Source: Lingula anatina
Taxonomy: Eukaryota > Animalia > Brachiopoda
DNA: 64,000 nt
NCBI GenBank assembly: GCA_051362555.1
Contig: CM120640.1
Coordinates: 14,322,001 to 14,386,000 of the forward strand
Direction of reading: 5' to 3'
Shown piece by piece: positions 1-64,000 of this stretch. The notes under the pieces are model-generated. The model was not told where the DNA came from. It was given only the letters and a program-made list of their open reading frames with translations, and ran no database searches. The position numbers were made by a program, and so were the translations under genes. The number at the start of each line of letters is the position of its first letter. The stretch's first letter is position 1.

Positions 1-37
1 TTGTCAAAATAGTTATGTATTCTTATATTTTTCTTAG

Positions 38-3000
38 GGTTCTTGATCTTGTAGAAGTTCTTGTTCATGCCCATGCACCTGCAGGAATGCTGTTGGTAAG
101 TGCTAATAAAACTTAATAAAATCATTACACATAAATGTTAAGACCATGACTTGCAAAGAAGAAATGTTTACACACCATGGTCTGAGTGAGTGGCAGGTTT
201 TTTTAAAATCTTAAGTATTTTTTTTTCTTACAGGAGGTGATTATCCCTTTGTTTGGGCTGATCGAGTCTGGTTCAGTGCTGAAACCTCTCAGGTGTCTGG
301 CAGAAAGGGCCACCCACCTGGTACACGTCATTTTTAAGATAAAAAAGGTGAGAGTTATTAATATATTTAAAGTATTGAGATGATTGGAAATAATTGAGAT
401 TAAGTTAACATAGAGCAAATCAAAACTGCTTGACATTGCGATATGGCATTATAGAGTCCAAAGTTATGAAAATGTTATGAAATATAGTGTGTGGCAAGAT
501 GATTTTTTATTGCAGCCTGCTGCTGACAATAATTTGCAAAAGGAGTCTTTGCCAGGGTTTGTGAGGGATTTTATTCAATACTCTGCTAAAGGTCAGTAAA
601 CTTTAAAGTTCATGATTTAGTCCAGCCTTTCTCTATGACTTTACATAACCTAAATGCAGGCATCAGATTGTTGAAGAATTTTTTTCTCAATGGCATCAAC
701 ATTACAGAAAATAATTTATTCTTATTGCTGTATCGGGATAATTCTAACTCCATTTGAATGCAGCTTTTAGTTTTTAAAAGTTGCTGTATGCTGGTTAGTT
801 GTATTGTTGAGTAACTGGTCAATTATTGTAGAGTCATAGCAAGAGAACCATTTTTACAGGCCCTCCTCTCTGAGTCTGGTTACTGTGTGTTGCGGGTGTG
901 GGGTGTGGTCTCATGAGTGTCACATGAGTGATTACATTTGCTTCACACCTGACTGGTAGCGAACACTTACATCAACTTACATGTAGTTATCCCAGAACAA
1001 TTGTTGTTGTTGTTTTTTTTAGCACCAAATGTTCCACATAAAGATATTGCCAGTGCCTGCATATTTGTGGTAAGTAGCTGGATTTCAACTACTGTAGATG
1101 ATTGCTTCTTTTGCAGACATGCTGAAACTGTCAGTCCGATCGGTCATGACCGAGAAAATTTGTCTGGACTGGTAAAAATTTGGATTTGGTCGGTCCAAAG
1201 GACCGACAAGAGTTTTAAGAGCTGCAATTTTGAATTTACAGTCATCATTCGACATACTTCACTAACAAAATTATATAAAACCCGTAGTGTTTTTTCCCTT
1301 CCATTTCAAACCTATCACATTCACAAACAAAGTAAGCTACCTTAATCGCACTGGTAGTATCTGTCTCAAACAAATAGGGTTATTTTCGGTCCGACAAAAA
1401 TCCATTCCGTCTGACAAATTTTTCATTACTGCTGGTCCAAATGTCCGACCATTCTGAAAAGTTTTCAGCATGTCTGCTTTTGAAAGAATATCTTAATAAT
1501 AAATATACCTAATATGTTTACCTAAGCACTTTTTTTAATTAGATTGATTAATATTGCATATCTTGTGGTGATCATTTTAAGCTCTTTTCAAATTCACAGT
1601 TACGGGTGATGCTGGGGTTGGAACATTCTGACAAGCCCTCTCCCATGAGAACCAGGTCCCACACAGCAGATGTGAAAAACCATGCTAAGGTAAATTTTGG
1701 CTCCTTCACAACAGATGAAGGAATAATTGTGAAAGCAATTTTTTACAGTATGAAAAAAGGGATTTTAGTGGCAAAATACTTTGATGAATTATAGCATAAA
1801 ATGGTATCAAACTCGTTTTAACTGAAATTTAAGGTCTTGTTTTTATAATAGGAAGAAGAAAAACATCTTGAAGAGGTGGTGAATGTCATAAAAGAGGAGC
1901 TCTCAAGTCTCTTTGAGAAAAGGTAATCCGTTAAATATTACATCTCATTGACTTAAGTCACCTCAGCTTTGTTTTAATGATGTATGTTGATAAATGTTAT
2001 TGTCTGGTGCTAAATGGAAAATTTTAGGAAGTGATTATGAAATAAGAATATTTAAATGAGTTTGACTGTATAATTTTTTCCTATTCAGGGATAATCGCTT
2101 GAACCAAATGATGTTCCACAGCTTGCTGGAAAGACAACCTGTAAGCAGCATTGATTATTAAGACTTCATCTATCTTTAGGCATATTTCCATTACAAATTT
2201 AGTATAGAACAGGAATTCCCTATTAGTCATAATGAACTTGCTACAAGTGTCTTAATCATGTTATATTTTAACAGCACTTGCTCTTTCATTTCATTTGTTT
2301 CATTTATCATTTAGATTTTGCTGTGGCCAGTGGCTGAGCATCTGCTGTCATATGCTGTTAATGCAGATATAAGAGTATTTTGTAGGGTATGTTTTCATAT
2401 TATAATACAGTAGCTGGGCAGTTTTGATATTTTAATAAATCTTTGTTGAAGACCCTGGTAAGTGAGTAGCAAAGCTGATGAATTACCCTTTTTTTGCAAA
2501 GTGTTGTAATTTTTTTGTTTTATTTAATGGTAATTGCTGAACCATTTAATGATAAGTGGGTTTACTAGAAATATGATTTGAAAACTCAAATTTATTTATA
2601 TTTTATGAAGTACATGTATTTTTAAATCTACTTTCAGACAAGAGCGTTGTCTTCTCTTGCTGCAATGATTAACAAAAATGTGGTGAGTATATTTTAAAAT
2701 CTTAATGTTTTAATAAAAAACAATTTTAATTTGATGAAAATTGTAATAATAAACATTTCATGCTTGTTAGGAACCTGTGGATTGTTTAATATGTAACAAT
2801 AAATCTTTTATCACTCATTTATGCCAGAAGAGTTATTGAAGAATGGGATTTTCAGTTTATCTGGTCTATTTCAGGTTCAGTCTATAGGAGAGGACAAATG
2901 GTCATCTTTTTCACGGCAGTTGGTCTCCAAGTTGACAGAGGTAATGTGGAAATAAGTTTGATTGCTTAAAAAAGTAAAATAACACACATGTGCATTAAAA

Positions 3001-3996
3001 ATGTATTTTATAAAATACAATATGATTTTTTTATTTATTGCAGTCTCTGGTGAATGTATCAGAATTGAAACCTCGTTACATTCAAGAAGCTGCCTTGGTG
3101 CTTGTGAAGTATTTACATAGTCAACCCACACAGGTTGGTTTTAAAAAAATTCTGTACAGCTTACTTAAATACTTGAACCCTGACAACCCCTACACCTTCT
3201 AAAGCATCAATTATTTGGTTACTATGGATATCTTAACTTCAGCCTTATGAATATTTATTTGTCCCTCAACAAATATGTATCAGAGGACATAAATCACATT
3301 TCAAGATACATGTTATTCCAGTTTTTAGTTAAGTCACTGTTTCAAGAGTAAAACAAAAGTTAATTTAAGTCATTATTATCAACATTGTGCACAGTTGATA
3401 TTGTTCTTTGCTGCATTATTTTACCTAGTTTTTTCTATGCCTGCTGTAAATGTTAGTGAGATTCACAAACTATTCCAGCCTCTGCCAGACAGTTTGTTAA
3501 CAAAGTTGGAGAGTCTGAAAAGCCAGCTGAGTAAAGACACACGAAAAGTAATCCAGAGAGTCCTTGGAGCCAAATCAGTGAACAGGTAAAAGTAAAATTC
3601 TGAAATGTTAACTGAATCTTATCTGAATTCAGATCTCATAATTTTCAATGTAAAAGTCTGTGGGTTTCCCTAATTTTTTTCATAGCCTGCTAACATTCAC
3701 TTGTTAAATTAGAGAATTGAACAATGAAGCTCAAAAAAGTTTGTTAAATGCACATTTCATCAAAAGCATTATCAGAAAAATTATAATGAAATTTACATTT
3801 ATGTTAACTATTTAGAAAAAGAAACATGCAAGATGATACAGGAGGAGACAAAAGTCCTAAAAAGAAGCAGAAAATTCAGGGAAAAAATGGTGTTAATGCA
3901 GTTGAAGAAACTAATGGTACATCGTCAGAACTCCATGAAAACACAACAAAAGGCACAAAAATTAAGAAGAAAAAACCTAAAACAAAAAATTCATAA
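38..3996 (+). CDS. MYBBP1A: Myb-binding protein 1A (Pol5-like nucleolar protein), 3' part; 5' exons lie outside the window
   Basis: GT-AG exons in compatible phase: 38-95, 234-347, 516-591, 1023-1069, 1600-1689, 1852-1922, 2089-2140, 2315-2386, 2638-2682, 2875-2940, 3044-3133, 3479-3585 (acceptor uncertain), 3816-3996 (TAA). The translation RVLDLVEVLV...SSLFEKRDNRLNQMMFHSLLERQP resembles human MYBBP1A RVLDLVEVLV...SSFLTKRNSPLTVPMFLSLFSRHP. The C-terminal tail is Lys-rich. Confidence 0.85.
1114..1476. mobile_element. Non-autonomous TIR element (hAT-like, CAG..CTG ends) in a MYBBP1A intron
   Basis: TIR cagacatgctgaaa / tttcagcatgtctg; flanking direct repeat cttttg at 1108-1113 and 1477-1482; internal gtccga repeats. 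Confidence 0.75.
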
Positions 3997-4083
3997 AAGT
4001 CATAATGTTGAATAAATTTGAAATAGTTTTTTGGATAATTGTAATTCAACTGTGGATGAATGCAAAGATGGGGTCTTATGCTG

Positions 4084-4220
4084 GCCCCAGTTTCCTGGCT
4101 GAGACTTTTGTTACCAACATTACATGGACACATCTCATCTGATCAGGAACAATGTTACAGCACTTTCATGGACACATTCTAGTCAACTAAGGATTAGAGA
4201 TTTTTTGTGAAACAGGGGGC
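4084..4220. mobile_element. Degenerate Harbinger-like MITE
   Basis: Ends gccccagtttc / gaaacagggggc, flanked by CTG on both sides (4081-4083, 4221-4223). Confidence 0.4.
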
Positions 4221-4418
4221 CTGGTCTAAAGAAGAGTTTAAAACAATATCGAAATGGCAGAATATTATGAAAAGCTTTCTTTTTTTCTGTAACTTTAAAA
4301 ATTAGTATTTTTAAGATTTATTGCTAACTTATTATTATTATTATCTTTGATCATAGCATCATAAAATTATGTATTTCATATAAATGAAAATGCATTAAAT
4401 ATAATTTTGCAAGTTTAA

Positions 4419-4728
4419 AGGGATAACAACTGTTCGTATGATATCCATATTTCACAATAAATACATTGTAAGCAACTAATAGAAAAATAATAAATTATAT
4501 TTTACCACAAAAACAGCAGTTAACGCAGTTATTCTTGTGCTTGCCATCACATCATATGACCTCCATTGATAGCTACACTCTGATATAATCTCTTAAGAGA
4601 ATATTACAAAGGCTAAACTCTTTAGAAAAAAAAAAATGCGGACTAACTTTGAATGTCAGAATGGATTCATTAACCATTGGTAAGTATGGGAAAATTGTCC
4701 TTTACCCTGGGAAAATCCATGTTTTGAC
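4419..4728 (-). mobile_element. Kolobok-like non-autonomous element, truncated copy
   Basis: TTAA followed by agggataacaact. The body is the reverse complement of the copies at 42841-43158 and 45214-45561; the other TIR is missing. Confidence 0.7.
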
Positions 4729-5617
4729 ATCTGCTGCTTGTGAACTTTTATCAGTCATTGCGGAATCCAGACTGAATCACACAAAATCAGTCGAAAAAGT
4801 TCACCATACATTCACCGAACTGGTGAAAACTTGGGGAAAAATGACAGCGTAAAAGAGCGCCTTCCAACTTGCTCAAACACGCGAATGCAAATTGAGCTCT
4901 ACGCATGCTCATGCAATTCTCATATAATCCCTAATGATCAGATGAGAGTTAAATACTCCATTCACTTTTACATGCACTTTGTTTTACCAGAAAGTATGGA
5001 TGCAATTTATTTTAAACCTGGAAAGGGGAAGATAAAACAGTATTCTCTGCTGAACAAGTGTGATTATTTTTATAGACCATGCACTTGTTAAACTAATGCA
5101 AGTTTAATCACATATCATGCAATATCCTAGTAAAATGATACATGAAGAGAAAGGACAGTGTTGTTGCTCTAATTAAAGCTCTTTATTTCTTCATTTAAAA
5201 ACATGAAATGGCTGATAAGCACACTTTCTTTTGAAAAGAATCCATGTTTTACCAAGGAATATGAAGTATACATAAGAATATAAATGTCATATTTTAATAT
5301 GACTTTTGCAGACACTTTAAAATACCTACAAGTTCGTAATAATTTTACAGATATTTGAGTCACTTGGTGCACTCTTTTGTTCAATGATTCTCATTTTAAC
5401 ATGAAGGAATCAATTCATAATTTAAATCAAAAGTTTTCACAAGCCATGTATAAGCTTGGCTAGCAAGCTGTGGCATAAGAAATCTTACAAAAAAAAAAAA
5501 CAAAAAAAAAAACAGGAAATAGCCTGCAGACTGATAATTGACAAGTAGTGTTCATACAACTAAACTCCACAACAAATTGTCTACTCCTGTTACACGTAGC
5601 TCCAATGTGAAGGGGAT

Positions 5618-6540
5618 TTAGAATGTTCTGCCATCATATCCAACATTGCTGCCTTGGAACACGGTAAAGAACACATACACCCTGGAAAAAATATGAAAGA
5701 TGTGAACATTGGTGACATAAAAATACATAGGCAGCAAATTGGCATAATAATGCCACTTTTTAAATGAGTATCAGAGGATTTTTCTACTACTGTATTTACC
5801 TGTTTGAAGGTATTCCAAGTTGTTTCTTTAACAGTTCACAAATTGCACTTGAACATTTTTCTGTGGATGTCTTGATGTTGCCCACATTGCCCAGGGTTAC
5901 TTCAGCTGTGGGTTCCGTGCTGCCACCAAAGCTCATCTGCTGGTCAGTTTGTAATCTCACCTGGATATACTAGATTAAGAAAATAAAAATATATTTACAA
6001 TTTAAAATCTGGCAGTTCAATAAACATATTCACTTGTAATTTGTGTAAAATTAAGAGAATAATTGACCTCTAGCACTCCTAACTACGTATTGAACTTAAC
6101 AGGATTGCTTATGATACAAGCATTATTTGGTCTAAATCGACTGTAATCGCGCTGAATTACTGTAATTTATGCAGAAGGCGTTGGAAAAATTAAAGAAAAT
6201 TCTTCCCAAAATAATTAAGCCTATACTATAATTTGACACATATTTCTTTATTAAAAATGCCAAGAAAATCCGGCGTTTGCAGAAGCTCGAGACTGCGACA
6301 GGATCAATATCGCAGTCATCCGTCGTGCTAACCGGCATGCTTTCTACTACATGTATAACTACTGTAGTAGAACTTACCGGTAAAAGAAAACGTCCTACAT
6401 GTACAACTTAAAAGTCAATGTCAATTACTTACTGCAGCTGGCTTTCCTGTTAAAGAAGCCACTGTTTTCGTTGCCTCCTCAAAAAATGCATCCGTAGACG
6501 CAGGTTTTGCAACATTTGTATGTATGACAAGACAAGGCAT
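5618..6540 (-). CDS. MIF: Macrophage migration inhibitory factor / tautomerase family protein (~113 aa)
   Basis: Three exons, 6433-6540, 5800-5969 and 5618-5681, give MPCLVIHTNV...LTGKPAAYIQV...QMSFGGSTEP...LGIPSNRVYVFF...NVGYDGRTF*. Catalytic Pro-2 is present and the three-exon layout is typical of MIF. Confidence 0.93.
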
Positions 6541-6823
6541 GTTTGTCAAAAATTCTGGAATGATACAGTAGACGTCTAGAGCGTAAAGAAAATTGAAGGT
6601 CGGTAAAGGTCGGTGGGCCACTCACAACATAAAAAAACACATACAAAAAGAATTGGCATTTGTAAATGTCAGAATTGGGTTAATTCATAACAGCTGCAAG
6701 ATGCACGTAGAATAAGGTGAAAAATTTACATAAAACATTTAAATATTCTAAATATCTCGTTTCCTTTTATATATGTTGTAAGCAACATAGGTACCAAGCT
6801 GCTGCCTTCCGTAAACATGAAGG
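6541..6823. promoter_or_regulatory. Compact bidirectional promoter, MIF/TMEM134
   Basis: Divergent ATGs at 6540 (-) and 6824 (+) with only 283 bp between them. Confidence 0.6.
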
Positions 6824-9800
6824 ATGGCAGGCCGAGGCTTTTCTGTAGATGATGCATTTGAATCTGATGAAGATGAAAAAATCAGAACATATGGGTCCAC
6901 AACAGCAACGAAAGCATTTAGAGGTGCTGGTAAGCAAGAAAAGACAAAGGAACAGCACGAAGAACAATCAGTAAGCATTTTCATTTTCCCTTTAATCGAG
7001 GATAAACTACTGGCCTTGCAATGGTAGACATGTGCAAGAAAATTGGATCAATCATTCAATGAAGTGAAAATGTTGAAACACACTTAGTTAATCATCGATC
7101 AGTACATTCATGTTTGCCATGTCGTTGCATTTACCTGTTTTGGTTGGGCAATTAATCAGTAACCTAAATACTGTACATTATGATTCGAAATGTCATTAAT
7201 TAAACCATTCTAAACAAATTGTTTCTTAGAGAATCTACAGTAGAGACCCCCCCCCCAATATAAACATGCATTCTGTTATAAACATATGAGGTAGAGGTCT
7301 TTTTCTTTTAAAAATTTGCACTATTTAACATGAGAGCCAAGAATTATGAACATGTATCATTACTAGTAATTTTTTTCTATAGTTTCAGGTTTCTGAAAGT
7401 GGTGGATTACTAGAAACTTCCCCAGATTCTCCTTCGTAAGTATTTACAATTTTGTTTGTATGCTTCTTTTGCTGTAGCTTTAAAAATATCTAATGCATCT
7501 GCCTTGACATTGTTCTTATCTCCTTGAAGTTAATTTGTAGCAGAATGTAGGGTAGCACAAAATTCCTGTGTTAGCATGCACTTTTATTGACTAATTTGAT
7601 ATCTGCAGTATATGCAGCGCTCTGAGGCCTTTGCTTTCATGCATTAGGACAGTGTAAATTGATGTCAAAATGGTCAATAGGAGTGCTAACACATGAATTT
7701 AGTGCTTAATGTAGGGTTGCATTCTTTCAGTATGGAGGTTCAACGGTCTGAAAATGAAAGGAAATTTTAAGTTTGCTAAAAATGCCTCAAAGGTTTGAAA
7801 CTCGGTGAGCTCATTGACCTGAAAATTTCACTGGTTGAAAGGTGCATTGGTTCAAAAAGTTATTTTAACCATCATCCTGTTATAGGGAATTGTTGTTTAA
7901 AACAATTCTTGATTAATTACAGCATTTGTCTTAGAGGAACAGAGTAATGAAGATCTGACCAAGCTTAAAAGTTTTTTTACCAATAAACAAGTGGAGTAAT
8001 TTAGACCATTGAAACTTCAGATTAAAGCCCCCTTTACACTGGACGGCCCCCTTTCTGTGTCCCATAGTACAGCCCCGTTTGAAAGTAAAAAAAATATTCT
8101 TTACATTCCAACAACTGGCCAATTGAGCATACATTTTGTGACCAAAACGATGCTTGTGCCTCCTTTAAATGACCACAGCGATGTCAGTGTCATGGTAGTA
8201 CAAAGGAAAGGATGCCAGTCCAGTGTAAAGGGAGTTTAAGGAAACTTAGGACCAATGAACCCCAGTCAGTTCAGTGCACCATTAGGCTTTTGATGCTGGT
8301 TGCAATAACACTAATTTTAGTTTGTTAAATTATGCTTATCTGTTTGCATTAATTAAAAAGAAGTGGAACTGTTTGATGTTGGTTGGGAATTGTTTGCACA
8401 TGTCCTTGGCAGGAATAAGGTATAATATACATGTATCTACCAATTCCACAATAAAAAACAAGCACAGTGTATACTAGTATGTATTTAAAATGTTCAGGAC
8501 AAAAGTCCAGGGTATGTTATGCTAAACACTTTCATTGAGCTTGGTGTCAGGTAATTTTGGGGATACTTTTCTTAAATTTTCTGCACATCAGGGCTAAACT
8601 GGACTTGTCTCGGTTATCATTTGCTGACACTGGGACTACAGATGATGCAAGTATATCTGTGAAAACATTCTCTGGCAATGTGATGTAAGTATACAGTCTA
8701 AGCAGGCTGCTTGAATACTGTATTTTTTAAGCAAAAATCATTTCTTTCTGTTTGAGAAGAATGTTAAGCTTAAAATCATTTGCCAATATACTATCGTTTG
8801 AATTGTATGAATTCAAAGCTTACTAACTCTTGTTTTATCTACAGCTCTGTGAATTTGAATCAAAGCTTTTAGAATAACAGGTTTCCTGTAAAGATGTAGC
8901 TGCCAAAATAAAGTACTAGTAGGTTTTAAATTTGTGATTGATATGCAACTAGGCATAAGTTAATATGCTTATGCCTATTAACTTATGCCTAGTTGCATAT
9001 CAATCGCAACTAGGCATAAGTTAATATGCTTGCTTTTAAATATATTTCAACTTCATTAATTGCGAACAAGTGTAGAAATTCAAGATCACACAGATTCTTA
9101 TCATGAAGGGAGAGAAAGTCATGATTTTCCATGACGTTAACCAAAATTCAAATATTGATGTGTAGAATTTGGATATAGGGATTTGAGTGAATGGATGAGT
9201 TGAGTATTTAGGGAAATATTGAAACTTCAAAGTGTTATTAAAGTATATGTCATGAATTATTTTCTGCTATTAATACAACCCAATGCTAATACATATTTAG
9301 TTTATAGTTACGTACATGGATATTCAGAACATAAGAAGGAACTTAAGAATAGGCAGAAAGTAATTGGTGCATTTTTTTTTTTTTTTGTAACCAAAGTTGC
9401 TAAATTTGAATTTGATTTTTATTATGCTTTTTAAAAATTCATTTTAGCTGGTACAGACATCCCAAGGTTCGAGACAATTGGAAAATTGTATTGGCCTCAT
9501 TTGTCCTCTTGTTGATTGGCCTTGGTATGTGTTCATCATAGTACAGGGTGTATTCTTTACATTGGGAATGGAGCAACACGTTTTTAGTTGCATTACTGGT
9601 TTAAATTTGTGCTGTTTAGATACATTAAGCATGTTTCAGAATCTTTTTGATTCATTAATTTAGTTGTTTTTTATTTTTGAATAACTGAGCTAATCAAATG
9701 ATGTGTACTGATTTCCAATATAAACAGATATATATGTGCAGTCTATTTTAAATATAACATGATAAGGAATAAAGTATGAACAGTATTTCACTGTTGAATA

Positions 9801-12800
9801 ATTGAATTGTAATTGCAGGGTTGATAGTGGCTGGTATAGTTATAGAGGTATCACACACGTCTGGTAAGTACTCTGATGCCAGTAAATTCTTGAGGTAAAC
9901 TAAACTAGAGGATCAGAGAGGCGATACCGCCTCCGAATATTGTACCACCAGCTGGAGCAAGCGCATTCGTATAGACCCCCACATACACAAAATAAGGGGT
10001 GCAGCCACCAGTCTTGTGCTTGACAAGCTGTAAAAATGCAATCAACAAGAATTTTCAAAATATGCAAAAAATATATATAACTAAAAATGGTGCAATCAAA
10101 GTTAAGTTCATTGTAAGGTAGGTCAAAGGTCAATTTCAAGGTCACAGTAAATTGCCAGTATATGACTTCCTATCCAACTTCAATAGTAACTATGGACCTA
10201 TCTCTGCCAGTTTTGGAGATAAAAGGGAAGCAAAATTTGCAAAGTTCAGTTCATGGTGAAAAGTAGGTCAAAGGTCAATTTCAAGGTCACAGTAAGATTG
10301 CCAGTATATGACTTCCTATTCAACTTCAACAGTAACTATGGACCTATCTCTGCCAGTTTTGGAGATAAAAGGGAAGCAAAATTTGCAAAGTTCAGTTCAT
10401 GGTGAAAAGTAGGTCAAAGGTCAATTTCAAGGTCACATTTAGATTGCCAGTATATGACTTCCTATTCAACTTCAATAGTAACTATGGACCTATCTCTGCC
10501 AGTTTTGGAGATAAAAGGGAAGCAAAATTTGCAAAGTTCAGTTCATGGTGATAAGTAGGTCAAAGGTCAATTTCAAGGTCACAGTAAGATTGCCAGTATA
10601 TGACTTCCTATTCAACTTCAATAGTAACTATGGACCTATCTCTGCCAGTTTTGGAGATAAAAGGGAAGCAAAATTTGCAAAGTTCAGTTCATGGTGAAAA
10701 GTAGGTCAAAGGTCAATTTCAAGGTCACATTTAGATTGCCAGTATATGACTTCCTATTCAACTTCAATAGTAACTATGGACCTATCTCTGCCAGTTTTGG
10801 AGATAAAAGGGAAGCAAAATTTGCAAAGTTCAGTTCATGGTGAAAAGAAGGTCAAAGGTCAATTTCAAGGTCACAGTAAAATTGCCAGTATATGACTTCC
10901 TATGCAAGTTCAATAGTAACTATGGACCTATCTCTGCCAGTTTTGGAGATAAAAGGGAAGCAAATTTTGCAAAGTTCAGTTCAAGGTGAAAAGTAGGTCA
11001 AAGGTCAATTTCAAGGTCACAGTAAAATTGCCAGTATATGACTTCCTATTCAAGTTCAATAGTAACTATGGACCTATCTCTGCCAGTTTTGGAGATAAAA
11101 GGGAAGCAAAATTTGCAAAGTTCAGTTCATGGTGATAAGTAGGTCAAAGGTCAATTTCAAGGTCACAGTAAGATTGCCAGTATATGACTTCCTATTCAAC
11201 TTCAATAGTAACTATGGACCTATCTCTGCCAGTTTTGGAGATAAAAGGGAAGCAAAATTTGCAAAGTTCAGTTCATGGTGAAAAGTAGGTCAAAGGTCAA
11301 TGTCAAGGTCACAGTAAGATTGCCAGTATATGACTTCCTATTCAACTTCAATAGTAACTATGGACCTATCTCTGCCAGTTTTGGAGATAAAAGGGAAGCA
11401 AAATTTGCAAAGTTCAGTTCATGACGAAAAGTAGGTCAAAGGTCAATTTCAAGGTCACAGTAAGATTGCCAGTATATGACTTCCTATTCAACTTCAATAG
11501 TAACTATGGACCTATCTCTGCCAGTTTTGGAGATAAAAGGGAAGCAAAATTTGCAAAGTTCAGTTCATGGTGAAAAGTAGGTCAAAGGTCAATTTCAAGG
11601 TCACAGTAAGATTGCCAGTACATGACTTCCTATTCAACTTCAATAGTAACTATGGACTTATCTCTGCCAGTTTTGGAGATATAAGGGACTAAATGTTATA
11701 ATTTTGGAGTTACCATAATGTGCCATAAATTTCCTACAGAAAAAATTAATTAAAATAAAGAAAAGGTCATTTTGGTCAAAGTTCTTGAAATGGGAGGTTC
11801 TCTGAAGTTGCAGAAGTTTAAATTTGATAAAATAATGTCATTTTTGACCACAAGTTGTCTGCTTTGCCAAGCATTATGTTTTATTTTTCCGGAGTTCAAA
11901 ATTTATTATCCATTACCGTACTGCACATTTTTACGGAAGCCGACTGGTGCCATATGTTGAAAAAAAAAATTATCTCGAAATTTCGAGATAGCATTTTTTT
12001 TGTTCAAATTTCAAAATACTATCTCGAAATTTCGAGATAAATTTTTTTGCTCAAATATCAAAATGCTATCTCGAAATTTCGAGATAATTTTTTTTTTGTT
12101 CAAATTTCAAAATGCTATCTCGAAATTTCAAGATAAAAATTTTTTTTGTTCAAATTTCAAAATAGTATCTCGAAATTTCGAGATAATTTTTTTTTCTACA
12201 TATGGCACCAGTCGGCTTCCGTACATTTTCCTTTCACCACCAATATGTACTTTCTGATACAGCGTAACTCGAAAACCGTATGGAATACAAAAAAACCGAG
12301 ACCACCTCCAGTGTTGGGCTTTACATGCTCTACAAAATGCAAAAAAGAATGGGTCTCTAGCATTAACGGTTCCCGAATTAGAGACAGTTTTCAGTTTCGG
12401 TATCTTATGGCCGCTACTCCTGTGAAAATGCACCGATTGACCCCAAATTCACGGAGATGAAAGATGACCTGAAGGGTAACACTTTCCAATAATATTATTG
12501 GTTAAGTCTGTGTGGCGTCTGAATAACAGGGCAAAAAAATTTTTTTCGTAAAAAATTTCATTTTTTTGAAAATTTTGACCCATTTGACCTTGAAGTAAAG
12601 GTCAAAGGTCAAATCCGAGGGTATATTTGAAATCTACACATATGACTTTTGGAAAGCCGTCTATAGAAATTTTTCCCGTAACTCCTTCTGTAGGGTAGAT
12701 AATTAGCATTTAATTTTGCCATTTTTAGACAAGGGTGCATTGCAATGAGTGCCACACCCAGACCCCAATACCGACAAAGCCCAAATTTTACGTGGAACGA

Positions 12801-14799
12801 GTTGAGATTATAGGTGACCTAAATCCATGAGATGGGTACGGGGGCCCTTACCGTCTAGGAGGAGAAGCGGTAACGGTAACATGGCGGCGGAGCCGGCGGA
12901 ACGGACCGGACAGGACCGAAACCATGTGTACCGCCAGCGCTAACGCTGGTGGTAAATTTTTTTGTTCAAATTTCAAAATAGTATCTCGAAATTTCGAGAT
13001 AATTTTTTTTTCTACATATGGCACCAGTGGGCTTCCGTACATTTTCCTTTCACCACCAATATGTACTTTTTGATACAGCGTAACTCGAAAACCGTATGGA
13101 ATACAAAAAAACCGAGACCACCTCCAGTGTTGGGCTTTACATGCTCTACAAAATGCAAAAAAGAATGGGTCTCTAGCATTAACGGTTCCCGAATTAGAGA
13201 CAGTTTTCAGTTTCGGTATCTTATGGCCGCTACTCCTGTGAAAATGCACCGATTGACCCCAAATTCACGGAGATGAAAGATGACCTGAAGGGTAACACTT
13301 TCCAATAATATTATTGGTTAAGTCTGAGTGGTGTCTGAATAACAGGGCAAAAAATTTTTTTTTCGTAAAAAATTTCATTTTTTTGAAAATTTTGGCCCAT
13401 TTGACCTTGAAGTAAAGGTCAAAGGTCAAATCCGAGGGTATATTTGAAATCTACACATATGACTTTTGGAAAGCCGTCTGTAGAAATTTTTCCCGTAACT
13501 CCTTCCGTAGGGTAGATAATTAGCATTTAATTTTGCCATTTTTGGACAAGGGTGCATTGCAATGAGTGCCACACCCAGACCCCAATACCGACAAAGCCCA
13601 AATTTTACGTGGAACGAGTTGAGATTATAGGTGACCTAAATCCATGAGATGGGTATGGGGGGCCTTACCGTCTAGGAGGAGAAGCGGTAACGGTAGCCGT
13701 CCGGCGGAGCCGGCGGAGCCGGCGGAGCCGGCGGAACGATCCGGACGAGACCGAAACCATGTGTACCGCCAGCGCTAACGCTGGTGGTACAATTAATAGA
13801 GATTGTCTTTATTTTTTTATTGTGTTCAAATCTCAGTGTTCTGGAAGAATTTGTTAACTTTAAAGAAATCAGTGCTCTTTAACCTTTGTTGAGAGAGAAA
13901 TGGATCTATAACAGATTGGTAATTTACTGATTTTGCTGAGAGAATAAAGGAGAATAAGCCCACACACATAGATTGGCCTGTATTCGGCAACTCAGGTGTG
14001 CCAAGAATTCCCACTGCAGTCATCAGAAAACTATTTTCATCAGGCATAATTTCTTAGCTTCAGGGTTTCACATATATTGGGCATGTTCAAATGCAGTATA
14101 AAGCTTTGCAGGTATTTTTAATAAAATTCATGTTGGTCTTATTGTAAGAGATTGGGATACTAGCAAAATTTTCTTCAATGTTTTCTTTGCCTTGATAAGT
14201 AAGAATTGGCTGTTGTTGTCTTTTATAGCTGTTCAGAGTTTTGTTTTCTTCATTGCTGGTGGAATCTGTTTCATCCCAGGAGGTAAGTGGTTATATATGG
14301 CCGAAAAGCTCTGTAAGATTATTTATTTTAAGCATTCAGTATTGAGAGCATGTGGAACAGGTGAACTTCACTAGTGCTATGCAAAAGATACGTCACATAT
14401 ACCCTGTAGTTAATTAAACCCAAGACTGTTGGGGTGTATAAGTTCATGTAGAAAGTATAAATACAGCATATCATGTATGTTTAAAGGAGAGAGAAGTAAA
14501 GAAAAAGAATACAACAATGCCGGTCTATGGTATATTTACATTACAAAAGCCAGTGGCCATAAGAAAGACCCCTCAACAACAGCACCAATCTAGTACTGCT
14601 GTGCTGTTATGTTTTATCAAATATAGAAGACACTTTACTACTAAAAGCATGATTGTTGCATTTTAATCACTTAGTATCGATTTTCCTGTCATACAGTTTT
14701 GTTCCATTTCTAATTTCAGCCTACCATGTAGTCTATATCTATTGTGCAGTAAAAGGAAGAAGAGGGTTTTCTTTTCATAATTTACCAACTCTGAAGTGA
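6824..14799 (+). CDS. TMEM134: Transmembrane protein 134
   Basis: Exons 6824-6970, 7389-7435 (alternative in-frame acceptor at 7383), 8592-8684, 9448-9524, 9819-9863, 14229-14282, 14720-14799. The motifs FSVDDAFE, WYRHPKVRDNWKIVLASFVLLLIG and FIPGAYHVVYIYCAVKGRRGFSF match TMEM134. Confidence 0.93.
7555..7706. repeat. Imperfect inverted repeat (old MITE)
   Basis: gcacaaaattcctgtgttagca...tattgactaatttgatatc pairs with gatgtcaaaatggtcaata...tgctaacacatgaatttagtgc. Confidence 0.55.
8026..8236. mobile_element. PIF/Harbinger-like MITE
   Basis: TIR agccccctttacactggac / gtccagtgtaaagggagtt with TAA on both flanks (8023-8025, 8237-8239). It sits inside a decayed ggaccaatgaacc-type repeat. Confidence 0.65.
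8936..9031. repeat. Perfect 30-bp palindrome followed by a 26-bp direct copy
   Basis: Arms at 8936-8965 and 8976-9005; 9006-9031 repeats 8945-8970. Confidence 0.9.
10088..11688. repeat. Tandem satellite, 146-bp unit, ~11 copies
   Basis: ggtcaaaggtcaa recurs at 10121, 10266, 10412, 10558, 10704, 10850, 10996, 11142, 11288, 11434 and 11580. Confidence 0.97.
11932..12223. mobile_element. IS3EU-like MITE nested in the HINE
   Basis: TIR tacggaagccgactggtgccatatgt / acatatggcaccagtcggcttccgta; 6-bp TSD catttt (11926-11931, 12224-12229); internal repeats of the palindrome atctcgaaatttcgagat. Confidence 0.85.
12138..13793. repeat. ~816-bp tandem duplication of the HINE terminal segment
   Basis: 12138-12953 is repeated at 12954-13793 with few substitutions; the duplicated ORFs at 12146 and 12962 are 816 bp apart. 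Confidence 0.95.
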
Positions 14800-16787
14800 T
14801 CAAATCCTGAAAGGATATATATACCAGTATATGCGTCAGGCATATTCAATTAAATATTTGCCAAGTACTGAAGATGCAACATTTTGAGGATCCAGTATTG
14901 TGTAACTCAGATAAGAAACAATGCTTAGTTTACACCTGCCAAAACATGGCGCACAAATTGTGGGCACCAAACCCAGGCGTGTATGGTCTGCTTTAATGTC
15001 AACGGTCAACTGGAGATCAGATTTCATAGTCTCTTCAGTCCCAAAACACAGCCAGATCCAGTTGTGGGTTGTACTAAACCAGAGTCAAGCCAGTTATTTT
15101 GTGCACACCCAGCTTTAAATTCAAGTCCCAAGTAGGACTGAAAAAAAAAACAAACTAGCAAACAGTACATATGCTCAAGTTCACTGTTATGTTCATTTAA
15201 TGTGTTAAAATTTGGTGTTCCACAAACCGATTTGTGATATGAAAATATATAGAGATGTAGATATTTAATGTGTTCTAGCTCAGAATTTCATCTCTTTTGC
15301 TTGCCCCTATATATTGAGTAATGTAAATGTTCTAACATTTTAGAGTGTCCTAGAGTAATTATATATTTTCTCATGTATCATAACATGGATAACAAGCACT
15401 CTTAAAATTACCTGTATACATTCCTTGACCTTCTAGAGTAATGTCCCTGTTATGAAGGCTAAAGTGTTGTGTTGGGTCATTGTAAGCATTAGTTATTTCT
15501 GGAAAACTGACCCAACAGTCTTTACGCTCTTTTGATAAATGAGAAATTATCTTAATGTGAGTCAATTGCTGTATTATGATTTTTAATTGTAATTTTTATT
15601 TTATACCGATTTTAAAAGGGAAAGGTCAATTTTTGCATTTATATTTTTGCCTGTATCTTTATTATTTTTTTCAAGAGCGTGCAATATTCTTTGTAAATAG
15701 GAAGACAAGGGTGCAAGATAATTATTTCTTGAACAGGAAATTTTTATATGATTATCATAAATATCAGCTTGTATTAACAATGAAGATAAGAATCCATTTC
15801 ACAAGTTTTATTTATACACCTCACCAGGTAGGAATATTTTTGTAGATTTTGTTAAGGAAAATGATGTGGATCAGTTTTGAGCACGGTTTTCATATCGCAT
15901 GTGTATCCCATCTTAGTCCCATTATATTTCCAAGAAAAGTTAGATTATTGGTTAATAAATTAATCAGATATAAATATTAGTATGATATTGGAAATGATGT
16001 GCTCTCATCACCTCATGCTACATGAAGAAGAAAAGTTTTAATGGGCTCTTCTTGTGTTATTGTTATTAACTTATTCTGAATAAAAGACCTTTCAAAATTT
16101 GTTAAATCTCTGTCAGTCAATGTTTATACACATCCAGGCCAAGTGCATTTCTGAATGCAATAATCGGGCATGATTTAATAATCAACATAAGGAGTTGAAA
16201 ATTCTGTTTGTTTGAATGAACAGAATGTCAGATAAAAACAACTTTTCAGGAAGTGTCCCATGTTATGAGACATTTATTAACATTAAGAACACAAGCACTA
16301 AGTTAGTGCTTGTGTTAAACACAATTTCTTAAATTATTTCTCCAGTCTGTTAAGAAAAACCCCTTAGTTTGCACTGCAAACATTTACTGATGGAAAGTTA
16401 AATCACTCCCATAACATTCTTGTTAATCAACCTTAACAGTTACATTGGCCTCAAAGTTTGAGTTGCACAAGACATTCTCCTCACGGGAGATAAAAAGCCG
16501 TTTTTAATTGCATTATTTAACAAACTGGCACATTCCAATAACTATGACCTACTTCATCTACAAAACTTGCAGGTAACTTTAGGTCAGAACTTCACATCAT
16601 GAACGGTCTGAACAAAAAATGAGATTTTTTTCAGCAGTTTATCTAATATAAATTTGTTTTTTCCTCACATATAATCAATAACACTGCGATTAAAGGGTAC
16701 AGATAACAAATACTTTAAAATTAATTTATATCATTTAAAATAAATTGACCACAAAAATTAAATTAGCAAATCACAAATTCCTTTGTT

Positions 16788-19700
16788 TCACAAATCTTTC
16801 TTTGTCCTGCTTCTGGAGGTTCTCTGGAAAAAAAGTCCTAAATTCAGTGATCCAGAACATTAATATTTCTTAAAATCTGAAATTAATAAATCAGACTTAC
16901 AGATAAGATGACCACATATTGATTTTTTGTGTTCTGCATTGCATTTTTTTTTACTTCATCTTACAAAATTGTATACCTTATTTCAGTTCAAGTAACACCA
17001 ATTTGTTTTCCTTAATACATTTTTTCTAAATATAATTTAAATAAAGTACTCTGATAAAATAAAATAAAAAAGTTTTTGACTAATAAATTAAATACCTTAG
17101 ATCTCCCCCCTCCCTCTTCCCAATCTTGTGGACCACCTTCCTGTGTTTCCACTCTGAGCGAGGGTCCAAGATAATCCAAGGCGTCTGACCGTATTGTGGC
17201 TGCTGGAACGTTTCTGAAAGGAACATTTTAATTTATAAGAAATAATTAGTGTTTTTTGTTTTTGTTTTTTTTTTTAAATTTCATTTTAACTTTTTCTTGC
17301 AATCCTACAATAATTTGTATGATTGACAGAAGATGAAACATTTCTAAAGTGTTTCTTTAAGAATTATTGAAAGATTTGGTTCAGCACATCAGCCTTTAGT
17401 ACTTATTTCAAAACTACATAATGCACTAGCTGGTTGACCAAATGTACAATGCACAGGGGGATACTTAAAGTTTATAGGTGGCCAAAAGGGCAAAAATTCA
17501 TGACGTCGATTCAGTTGTTTCGTCGATTCACTGCCTTCCCATCGATTCAGTTTCAAGTTTAAACGACCCTATCATAAATTCAGCATCAATTTTCGTCAAT
17601 TCAATTGTCAAACATTTCTCGTCAATGGTGTATTAAAACAAATGCTGTCACTATTTTCGTCGATCGTGTAACTATTCTCGTCGATCGTCAAATTATTCTC
17701 GTCGATCGCGTAACTGTTCTCGTCTATCCTGTAACGTCACTTCATCATTCATCAATCGATCGCCAGAGGGCGCTGCGGTAGCAACACCTGCTTCTGTCTG
17801 TAAATCACGCGGTAATTTTTAACTCAGACAGCCATGGTCAGAGTTGAAAACAACTAGTAAAAAATGTTGTTACAACCGAATAGATTTTAATTATTAACAA
17901 TTAAAATTGAAATTGTTGAGAAAATTTTCTTATTTCACTATCAATCATTTTGTTGGCTGCCATTTTGATAGTCATGTGATTGGCCAATGTGCTACCGCAG
18001 CGCCCTCTGGCGATTGATTGATGAATGATGAAGTGACGTGTCGTTACAGGATTGACGAGAACAGTTAGACGATCACCGAGAATAGTTACACAATCGACGA
18101 GAATAGCGACAGCATTGGTTTTAATACACCCTTGATGAGAAATGTTTGATAATTGAATTGACGAAAATTGATGCTGAATTTATGACAGGGTTGTTTAAAC
18201 TTGAAACTGAATCAATGGGAAGGCAGTGAATGGACGGAACATAACTAAATCAACGACATGAATTTTTGCTCTTTTGGCCACCCATAAAAGTTCACCCATT
18301 AAAAGGAAGTTGATTTCATTTTGTTTAAGATGACAATAATAGGCTTTCAAATGGTTACAAACCTTGACCTTCTCCCTCTGCGTGGTTCAGTGCTGCCTCT
18401 AGTGGCAAAGCTTGCCTGATACCCAGCATTAGCTTTCACTGAACTGTCATCTTCTTCACTTCTTTGTGCAAGGGAAGGCTTGTTTTTTGGTTGAGCACCT
18501 TGTATAATAAAGATGGAAGTAATATCCATCACAATATCATATCAGATTGTAAAGTCTTACATTAGTAAATGTAAGAATGCTATTTAAATCTGGAATTTGT
18601 AATTACTGTAACTGTTGACAACGTTTGCCTGAGACAAAAGATGCTGATGATTATTCAAACCAAAATTGCAATACAAATCACAAAAATGAACACCACACAT
18701 ACCACTGTGAGGGCTGCCACTCCAGGCTAAACTTTTATCATTCTGTGGAGTCCTATTCTTGTCATGGGAAGCTGTAGCTCCAGGCCTTTCATAACTGCTC
18801 CTGTTCTTGGTGTTCTTCATTCCTTTACTTCCCCTGTCCTTGGGGTTTAAATGTCCTAATAAATCATATGATGTGATGGGGGGAGGTGTCACTAAATCGT
18901 GTAAAATTTCTTGAGTTCTAGAAGCACTGTTCTTCCTGCGTGTATCTTGTCTCGTGGAAGACACTGGTTCTTCTGCTCTTACCCACTTGTCTCGTGCTTC
19001 CACTTTTTGGGCTGGAAAAGCAGTTTGTGAAAATCCTTGAGCGTGTCCTGTTATTCTATTGACAGTCTTCTGACTATTATCCACTTTGGTCATTTTAGCC
19101 TTATTCTTTTGAGCTGTGGTTTCACTACTATTCTTTTGGCTTTTTAATTCAGTGTCGCTGTCTAGCATTCTAAAGGAAGGATCTTGTTGCCTCCTTAGTG
19201 TCCTTCTAGAATCTCTTCCAGTATCTAACTCAGCAGTTACACTATTGATTCTTGGTGGTATCCTAGTATGCTGTACAGCTGGGGACATTACCCTGGGGGT
19301 TTGAGTTACATTGGAAGGACACACAGCCTACAATAAACCACAATCAAAAGTAAAAACATATGATGTAGATGTTAATATTAGGACCCGAAGAATGCATTTA
19401 GAGAAAAAAACTGGTATTTACATGAAATCAACCATAATTCTATTAAACTGAATTGTTTCAAATAATTGTTTGTAACACAAAAAGCATTTGCATCTTTTTT
19501 TTCATGTTAAAGAGCTTTTACTTAGAAAAAAAGTTCTTCTCAAAAATAGATTGAAAAGATTTGAACTAAATAATATATATTTTTCTTTTCTTACCTGATG
19601 TTGAACCAAAAAATCTATGGGAAAAAGTGCATCACAGAATTCACATGGTAACATCACATCATCTGCTGTGGTAAACTCTGCAGGCACTGGCTGGGAGTAC

Positions 19701-22700
19701 CTTTACAAACATTCAAAAAATATTAGAACAACAAATATTAGAATAACTGAAAAAGATTACAAAAATCATAAATAATTATTTATGTAAGAGATGAAAATCT
19801 TTATCAGTAGCACTAAAGAACTGATAAGCTGTAAGAAGACCATTTAATTTTAATTCCATTGATGTGCATATATTTACATATCTGCATTATCTGCAATTTG
19901 AAAACAATATAACATCTATGCTTCCTAAATAAATTAAAAGTGAAAGAAAGAAAAAAATATTTGGTACCATTCTTGAGCAGCAACATAAGAAAGGTTATCA
20001 ACTATGTGTGGTAATGCTGATGGTGTGCTTGGTAAATGTTGTTGCTGATTGTTTCTTTGGCGATTTCCTGTAGTTTGGGAGTTACTGACTGACGTTATGT
20101 CTTGGAGACAATTATTCTGAAAAGAAATATTCTAACTAATATGAGCCTACTTCTTAACAGAACCAAAAGTAATTAGCAACTTTTGTAATTTGTTATATAT
20201 GTGGAGTAATATTTTTTCTCCCGACATTCCCTCAAGGGGACATATAATGCAACATTGTACAGTCCATTGGCAATACATATTTACATTTTTATTTGAGTAA
20301 AACTTATGTCAGTATTTTTACATTTTTCAAGAGACTGGTAAATATAATAAGATGACAGAAAAATAAAAAGAAAACAAAAGTTAGTGTATGCCAGTTATAT
20401 GTACATGGGCTGCTTACCTGGTGCTGAAGAAGCATGCTGGCTGGTATATCTACTCCACAGTGTTCACAGGGAAGTGCTGGATCATCTGCACAAATGGAAA
20501 TCAATTATTTATCATTATCTACAGACTGCTTACAGTATATTGAAATCTAGCATAGTATTTAAAGAAAAATAGTTTTGGGATATAAATTCTACTATCCCTG
20601 TCAGACAATTTTCTCTGACATAATATTAGTAGTGGAATTTTAAAATTTCTGTAAATATTTGTAAGGGGGAGGGGATCTTTAAGCTTCAATGGCAAAAGAA
20701 AACAGAAACCAAAAACATAAATGAAATAATATTACATTAATGCAGAAAACTTCATCATATTCACAGACTATACCTGGCATGTAAAAGTTATGTGAAGATA
20801 TGTCATCAGAGGGTGTTTCTTCCTCAATTTCATTTAAATACTGCATGAGGTCTGCTTCTGTGCCACCTTCAGTTTCAGTAGCAGAGTTCAAGTCATGTGC
20901 AAGATGAAGTGCTAACAGGTGGTCTAAATCTTCACCATCATCTCCATCTGCTTCTAATAAAAACATGTTTATCAATTACGAAAGGTAATATTTCTAATTG
21001 TTTCCCATGTAAATATGACAAACAAAATTCACTCACCAAAAAAAGGGGTGAGAATTAATCTTAAAAACTACTATTGCAAAATTTATATATGGCAAAACAT
21101 ATAGAATAAGAAACATTGAAAAATGCACAGCAGGTGGATTATAAAAATACGTATTCTCATGATTCTAATAATCAATTTCTGAAATTGAAAATTCCCATGT
21201 TTCTTTCCATCCACCTAATGGTAAGATAAACAATAAATAAATTTATAATATCTGAAATGAATAACCATAACAAAAAGACAATTTGGCATTGAAAACAAGT
21301 TCTCTTTTTACCTAGACTCTGATTTAAATTTCTTCCTGGAGTTTTCCTGGACTGTCTGCTTTCATTGGACATCTTTTTCAATAGGGAATTTGTGCCCTGT
21401 GCTACTCCACGTCCTCCCTGTGTTCTTCTTGCAGCATTCGTAACCTTCACCCCTCCTCTCCTACCACCTCCTCTCCCCACAGGATTGTTGATCCTTCCTC
21501 CTACACCAACTTCTGCCCTGTTCATCATTCTTTCTAACTCTTGCATTGAAAAAGGATTCAGCTCAACAACTTCTGGGGTTTCTGTCCTTCTGTTTAACGG
21601 TGTATGTCCATTTGTGTTTTGCGGATAAGTGCAGTTTGTTTCATCATGTTTGTCTTGGTCTTTAAGCATAATGAATTGAGCACATTTGAAGCACTGCTCT
21701 GTGCGCGTGCCACAGTATGATATATGGTTGGGGAGATCATCTGCAGGAAATTCTAGTTCACAGAAACAGCAGGACTGTGGGCGTTTTGGACAATTGTCCT
21801 AGAATATGAAATACAATAGACGTTATGTAATTCTGAAAATTTGTAATGCAAGTTCACAGCATAGCTGTGCTATAAAACTTTCATCAACATTCTTAGAAAT
21901 ATGAACTATAAACAGAGATTACATAATTTTAAGATTTTGAAAAGAGTGTCAATGGCAAATTTGTCATTGTCAAGCAAAATAAATTATAATTTTTGCGACA
22001 CTGGCAACTTATATATATTTGGTCAGGTATATTATATTTTTCATTTTTACCACTGCTTGCTTCAGTAATTATTCAAAATCTACTTTTCTAATTTAAGCAT
22101 TCTATACCGACTCACATTATGCCACCTACAGCATGTAAAGAAAGATACTTGACAACTAGACAATGGAACAAACTTAGTATGTACACAATAATCTCCATAT
22201 TTTTCCTTGAGATTTGTATATCTGATCTTTTTCAAACACTAACCTTATGAGACTCAATATTAAGTTTTTCTACTTCCAAACCGCAAAGTTCACATCCAAT
22301 TGTGGCATGATTTTCTTCAAAGTGATTGTCCATTTCAGACCTTGGGACAGGTTCATTGCAATTTTTACATAATACAATGTTCCTCTTGCAGTGAATTTCA
22401 TGCATCATGTAATTACTTGATGCAATATCACGTTTACTAAAATAAAAAATAGATAAAAATTAAAATAGAACTGGATGAAAGCTAATTTTATTCTTTATTT
22501 ATTACCTTTTACATCAAATATACTTACAATATCAAAATTACTGCAAATTGTAATCACAGAATTTTGTTATTTATGTAGACAAAGATCCAGAATATTATAT
22601 AGTCTAGGCATGAAACAAAATACCCCCTTAGAAGGTAGATACCATAGATCTTCAAAAATATATATATTAGATTTAGGCAAATAACCAAAAATCATACACG

Positions 22701-22916
22701 AAATGTGTTTCAGCATTTAGCCTAGACATTAAACACATAAAAAAATACGTTCGTTATAAGCTCTATAACTTTTTGCTTAATAACATTAAACAACAAAACA
22801 AGTGAGTAATGCAGTGATAACGTGAATGTGCAGAAGTAAAGCCAAGTTGAAAGTGAAACACGCAAGTCCTACCAATTAGAACAAAACTTCATCTCAGCCT
22901 CACACCCTCCTTCCAT
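16788..22916 (-). CDS. TRAFD1: TRAF-type zinc finger domain-containing protein 1 (FLN29/XAF1 family)
   Basis: Exons 22873-22916, 22244-22436, 21312-21798, 20774-20953, 20418-20485, 19968-20116, 19595-19700, 18703-19327, 18363-18498, 17096-17213, 16788-16823. N-terminus FCSNCKRDIASSNYMMHEIHCKRNIVLCKNCNEPVPRSEMDNH...YCGTRTEQC; later zinc fingers LPCEHC and LPCEFC. Confidence 0.88.
17473..18286. mobile_element. Fold-back IS3EU-like element with ~320-bp TIRs in a TRAFD1 intron
   Basis: Ends tataggtggccaaaag / cttttggccacccata; 6-bp TSD aaagtt (17467-17472, 18287-18292). The arms stay complementary as far as cgccagagggcgctgcggtagca / tgctaccgcagcgccctctggcg. Confidence 0.85.
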
Positions 22917-23341
22917 TTTGTTGCATAAATTTGATGGGATTGTAAATTAATGCAACTAATAATCCAGACTGCTGGTCAATTTGGAAATAAGAATGAGTGA
23001 CCGCTCTTTGAGGGGACGTCACTTTTTCCTCAACAACAGTAGTCGGCATTCCCCACTGTGGACTCGATTTCGAAAGTAAATTGAGAAAATAGCTAAATAC
23101 ACGTTAGCGTCTATTTCTAAAACGAGGTGTTAGTGTGGAGAATGATGCTGGTGTCGTCATCTTCCAACCTCGAGTAATTTAACAGGCCTGCAATGATTGG
23201 ATGAATATAGAATGAATATGTGATGCATTTTACTATTGGTCAATCACTACTTCCGTTCATGTTTATTTTTAGCTTCCGGTGTCAAAGCACGTGTGTATGT
23301 TCAGATGAAATATAATTGACCACTGATAGGTGACTAGATTA
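22917..23341. promoter_or_regulatory. Bidirectional promoter, TRAFD1/TIMM10
   Basis: Divergent starts ~430 bp apart; ETS-like cttccg (23250, 23273), ATTGG boxes and a CACGTG at 23288. Confidence 0.55.
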
Positions 23342-23347
23342 ATGAAT

Positions 23348-24033
23348 ATGGCTAATCAACAATTATCCGCAGAACAGCAAAAGATGGCTGAATTGGAGAT
23401 AGAAATGATGGCAGATATGTTTAATCGGCAAGTATTTCATGGAGAATAAAGTCAAGTTAAAATTTGTGGCATTTAATTTTTTATGCAGTGTGCAACTGCA
23501 AATAATAAAATTATGATAAATGTCTCTCTCACACACAGGCACCACACACACAGTAAGAGAAGGTGTATAGTTAATTAGAAAAGGTACTTGTGTAAGAGAC
23601 GGCACAAGCTCCGTTCACTTGATATTAAAAACATGATATGATCACATGAATATAAAGCAACTTTTCTTCCATTAATAGCTAAAAATAGTAATATTGACAG
23701 TTAATATTACCTCCAATGTAAAATTATGTTTATTATCATAAAATAAAACAGCTGATGAAATTCTTCTATGATATGATCGCCATGTGAAGAGTTTTAGTAA
23801 GATAAATATGATGACTTCTTTTTTTCAGAATGACAAAAGCATGTCGACAAAAATGTATACCAACGAGGTACTCAGAAGCTGAACTTACTAAAGCAGAAGG
23901 AGTTTGTGTCGACCGCTGTGTTAACAAATACATGGAGATTCATGAACTGATAGGAAAAAGACTAAGTGAACTAACTATGTCAGATGAAAATGCAATGAAA
24001 GCAGCACAAGCAGCACAACAAGGGACTAGTTAA
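23348..24033 (+). CDS. TIMM10: Mitochondrial import inner membrane translocase subunit Tim10
   Basis: Exon 1 23348-23427 (in-frame ATG also at 23342) gives MANQQLSAEQQKMAELEIEMMADMFNR. A GC-AG intron follows, then exon 2 23829-24033 MTKACRQKC...EGVCVDRCVNKY with the twin CX3C motif. Confidence 0.95.
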
Positions 24034-25372
24034 AAAATGGATGATTTAATACCATGTATCATTAGCCAAAATCAACCTAAAAAAAGGGTCATGGGAGGCA
24101 GACACAGTTGGATTTTCCCATGAACATATTATTTTTAGGAATTCAAGGAAGTCATTGGGTCTACATAAATTATGAGTTTTGTCTGTAGTTAACAGTTTGA
24201 CAGTTCCAATGCTGTGGACAGAACATTTGAAGCATTTACATTGACATTTGTTTATTTTAACTGTTTTTCACATAAAGATATAAAAAAATTAACTGTGCTC
24301 TTCAGCAAATCATATGTAGCATGCAACAGTGACAATTCTGGTGCATTTTATTACTTTTAGTTAATTTTTTTATTTTGACAATGTATGGTATAACATATGA
24401 ATCACGTCTTATGTTATATATTTGTTGACACTTGTGAAGTTAAGAATAATTTATCTTAAATAGTATAAATAATACCAACATAGGTCAATTTGTCTTGTTT
24501 TGTTGTTGTTCATTTTGCTAAGCAGTGTACACTAGAGGGTTTAAAAATTGCAGCTGAACCATATAGTGTTAAAGTTATACATGTAAAACAAATATTTTAA
24601 AATGACCAGATGCCATAATTTTGTTTGAATGTCCTGCAAAGTTCCCTTGTCCTCAATTCAGACCTTTAAAATGTTAAACCCCCTCTAATAAAAGTACCTA
24701 ATGTCAATATCCAGCTGAAATGCCAAGAAGACTACTGATTATATTGGTTTAAATTGATCATTATTCCTTTAGAACGTGGTTGAATGGTGCCAAACTTTAA
24801 GTACAGTGACAGTAGAACACTGCTTTTTTAGTCAGAGAAAAACTTTTCTTAAGTAGGAGGCTGTGTAAATTTGAGTTTGTGCAGGAAAGGAAAGAGAGGA
24901 AGAGTGCTGGTTATGTTTACAAAAAAAAAATTTTTTTGTTGTTGTTGACCAATGATTAACAGGGATAACCACTGTTGTTTGTTGTCTTTTCATAAAAAAA
25001 AGGTAATGTGTAAGGGCTAATTCACTAACAACAAAAATACACGATTCGAGGCGACTGATGCCAGGAATCGAAGATGCATGAACAAGCTCTAACTTGGTTA
25101 CACAGGTCTTCACAATTTCAACGGAAGTGCCTAAGAGCTCCCACAAATTTTATACATGCAACATCCGAGAAAAAAAGACGAACTGGATAATAATGTTTAC
25201 TTTCTAAAGGACATCACGTATAGTACTTTGACATATGGTGATTTTTTCCAGTGTAGTTTGATTTAAAAAAATAACTTTTGGCATTCATAGTATGAAGAAT
25301 ACAAACAATTTGGCGTAAGAATATGTATCCTATCCCAGGTATCGCACAACTTCGCGAGACTTCCAAAGCAAT

Positions 25373-28300
25373 ATGGCCGGCCGGGTCCATGTGGATGTCA
25401 GTGAAAGGAGATTAAGGCCCATTTATGGTATTAATGAGCGTTTTATAATACAAATACTCCCTGTGTATATAATTTGTTACGTAATGATTTCAGATTGTTA
25501 TTTCTTTATTCTGTTCTCATTCCAGTTTATGCACAAAAAACAATTGTACCATGATTCGCACTGTTTTTCCTATTTCGCTGTGTAGTACATACACAGACGC
25601 AAAATTACAAATCGTCTTATTACATTTACGGATCTTCTGTAGAAAAGACAATTATTATTTCTAATTGTGATCGTACAATTTGAATAGTAACATGGTTCTG
25701 AACAATGGCATTTTTGTTACTAATTCATAATTGCCGTTTAATGTGAATATACATGTAGCACATCTGTTCAGAAGCCTTTATCATTTATGTTACTTTAGGC
25801 CTTAACATTTGTGCTACAGAACGGCCTGCAAAGACTTTCTCTCAAGCAGGAGCAGAGCTAATTGCCATTTAGACAGTTACAATTTTTTTCATCATGGGTA
25901 GTAGTAGCACTCTTGAAAAAAATATTTTTACCACTGATAAAATTATACATTTACCAAGATCTGTAATGCCTTATCCGCTACCTATTTCAAGATGAAGTAT
26001 GCCATTTAAAGCTTAATCTTTTTCTGCACACCCTGGGGCTTTATAACATAAGAATTATCTCTTGAGAGATAAGGGCACAATATGTTTTTGTGATGGGTTA
26101 TAAAGTCTGTTTGTAAACAGGGGGAAAGGAGATGCAAATTGAAATGCTTACAATTAAAACTTTGCCCATGCTTTTAGATTGTTTGGACAATGGCAACAAC
26201 AAAGAGGCTATTAAAGAAGCAGACAAAGTTCTCAAGAAGCAGAAGAACTTTCAATGTGCTAAGGTGATTACACACTTGACATAGTCCAACCAATATCGCT
26301 TCATTTTTCCTAAAAAATAAGTTATTTCTTGGTGTTGTTCAGTGACATTTGACTGATAATGTTTGGTATGCTCAATAATAGACTTTAAACAATATTTTTT
26401 GTTACCTGTTTATTAAATCTTGGAGTATACTATGCTTTGTAGGTCTTGAAAGCACTTGCACTTTTGAGAACAGGAAAACAAGATGAAAGCTGCAATATAC
26501 TCAAAGCAGTTCATGCAGAACATCCAACAGATGACTCCACTCTTCAAGCAATGGTTATCTGCTACAAAGAAATGCATGAGTGTAAGAATTATTTTCAACT
26601 TTACAACAGCAACAAATTTCTCACAAATTATTAATAAATAATTAGATCCAATTACAGTACATTTAACTTAATGCATATGGATATTCTCTATGCCCACCTA
26701 TTTTTTCAGTGGATCAGATCGCAACCTTGTATGAAAATGCCAGTAAGGCACAGCCAGACAACGAAGAAATTCTGTCAGCTTTGTTCATGGCCTATGTCAG
26801 AATTGGAAACTACAAGAAACAACAGCAGACTGCTATGGCTCTGCACAGACTTCAGCCCCACAAGAATCCATACTATTTCTGGGCAGTGATGAGCATTGTT
26901 ATGCAGGTAGACCTCATTTAATGAATGTATCAGACCATAGAAAGGATTTCAGTTAATGTATTTCTGTCATAGAATGGAAATGAAGGAATGGTTTAAGTTG
27001 TAAAGCAGCCCAATGTTCTTTAGTATCGAAAAATGTTTGAAAAATAGTTTTTGATTGTAATTTATGTAACTGTGTTTGTTTTGTTTCTTGTGTAGGCCCA
27101 TGAAACAGAAAACCTTGCCAAAACCATGTTCCTTCCATTAGCTGAAAGAATGGCCCAGAAATATGTAAAAGATGATAAGATCGAAGCTGAAGCAGGTAAA
27201 TATTTTACGCTGAAGTTTCTAAATTTAAGCTGTGCCATTTCATGAATATCTGCATTGTCTTCATCACAACATCTTTATCTGGCATTTTGGTGAGAGGTGT
27301 TGTGCATATTAGTTTTTTTTTACATTTATTTATCAGTCTTTTTAAAAAAATTATTTATATATTTTGCAGAGGTCCAGCTATATCTGATGATTCTAGACCT
27401 CCTAGATAAGCCACAAGAGGCACTTAAAATGGTGGAAGGCCCCTTGGGAGGTAAAGTTGTTCAGAAGAATGTAATTTATGTTTACCAGTTCCATCATTGC
27501 CAGTGACACAGTCATCCTTTCATACACTGAGTGTCAACACCTATAGTTAGATAATTGGCTGTTCTGTCCTGTCTACTGAAAATGTCTATTATTACAGAAA
27601 GCAAAAGAGAAAGAAACACATCATGAATGGTTATTGCTGTTCTTCTTGTTGCCCGTTTAATCTTTACCCACCATCAAGATATAGTAACTTTTAGGAGTAT
27701 GATAATTTTTCTTCCCATTAGTGTTCTGAAGTTGTAGTTTTAACTCTTAACATTTTTGAGTTTTAGAGCTTGTGACAAAAATCAATTTGTAATGTATTTT
27801 CAAATATTGGTTATTGTTGTTGTAAATTTTTATATCTTTATGTCATTTAGCAAAATTCATGTCATTTTAGCAAAATTAACCATGGAGCAGAATCTTTGCC
27901 AAACAAAGAGAGGGGAGCTTTGCATTCAGTTAAAAAAGTGGCCACAGGCAAACATGATTTTCAGACAATTGCTGTTAGACAAGTGAGTGTACATAAGATG
28001 ATCGTAGAGTTGACAATTAGCAAAAAGCTCCTGTGCTTGGATAAAGAGCAGTTGGTTTAAATTATTGTAGAATGTTGAAAAATTGAACATCTGCAGATGT
28101 TACAACAGTGTGCCTTATGTAGTTAGCAGGTGAAATATGAAATAGAGTGAAGGCAATTTCACCCTTGTTCATTCATCTTTTCAGTCCAGATAACTGGTAC
28201 TTTTATTCCCAGTACCTGAAGTCGCTGTTTGCTCTTATAGAACAAGATTGGAGCCCTGAACCAGGCAGCAGGTACAAATCAAAAAAATTTTATCTGTCTT

Positions 28301-31300
28301 TAAAATATATATTTTTCTGTACTATGTTAATGATCATTGTACAGAAGAGATTACATTAATAGTGTCAAAATGAGCAGTTCTCACTAGACTGGTCACTGTG
28401 TACAGTCTCTTGACATCAGTATGACTGGTCAGGTCTTGAGAGATGGGATGAAAGGTTTCACAGGTGTGCTTTCAAAAGTTTGCGTAGGAAGTGAAATTTT
28501 TTCTCAGCATGAGTAACAATATTACACAGATTAACTTCCTGCAGAATATTTATTAACTTATGTAGTCCATTTTAATGTGCGTGATCAGTGATATATCTTT
28601 TTAATTTTTTTCCAGTGAAGAGGGACCAATTGACAACACAGTAGAAAAAGCTTTGAACTTTATCTCTGAGAGAATAGAAGAAACGAAAGAAAACCAAAAG
28701 CCTCAAAGAGGACCATACCTTGCTCGCTTGGAACTGTACAAATTATTACGCCAATCAAATAAACCAGAATTAGATAAACTAGGTATGCTTTCATTCATTT
28801 ACTTTTCACTTCTTTAGGGGCCTTGTCTTCAAATACCAACTTAACTGAAGTAAACAAAATTTAAACTAAAAATGCCTGTTTTTAGTAAACATGTTTGTTT
28901 TATGTAAATGTAATATTATTTATCTATTTTCCCAGGTTCTGCCTTCCAATTATTAGAAGAATACTTTGACTTATATGGAAGCAAGCCATGCTGCTTCATG
29001 GATTTGAAACCCTATATGTGTTTGTTGGAGGATGATGAAAAACAAAAGGTAGCAAGGAAATAGAAAGTTAGATAGCTTACACCAGGTGTTGTTAGAAATT
29101 TAAATCTGTTTATAAGATGAAGATTGCTTAAACATTTTACAGAGGCATGTTGTTTGGCCTGAAATTCACAAATATTCAAGTTTCAGTTAAGTACAATGTA
29201 TCATAAGGTATCCATAATATGAAATTATCCAGAGAAATGTCTGCATTAACAGGATTAAACTTTAAGATTAATTTTGCATTTTTTTCCCTTTTTTTTAGTG
29301 GTGCAACTTTATGTTGGAAAAAGTGTGTTTAGTGTCTGGTGATCAGCTTCCTGAAAATGTGAGTATGTTGCATGCCAGATATACTCTTTTTTTTTCTTTT
29401 AATAACTTAACTTATCTGACTTAGAAGTGAGATTGAAATTAATTTGTACCTTACATGATAATTACAGTTAACATAAAAAGATTACATCATGCACTTGAAA
29501 TTATAACCCATGTATTGTTGTTATTATCTTTCAACAATCTGCAGCAGAAACACATGCAGCAACACTTGAATGTCTGTCAGCTGCAGAGACATATCGGGGA
29601 ACATCATAAAACCACTCATGAAGAAAAACTCCTGCTCATTCAACAATTGTTCAAGAGGTACAAACATGGCCTTCAGTTTGGTACGTGAGCCACAATGCAC
29701 TGTTTTATATATTCATAGACTGTATGAAGCGTTTTAGAACTTGTGACATTAAACTTTGCTTGTAGGATGTGAAAAGTTATGAATTGATGGATTCTGCTGT
29801 AATTTAAGCAGCTGTATAAAATACTGAATTAATTTGTCCAGTGTTAACAGACAGTCTGTGTAATGATAGTTAAAAGATTTTAAAATCCTGTGTAATAGTG
29901 TAAAAACGTAAAAAATCCATGCTGGCTGTCATATTGCAGGCCAGGAGCTATTGACCACAGACTTGCAGCACAGTGATAACTATCTTCTTTTGGCAGTGCA
30001 TCTGTTAGTGGATGTGTGGAGAGAAACAGGTGGGACAACTCTTTCATTTTAAGTGTTGTCAATAGTGCATGCATAGATGACAAAAATATAAAACTATGTT
30101 ATCTATGTAATGTCTTCAAGCTGTATCTCTTTTCTTCCATACACTGTTGCATGTAAATTATATTAATGACTTTTATTAATTGAGTGATAATACTATTTTA
30201 CTGTGTAGAATCATTTTCTTTAAAATTAACATACATTATTATAAGCCTCTTCTTGCAACTATCAAAGTCATCTGACTGCGGTATATTCTGTTTTAATAAT
30301 AATATAATTATAATAATAATAATAAGATTCTTATATGGCACCTTACATTCTATCTCAAGGTGCCTTACAATAATGGCTAATATACTAAAATCATTTTTGC
30401 TTGGGTAAAATCTTATTGGCTTGTAGTTGGTTTATTATGCTGAGCAGCATTGGGTTTATCCTTACTAACATGTTGTGTTTTTGTTTTGCAGGACAGCAGC
30501 AGTTTCTCAGGGAAGCAATTGTGCAGCTAGAAGAAGCTCTTCAAAAAAGTCCATCCAGTTTCCAATTTAAAATGGCTCTTATAAAACTGTATTGCTTATT
30601 AGGTGGGTACACTTTTATGTGTCATGGCACATTAATTTTGTTGGTTTAAAGTTGTATATAATGTTATGTAGTTATCTTTTAGTTTGGAACCGGTTAGAAA
30701 TAATGAAAATTTTTGTATCTTTAAGTCAATTTTATTCAGTGTTTGATTCAGTGACAATACCAGTGTCAGTATATCTGGCATCTTAATGTGTACATTATGC
30801 CGCTTCCATTACAGGTGCTTTTGGTCCTTGCCCAGCTGTGTATGACAGCATGGATATCAAGCATATACAGAACGATACATTAGGGTAAGCTTTTGGGGTT
30901 TTTTTGTGAAGATAGATGCAAAACATGAATGGTGGTGGCATAAAATGTTGATACAGTTGGCAAGTATGGTCACCAGTTGGACAGATTTGCAATATGCAGG
31001 ATAATTGTAAGGTAGCTGGTGCTTACTGCTGTAAGAAATGGCTCATTCAAGATTGAAGTAGTGTCCATTTATATTGAAGATCTACTTTTTTTTTTTTTTT
31101 TTTCAGTTATCTAGTCAGCAACAGTGTCTCCAAGCTTGGGTTCCTCAACTCTGCCTGTGCCATGTACGGATCAATGCTGAGATTCTTTTCTGTGAACCAC
31201 AAAGATGTAAGGGAAATTTGTTTTGTTTCGGGTTTAATAACAAACTTCGTCAGTGCTTATCTGATGGAATTTTTCAGTTTTGACACTTCATGTAAACATT

Positions 31301-34300
31301 GAGCAGAAAAATACATTCAAATTATTATATAAAAAAAAAACAAAAAAAAAAAAACGTTGAAATGATTTTTATTAATACATTTGAAAATGCTCTCTTTTTT
31401 TGATCATGCTTTTTTTTATTTCAGACCACAGAATACTTGATACAAGCTTACAGATATGGTTCTTTTACTAAGGTAAATTTTAGCAGATAAAGCTTACAGA
31501 AATCACTATGAAAATCATGTAATGTAAATTATAATGTATATTTTCAAGATTCAAAATAGTATCTTCTTTGATAATTGGTTTTGATGATGCACACCATCAG
31601 TATTGAAAATTTTAGGTCCAGGAGTTTGTCAGGTTTCGTGAGCGCCTGCAACAGTCTCTTCAGTATGCCTCAGCCACAGAAGAACGACGCCTCCTGGATC
31701 TTACCATAGATACTGATAGGTGAGATGTTATTCAGTAAAATTACTATTAACCTAGGCAATGTATAAACCAGAAGGCAAGAACTGTTTGTGTTGTATTTTT
31801 ATGTGCAGACACAGATAATTCAAGTGATCAGAGTTGTTAATAATGCATCAGCAAATCCATCAAGAGTAGGGTGTCATCAAGAAATATTTTTGTTTACAAT
31901 CACAAATCCATTAAACAGAGCACTATGTGGTCTTCCCGTTTGTTATGTGGTCCTCATTTTGTGTATGAAATGTAATTTCTTTGCAGTCACAGCAGCACTG
32001 AGAAGATGCTGGGCTACATGGATGTAGAGCCCGACAAAGGTGAACTTTTGATTCATAATAAGCAGAAGCTATCATGATTATGCTTAGTGTTACAGGCTTT
32101 GAATTTTGTTACGCCTGTCACATCCAACATTTATATTTTAAAGTTGTATCAAAATTTGTTACAAATTACAGGTTCTTGTGCTACAGAAATCCTGTAATTG
32201 ATAGAAAATTCATCATGACTTGGAAATTCTGTAATCCTTACATGTGATAAATTTGCCATGAAGAATTATCATTAAAAGATTTGCAATTTTTATTTCAGAT
32301 ACCATTTCATGGGCCAAACTAAGAGATAACAGAGATTTGGAAGCCATGTTATCCTGGGATCCTGAAGACAGGTTTGTTTGTTAGTTAGCAAAAAAAAAAG
32401 GCTAAACACTGAACAGTAAATTGTCTTTTCCTAGTTTTGATAAGTGTAAAATTGGCAATTAAAAATTATTTTTCTTGACAAGTTTGTGTGTGTAAGTGTG
32501 TAATTTATATTATTTATATTCAAATAACATAGAGAAAAATTTCCATGACAATTTTACAGGGGTATGAATGACGAAGTAAAGCAGAGGTCCGAGGAGGAAG
32601 AGGTAACTCTCTTGAACACGTATTTATTGTTTAAAGCATTTCAATATTAATCTTAGTTTTTACATAGCAGTTCCCTTATAGGGCATTTACTCAGTTAATC
32701 AAATGAGGGTAAAACAAGTGGTAAAATATTGATTTGTGATAAAAACCTTTTTTCTTTACAGATTCAATGGCTCAAGATTCGAAACTTGACATTTCGCTGT
32801 CTAGCAGCATCTGTGATGTTGAGCAAAAGTGACTCGAGTACCAATGCTCATGTAACCAATAATACAACCAATGATAATAACAATGTGAACAAAGACACTT
32901 GGAAACTATTGGAAAGGTTGTGTGAAGAGTTAAGGCAACATTTAGACTCCTGCAAGGCATCAAATTTGAAAACCCAGGTAAAAAAATTGTGCAGATATTA
33001 TTGACTTTCATTCAACTATTAGGCAGTCATCTCTCTCTCTCTCTCTTACTCTCTCTCTCTCTCTCTCTCTCTCATTTTCTTGGGACAGCAGAAAATGGTA
33101 AAAGTAATAGCTACAGGTAATGCCACATGCTGCATTGGAGTATCATATGTTGGATAATTTTTTTTTTTTTATAAAAGATACAAGCGACCATGAGCAGCTA
33201 CAGGGTGAAATAAGTTTTCCATTGTTTCTTGTAACTAATGATGCTTAAACAGGTAAATTATTTCTAATGAGATAACAGGTTTTAACCCATGAGGCATGAT
33301 GTTTCAAACCTTCATCAGTGGGTCTCGAGCACATGACTTTTAGATGATGTGAGCTTATACACTTGATGCCATTTCGTCTTAGGGTCAGTCACATGATCAA
33401 GGGCCTTTGAAGAAGGGTTGAAATATTGTGCTTTTTTGGTAAAGGTATTTTTTTATCTGTTTAGAAATGATTTCCTTTTTTTCATTGAGCAGCTCCTAGT
33501 TTTATATTCTGAAATACTTATAAAATGGTGTGAAATGCTGTGTTTCAGTATCCCCTCTCAGGTCCTTGTCCAACAAGGTTATCAGCTTATCTACAAGGAG
33601 GACATGGTCAGCTGTTTGTGACCATGGTGGACAATGTACTCTATGTGCGGAAACAATATGAAGAAAAGTCAGGTAAGATATCTAACTCTAAAATTGGTTA
33701 CCCAAAGTATCCCTTTTTTCCAGATTCTCCAAATTTTTGTTCATATGTATGTCACACATTACAGAATTTCCAGTTTTGCAAACTTCGGGGCTCTACTCCT
33801 TATTGTTTTAAGTGTAATAATAAAACCAAATGCTTTTTGAATGCCATTTTAACAAACCAGTCATGACGTTTCAAGCATAACGAGAGCTATATTTTGTTCT
33901 TAATTTTCAGATAAAGGAGACCCTGAGAAAGAGCAGCAGTTGGCATCTGTGCATGAAACGATTCAAGGTATGAAAACACTAGTTATTATTATTATACAAA
34001 TTATTATTGATCCCTTGTTAGTATTTATACAATTGTAAATAAGTAGCAAAGTTAAACTTTGAAAACTGGACAAAAGTTTCAGAAGTATGGCATTGGAATC
34101 TTAAGTTCTGTACAAAAACATATAGACATTACTAATTGAGAGCAAGGTGGCAAGCTGTTATAGACATCTGGCAAATAAACCTCCCTGTCTCTGTTTATTA
34201 ATGGCTATGAATATTTTTGGGGGAGGACTACAGACTGCTCAGAATCTAAGATTTTAATGGAATTCCAGTCAATGTCGTGGTCTTTGTTGGCAGAATGTTC

Positions 34301-35663
34301 CACAATGGTCAGTTAGAACTGTTTGCCGTAACAGGTTTCTTACTCAATATGTGAATCCATACACAATTCTTGATAATTTTTTTTCTGCAAGATTTGTTAT
34401 GTATGAAATCCCTATATTTCAGCACTGTTGCAATCCCAGTCCCAGTCTGTTATAGATGATGTGACTGGAGACCTCCAAGCTGACCTGCTGGAGAAATGGG
34501 GTCTCCTTGCTGAGGTGAGGGGAAACAATAAAATTGAGAAGTGATACCATTTTATATTGAAAGATGTCACTGTATTAACATATTATATTCACTTTCAAAC
34601 AAGGTATTAGTAGAAATTTATAGAAATGATGGTTTAATGTTACAGTAATTGTTTTAGGTATTCAAAAACAGCATAGATGTTGAAGTGATGGTTGTAAAAT
34701 GGACACAGTAACAATCTGGCTATATTACTGAATTTCAGACACTAGCTTACCTATCAGTTTTATTGGGTGTGTGCAATAAAATGCTCAAGCCATGGAAAAC
34801 TTCACTTACAAAGAAAAAGAAGAAGAAAAACCCAGGAACAGTTGTACTGGTAAATATGCCTCATACTGTGGGTTAAGAAACGTGTGTTAGATGTTAGCCA
34901 AATAAGTGATTGAGACACTTCTGCAGCTTTTACAAAAGATATTTTTCTCTTCAAATTTAAAGTAAGGAAAAATGTTCCCATTTTTAATGTGCTAATTTAT
35001 TCAGGTATTATTTTTATTGGTACAAATAGTTGGGTTTTGTGACTTCTCACTGATGTGGTAACACCAAAATATTTGTTGGATTTGTTTCATGAATTTGAAT
35101 CCATAAAAGAGAATTTATACTGCATTTATCTTGCTTTTGCTTTGAACACCTTTTTTTTTTTTACAATTTCAGCCTGCAACTTTTGATCATTTTAACACAG
35201 TTGTCCAAAAAGTGGAACACTGCACTGAAGAATTTCACAAAGTCATCCAGGGAGTAGATGCACAAATATTGTCTTTGGAAGTGCAATCTCTCAAGCTTGC
35301 AGATTCTTTGCAGCAAACGGTAGGTAATGCCAAAGAGGTCAACTTGCTGGGTGTTCAGTTCCACTAAGTCTGTTGTGTAGTGTAATTTTTTTATCAGTAT
35401 GTTAAAAAGTTTGCATTTTTCTTTTAACATGAATTTATTTTTGATAAATTTCATGAACATAAAGTTTCTACATAAGTGTAAATTACCTTGGAATCCCAGT
35501 TGTTTTGTAAACAGGGAAACATGTTTTGGCATTCTTTCAGCATGAAGACGGTATCAAGACGGACGTGTGGAAGAAAATCCAAGCCAGTTACCAACAGTCT
35601 GCCAAAGAACTTTCACAATATCTTCAACACAAGATCAAATATTTACATGCACTCAAACTATGA
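25373..35663 (+). CDS. NAA25: N-alpha-acetyltransferase 25, NatB auxiliary subunit
   Basis: 28 phase-compatible GT-AG exons from 25373-25427 (MAGRVHVDVSERRLRPIYD) and 26178-26263 (CLDNGNNKEAIKEADKVLKK) through 26710-26906 (PHKNPYYFWAVMSIVMQ) and 30815-30884 (MDIKHIQNDTLG) to 35541-35663 (TGA). Confidence 0.96.
30294..30370 (-). mobile_element. 3' tail of an L2-type LINE/SINE, 5'-truncated
   Basis: On the minus strand, a stem-loop tgtaaggcaccttgag...aaggtgccatataagaat is followed by a (TTA)n tail. Confidence 0.5.
33029..33073. repeat. (CT)n microsatellite
   Basis: Read directly from the sequence. Confidence 0.95.
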
Positions 35664-37439
35664 TGAAGAGGTCCCCAAGGAACAAAGCATGCTCATGCCA
35701 TCTCCATCAGTCTTGTTTAGCATTCACAGAGTAATGCTTTAGGTTTTCTATAGATAAATTTTACATGTACAATTTGTTTCTTAAATTATAGAGGGGTAGG
35801 TTTTTGCCTTTCCTTGAAGATGAAGGATGTGGGAGATTTTCATAATTCACTCACTTTACCCACTTGATAAATAGACTTTAGTCTTTTTTAATGCCATTGA
35901 AATGCATGATAAATTGAGTTGTAATTCTAAACAAGCTTACGTGATGTGAAACTGCAATAAACTCCAAGAGCTTAGATGTTTTGGGAGTCGGTAGTTTATC
36001 TCATGAACAAGATTCAAATGAAAATATACCTCTTAGTTTATAAGATTTTCAACCTTATTGTGAAACCTATAAATGATTAACTTCTTCAGTTCAGTGCTTT
36101 AAAATAGAAAAGATCCTCGCAAGAATAACATTTGTAGATTGTTAGCACAAAACTTAAAGTACAGTTGCAATCTGTAAAATATAATTGACACACACCCAAA
36201 ACTTATTTTTACATCCCAAAAGTCCAAATGAATTTTGGTGTTGCAATAATCTTGTCACTGGCTTACTTTCATAATTAAAATTGAAAATCAGATTTTGATA
36301 AGATTTCACATTATGCCTCTTTCGTGTACTTTTTATTCTTCTGGTCCTTTCGAATGACAAATCTGGGACAGTAAAATTTTATTACTATGATTTACTATAT
36401 CACTATGAAAACGTACAAAGGTTGTTAAATGAACATTAGCTGATGATATATGAAACAAACACCACATGGAGAATCGCACTTTAGTCAGTGCTTGATGAGA
36501 AAAGCAGTTAAAGTTGAATTTTTTTTTAAAATTTAAACTTGCATCATGATTGGCAAAACTCCAAATTATCACAATAATGAACACATTTAATTCCAAAGGA
36601 CATTCAAGGCAGAATGCAAGTAAATGTTACTTTATTTCTAATGGCAAAAGCCTATTTTAACTAAAAGAAAAGCATGCACTCTGCACTGCAATATGTAGAA
36701 AAGACCACATACATCTTGATAAAGCCTGTCGCATTTTGGTAATCTTTAAAATTATTAATTAGGAGGCTGAGTTTTTAAAACATTCAGCCATTTTGTAAAA
36801 AGCTTCCTATGAGCTTGTCCTTTTTCTTGAAGTATCTCTTTCAGCAAAATGAAACTGGTATTTGTTCGTCATGTTTGTATTTTAAATAAAATGCCTTCCT
36901 GTATGTCAGTCTTCTGTTGGAATGATTAAGTCTAGCGTAAGTCTACAAATCCAACCCTTGCTGTGTTCTTCTGCAAAAAACAGCATGATCCTCTGAAAAA
37001 ATAATATCAAAATTCAATTTAAAATCAAAATTATATTGTTTATTTTTATTTTTTAATTTCCTATGCGATCCATCAAAAGTGTGATGATGAACACAAAGGG
37101 GAAACTGAATTATCCGATTTCCGTTTCAAGTTTTGAAAGTTTACATCATAAAGTATTATGGGGTCACTTTTGTGTAACTAGACTTTAAAATATGCTTTAA
37201 ATTTAATTATATATACTTTGTATAACAATTATTAACAATTATCTAAAATTTCTATTACCAAACACACAAGAATACCCAATGAATCCTAGCAAGAATTTTT
37301 GTTGTTCAGCACATTATTACTTAAAACCAGCATAATAACTACTCCATATTCAATCTCTTACCTCCAAGGGTTCTTCTTCCAAACATTATTATGTGCCTGA
37401 CTTTTTTTAATTAATTCATTTAACAGTTAAACATCTTAC

Positions 37440-37499
37440 CTTTTTTGCAGTTTTACATTAACTTTCACTTTCCAGCAACATTATTTGTAGCAATTACAA
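37440..37499 (-). other. Putative downstream MGST3 mini-exon (coding tail for isoform B, UTR for A and D)
   Basis: Acceptor ggtcttctag, donor aag|gtaag. Spliced to exon B it gives ...KNCCNCYK* (stop 37481-37483). Confidence 0.5.
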
Positions 37500-37978
37500 C
37501 TAGAAGACCAACACTCTTACTCCTGACAGATCTACCCTAATCTGACCAAATCAATCGGACATCAAATTCCAGTGTGTTCGATAAAAACAACAAATAGAAT
37601 AAAATAAAATACCCATTTTGAAATAGGAAAAAAATAAATCCAACAAATTAAAGCTATGTCACATATGAAATTTTTTGGTCTTTTTCTCTGTGGTTATCAT
37701 AAAGACAGGATTTACAGTATTGTAATTTGGAAAAATTTCAAAAATTCAGAGTTGATGAAGGCAAAGAAGGAGAAAACTGCTTGAAGAACTGGCTGTAAGA
37801 ACAGTTTTCAGGTGTGCCCTACACACTGATGTACAGTTGTTTAAGCTTCTTGGTTACTCATAGTAAGTTTCACAGTTTTTAAAATTTCAAAAAGGGTAGA
37901 TTATTTTTAAACACCCTATACCTAATTCCTCAAACTCATATAAATATGAATTTCATCAAACTGTATAACCCACCTAGC

Positions 37979-38094
37979 TCAGCAGCAGGTGTGCCACTTG
38001 GGGCGCAATAAGTGATATGCTAGGGACAATGTATTCCCTAGCAGTCCCACTAGAGCAATACCATAGAAATAGCCTCTCTTCGCTTTCTCTGGGT
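37979..38094 (-). CDS. MGST3: MGST3 alternative TM4 exon D (most like vertebrate MGST3)
   Basis: ccgtttttttag|ac cca; DPEKAKRGYFYGIALVGLLGNTLSLAYHLLRPKWHTCC*. Donor ag|gtgggt 5 nt after the stop. Confidence 0.85.
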
Positions 38095-41000
38095 CTAAAA
38101 AAACGGCACTCTTAATTATTGAACTGCTCAGAAGACAATTGTCACTTATCAAGTAACTGACAAAACATTGCAAAAAAAAAATTAAATAAATAAAATAAAA
38201 ATAAATCAACCAGGGTAATGCATGCTTTTTGGAATTTTCAGAGCAAACCAATACTTAAGATAAAAGGCATGTTTTTCTGGATCTGAAAAACGGCTTTACT
38301 AATGACTGAACTGCTCAGAAAATGATTTGTCACCATTCAGCAACTGCCAAGGTATAACAAAAGAAAATCAATCGAGGTACACTGAAGGGTAAGCATGCTT
38401 TCTGCAGTCATCAAAGCCAACAGATTCTTCAAGACAAAAAGCACAAGTACCAGCATAACTATGGTTTGCCAAGCATTCCTGCAAAATGTAACCTCATTTC
38501 AACCAAAATGGCTTTTTTCCATGTTTCCATGCAGAAGATTACTACTAAACTTATATCATAAAGGTGAAGCACAGTCATTTTTAATAGTTTGGATGAAGAC
38601 AGGCCTCATTTAATTGCTTCTGGTCAACATTATCAATATTATTTTCTTTTAAAAACTTTTAGTCTTCTTTCAAAGCAGATAAAGCAAGTCTTACTGTACA
38701 TCACCTTTTCAAAAATCTAAGAAAAAAAAAGCTAAAAATTAACCCCAACTTTCGAGTTACCTTTGGCACATACCTGTCAGTCTCCAGTTGATCTCGTCTT
38801 ACACCCCCACTTCCCCCAAAACATTTTACCACTTTAACCACATTATTGGGAGTTAACACCAAGTACACTCCCTCCTTTTTTCTTTTCCTAAGAGCATGAA
38901 GGCCTGTGCATTTTTCAAGTTCCATCTATGACTAATACCCACCAATTCTTAAAAGGCCAGTTGAATCCCTGTTCGTGAATCAAGTGATATCCCAATGAGA
39001 GTGTATTACCAATCAAAATAAGAAGCGGGAATCCATAGATTCTTTCTCCTGCAACACGTTTCGCGGGATCTGTTTTGAGAAAAATTTGAATTACCAACAA
39101 TAGTAGACCAAATCCAGAGACAGACTAGATTCCCTCTCCAAAAAGGAATTGTTAGTACTAGTTTGTTTAGTGAAGCCTTTGTAACTGAAGGGTCGACTAA
39201 AGGCATTTTCATACCATGCATTCTATCTCACCATTCCATTTTCAGTGTTTCGATTTGAGGGATTGACAGCGTAATAGCACAGCTATCACATAAGAGAATA
39301 GCCTAAACAGAGTTTCAGCTACAGAGTGCATGCTCAGTTGGGCTTCTAGCCATGCAGTTGGAAGCAAACTTGTAAAGGAGAGTTAGGTCACCTTCACAAC
39401 CAAAACAGAGCACTACAGATGAAATGCTTAAGATAGAAAGTTGGAACTTTAGTGAAAAGGCCAGAGTGGTTACTTACATAACTTAACGTTTCCAAAACAT
39501 CCCATGGTCTTTGATTAAGTTATAGCCCAGCATAACTGTGCTACCAAGCATTACCAAGCCTGCAATGTGGAAGAATCCACCACGTTTGCGCTTGTTGGGA
39601 TCTACAGGATAAAGTCAACAATAAAAGCAAACCAAACCCTCAGTGCAAGCAAAAACAACAGAAGGTATTTAAAATGATGTGTATATATATATTATGGACA
39701 TAATTTGAATTAGAATTTGTTTTTTTTTTTTTTTTTTGAGAAAATATATTTTAATTTTTTTCACCAAAAGAAAAAAACTAACTTGGTGCTTATATGTGCA
39801 TATTACTGCTCGCTAAATGAGGAATTTGTGGGATCGAAACATATATATACTGATCAACAGGGCTATAGTTGATAAGTAATTAATACTGGTGAAGATTCAC
39901 AAAAATGTATTTAGTCCCCCTTTAAGCTACAAAAGACTATATCATATGATGTCCTCAACTAAAATAAGTCTAAGGCTGTGGTTTGTTAAGATTGAGATAA
40001 CAGAAAAATGGAAATACAAAATAAATATTAACACCAAATCATTTAACAGCAGATAATGTCTTGCTTTCAAATACTTGAATTACCATAAGAAACAAATAAC
40101 AGTTAATAGTGGGAAAATTTACTGACAATTACAATATTTAAAAAAAAAGAGAGAATCTAGGAATAAACAGTGAAGCACATTATATGACAGATTAACATAT
40201 AAATCTTTCTTTTAACTTTCTAAATAATAGAAAAATTGCTATCATGTAGTCACATATTCCAACATTTTTTTTCTTTTTTTTTTTTAAGGGAAGCAAATAT
40301 CATTTATCTGTCACACATCAGAAATTCATGTTATATCCATCATGGAATTTTTTTAGAATTGAATTATTATTCGTGGAATATAAAATTCCAATTCTGAAAG
40401 ATTATAACAGAAATTTTCTGTCTTATTTAAAATGATGAAAAGCTCCAGTAATTTTATATCAAATTTTATCCATGTGTTATATCTTTACCTTTAATTATGC
40501 ATAAAGCCCTTACCTCCAGTATTATAACCAAGTGCATACACTATACGACCCACCAAGTACACGGTACCCATGCCAGCACTGATTTTCTGTAAATTAATAT
40601 ATAAACCATAGAATTACATATATCAAGAGATGGCGTTAATTATATCTTTACTGCTATATTCTCTTTTATTGATTTTGCACAGCCACCATCATATATATAT
40701 ATACAGTATATATTAAACTTAAGTACATTGTACTGCGATGGATTTAGAATTTTGGAAAGAGGTAAAATATCAATATATAGATTTGTTGGCTGCCATCATT
40801 TTTATAACCGTGATTGGTAATCTAGAAACCCTATTTCTTCTTCCCATACTTCCAAGACTATAGTTTTACCACCTGACATGTGTCTAGCTGGCTATCACAA
40901 AACTTACTGGATACTGCAGTCCACCAAGGAAAAGGAGCATTAAAAATGGAGGATAATTTTCAAGACTGAAATTAAAAGAAGACAAAAACACCTATACTAA

Positions 41001-42073
41001 TTACATCGACATTTCTTTGGTATCACAGGATATGGGTGGCTTAAAGTAGACTATCACATAAATGAACGTGGCACAATTAATGGTATTATCTCAGGGACCA
41101 TAACCCTATCGTACTAGCAGGATCACTCCATCTTTGAGGGGATTCTTCCCAAATTGCGTTCAGTTTAAGCATGCACAAAAGTTAATTACCCCCCCCCCCT
41201 AGCAGCTTCAGTGGGCTTGAGTCTTGACAGACATTTTAACTGCTTTACTGAATGCAATTTAGCAAGAATCCCCTTGGGGTTAGATCGATCATGCTAGCAA
41301 GATAGGACTATGGGAACCAAGTCTTAGTATACATACACTGTAACTTAATCACAAAGACCGTACATTGTATTTCAAAGATAAAGTTTCAACTGGTGCATGG
41401 GCAGTCAAGTCATGGGACTTACAAGTTTTGGTGAGACCTTTGGATGCAGTTGAACTGGTTCTCTCCATTGTTGACAGGACTGTATGTTAGAGGATACTGG
41501 AAATGATTGAAAGTTTAATAATGTGTAAATGTATGTTATAATGAACCAAAATATGTTTACTTGCGTAAGGGGTAGAGGAATATAATACAGACACATTGTA
41601 TGCAGAAAAAAAATTTAGAAAAAACAGTACAAAACTAAAGCAGGCAGATTTAAGACAGGTTTAGGAAAAGGAAAGTTTTCGCATATGCAATCACATACAG
41701 TAAATCCCAAGGAAAAATGTTGCTTATTAGTTTTTGTAACCAGCAAAACGGGGCCGTAGCAATAGTCCGCAGGTTCAATACTCCGAAGGTTCATTGGTCC
41801 GAATGTTCACTACAGAACCTTCGAACCAATGAACCCTTGATTAAAAAACCGATGAAAATGTTACCGTTTTTCGGACCAATGAACCTTCGAACTATCGAGA
41901 CACCCCAGCAAAACATTAAATCAGAATTCAAAATGTACACCACTTACCGGAACCTCAAACTTCTTACGGGCATTAGCCACATTCATAGCGTGCCACATAT
42001 TAACAAAGATGCTTCCTGCCCCTGTCATGACCACCAGACCATAGTCTTCAGGGAGAACTTTGGACAGACTCAT
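37979..42073 (-). CDS. MGST3: Microsomal glutathione S-transferase 3 (MAPEG family) with alternative last coding exons
   Basis: Constant exons: 41948-42073 (MSLSKVLPEDYGLVVMTGAGSIF...ARKKFEVP), 41423-41496 (YPLTYS...FNCIQRSHQN), 40908-40965 (LENYPPFL..LGGLQYP), 40514-40586 (KISAGMGTVYLVGRIVYALGYNTG). They are followed by phase-1 exons starting DP.K. A likely non-coding first exon ends at 42566. Confidence 0.93.
38206..38282 (-). pseudogene. Remnant MGST3 exon C (duplicated acceptor with a truncated exon)
   Basis: ccgtttttcag|at cca gaa aaa. The upstream intron is paralogous to that of exon D, but similarity is lost after DPEK (DPEKHAFYLKYWFALKIPKSMHYPG*). Confidence 0.55.
38943..39069 (-). 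CDS. MGST3: MGST3 alternative TM4 exon B
   Basis: aaacag|at ccc; DPAKRVAGERIYGFPLLILIGNTLSLGYHLIHEQGFNWPFKN. Donor tg|gtgggt at 38942; if unspliced it reads on to a stop at 38915. Confidence 0.8.
39483..39601 (-). CDS. MGST3: MGST3 alternative TM4 exon A
   Basis: cctgtag|at ccc; DPNKRKRGGFFHIAGLVMLGSTVMLGYNLIKDHGMFWKR*. Donor-like gtatgtaagt directly after the stop. Confidence 0.85.
41098..41313. repeat. Imperfect ~73-bp inverted repeat (old MITE) in an MGST3 intron
   Basis: 41098-41171 is the approximate reverse complement of 41241-41313 (core ggggattctt..aaattgcgttcagt). Confidence 0.7.
41750..41906. mobile_element. GGGG..CCCC MITE (Mutator-like) with ggttcattggtccgaa repeats
   Basis: TSD (c)agcaaaac of 8-9 bp on both sides; same family as 43706-43879. 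Confidence 0.8.
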
Positions 42074-42565
42074 GATGCTTTATATTAAGTAGCCTTAAAT
42101 GAAGACAATTAGTTAGACCTTGTTTCAATGCACTAAGGCAGCTGATACGTACACATACATACTACTGTAATGCAATATAATCAGCAAATTGAGTCATGTA
42201 GAATTTCTTCTGGAAATTTTACTACATGTACTTCTACATGTACATGTACATGTACATTACGACACACACTTCCATTTGAGTTGAATTATGAAAAATTAAG
42301 TTCCCCTCATGACTCTTGTTAACATGTTTATCCTGACCTTGGTAATTTTATAAAAGTTTGAAATTATTTAAGACTAAAGTTAACTTTCTTGTTGAAATGT
42401 TTTTGAGCACCCATGCACTTTCACTTTAAGAGAACCTAAGTGACACTCCACAAAATTCGATCCCGAAGTGCTCCTTGTTGCAATAAATATTACATGAGTG
42501 TAACCACTGTCATACAAGACTAAATATTTGTGAAATTGTGAAATTTGCTTTTGATAATCCCTTAC

Positions 42566-42725
42566 CTAGCAAGTTGTAAGATGGCGAGCTTGAAGTGCAA
42601 ATCCCAGTAACCTTGACCTAAAAAGACACACGTGTGTGGAGGACGGGTTAGTAGGTCACACGATCTGGGCGTTTTGCTCAACTTTGGAATTTAAATGGGG
42701 TGTGCGTGATTGTGAGCACGTTAAG
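42566..42725 (-). promoter_or_regulatory. MGST3 promoter and non-coding first exon
   Basis: Donor ctag|gtaag at 42565; YY1-like aagatggcg; taaccttgacct; CACGTG at 42629; GGGTTA-gt-AGGTCA at 42645-42658. Confidence 0.5.
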
Positions 42726-42840
42726 TTGATAGGTATCTAAAATAGAAAGCGGCAGTACTTGAACATGACTTGACAATCCTTTAAAAAATAATAAAACTGA
42801 GACTGTATTGGTTACAAAAGTTAATGTAGACTAAATTTAA

Positions 42841-43158
42841 AAGGATAACAACTGTTCATTTTGGCCAAAAAATTAATTTTCCTGGGGTAAACAGCAATTT
42901 TCCCATACTTACCAATGGTAAATGAATCCATTTCTACATTCAAAGTTAGTCCCTGTTTTCCCTCTCATTTTTTTTTTTATAATAATAACAGAGTATAGCC
43001 ATCTGTGGAGGTCACGCAGTCCCATGGCAAGCACAAATTTAAGATTTATTGCTATTACTGTCGTTTTTGTGGTAAAATAGAATATATTATATTTCTATGA
43101 GTTGTTTAAAATGTATTTATTGTGAAATATAGATCACATACAAAGAGTTGTTATCCCT
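42841..43158 (+). mobile_element. Kolobok-like non-autonomous element
   Basis: TIR aaggataacaact / agttgttatccct with TTAA TSDs (42837-42840, 43159-43162); three copies in the window. Confidence 0.85.
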
Positions 43159-43509
43159 TTAAAGTATACCATATTTATCTATTTATAACTTTTATTGGAT
43201 ATGCATTTGCTATCACAAGAACGACCTATAGTTAGGGCTATTTTTTCCCATTGGTTATGCCCCTCGTTTACAGCCATGATTAAGATATTGAGTAAAATAC
43301 ACTTTTGGTTTTAGAACAACTATTTACTGTATAATTAGCACTATATAGCAGCCCTTATAATTTTATTCTCATTTAGATTCCAGTGATTTAAGCCTACTAG
43401 GCTACTACATTTTCTTTCAACATATACATCAAAGGCAAAAAGCACATATACGTGTAGCTAAATGAATTGTGATTCTCTTCTACTGTGTATTTAAATAGAT
43501 TGACAGTTC

Positions 43510-43995
43510 TACGGAGCTTTAATTGTTAGTATCATATTAAATTTTTTTTCTATTTTCATTTAAGTTTTATTTTATGGAATTTTCACCGTGGTGAAAATAA
43601 TTTACACCGCGGTGGAAAATAATTTACACCGCGGTGGAAAATAATTTTCACCGCGGTGGTAATTACTGGCCATCTCGGCCCGGGTGATGAATAAGTAATG
43701 AGAACGGGGGCGTCTCGATAGTCCGAAGGTTCATTGGTCTGAAGGTTCATTGGTCCGAAAAGTGGTAACATTTTTATCGATTTTTTAATCAAGGGTTCAT
43801 TGGTCCGAAGGTTCTATAGTGAACATTCGGACCAATGAACCTTCGGACTATTGAACCTTCGGACTATCGCTACGGCCCCATGAGAACCTTACATTTCCAC
43901 CGCAGTAGAAATAATTTTCACCGCAGTGGAAATTCCATAAAATAAAATTTAAATGAAAATAAAAAAAGTTAATATGATACTAACAAAGCTCCGTA
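43510..43995. mobile_element. IS3EU-like MITE
   Basis: Ends tacggagcttt / aaagctccgta with long TIRs; 6-bp TSD cagttc (43504-43509, 43996-44001); internal ccgcggtggaaaataatt repeats. Confidence 0.85.
43706..43879. mobile_element. Mutator-like MITE nested in the IS3EU-like element
   Basis: TSD atgagaac (43698-43705, 43880-43887); inverted copy of the element at 41750. Confidence 0.8.
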
Positions 43996-44925
43996 CAGTT
44001 CTTTACTTTAATTGCTTTTCCTTTTATCATTGAATTTTATTTGCTGTACGTCAAGGTTGAGTTTTCATGTTCCATGTGTATTGCTACATGTACTGTATTT
44101 GGTGTTCCAATTAACTTAAAAGGAAAGTTTAGCAGTTTTTTAAGGGTCATGTCAATTTTTTTTTATAAATTTAGGGGCATACATCATTCCTTCAGGCTGT
44201 AGAACTGAAGTGGCCATGCAGATCATGCTTATAAAGATTATATTACCCTACATGGATCTGGAGTTTTCACACCAAATCTACTTGAGGAAAAAAAAGAAAA
44301 CATTTTCTTTTACTAACAAATCATTGCTCAACCCAACCCAGCTGTCAGGAACTCCTAAATACTTGATCTTATAGTTGTGATCGATCACTTGAACTAGATG
44401 GTTTGTTCCAATTTTATTAAAAAGATTTAGTTCTAGGAAATATACCGAGTCATCCTTTGAGGACTTTTATCGTTTCAGAGGTATGAATCGAGGACATCAG
44501 TCCACTAGTACAAATACACTTACTTTCCCAGTAATCCTGTCACTCAAATGTCATTATATTTTCTAGCAATTAAATGTCGGGCCCACATATTTTGTTCTGC
44601 TTCTGCAATAATCTAACAATAATCACTATTATTGCTATATATTAGATTCAGGTAAAAATATGAGACCAACAAACGTTTGAGATATCATACCCAAAAATCA
44701 TACATTTTGGGTGGCCATATAAAAGGAAAAATATATATAGTAGTTATATCAGCATTATTTTCTGACATCCATTCTGTACCATTATTGATAAAAGCAGTCT
44801 TCAGGTCACTGATCCTTTCCTCCAAGTTCTGCTTTAAGAATTCTTGGAGTGTTAGACTGGTTTGCACACTTTTTTTATCAGTTCTCCAGCAATTAATTTA
44901 TATGAACATCACTGTTTTAGAGTCT

Positions 44926-47900
44926 TCAAGTCTTAAATGCTAATATAGCTTTTGATTTTTGCTTTTTCTTCTTCTGACTAAATCGGTCCGTTGCATCTGC
45001 AAAAAAATTGACTTCCTCCTTCTGTTCCATCTGCTGTTTCAGAAACTGAAGTCCTGCCATGTTGAAACCAAAAATGTCCTACAACATGAAAGAAGATTTT
45101 AGAAAATTTTTGTCACGCTTTTTGAAAGTGATCCTCAATTTCTCTGTACATTAAATCAAATATAATCAAAATATTATGAAATAATCTGTGACATTTATAC
45201 TTTTACTTATTAAAAGGATAACAACTGTTCATTTTGGCCAAAAATTTTCTTGGAACGGCAATTTTCCCATACTTACCGATGGTTAATGAATCCATTTCTA
45301 CATTCAAAGTTAGTCCCTGTTTTTTGTTTTTTTTTTTTTCTAAAAAGTTTGTCTTTTTTTTTTGTAATAATCTATTATGAAATTATTACAGAGTATAGCT
45401 ATCTATGGAGGTCACGGAGTCCAATGGCATGCAGAGATTTCAGATAATTTATATAACTGCCACTTTTGTGGTAAAATGGAGTACGGATATTATATTTCCA
45501 CAAGTTGTTTACAATGTATTTATTGTGAAATATAGATCTCATACAAAGAGTTGTTATCCCTTTAATATACAGAACATACTGAAAACATGTTCTCATAAAA
45601 AACACACCACAAAATATTTGTCATTGCTGCTTTGCTGACATCAACAGTGTATGCACTTACTTTAAGCTCTCCTACTTTGGAGGAAGTGTTTGTTTTTAGT
45701 TTCTCAATAACAGGCACCATCACCTGATTAGAAGTGATCTGACCATGGTGGATTCTGAAAAGAAAGTTGAAATAAATAATTTTTCAAAAAATTCATAAAA
45801 TCATGAAATTCAGGAACTTCTTGTTTGATTTTAATTTTGTATAAAATACTGAATACATTAACACACTTTCCAAACAAAAAACTATGTGTATCAAGGGATG
45901 TGTACATTACCGGTATCTACCTAAGTAAGAAGAGCAAGCATCTACATGTCAGTTCCACTTCCCATCCATTGTCTATGAACATGCTCAGTAGTCCTAGTAA
46001 GTCTGGTATATATGAGAATGGTAGCACCAGCAAGGATTCTTCCAACTCACTAAGAGCATATAAGAACATATAATATTAAAATGATGCAAATGTGGATTCA
46101 TTTGGTATCTTAAACTTTTTTAAAATCTCATAATCTATGTGATATTTGTTTCAAACATAGTATAAATACAAACACATATACATAACATAAATACAAATAC
46201 ACAAATACATAACATAAATACAAATACATTAAGTGTCTCCTTAACAGAGGATTTATACAACTGCACAGCATCAATTATTTGTAACCATGAATGCTGATCA
46301 GAGCTCATTTGTTATGGTTAAACATTTAAATTTTGGCAGTATCAGTGACCTGCTTTATGGCTGGACATTCTGTTACCTAGATTTTATTCTCCTTATAATT
46401 TCCAGTACATATTTGGCAGGAGTGGACACACCATAAGCTTGAAATAGTGGGTGAAGTTGTGGAGGGGGAAGCTGAATCAAATATATAAAAAATTAAGAAT
46501 AACATATTATTGTATCATTCAGAAATGACCATAAAATTTAATGGAATTTATCAATTTTTTCCGTAAGCTTTATAATTTTGAGGTCAATATCAACATCGTT
46601 CAATCATGTTTTCCAAATTTTGACACAAACCTCTTTTCCTGTCCTCTTGCACTCAGCTTCATGGTCTGTGTACTTTGCTGTTTCTTCTCTATAAACTTCA
46701 ACAGCCTCCATCAACTTTTCTGCCTGCATTAACAAAACTTTACAATAAAAAGATGAGAAACATATTCACATTTAACACTAAATTATAGGTAAGCTTTACC
46801 GAACTTCAAAACATTTTATCACAGTAAAAAGAGAGGCTTTGTGTAATCAACACTACTTACTGATTTCACTGTTTCTACAGTCTTTTTGCCTGCCATTCCT
46901 ACTTCACTGTCTGCTTCACCTGGGACCTGAAATATAAAATCAAAAATTCAAAATCAGTTATAAATATTCTTTAGTTATGATTTTATAATGGAAATTAAGA
47001 CATTTTAAAGTTCACTATACAGGGCAAAATTTGTGATTTTTTTCACAGCTTAACTTTTTTTTTGGTAAAATTCATCAGATCATATGTGATCAAAAAGTAA
47101 GAGATTTGCAATGAAAAATATAGACACATCACATTGAAGGTTCAACAAAAGGCAAGTTACTTACAACAGGTTCTTCACCATCAGCAATGGCTTCCTCGTA
47201 CTCCTTTTCACGTTCCTGCAAAAAAAAAATCATTTATGAATCATTAACAGAAAAGTTATTTCAATTATAAAAAGTTCCTTTCAAGCCCTTCAAGACTCAG
47301 CAAATACATAACATTATTTGAAATTACAGGATTCAAAACAACTGCAACAACAGAACTCAATTTCAATCATGTATTTCTTTTGTGGTGTAGCAAGAAATCA
47401 AATATTCATTTTCCACTTCAATCAAATATTCATTTTCCACTTCAATCAAATAAGAAATGAAAATTAATCTCATATAATCTCAATACTTTATGCAATGTAG
47501 CTGGTTTGACATCAAACACATCACTTTTATCCCACAAAATTCATCAAGAAAGTGGCCTTATTGCATTTTCATTCTTAATTTGATTCAAACAACTACTGAA
47601 TGAATCGAAATATACACGTTAACATTCACCATTTCTTTTTCCTCTTCCAATACAAGAGGCTCATCAGTCTTTTCCCAGATGCGTAGAGACTTGTCATGTG
47701 CCCCCGTCACCACATGTTTGCCATTGGGACTCACTGCAAGGCACCAGATCTCTGCATGGTGTCCCTGGAATGACATGATGTGTTAGGAGTAAATGTAAGC
47801 GTTTGTCTGCATATAATATAGGTGTATAAACATGTGCATGTATTAATGATTACTCTCTTTATTCCAAATGAAGAACTTTCCAGCAAAATGAATAGCTTTC

Positions 47901-49960
47901 CGTATAACAATGTTTTGTAGGTTATACTTGCTGATTGGAAACTTTGAAGTTAGTAGGGTTTGCGCCTATCTAGGAGTGACTGAAAATTATAAACTTGAAA
48001 AGATATAAAAATATGTGAGGTATTTGAAAATTCTAAATAATTACAGAATTTATTGTGATATTCTTATTTTTCACACACAAAAATGACATTTGTAATGCAA
48101 CGTCAAGTATATTTATCAAAAGAACATTGCTCTAACTTTGTTTCCCTACCTCGAGAGTCTGAATATGCTCAAAATTGTCACCATCCCATTCTTTCAGTTT
48201 TTTATCTTTGCCTCCTGTGAAGAACATATGGGTTTTGGTGACAAACTGAACACACATGATGCTGGAAATATACAAAACCAATGTCAGAAATGACCCGAAA
48301 CTAAATGGCTACCCACCATCTAATGGATTGAAGCCAAATGAACTTCACTTTTGTCTCTTAACTGAATCTTACTAACAGGAAGTCTGTACTGTAAATCTGT
48401 TATCAACAAAAGCTACCGTGTACAAAAAGTTGAGAAAATAGATCCATTTTTTGGTAAAAAAGGACACTTATTAGTTTAACAAATAATAAACACTGGATTT
48501 CAATTGTAAGTTTTCAGGAATAAGAATTTGATAAAAAGATACTCTGTTTTGAAAAAATAAAGAAAGCACCTGTCATCATGGGCGAATATAGACTTGTGAC
48601 AATCCCCAAAATCCAGTCCCCAAAGTTTGACATTCCTGTCAGCCGACCCCGTCACCAGCAGTGAACTGTCCGAGGAGATGTCCATGCAAGTTACTGGCAG
48701 CTTATGACCATACAGGGACAAGAAGAACTGAAAACAAAAATTGTAGTATAATTTCTGCTGTACATCATTTAAGTTCTATTGCATTTCAGGTCATCCTGGC
48801 AGCAGATTGTATGTATATTAGAAATTCTAGAGTTATTAAAGTTCCTAGTTTTTGAAAAGAGAATGATAGACATTGTTTATGAAGTTCATTAGTTTTTGCT
48901 TTTGTATACAATCAAAATATCTAGCAACTTTTACCTTCAGTGTATCAGCAAAAAATACTTTTACTGTACTGTCTAGAAGGGAGACTGCAACAAGCCTTTG
49001 ATCAGGACTGGGAAAGGAAAAGAAAATCATTTTTTATTTTAAAGAGTGTTACTTCAACATTGCCCAAAAGGTACAATTGAATGTAAAACATAAATATCAA
49101 AAGCAGCAAGTAAAGCTCTATCAAAACAAGGCAGCAAAGCTGTCAAATGTACAGACAAAAAACAGAAAATAAAGATGCAAAATAGGTCATTTTGTCAATT
49201 TTGATGCAATAATAAATAATGCTTATAATAGCACTGTCAGTCAACACTGAATTTTAATCTTGCACAACAGGTAACATGGTCAATAACAGCACAGACCCAG
49301 AGATATTTTCTGACAGTATTACAAAGTATCTATGTTGATCCATCCTCCATTTTGATGGTCTTCCAACAGAAAAAAATAGATACCAGTCAATATAAACTTA
49401 ATAACCTGACTGTCTTCAGGAAGACCCAGAAGATGGTCCACCCCTTCAATAAAATTACAGTTTCAGGACCATGAGAGTTCAAATTCACACTATGAAACTC
49501 TCAATATTTGAAAAATGATGACAGTGCATAAAATAATATTACATAATGTTTAAAGACATAAAAAACAATACAACTGCTTATGTGGAAATACAGAAAATGT
49601 GCAGAGCCCCAGGCAGATGAGAGTTAAAAGTCACAAATGCAAGTGTTTGAGAAAAAATTATAAAGGAAAACATAACAAAGCTAGAAAAGCACTTTGAGAG
49701 TGCAGACCTCTGCCAAGGCAGCACTTGTTGATTATTATTGATAATTGATTGATTATTGTTCCAGACCACCACCAAAAATTAATCATTGTCCTCTTTGGCC
49801 CACTTCAGACAGTTCCTGAAAATTTCTGCAAAATCAGTCCATAACTTTTTGTGTTATGTGGATGACAGACAAACGGGGGTGAAAATATGACCTCCTTGGC
49901 AGAGCTTGAGGTAAATATAATTCCAATGAAGATGCTATTCAAACTTTTAATCTTCCAGTT

Positions 49961-50040
<80 letters not shown>

Positions 50041-53000
50041 TAAAACTTATTTGCAATATTAAACAAAATTTACCTGCATAATTATCACTGCTTCCTTATT
50101 ATTAATCTAGCAGAGAGCTTTACCTTTGGGAGTTTACAGGGAAATATCAACAAGTGTGCTTTATGTAATCTCATTTAATGGCCTATTAAGGCAAATGACT
50201 TTATAACTCTGAAATTAATCTAGTGATACCCAAGGGTAATTTACAGACTGACCCACTCAAAGGTCTTTCGGCCCATAAGTCACACTTTAAGAAAAGCACA
50301 AAACCATAATGCCCAAAATAGGAGACTACCAATCCTGATGCAATAATACATTATGTTTAACTGCACAGTCAACATCAACTTATGCACAACAGGTAACACA
50401 GACGAAATTAAAAGCATAAGGCTTCAGGCCCATCGGAGTTCAAGTTTATACTTAGAAAGTGCCAGAATGAGAAAAATGAAAATTTCACAAAAAATGCATA
50501 AATTCAATAAAAATGATAATCCAATAGAGCTGGTTTTCTCATATGAGCTGAAGGCCAATCCTAAAAATCGTACTTGTAAGTTAAAAATGATAATAAGTAG
50601 CACAGTTTTCTTTTCATAATGTTTGCAGTAGCAGTGCAAAAAGATTGTTGTCAATTTTGATGTAACCATACATAATAAATTAGAGAATAATTATCACCAA
50701 TTTTTGTTTATTGACTATACATAGGATGGACATGTAGAAAATATGATTACCATTCGGCTTCATGTCCATGGGAGCTCTGAGTCCCACAATGAATATGCCA
50801 AAAAGATAATGAATATTACACTAAAATGTATAGCTTCCAGAAAAAGAAGCCAATTAGACTGCTTTTCCAACTCAGGCTGCATTTTAGTCCTGTGTTTCTT
50901 TTTTGAAAGTTTGACAGTCATAAGTAACACAGTTTTCCCATAATGGTCATCAAGGCAGCAGCACCCAAAATTGTGTTTTCTTCTATTTTGATGCAACATT
51001 ACATAATGCTTAATGACCATTGATTTTTAATAATAAAATATAAGTGTCATGAATTTTCAGAAAATGTGACTAGCATGGGTCTTCAAGCCCGTGGAGGTTC
51101 TAAGTCATACATTGAAAATGCCAATATGTGAAAAATTACATTTTCACAAAAAAACTGCTTAACTACCAGAAAAATTTACCAAACAGACTGCATTGCCTAC
51201 TGAAGCTGTATTTTAGTCCCATGTTTCTTTCCTGTAAGTTTGAGAACAGTAAGTGACATGACTTTCCTTAAATGGTCATCATGGGAGCAGTGCCCAAAAT
51301 AGGGGTTTCTTCAAATTTTGATGCAATATTACATAGTGTTTTACAGCATAATGACCATCCATTTTTCATAATAAATTATACCTGTCATGGATTTTAAGAA
51401 AATGTGACTAGCATGGGTCTTCAAGCCCGTGGAGGTTCTAAGTCACACCTTGGAAATGCCAATAAGTAAAAAATTAAATTTTCACAAAAAACTGTTTAAT
51501 TGCCAGAAAAATTTACCAAACAGACTGCATTGTCTACTGAAGCTGTATTTTAGACCCACGTTTCTTTCCTGTAAGTTTGAGAACAGTAATTGACATGATT
51601 TTCCTTAAATGGTCATCATGGGAGCAGTGCCCAAAATAGGGGTTTCTTCAAATTTTGATGCAACATTACATAATGTTTTGCAGCATAATGACCATCAATT
51701 TTTAATTATAAAATATTAGTATCATGGTTATTCAGAAAATGTGACTAGCAAAAGTCTTCAGGCCCATGGAACTTTTAAGTCACATATTGAAAATGCCAAA
51801 ATGTAAACAAGACAGCACTGTTCTGAAATGGGTTTATTTCCATTTTTAACACTATTTTAACATAAAACAAAATAAACAGTTTACTGCCATTTTTATATGA
51901 CCAATGAAGAAAATTGATGAGATGGGAAAAGTATCAATAGAACAGTGTTAAATGTCCAACTTCCTCCATTCTGAGATTCTGAACATAGTGGATGAATGCA
52001 TCTGACAAACTGCAATGATATGAGATTATTTCCATTTTTGACACTTTATTACACAATACACGATAACAAGTTTACCATCATTTTTACATAACCAGCTAAA
52101 AATGTTGTAAAGATGCAGGAAATATCAAACAAACACTTTTACATTTCTTATTAGTTCAATTATGAGACTGTTAACATGCCTAAGAATTGAATCTGTGGAA
52201 TTGTGAAAAAACAGCATAACTCCTAAAATAATGGCCCGATTATACTGATTTTTGAACTCAACCTGCATTTTAGCAAGATTGACCACTCCTGTGAGTACAA
52301 TGACAATTGGCCAATCTGTTTTTCTTATATTGTGTTTACGGTGTTGCATATATGCTGACAAAAGTGAAAAAAAAAGCATAACTTCCCTAAAAATTACCCG
52401 ATCATGCTGATTTTCGAACTTGACCGGCGAATTATGAATATTCATCAGTTCTGTAAGTTTCAAACCAAAATGTAAAACAGTTTTTCACTTATCGTGTTTA
52501 CGGTGTTGCATATATGCTGAAAAAAGTGAAAAAAAGCATAACTTCCCTAAAAATTACCCGATCATGCTGATTTTCGTACTTAACCGGCGTATTATGAATA
52601 TTCATCAGTATTGTAAGTTTCAAGCCAAAATGTAATACAGTTTTTCACTTATCGTGTTTACGGTGTTGCATATATGCTGAACAAGACAGCACTGTTCTGA
52701 AATGGGTTTATTTCCATTTTTAACACTTTTTTAACATAAAACAAAATAAACATTTTACTGCCATTTTTATATGACCAACTAAAAAAATTGATGAAATGGG
52801 AAAAGTATCAATAGAACAGTGTTAAATGTCCAATTTCCTCCATTCTGAGATTCTGAACATAGTGGATGATTGAATCTGACAAACTGCAATGATATGAGTT
52901 TATTTCCATTTTTGACACTTTATTACACAATACATGATAACAAGTTTACCATGTTTTTTACATAATCAACTAACAATGTTGTAAAGATGCAGGAAATATC

Positions 53001-56000
53001 AAACAAACACTTTTAGGCATCTTATTAGTTAAATAATGAGACTGTTAACATGCTTAAGAATTGAATCTGAGGAAATGTGAAAAAAACAGTATAACTTCTA
53101 AAATAATGGCCCGATTATGCTGATTTTCGAACTCAACCTGCGTTTTAGTAAGATTGACCACTCCTGTGAGTATAATTACAATTGGCCAATCCGTTTTTCT
53201 TATATTGTGTTATCAGTGTTGCATTTATATTGAAAATAGTGAAAAAACAGCATAAATTCCCTCAAAATAGCCCAATCATGCTGATTTTCGAACTTGACCT
53301 GCGTATTATGAATATTCATCAGTTCTGTAAGTTTCAAGTCAAAAGGTAAAATGGTTTTCCACTTATCGTGTTATCGGTGCTGCATATATGCTGAAAAAAG
53401 TGAAAAAACAGCATAAATTCCCTAAAAGTGACCCGATCATGCTGATTTTCGAACTTGACCTGCGTATTATGAATATTCATCAGTTCTGTAAGTTTCAAGT
53501 CAAAAGGTAAAATGGTTTTCCACTTATCGTGTTATCGGTGCTGCATATATGCTGAAAAAGTGAAAAAACAGCATAAATTCCCTCAGAGTGACCCGATCAT
53601 GCTGATTTTCGAACTTGACCTGCGTATTATGAATATTCATCAGTTCTGCAAGTTTCAAATCAAAAGGTAAAATGGTTTTCCACTTATCGTGTTATCGGTA
53701 AAAGTGCACGGCGACGGCGACGACGGCGACGACAGCGACGACGGCGACGACAGACGCAGATGATGGCTATATGTACAGACACATCTGTGTCTGTACATAA
53801 AAAGCCAAATTCATAATTTACAAATTTTATTTACATTGACTTAAATACCTGTATTTCACACACAGGACTTCCTCAGACATCTTCAGAGTTCTTGTGTGGA
53901 CTAAGGTTAACCTCTTGCTGTGGATAAAAATAGTTGGGTGTTTCAAAAAATTGTCACCTGATCAAAATTATACCTTAACTTTCATTCTTTTCAAAGGAGT
54001 GAGTGACTAGAAAGTAGCAATAGGTAGGTAGGTTTTTGTTTGTGCAGACAGAAAAGTTGATGAAAGCTATCAAAGTTTATAGAAAAGAAATAACGAAATA
54101 CACAGACACTGATATCAGTATACTTTTCTCTGTTTATGTTATAAAAAATAAGAAAAAATGAACACACATTGTCACTTTAATGTTTAGACTCACCTCGTCT
54201 TAGAGTATTTCTCATCAGTTACGAGTTCAAAGTCCCAGAACTTGACTTCTTTGTCAGCGCTACCAGAGATTATGCCTCTCTAGAACAAAATGTAAAAATA
54301 TTAAACAAAAACAAACAATGTGTCATTAAAAACGGTGTAAGTTTATAATTTTGTAATTAGAATGAAATGACCAAATGATATGAAATGAGCTCACCTTGTC
54401 TGGTGCCATACATACAGACCATACGGCACCCGAGTGAGCTTCAACATTTTCCAGCAAAGATCCCGAAGCTATGTCAAATATCTGAAGTTTTCCACTCTGG
54501 AACAATACGTCAAACATAATCTTACTGAAATCAATTGAAACAAAACACAACATGATTATGCAGCATCTCCTAAATGTTCAAATCTACACAATCAATTATT
54601 TGATAATAATTAACAGGAATATGATAAACACTTCTCACAACTGATTTTAAGATTTCAAGCTGTATCAACTCACTTTACTTCCAATGATGGCGTGTCTGTC
54701 TCCAGGAGCAAACATTGAACACAGACCGTACTCACAGTCAATTGTTCTGATGCACTGCTGTGTGGTCCTGAAATATGAATTTAAAGCAACAAATCAATCA
54801 GACCAATCAATAAAATGTATGCAATACATATACATATACCGGTATCTAACTTATAGTTTCACTTCAAATAACTAACGCAGTAAACTTTTGTTATCAAACA
54901 AAGTAGAGTCTTCTCCACTTTTTCTCTTCAGCAAATACCAGTACTGTAGGGCTATCATTAGCATCCCTCATAATGTATACAAATGGCCAGTTTCCATTAA
55001 CATATCTTGTAAAAGACAGAGGCAGAGAAACCCAGCATACATAAGCCTAAACTCTGGCCTACCTGTTCCACACCTTCATGGTCTCCCCACTAGTGGACAG
55101 GACAGCTGTGTTATCTGAGCTAAAACAGACACTACGCACATCTGACCGATGTCCAGCCGAACTAAGTTTGGTCACACACTCTGCTACAGGCTTTTTCTCT
55201 TTTATGTTTAAACTTTGAAGCTCTAGGGTATTGTTGCTTAAATGACAGACAATCTGAAAAAAAATTTTCCAGTTGTGTTATTATTCCACGTTAAATCATT
55301 ACTCATTCTGAAACTGTCTCGCACCCAGTTTGATCCAAACATAAAAGTAGGAAATAGAGTAATTGCATTATCTAATGCACTGAAAGACAACAACAGATCA
55401 TGTTTACAACTTGATTGCTGAATGACTTAGGTTAACACCTCAGGTGGGCTAGCTTGCTGTCCCATCAATATTTTTCCACTACATATATAGTGAAGATGTT
55501 CACCTTTGCTACTTCTGCACTGTCAACAATGCAGTCAAAGGACCTGATTTTGCTCGACAGCTTTGTCAGACTCAGTCTTTGTATTTCATCTTCAACTGTC
55601 TGGGTAACATTCTCACTCAAGCCTTCTTGTCCAGTCTCCCTGAAAAAGTTTAAATTGTTTAAAATAAACAACCATCCTCTATAAAAAGTTGCAAAAGCAC
55701 ATAAATATAACTGATAAGTAATATAAAATATCTCATCACATTACTTTTAATAAAATAAAACAAATAAATGACCCCAGTATATTGTTGCTAAAATGACAGA
55801 CACTTGCATGTAGGTAAACCAGAAATCTACATACACTACAGTACATCATTCTACAGTATTTCATTATTAGTCATTACAATTTACATTTCAGCTTTGCAGA
55901 ATTGCAAAATTAGGTATTCTTTCGCTCACCTAGCTCTTTTTCTTGCTCTCTTCTGTTTTTTGTGCAAATGCTTTTCTATTTCCTCTTCAGAGACTAGCTT

Positions 56001-59000
56001 AAAAACTTCTAATGTGTTTTCGTTACCCTGTAATGAAACACTAGTACTATAACTATAATGCAGCACTACAGCGAAGCAGGAAATTTATATCATTTTATGT
56101 TATTTTTCATCCCATTTGACCTCACGCTACAGGTTTATATTCAATATTTCCATTGTCCATATAGTACCACTGCTGCAGAAAAAATATTTCTATTATGGCA
56201 CTTAGCAGAAAAAAGAATTGCCATAATATACAAGCACTCTTTTAAAAACACTTCTGTGCACAGCAAAATAATGCATGTACTGTACAGGGTTTACTCACAT
56301 GACAACCTAATATCCTTCCTGATGGGTCAGACACAATGGATACCACTCTATCTCTTCCTTGACGCATCAGAGAGCCAAGCTTATGACAGGCCAGTATCAT
56401 CTACAGGAAATATTATGACACATCAGTACCTTTTATTTGTAATATATTCAGTATCATCATGAATTAACTAAAACAACTGACTAAAGAAATAAATGTGTTC
56501 AAGGAGTTCAAAGGAATGCCCTTATGAAGAGTGGTCAAGATTTAGAACAGGAGTTGGCTCCTGAGAAAATAGGAACTTTCTAAACTACAGGGTCACCTCT
56601 TCCTCCTCCTCAGCATCTTCTTCTTCTTCTTCTTCTTCATTTTCTGTCTGTTTGGCTTTCTTTGCTGGATTGGGACCTTCTGACTCCTATTTACAAACAT
56701 ACATAAGTTTTCAACCAGCACCAATGCATTCAATACAAAAAACTAATAATGGAGTATTATAAGATTGTTTAATTTTCATGACTGTCAAATGTAAGGGAAA
56801 CAAATTTCAACAGCTGTGTTATAATTTATTTATTTATAATAGGTTATTCTAACAAAAGCTGAAATCCAGAGTCATTAAGCTATAACTCTGAGTTTTAGCT
56901 GTTGTTTGAACAATATATTATCAAAATTCAAATACAAAGGATTTTATTGACAAGAGTCTTTTCAGTTCCCCAGTACACACTGGTTAAGTTAAAAATGCAC
57001 CATAAATCAAGACCCACATCCCCTCACCTCATCAAGATATAGCATCTTCCAGACTCTGAGCTCACTGTCAGCTGACCCAGTGATAAGACGATGTTCATCG
57101 TGAAACAAGACAAGATCCCAAACCTGATTAAAAAACATTCACATAAAACAGAATTAAGATAAATATATACTTCATAATATTTGAATATTTGAACTTGCAA
57201 TTCATAAATTACAGGCAAATGCCTTTATCTGGTCTACAGAAAATAGGTAATAGGTATATATGAACAGATAAAAGTGTCCAATACAGAATATAATTCTTCT
57301 AAAAACACACACACACATACAACTGTACATGCAACGGAATGATTTTTGGGGCAAAATGATTCTAAATATCTAAAATGTACCTGTGCAAAAAATTATTTTG
57401 TAAATCTATGCAATGTCCTGCAAATATTAAAGTACAAGAATAAGAATATACCAGAATTCTTCAGTGCTTTTTACCTACATATTCAACTTTCTCTTTATCT
57501 ATCTTTACTTCAATATCCACAGTGCCTCACCTCAGTCCTGTGTCCTACTAGTGTCTTGAAGCAGTGCTGAGTGTCCAGGTCCCAAAATTTTACAAAAGTG
57601 TCCTTGGAGCTAGCCACAGTGGAGTAATTTCAATTTAGTACATATCAAACATGTAACCAAACTTAGAAAACAATTCAAAAGGAGTAAGTACTAGAGCTTT
57701 CAATTTGGTGGAAAGCTTTGTGCAGGAACATTACAGTGTGACATGTTTTGCTACCAAATATTTTGTATCGACTTAAAAGACAATTAATAAGTTGGCTAAA
57801 GAATACAACTGGACTTAATTTTGATGAAATTAGATTTATTTGCTTTTTTATCAAAAGAAGAAATGCATAAGGCATTGGTTTGGTCAGAGGGGAAATTTAA
57901 CAACAGCAACCCCACCCACCCACCCAACAGTTGAACACACACAAAAAATCTTGATGCTGTTGTTTTTTATTGTCTTGCTCAAAAATTACCCTCACTGTGA
58001 ATTAGAATTATTTAGCACATTACACATCATATCTTTATTTTAAAAAAAACAAATACAAATTTTGTTTGCAGACCCTGTTTACAGTCACCATCCGTTAAGT
58101 TAACCAACTTATTAATTTTGTCTGCCTTAAGTTTAATATCCAAACACAACAAACAGATTCAAAATTGATGTGAGAAAAACATCTAAGAATACATGAATGG
58201 TACAGTCTATCGGGGCAGCAGATTAATTATGTGCACTTTTCTCCAGTGTAAGAAAAAGTGTCATGAATTAGCCACTGACACATTTGTGAATATCAAGTGA
58301 AAAATCAATGTGATCCTATTAAAAAGTACAATGATGGCACTCTTTATTTTTCAAAAGAAATTACATAACGAAAACATGTTTTTCGTAACAGGTAAAACTG
58401 TAAAACTTACCTTGAAATCAATAAATTCCTGTTATTAAAAAATCTGACCTGGGTCACCATTCCTTTGTGTCCTTTTAATCTGTACAGACCACTTTCATTG
58501 ACTATATCCCACACTATGATATCAGTATCCTGTAAGAAATTATTTCAAATTTCAACTAATCTGCTTTTAACTAGTTATTATGTCTCAGTTTCATTATATA
58601 TTAAATAAATTTAAGAAGAAATAGATTTCTTGTCTTTTGTCTAATGGAGATGAAAAAGTAAGATGTCATGTCTCACAGGTTATGACAGGCAGAAAAACTG
58701 TTTCAGTATTCTAAGAAATAAAACTAACATTTATTTTAAGTTTTGATCATTTCCAGCTAAAAACATGTTTGTTAAAATACATATAGATATAAACTGCTGA
58801 TTTAACCCAAACACCACAAACACATGCAGTCAACTGTTTAGAAGCATTAAAAGTGGTCAAATTTCAGTTGATATGACTGTTGATTCCATACTTCATTCAA
58901 TTCCAACTTGAACTAGACCTTTTTAATTCAAATAGCCATACAAGTACCTTTGCTCCAGATGCCAGTCGCACCCCAGTTTTGTCATAGTTGAGAGCAGACA

Positions 59001-59602
59001 CAGCAGATTTATGACCACTAAATTTGACAGTGCATTCTCCAGTCAAAACGTCAAAGATGCGAACAGTGCCATCATGGTAACCTACAGCTACATGGCGCTG
59101 ACTTGGGCTTTTGGCAATTACTGTGACTTCATGTTTTTCTCCTTTTAATTCTAGGTGCTAAAACATTAACATGTTTCGCCTTATAATCATCTATCATTTC
59201 AGAGTAATATAGTACATTTGACTAAATTAAATGGAATAATATTGTAGACAATCTTTTTCAAATGAAAAAAAAAAGACATTATGGAACTTAATGCAAGGTA
59301 CAGTTTTAAAGAAAGTTCACAAAAAATGTATTTATATATTTTTTCAAAATCCACTTCAAAAAACTGTTGGTAACATACATGTACACTGTTCTTATCAGTG
59401 TTTGATTTCAATACACTTACGACATTCTTACCTTCTCTCCTTTCCGCATATCCCAAATGATAACATTTTCACATGCGCCAACAGCACAAAACTTGCCTTT
59501 GTTGCCATGTATTTCCAAGAACACCACATTGGACTTGTGACTTCCAATAACACCAAATACTGCACTTGGTGCATACCGCAGGTATTGCTTAGTGACTCCC
59601 AT
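44926..59602 (-). CDS. WDR3: WD repeat-containing protein 3 (UTP12/DIP2, SSU processome)
   Basis: 25 exons from 59432-59602 ([21 protein letters not shown]) through 58411-58529 ([23 protein letters not shown]), 48570-48727 ([28 protein letters not shown]) and 45921-46049 ([11 protein letters not shown]) to 44926-45078 ([13 protein letters not shown]...*). Confidence 0.96.
45214..45561 (+). mobile_element. Kolobok-like non-autonomous element in the last WDR3 intron
   Basis: Same TIRs and TTAA TSDs (45210-45213, 45562-45565) as the copy at 42841. Confidence 0.85.
49679..49916 (+). mobile_element. Small HINE-like element nested in the larger one
   Basis: ctagaaaagcact...cctctgccaagg ... gacagacaaac..ccttggcagag; same family as 62172-63006. 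Confidence 0.7.
49963..50036. repeat. (AT)n microsatellite
   Basis: Read directly from the sequence. Confidence 0.97.
50255..51803. repeat. Diverged tandem repeat, ~337-bp period (probable dimer of a ~168-bp monomer)
   Basis: gtgactagca at 51066, 51404 and 51741; cttcaggcccat-like motif at ~50422, 50758, 51081, 51419 and 51756. Confidence 0.8.
51805..53700. repeat. 874-bp duplicated block, each copy ending in a ~161-bp satellite array
   Basis: gacagcactgttctg at 51811 and 52685; gcataa..ccgatcatgctgattttcgaacttgacc units at 52214, 52376, 52536, 53089, 53250, 53411 and 53571. Confidence 0.9.
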
Positions 59603-60565
59603 TTAGCTTGAAGAATACAAAATACTGCTTATCAATTAGAGGCAGTGGTATTCTCAATGCAGCATGAAAAAATGATGTGTTAGCACTGTTTAAAAAATAT
59701 TTATCAGAAAAAAATTATTTAATGTAGGGTTTTTCTTTCATATTTCTGATTAATGTTTACAGGCTGACTCTAATAATGGCTCAAATAAATGGCTAAAATT
59801 ACATAGGACTATCATCTTCAATGTGTTATTAATATAAAACTTAGACTTCCATGTCTTCTTGTACATTTTAAAAGGAAATATCAACATCAGGAACTCATAG
59901 TGCAAGGGGTTTATCATGTAAGGTATGAATTAGGAAAGATAAGATAAATGTAACTTTGCAAAATATATGTGGAATATGTCATCGAACATTTTCAATTTTG
60001 GTTGGTATACATTTAATTGATTCCTAAGGCAATTATTTAAAAGGTAACTGTACAATATACAGTGACCACTATTTCCTCAAATTGTCTAAGAATATGGAAC
60101 ACTCTCACTTCTTACATCTGAAGCGAGAGTGGATAAAATCAATTGAATGATAAGACCAAAAGAGTTAATTAATATTTTTATGTTATTGAGAGAGTGTTTT
60201 GAGTCCTCCAGTGGCATTAGAATGGTAACTTAGTATATACCACTGATACTGAATCTGACATCGGTCAGCTCGTAAGTTTCAGTTTCAGAGATATTCATTG
60301 TCATCTCTTGTTATTGTTAGTATTACTTTCAATTCAAGCCATAACTGTATACAAGATTCATTTGGAGTGTCGATTCACCGTGAAACCCCAGAACCTCTGC
60401 ACTTTCTTTCTTTTGGAGAGTATTTTGATTTGTTGTTTTCTAGCACTAATTCGGTAACTTAACAAAGTGCAACGTTTACATCAACCAGGGGTCCTACGAA
60501 AATACGAAAACCGCGAAAACCGCGAAAACCAGAAGTTGCTAGGCGAAAACCTCATTATAACTTAC

Positions 60566-60730
60566 CAATTCTCGATGTTCTCCACAAGTTGCTGTAATAT
60601 TTGGATAACTTGGACCATATTACATACATCATGACCTTTGATAACGATGTTGTAATGAATTGAGTATGTAACAGCTGAGTTTTCTAGATCGGCAACTATT
60701 AGTGCGTGGGAGCCATGTTTGGTTTACAAT
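60566..60730 (-). promoter_or_regulatory. Putative WDR3 promoter and non-coding first exon
   Basis: Donor ttg|gtaagt at 60565; YY1-like aaacatggc at ~60712-60720; acceptor 4 nt before the ATG at 59606. Confidence 0.4.
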
Positions 60731-62171
60731 TGGCATATATAAACAGCAGTGTCCCCTCAGGCCAGTATTGCCATATCAGGCCAGTATTGCCCTCTCGGGT
60801 TAGTAATGCTTTTCCAGGCAAGTAATACTCTCTCAAGTACTATATGAAGTGGATAACACAGATTACCTGCATTCTTAGTAATACAAAGTTTATTAATAAA
60901 TAGGAATTAATAAATATGCACAAAGTAGGACTTTTTTTTTCATTCCAACCAGAAGTAAAACTACACATCAATGCTTGTAAAAAGTGCCAATTTTAATACA
61001 CCATACATGTAGAGTCTATATTGTATGAGCTGTGAACCTGCATAGAATTTACACTCCTACTTAAATATAAAATGAGAAGCATTGTTTAATAAAGTGACCA
61101 GCATAGAGCAATTTATAAAGCATTATGAAAATGTAGGTTCTAATTAACATAATTGATAATATTCAATATATATAATAATGGTGAATACAATTAAATTATT
61201 TTTATTAAAACATTTTTTCCTCTGAACTTGATCCATGGCCACTGATTTTGTTATTTAATCACATTTTATCTTACTCTTTTTGAAAAGATATTCATGCACA
61301 GCCATTTGTTACACTAATTGTTTTTCACTTAATAAACCAAATCCATTTCTAAAGCATCAGTTAATTTATAGATTGTACATATGTGCATCCTAAGGTGTCT
61401 AATACACATTTTACCTTCAAATCAATGTGTTTAATTGTTTTTACATTTGGGTTCTGTGTATGTGCCAGTATACAGAGATAAGCTCTTTTAACTCTGAAAA
61501 AATGTCAATAGTCAGTTAATCATGCATATATATTATATGCACAATAATGGAGAAAAAAAAGGAAAAAGGAACACACATTAAACACATGTACTGGTACTCT
61601 GATTTGCAGGAGGCATTTTCTCTTGAAAGGAGATATAACAGATTACAACTGCATGATGTTATGTGATTGACATAATAAATAGTTTACTCCTAGACTAGAG
61701 TTTTAGGCAGTGCACATCTAATTTCGTAATTGATATGATATGTTTATCTTTCAATTCCATATCTATTTCATCATTTCTGTGTCTATGCTGTGTGTGTTTT
61801 AACACTGCAACTTTTTGTATGGTAAGTTTTTATCAGTTTGTAGCACCCTGTTTGTTGAAGATTGCCAAAAAGCAAATGAAGTTATGTATATGAAGATAGT
61901 CCATAACATGTTAACACCTTGGTATTTTCCACTATTTGCTGAATATTGGCATGCTGTAATATCAAGGGACTGTTGACAGTTCTTATTTGCCAGGAAGTTG
62001 ATCAATAGTAAATAATAGTGTGTGCTTGTATATTTCATTTGCCATATATTTAAAGCATGTAATATACCAAACTTGGGCCAGTTTTGGGCCTTGCTTTTTC
62101 TTGGGCTTGCATTCTGCTTGGTATAATAAAAGGAATATAAAATAAAAAGTGTTAGTTTTCTTGTAAAGAAT

Positions 62172-63006
62172 ATTATTACCTCTGCCAAGGAGGCTATGTT
62201 TTCACCCCTGTTTGTTTGTTTGTTTGTTTGTCATCACCATAACTAAAAAGTTATGGATAAATTTCAATGGCATTTTCAGGGTAGGTCAGAAATGGGTTAA
62301 CTTAGAAGTGATTAGTTTTTGGTAGTGATCTGGATCAATAATCAGTCAATAATAAAAAACTAAATCATTATAGAATGAAAATTTAGGAGTGAAATGGCAT
62401 TGGATGGACACTCTGCTGCCTTAGAGCGCATTCTCAACGAAGTAAGCCAGGCTTTACAAAGCCGGTGACCTAAAAATGGCGGACGTACATGAAAGAAAAA
62501 CCGCCTAATCTTTTAATAGTCTCTCCGCCTCTCACACGCCTCCCCACACGTCGTCCCTGTGGGGTACAGTAATTAATTCTCGGCTCCGAACATTTATATT
62601 TCCGTGAATATCTCTGGTGATATTATCTCCGTAGATAGTCGATTCATTGCTGCTCTACGGGCCAAATTATTCCTTTTCGTCTCTGTTTTCAAAGATAATA
62701 GAACAGAAGAGCTTTTTTCCTTCGATCGCCCTCAGCCGCAATGCTTTCTTCACCACGAGTTTAACTGATGAGCATGCGCACTTAATATTTCTCAGGTAGC
62801 TTCCGCATGGCGAACGGAGACGCGATTTAATTACTGTACCCCGCAGGGACGACGTGTGGGGAGGCGGAGAGACTATTAAAAGATTAGGCGGTTTTTCTTT
62901 CATGTACGTCCGCCATTTTTAGGTCACTGGCTTTGTAAAGCCTGGCTTACTTCATTGAGAATGCGCTCTTAGTGGAGGTCTGCGGTCTCTTAGTGCTTTT
63001 CTAGTT
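62172..63006 (-). mobile_element. HINE-like element interrupted by a MITE
   Basis: attattacctctgccaagg plus (gttt)n at one end; ggaggtctgc...gtgcttttctagtt at the other. Confidence 0.7.
62424..62968. mobile_element. Young PIF/Harbinger-like fold-back MITE
   Basis: Near-perfect TIRs of ~150 bp (gagcgcattctca... / ...tgagaatgcgctc) with a TTA TSD (62421-62423, 62969-62971). Confidence 0.88.
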
Positions 63007-64000
63007 GCCATTATAAATAAACTATTGTGTACACTTTGTACTTTAAAAGTATTATAAGTTCTCAACCAATGCATTTCTCAATGGTGTATAATATATTGGG
63101 AAAGGAAGGTAACATTTTTGAAACAGATCATTAGTCCACTATTCTGAATGTGGCCTATATTTGTAAAATTGTCAGCTCTCTACCGTATTAATTCTCCTCT
63201 AAAACTTTATTCCTTTAAATATCTGGCCAAATAAGAATTATGCTTTGGCAATAGCATATAGCTCCAATATGATTTGAACTACTTTTGAAAGGGGACATTA
63301 TTCTAGGTCAAAAACAAATGTTGCTTTAGTTCTAAATGCTTTAGCCATCATAAATGGGTTAAAACCCTGATAAAATTATAATCAATACTTAGACAAATTA
63401 TGAATCTACATATTTAAGGTCATAGATTGTGTTGCGCTTTACAGAGCAGCCATACGTATTCATATGTAACATGTTCTAAGGCCAAAATAAAAAACTTCAG
63501 ACAAATGCATTGAACGATTTGGATGTGTTTATTCTCAGAACTCGCTAGTCCGAAATGCAGACTGCATACACAGCACAAATTGCATTTTCTTAAAAGAATT
63601 TTTGTATCTTTCTGATTACCATTGGGATTTACTACCTACTGCATTCATGTCATTGTTTATATGTTATGATTGGATCAGTCCAATAAGTATTGTGGTTAGG
63701 AGGGTTAAGTTGACAATGGCTAACTGTTATCCGCAGGTGTAAAAGAAATGACTGAAATGCATATATTAAATTTGGTGTAAAATGGTTCAAATTTTTTGAA
63801 GACCTGGGATTTCTTTCACACAAACAAGTTAACAAGTTAACAAGCTAACAAACAGAAAAGCATTTTTTGAGACACACGTTATAAATACTTATTTCATCAA
63901 GTTAAAGATGCATCTAAAAATGCATATTCATCATATATTCTAATATCATAAAACAGCCAGAAGGCCAAGCACACAGTTGGGTAGAATTCTTATAGGAAAA

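Follow-up and report, generated by a model that had tools for sequence, protein, structure and literature searches.

The window analysed here, a stretch of 64,000 nucleotides from Lingula anatina, contains a gene of the microsomal glutathione S-transferase 3 (MGST3) type, in which a constant coding part of four exons (331 nt in total, ending in phase 1) is followed by three variable exons, termed A, B and D, and by a 3′ UTR exon. Together with two decayed exon fragments and the two arms of a weakly predicted intronic RNA helix, the features are, in the direction of transcription:

42565..42620, minus strand: 5′ UTR exon with an approximate upstream end (joint 42092/42565 in each of the four RNA runs)
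41948..42092, minus strand: coding exon 1 with ATG at 42073 and helix I, coding part 42073-41948, 126 nt (splice frame, RNA joints, 42/42 RefSeq residues)
41423..41496, minus strand: coding exon 2, 74 nt (splice frame and RNA joints)
40908..40965, minus strand: coding exon 3, 58 nt (splice frame and RNA joints)
40514..40586, minus strand: coding exon 4, 73 nt, helix III, with the common phase-1 donor at 40514 (splice frame and RNA joints)
39900..39935, minus strand: upstream arm of a candidate RNA helix in the introns around exon A (duplex prediction, weak)
39478..39601, minus strand: variable exon A, helix IV and tail, catalytic-Arg equivalent kept, RefSeq X2 type (entry-joint reads)
39176..39211, minus strand: candidate downstream arm of the same intronic helix, about 110 nt before the acceptor of B (duplex prediction, weak)
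38943..39069, minus strand: variable exon B, helix IV and tail, helix longer by one residue, Arg kept, RefSeq X1 type (entry-joint reads)
38450..38491, minus strand: A-like decayed fragment from the middle of exon A (local alignment)
38272..38333, minus strand: remnant C, a copy of the acceptor region and first codons of D, AG at 38283-38284 (local alignment)
37974..38094, minus strand: variable exon D, helix IV and two-Cys tail, Ala at the catalytic-Arg position (entry-joint reads)
36700..36992, minus strand: shared 3′ UTR exon with acceptors 36992 and 36970, 3′ end approximate with lower depth beyond (joints of A and B, read depth)

As had been predicted from the sequence, each of the three variable exons has its own AG acceptor and a GT donor, located 121-127 nt on. 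The predicted full-length proteins comprise 149 (A), 152 (B) and 148 (D) amino acids, and skipping of all three exons would leave a product of 127 amino acids without helix IV. In A and D the stop codon precedes the donor by 5 nt; B has no stop of its own, and the first base of the next exon completes its stop codon. Past the helix the three tails are unrelated, being basic, aromatic or ending in two cysteines.

The original prediction took the host for a mollusc, yet the DNA is that of a brachiopod, and all 42 residues of coding exon 1 are identical to an L. anatina RefSeq protein named “microsomal glutathione S-transferase 3-like”. The cluster of this protein has three members, including isoforms X1 (152 aa, B type) and X2 (149 aa, A type) of one gene. 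Over the constant core the window and both isoforms are identical at 110/110 residues, whereas 4/39 residues differ between the window and the RefSeq allele in exon A (Fisher p 0.004 against the core) and 1/42 in exon B; none of the 40 variants listed, out of 332, lies within D. RNA runs X4 and X5 carry the RefSeq-type letters in exon A, and the window DNA probably comes from another individual or population than the RefSeq Lingula. The allelic excess in exon A is compatible with relaxed constraint and, equally, with diversifying selection. The RefSeq entries P0001 and P0002 include a second, near-identical Lingula MGST3, which lies on another contig, is two residues apart, and may be an allele, a haplotig or a recent duplicate.

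Membership of the MAPEG family is supported by Pfam scores of 92.4 bits for the RefSeq A-type and 90 bits for the B-type protein (curated cut-off 23.4); the variable exons by themselves are not assigned to any Pfam family. Among the matches listed, the named homologues closest to the Lingula protein are MGST3/GST3-like or hypothetical proteins. Elsewhere in the window, tblastn matches at 12.6-13.6 kb and 18.7-19.1 kb, considered as further MAPEG genes, were weak (E 0.5-0.8), lacked a long MAPEG-like frame and were rejected as noise. An open frame at 21172-21798 on the minus strand has a Cys/His pattern resembling a TRAF-type zinc finger, and we take it to be TRAFD1/XAF1-like. Dispersed repeats with internal inverted units are present at 41770-41906, 42837-42959 and 43700-43880, the first two of which attract many reads with loose ends on both strands.

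For the splicing pattern, four raw-read runs (X1, X4, X5 and X7) of nine with an L. anatina label were aligned to the window. In the four runs summed, 283 reads join donor 40514 to A (144), B (119) or D (20), with A/B/D counts of 87/34/0 in run X1, 22/11/0 in X4, 6/67/14 in X7 and 29/7/6 in X5. The acceptors predicted for this donor (39601, 39069 and 38094) are indeed used, A and B in 4/4 runs and D in 2/4 (0/121 reads in X1, 0/33 in X4, 14/87 in X7, 6/42 in X5), which excludes the use of one acceptor alone. The A/B/D sums of 33, 42 and 87 in X4, X5 and X7 are close to the counts of the exon 3-4 joint (32, 41 and 95), so that no large class of splice products is missing. Joints between A and B, A and D or B and D, as well as skip joints, are absent from the 15 joints listed (best 15 of 26), and the use of one variable exon per mRNA is likely. 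The exit joints of A and B lead to the shared UTR exon at 36992, that of A also to 36970 in run X1; D has a matching donor, and its exit joint is not among the same best 15 of 26. Alternative last exons, as they had been called, would each be terminal and have a poly(A) site of their own; A and B are internal, as both splice on to the shared UTR exon. The central expectation of one gene with several products is borne out by the RNA joints, which define three mRNAs differing only in helix IV and tail. A D-type protein is absent from the RefSeq cluster (3/3 members) and from the 14 homologue matches. At 39483, reads of runs X4 and X5 seem to be one base short at the stop codon of A, where the next base would restore the stop.

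The ratios of A, B and D vary by run (p about 1e-11 in a chi-square test of distinct starts), with A accounting for 63-68% of distinct starts in X1, X4 and X5 and for 7% in X7. In X7, 4415 of 5122 aligned reads match the window at only 90-95%, which suggests that this run stems from a distant population or a cryptic species under the same label. The run-dependent ratios may therefore reflect population rather than tissue, the two being confounded.

The three exons were also correctly recognised as intact, paralogous and of phase 1: shuffle tests and a profile search agree that A, B and D are homologous and in frame. Each of the three pairwise peptide alignments is better than 2000/2000 shuffles, and pairwise DNA identity is down to 49-57%, hence the duplications are old. 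A profile built from 160 distinct non-Lingula tails (from 191 proteins, one of which could not be split) was searched against the 2967 stop-to-stop segments of the window and found A (E 2e-12), D (9e-11) and B (3e-6), followed at E 0.025 by a chance match of 12 residues. Their scores of 26-45 bits fall below the 5th percentile (47 bits) of the tails that built the profile, whose self-scores are inflated. An acceptor scan, a profile search and tblastn revealed no fourth intact exon within the 64-kb window.

Decayed copies accompany the intact ones. Remnant C, which had been noticed previously, holds up as a decayed copy of the acceptor region of D (score 64, 0/200 shuffles) with a likeness that ends after four codons, but not as a spliced exon, since no joint to its acceptor 38282 occurs among the 15 joints listed (best 15 of 26). 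A second, A-like fragment at 38491-38450 has a local score of 37, reached by 0/200 and 0/500 shuffles, among 21 comparisons. With two remnants at hand, the cassette would appear to turn over by duplication and decay. In run X1 only, extra transcribed pieces at 38402-38480 and 38755-38775 are joined to each other (21 reads) and are probably additional UTR exons following B; of the two, 38402-38480 overlaps the A-like remnant and continues into letters absent from the window.

Modelled from an alignment of 111 rows (pLDDT 92.4), the B-type protein has helices at residues 11-39, 56-84, 86-107 and 112-143 and matches MGST2 (TM 0.79) and LTC4S, i.e., the four-helix MAPEG fold; a solved MGST3 structure was not among the 12-13 sequence matches. 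Helix IV of the model starts at the exon boundary (residue 111), and the swapped exon would, on this model, encode helix IV and the tail. The earlier statement that helix IV lines the hydrophobic substrate cleft holds in the relative LTC4S, for which an excerpt of PMC4014545 names Leu108, Ala112, Leu115, Trp116 and Val119 as lining residues. All of these fall within the swapped exon, with an uncertain exact register in MGST3, as the gaps differ between two alignments. A, B and D differ from each other at 15-19 of 32 helix positions. Since the matching LTC4S helix lines the cleft, the pockets of A and B are expected to differ, and both would be active glutathione transferases or peroxidases with different hydrophobic-substrate pockets.

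The swap might instead serve the tail (in targeting, lipid modification, stability or partner binding) or the control of the mRNA, and not substrate choice. The unrelated tails, the isoforms of Pomacea canaliculata (P0068, P0146), which have helix IV in common and alter the tail beyond it alone, the two UTR acceptors used by A and the extra UTR pieces of run X1 would all agree with such a role; as half of the helix positions differ too, the catalytic one among them, and one residue is inserted, we regard such an account as very unlikely. The reading followed below is that of a swap that changes the enzyme itself.

This concerns not only the cleft. In the alignment, the Arg at the fifth position of the exon is matched by the last residue of an Ala-Lys-Lys-Arg stretch at chain positions 107-110 of MGST2, which presumably corresponds to Ala101-Arg104 given a tag offset of six. 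According to the excerpted text of PMC7979937, Arg104 of MGST2 binds the glutathione thiol, with Ala or Lys in its place both the thiolate signal and the LTC4 synthase activity are lost, and helix 4 also forms inter-subunit contacts. Because the Arg104 equivalent sits in the swapped segment, the glutathione site is not wholly shared: of the common glutathione-binding core that had been proposed, helices I-III are constant, whereas the thiolate-stabilising Arg lies inside the swapped exon and is lost in D. Judged by alignment, the swap would cover the catalytic Arg motif as well as the helix on the substrate side.

The Arg104 equivalent is kept in A and B. D has Ala at this position, where the 160 distinct non-Lingula tails have Arg in 157 cases and Ala in none, and with the conserved Arg replaced little or no catalysis is predicted for D, unless the residues following the Ala (Lys at +1 and Arg at +2) compensate. 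The family profile is matched by D no less well than by A, and the tail of D ends in two cysteines, as do 11/160 tails near their end. A precedent for such a form is FLAP (ALOX5AP), a MAPEG trimer without enzyme activity (PMC4014545, in excerpt); FLAP is, however, a separate gene, whereas D, for which inactivity is a prediction, would be made by splicing from the gene of an active enzyme.

Comparable isoform pairs exist in other lophotrochozoans. The survey of other species covered proteins, with gene layouts deduced from them, and drew on the best 120 of 2219 matches and on 19 clusters, so that the phylogenetic spread of the swap is a lower bound. In 4/4 abalone species seen (Haliotis asinina, H. 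rubra, H. rufescens and H. cracherodii) isoforms X1 and X2 have 0/110 differences in the core and 9-13 of 32 in the helix, and in the nemertean Lineus longissimus X2 and X4 have 0/109 and 12/32, respectively. The pairs are identical up to the position of the Lingula exon 4/5 boundary and then continue with a homologous but different helix IV. Between abalone species the two tails have changed at 1-6 of 42 and 1-6 of 36 positions and the core at 3-13 of 110; both tails thus change at about the rate of the core, which argues that both are maintained. The Lineus proteins P0131 (X3), P0148 (X4) and P0149 (X2) show two homologous versions of exon 1 in addition to the helix IV versions, and the isoforms would seem to be combinatorial (exon 1 versions by helix IV versions).

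Since these species are known here from proteins and not from genes, the RefSeq pairs could in principle be gene-model chimeras of neighbouring paralogues and not exon cassettes. Oysters do carry separate MGST3 paralogues instead of isoform pairs, and in Mercenaria mercenaria (P0055, P0142, P0143), where X1 and X2 differ at 9 positions, all in the exon-4 (helix III) span, the pair is possibly a chimeric model, as exon 4 of one isoform has letters in common with a close paralogue. The same pair nevertheless recurs in four abalone genomes annotated separately, with identical cores, consecutive accessions and a switch exactly at the exon 4/5 boundary, and we consider chimerism highly improbable as the account of the RefSeq pairs.

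As to the origin of these cassettes, a tree of the tails (36 columns; 40 rows with named taxa of 191 proteins, unnamed rows being left out) groups A, B and D together (98/79), as well as the two Lineus exons (97/86), and keeps each abalone type together over the species; B and D are on long branches. A His-x-x-Glu motif, found in 32/163 distinct tails, occurs both in abalone X1 and in exon A of the RefSeq allele. This motif would be expected from one ancient lophotrochozoan duplication into a His-x-x-Glu and a non-polar helix, kept in Lingula and the abalones and reduced elsewhere, and a clade of Lingula A and abalone X1 survives the AU test (p 0.077). On the other hand, the free tree unites the Lingula exons and the Lineus exons, and the AU test rejects a clade that comprises every His-x-x-Glu/Asp tail (p 0.031), with the caveat that there are 36 columns and 40 rows and that long branches meet; a clade of abalone X1 and X2 is not rejected either (p 0.26). 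A single ancient duplication is therefore judged unlikely, and separate origins in Lingula, abalones and the nemertean are weakly favoured by these short alignments. The same exon would then have been duplicated separately in abalones and a nemertean.

Taken together, we assign a probability of roughly two in three to the reading that the locus carries three copies of the helix-IV exon on one donor, likely used one per mRNA, and that the predicted enzymes have common helices I-III and, probably, different substrate clefts, weak catalysis being predicted for D. D could also be a minor, decaying copy, and the cassette as a whole might be in near-neutral birth and death, with A and B interchangeable and D becoming a remnant like C. 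An exon that is short, of phase 1, stop-bearing and followed by a UTR exon would be easy to copy with no ill effect, and the two decayed copies within the cassette, the low usage of D and its lack of the Arg, the concentration of allelic amino-acid changes in exon A and the long branches of B and D are all in keeping with neutrality. Yet three frames are still open long after duplication, at 49-57% DNA identity, D retains the helix pattern (E 9e-11) and the two-Cys end (11/160 tails), conservation of the two abalone exons extends over four species, and the A/B/D ratios switch strongly between runs, which leaves near-neutral turnover an unlikely account beside that of distinct isoforms.

The choice of one exon at a time would be favoured by stop codons that lie at, or 5 nt before, the junction with the UTR exon. 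In other animals, where this has been examined, a stop codon far upstream of the last junction is a decay signal; double inclusion would place the first stop more than 120 nt upstream of the last junction and might thereby lead to nonsense-mediated decay. In addition, an intronic RNA helix may perhaps loop out exon A: 39935-39900 is predicted to pair with 39211-39176 at -31.6 kcal/mol, a weak candidate given that 3/200 shuffles reach its score and that it is one of six region pairs. No comparable pairing partner was found near D in a docking and selector scan of the six region pairs, and most inverted repeats at the locus are A/T runs. The choice among 3′ variable exons in Drosophila pip and PGRP-LC is governed by RNA structures that compete with each other (excerpt of PMC9013439).

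Swapping of homologous tandem exons of the same phase into an otherwise identical protein is also seen in ketohexokinase A/C and in Drosophila pip and PGRP-LC, as far as excerpts of the sources go (PMC8373072, PMC9741552, PMC2651755, PMC9013439). Compared with these known cases, that of Lingula is found in a family of trimeric membrane enzymes, the MAPEG proteins, its exon carries the stop codon and precedes a shared UTR exon, and one copy is without the catalytic residue. MGST1, MGST2, MGST3, LTC4S and PTGES have 0 matches in one supplement of the human tandem-exon substitution catalogue.

Other genes resemble the cassette in design. UGT1A yields several xenobiotic-conjugating enzymes with a common cosubstrate part from one locus, and its variants are chosen by alternative 5′ promoters. 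The suggestion that the Lingula gene is the reverse of UGT1A is right in that the variable exons are 3′ and the 5′ exons common, but the likeness is loose, as UGT1A uses promoters and Lingula splicing. In delta glutathione S-transferases (GSTs) of Anopheles, a constant 5′ part is followed by variable 3′ exons; these are cytosolic and dimeric proteins of a fold unrelated to MAPEG, and most of the protein is swapped, whereas in Lingula MGST3 one helix is. Human MGST2 and LTC4S have the four-helix MAPEG fold and the Arg at the start of helix IV, as do Lingula A and B; to our knowledge, vertebrate MGST genes have a single helix-IV sequence each, whereas there are three in Lingula, the Arg being replaced by Ala in one of them. 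In Anopheles dirus, splicing of one GST gene into adGST1-1 to 1-4 alters the active site and specificity, as is proposed here (PMC1950890, in excerpt). GSTD1 of An. gambiae is alternatively spliced, going by the title of a reference in PMC12057082, and further spliced cytosolic GSTs occur in Drosophila (PMC4195677, in excerpt). Alternatively spliced insect cytosolic GSTs are hence a closer precedent than UGT1A. The class of tandem-exon swaps and spliced cytosolic GSTs are thus already known, and Lingula A and B are present in the automatic RefSeq annotation. Among the titles and abstract beginnings of mainly open papers, no description was found of a MAPEG exon swap, of its recurrence in lophotrochozoans or of an Arg-less isoform, and the available parts of PMC1761136, PMC4595640 (Lingula genome, main text) and PMC6372189 contain nothing bearing on the MGST3 cassette.

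A wider, speculative reading, which we hold to be distinctly improbable as a whole, is that lophotrochozoans repeatedly made MGST3 modular by duplicating exons (that of helix IV in Lingula, the abalones and Lineus, exon 1 also in the latter, and exon 4 in Mercenaria), and that D is a pseudo-enzyme subunit that would join A or B trimers and silence or retune their active sites, in the manner of FLAP. D would in any case provide a test case for an Arg-less subunit regulating a trimer; catalysis in its relatives takes place at one of three sites. Isoforms that have 110 residues in common and in which helix IV alone is swapped amount to a natural experiment on the residues that set MAPEG specificity, of which the abalone and nemertean pairs are likely independent replicates. 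The natural substrates and the structure of MGST3 are poorly pinned down, and marine stress studies, which treat MGST3 as a single transcript, would pool isoforms of possibly different function.
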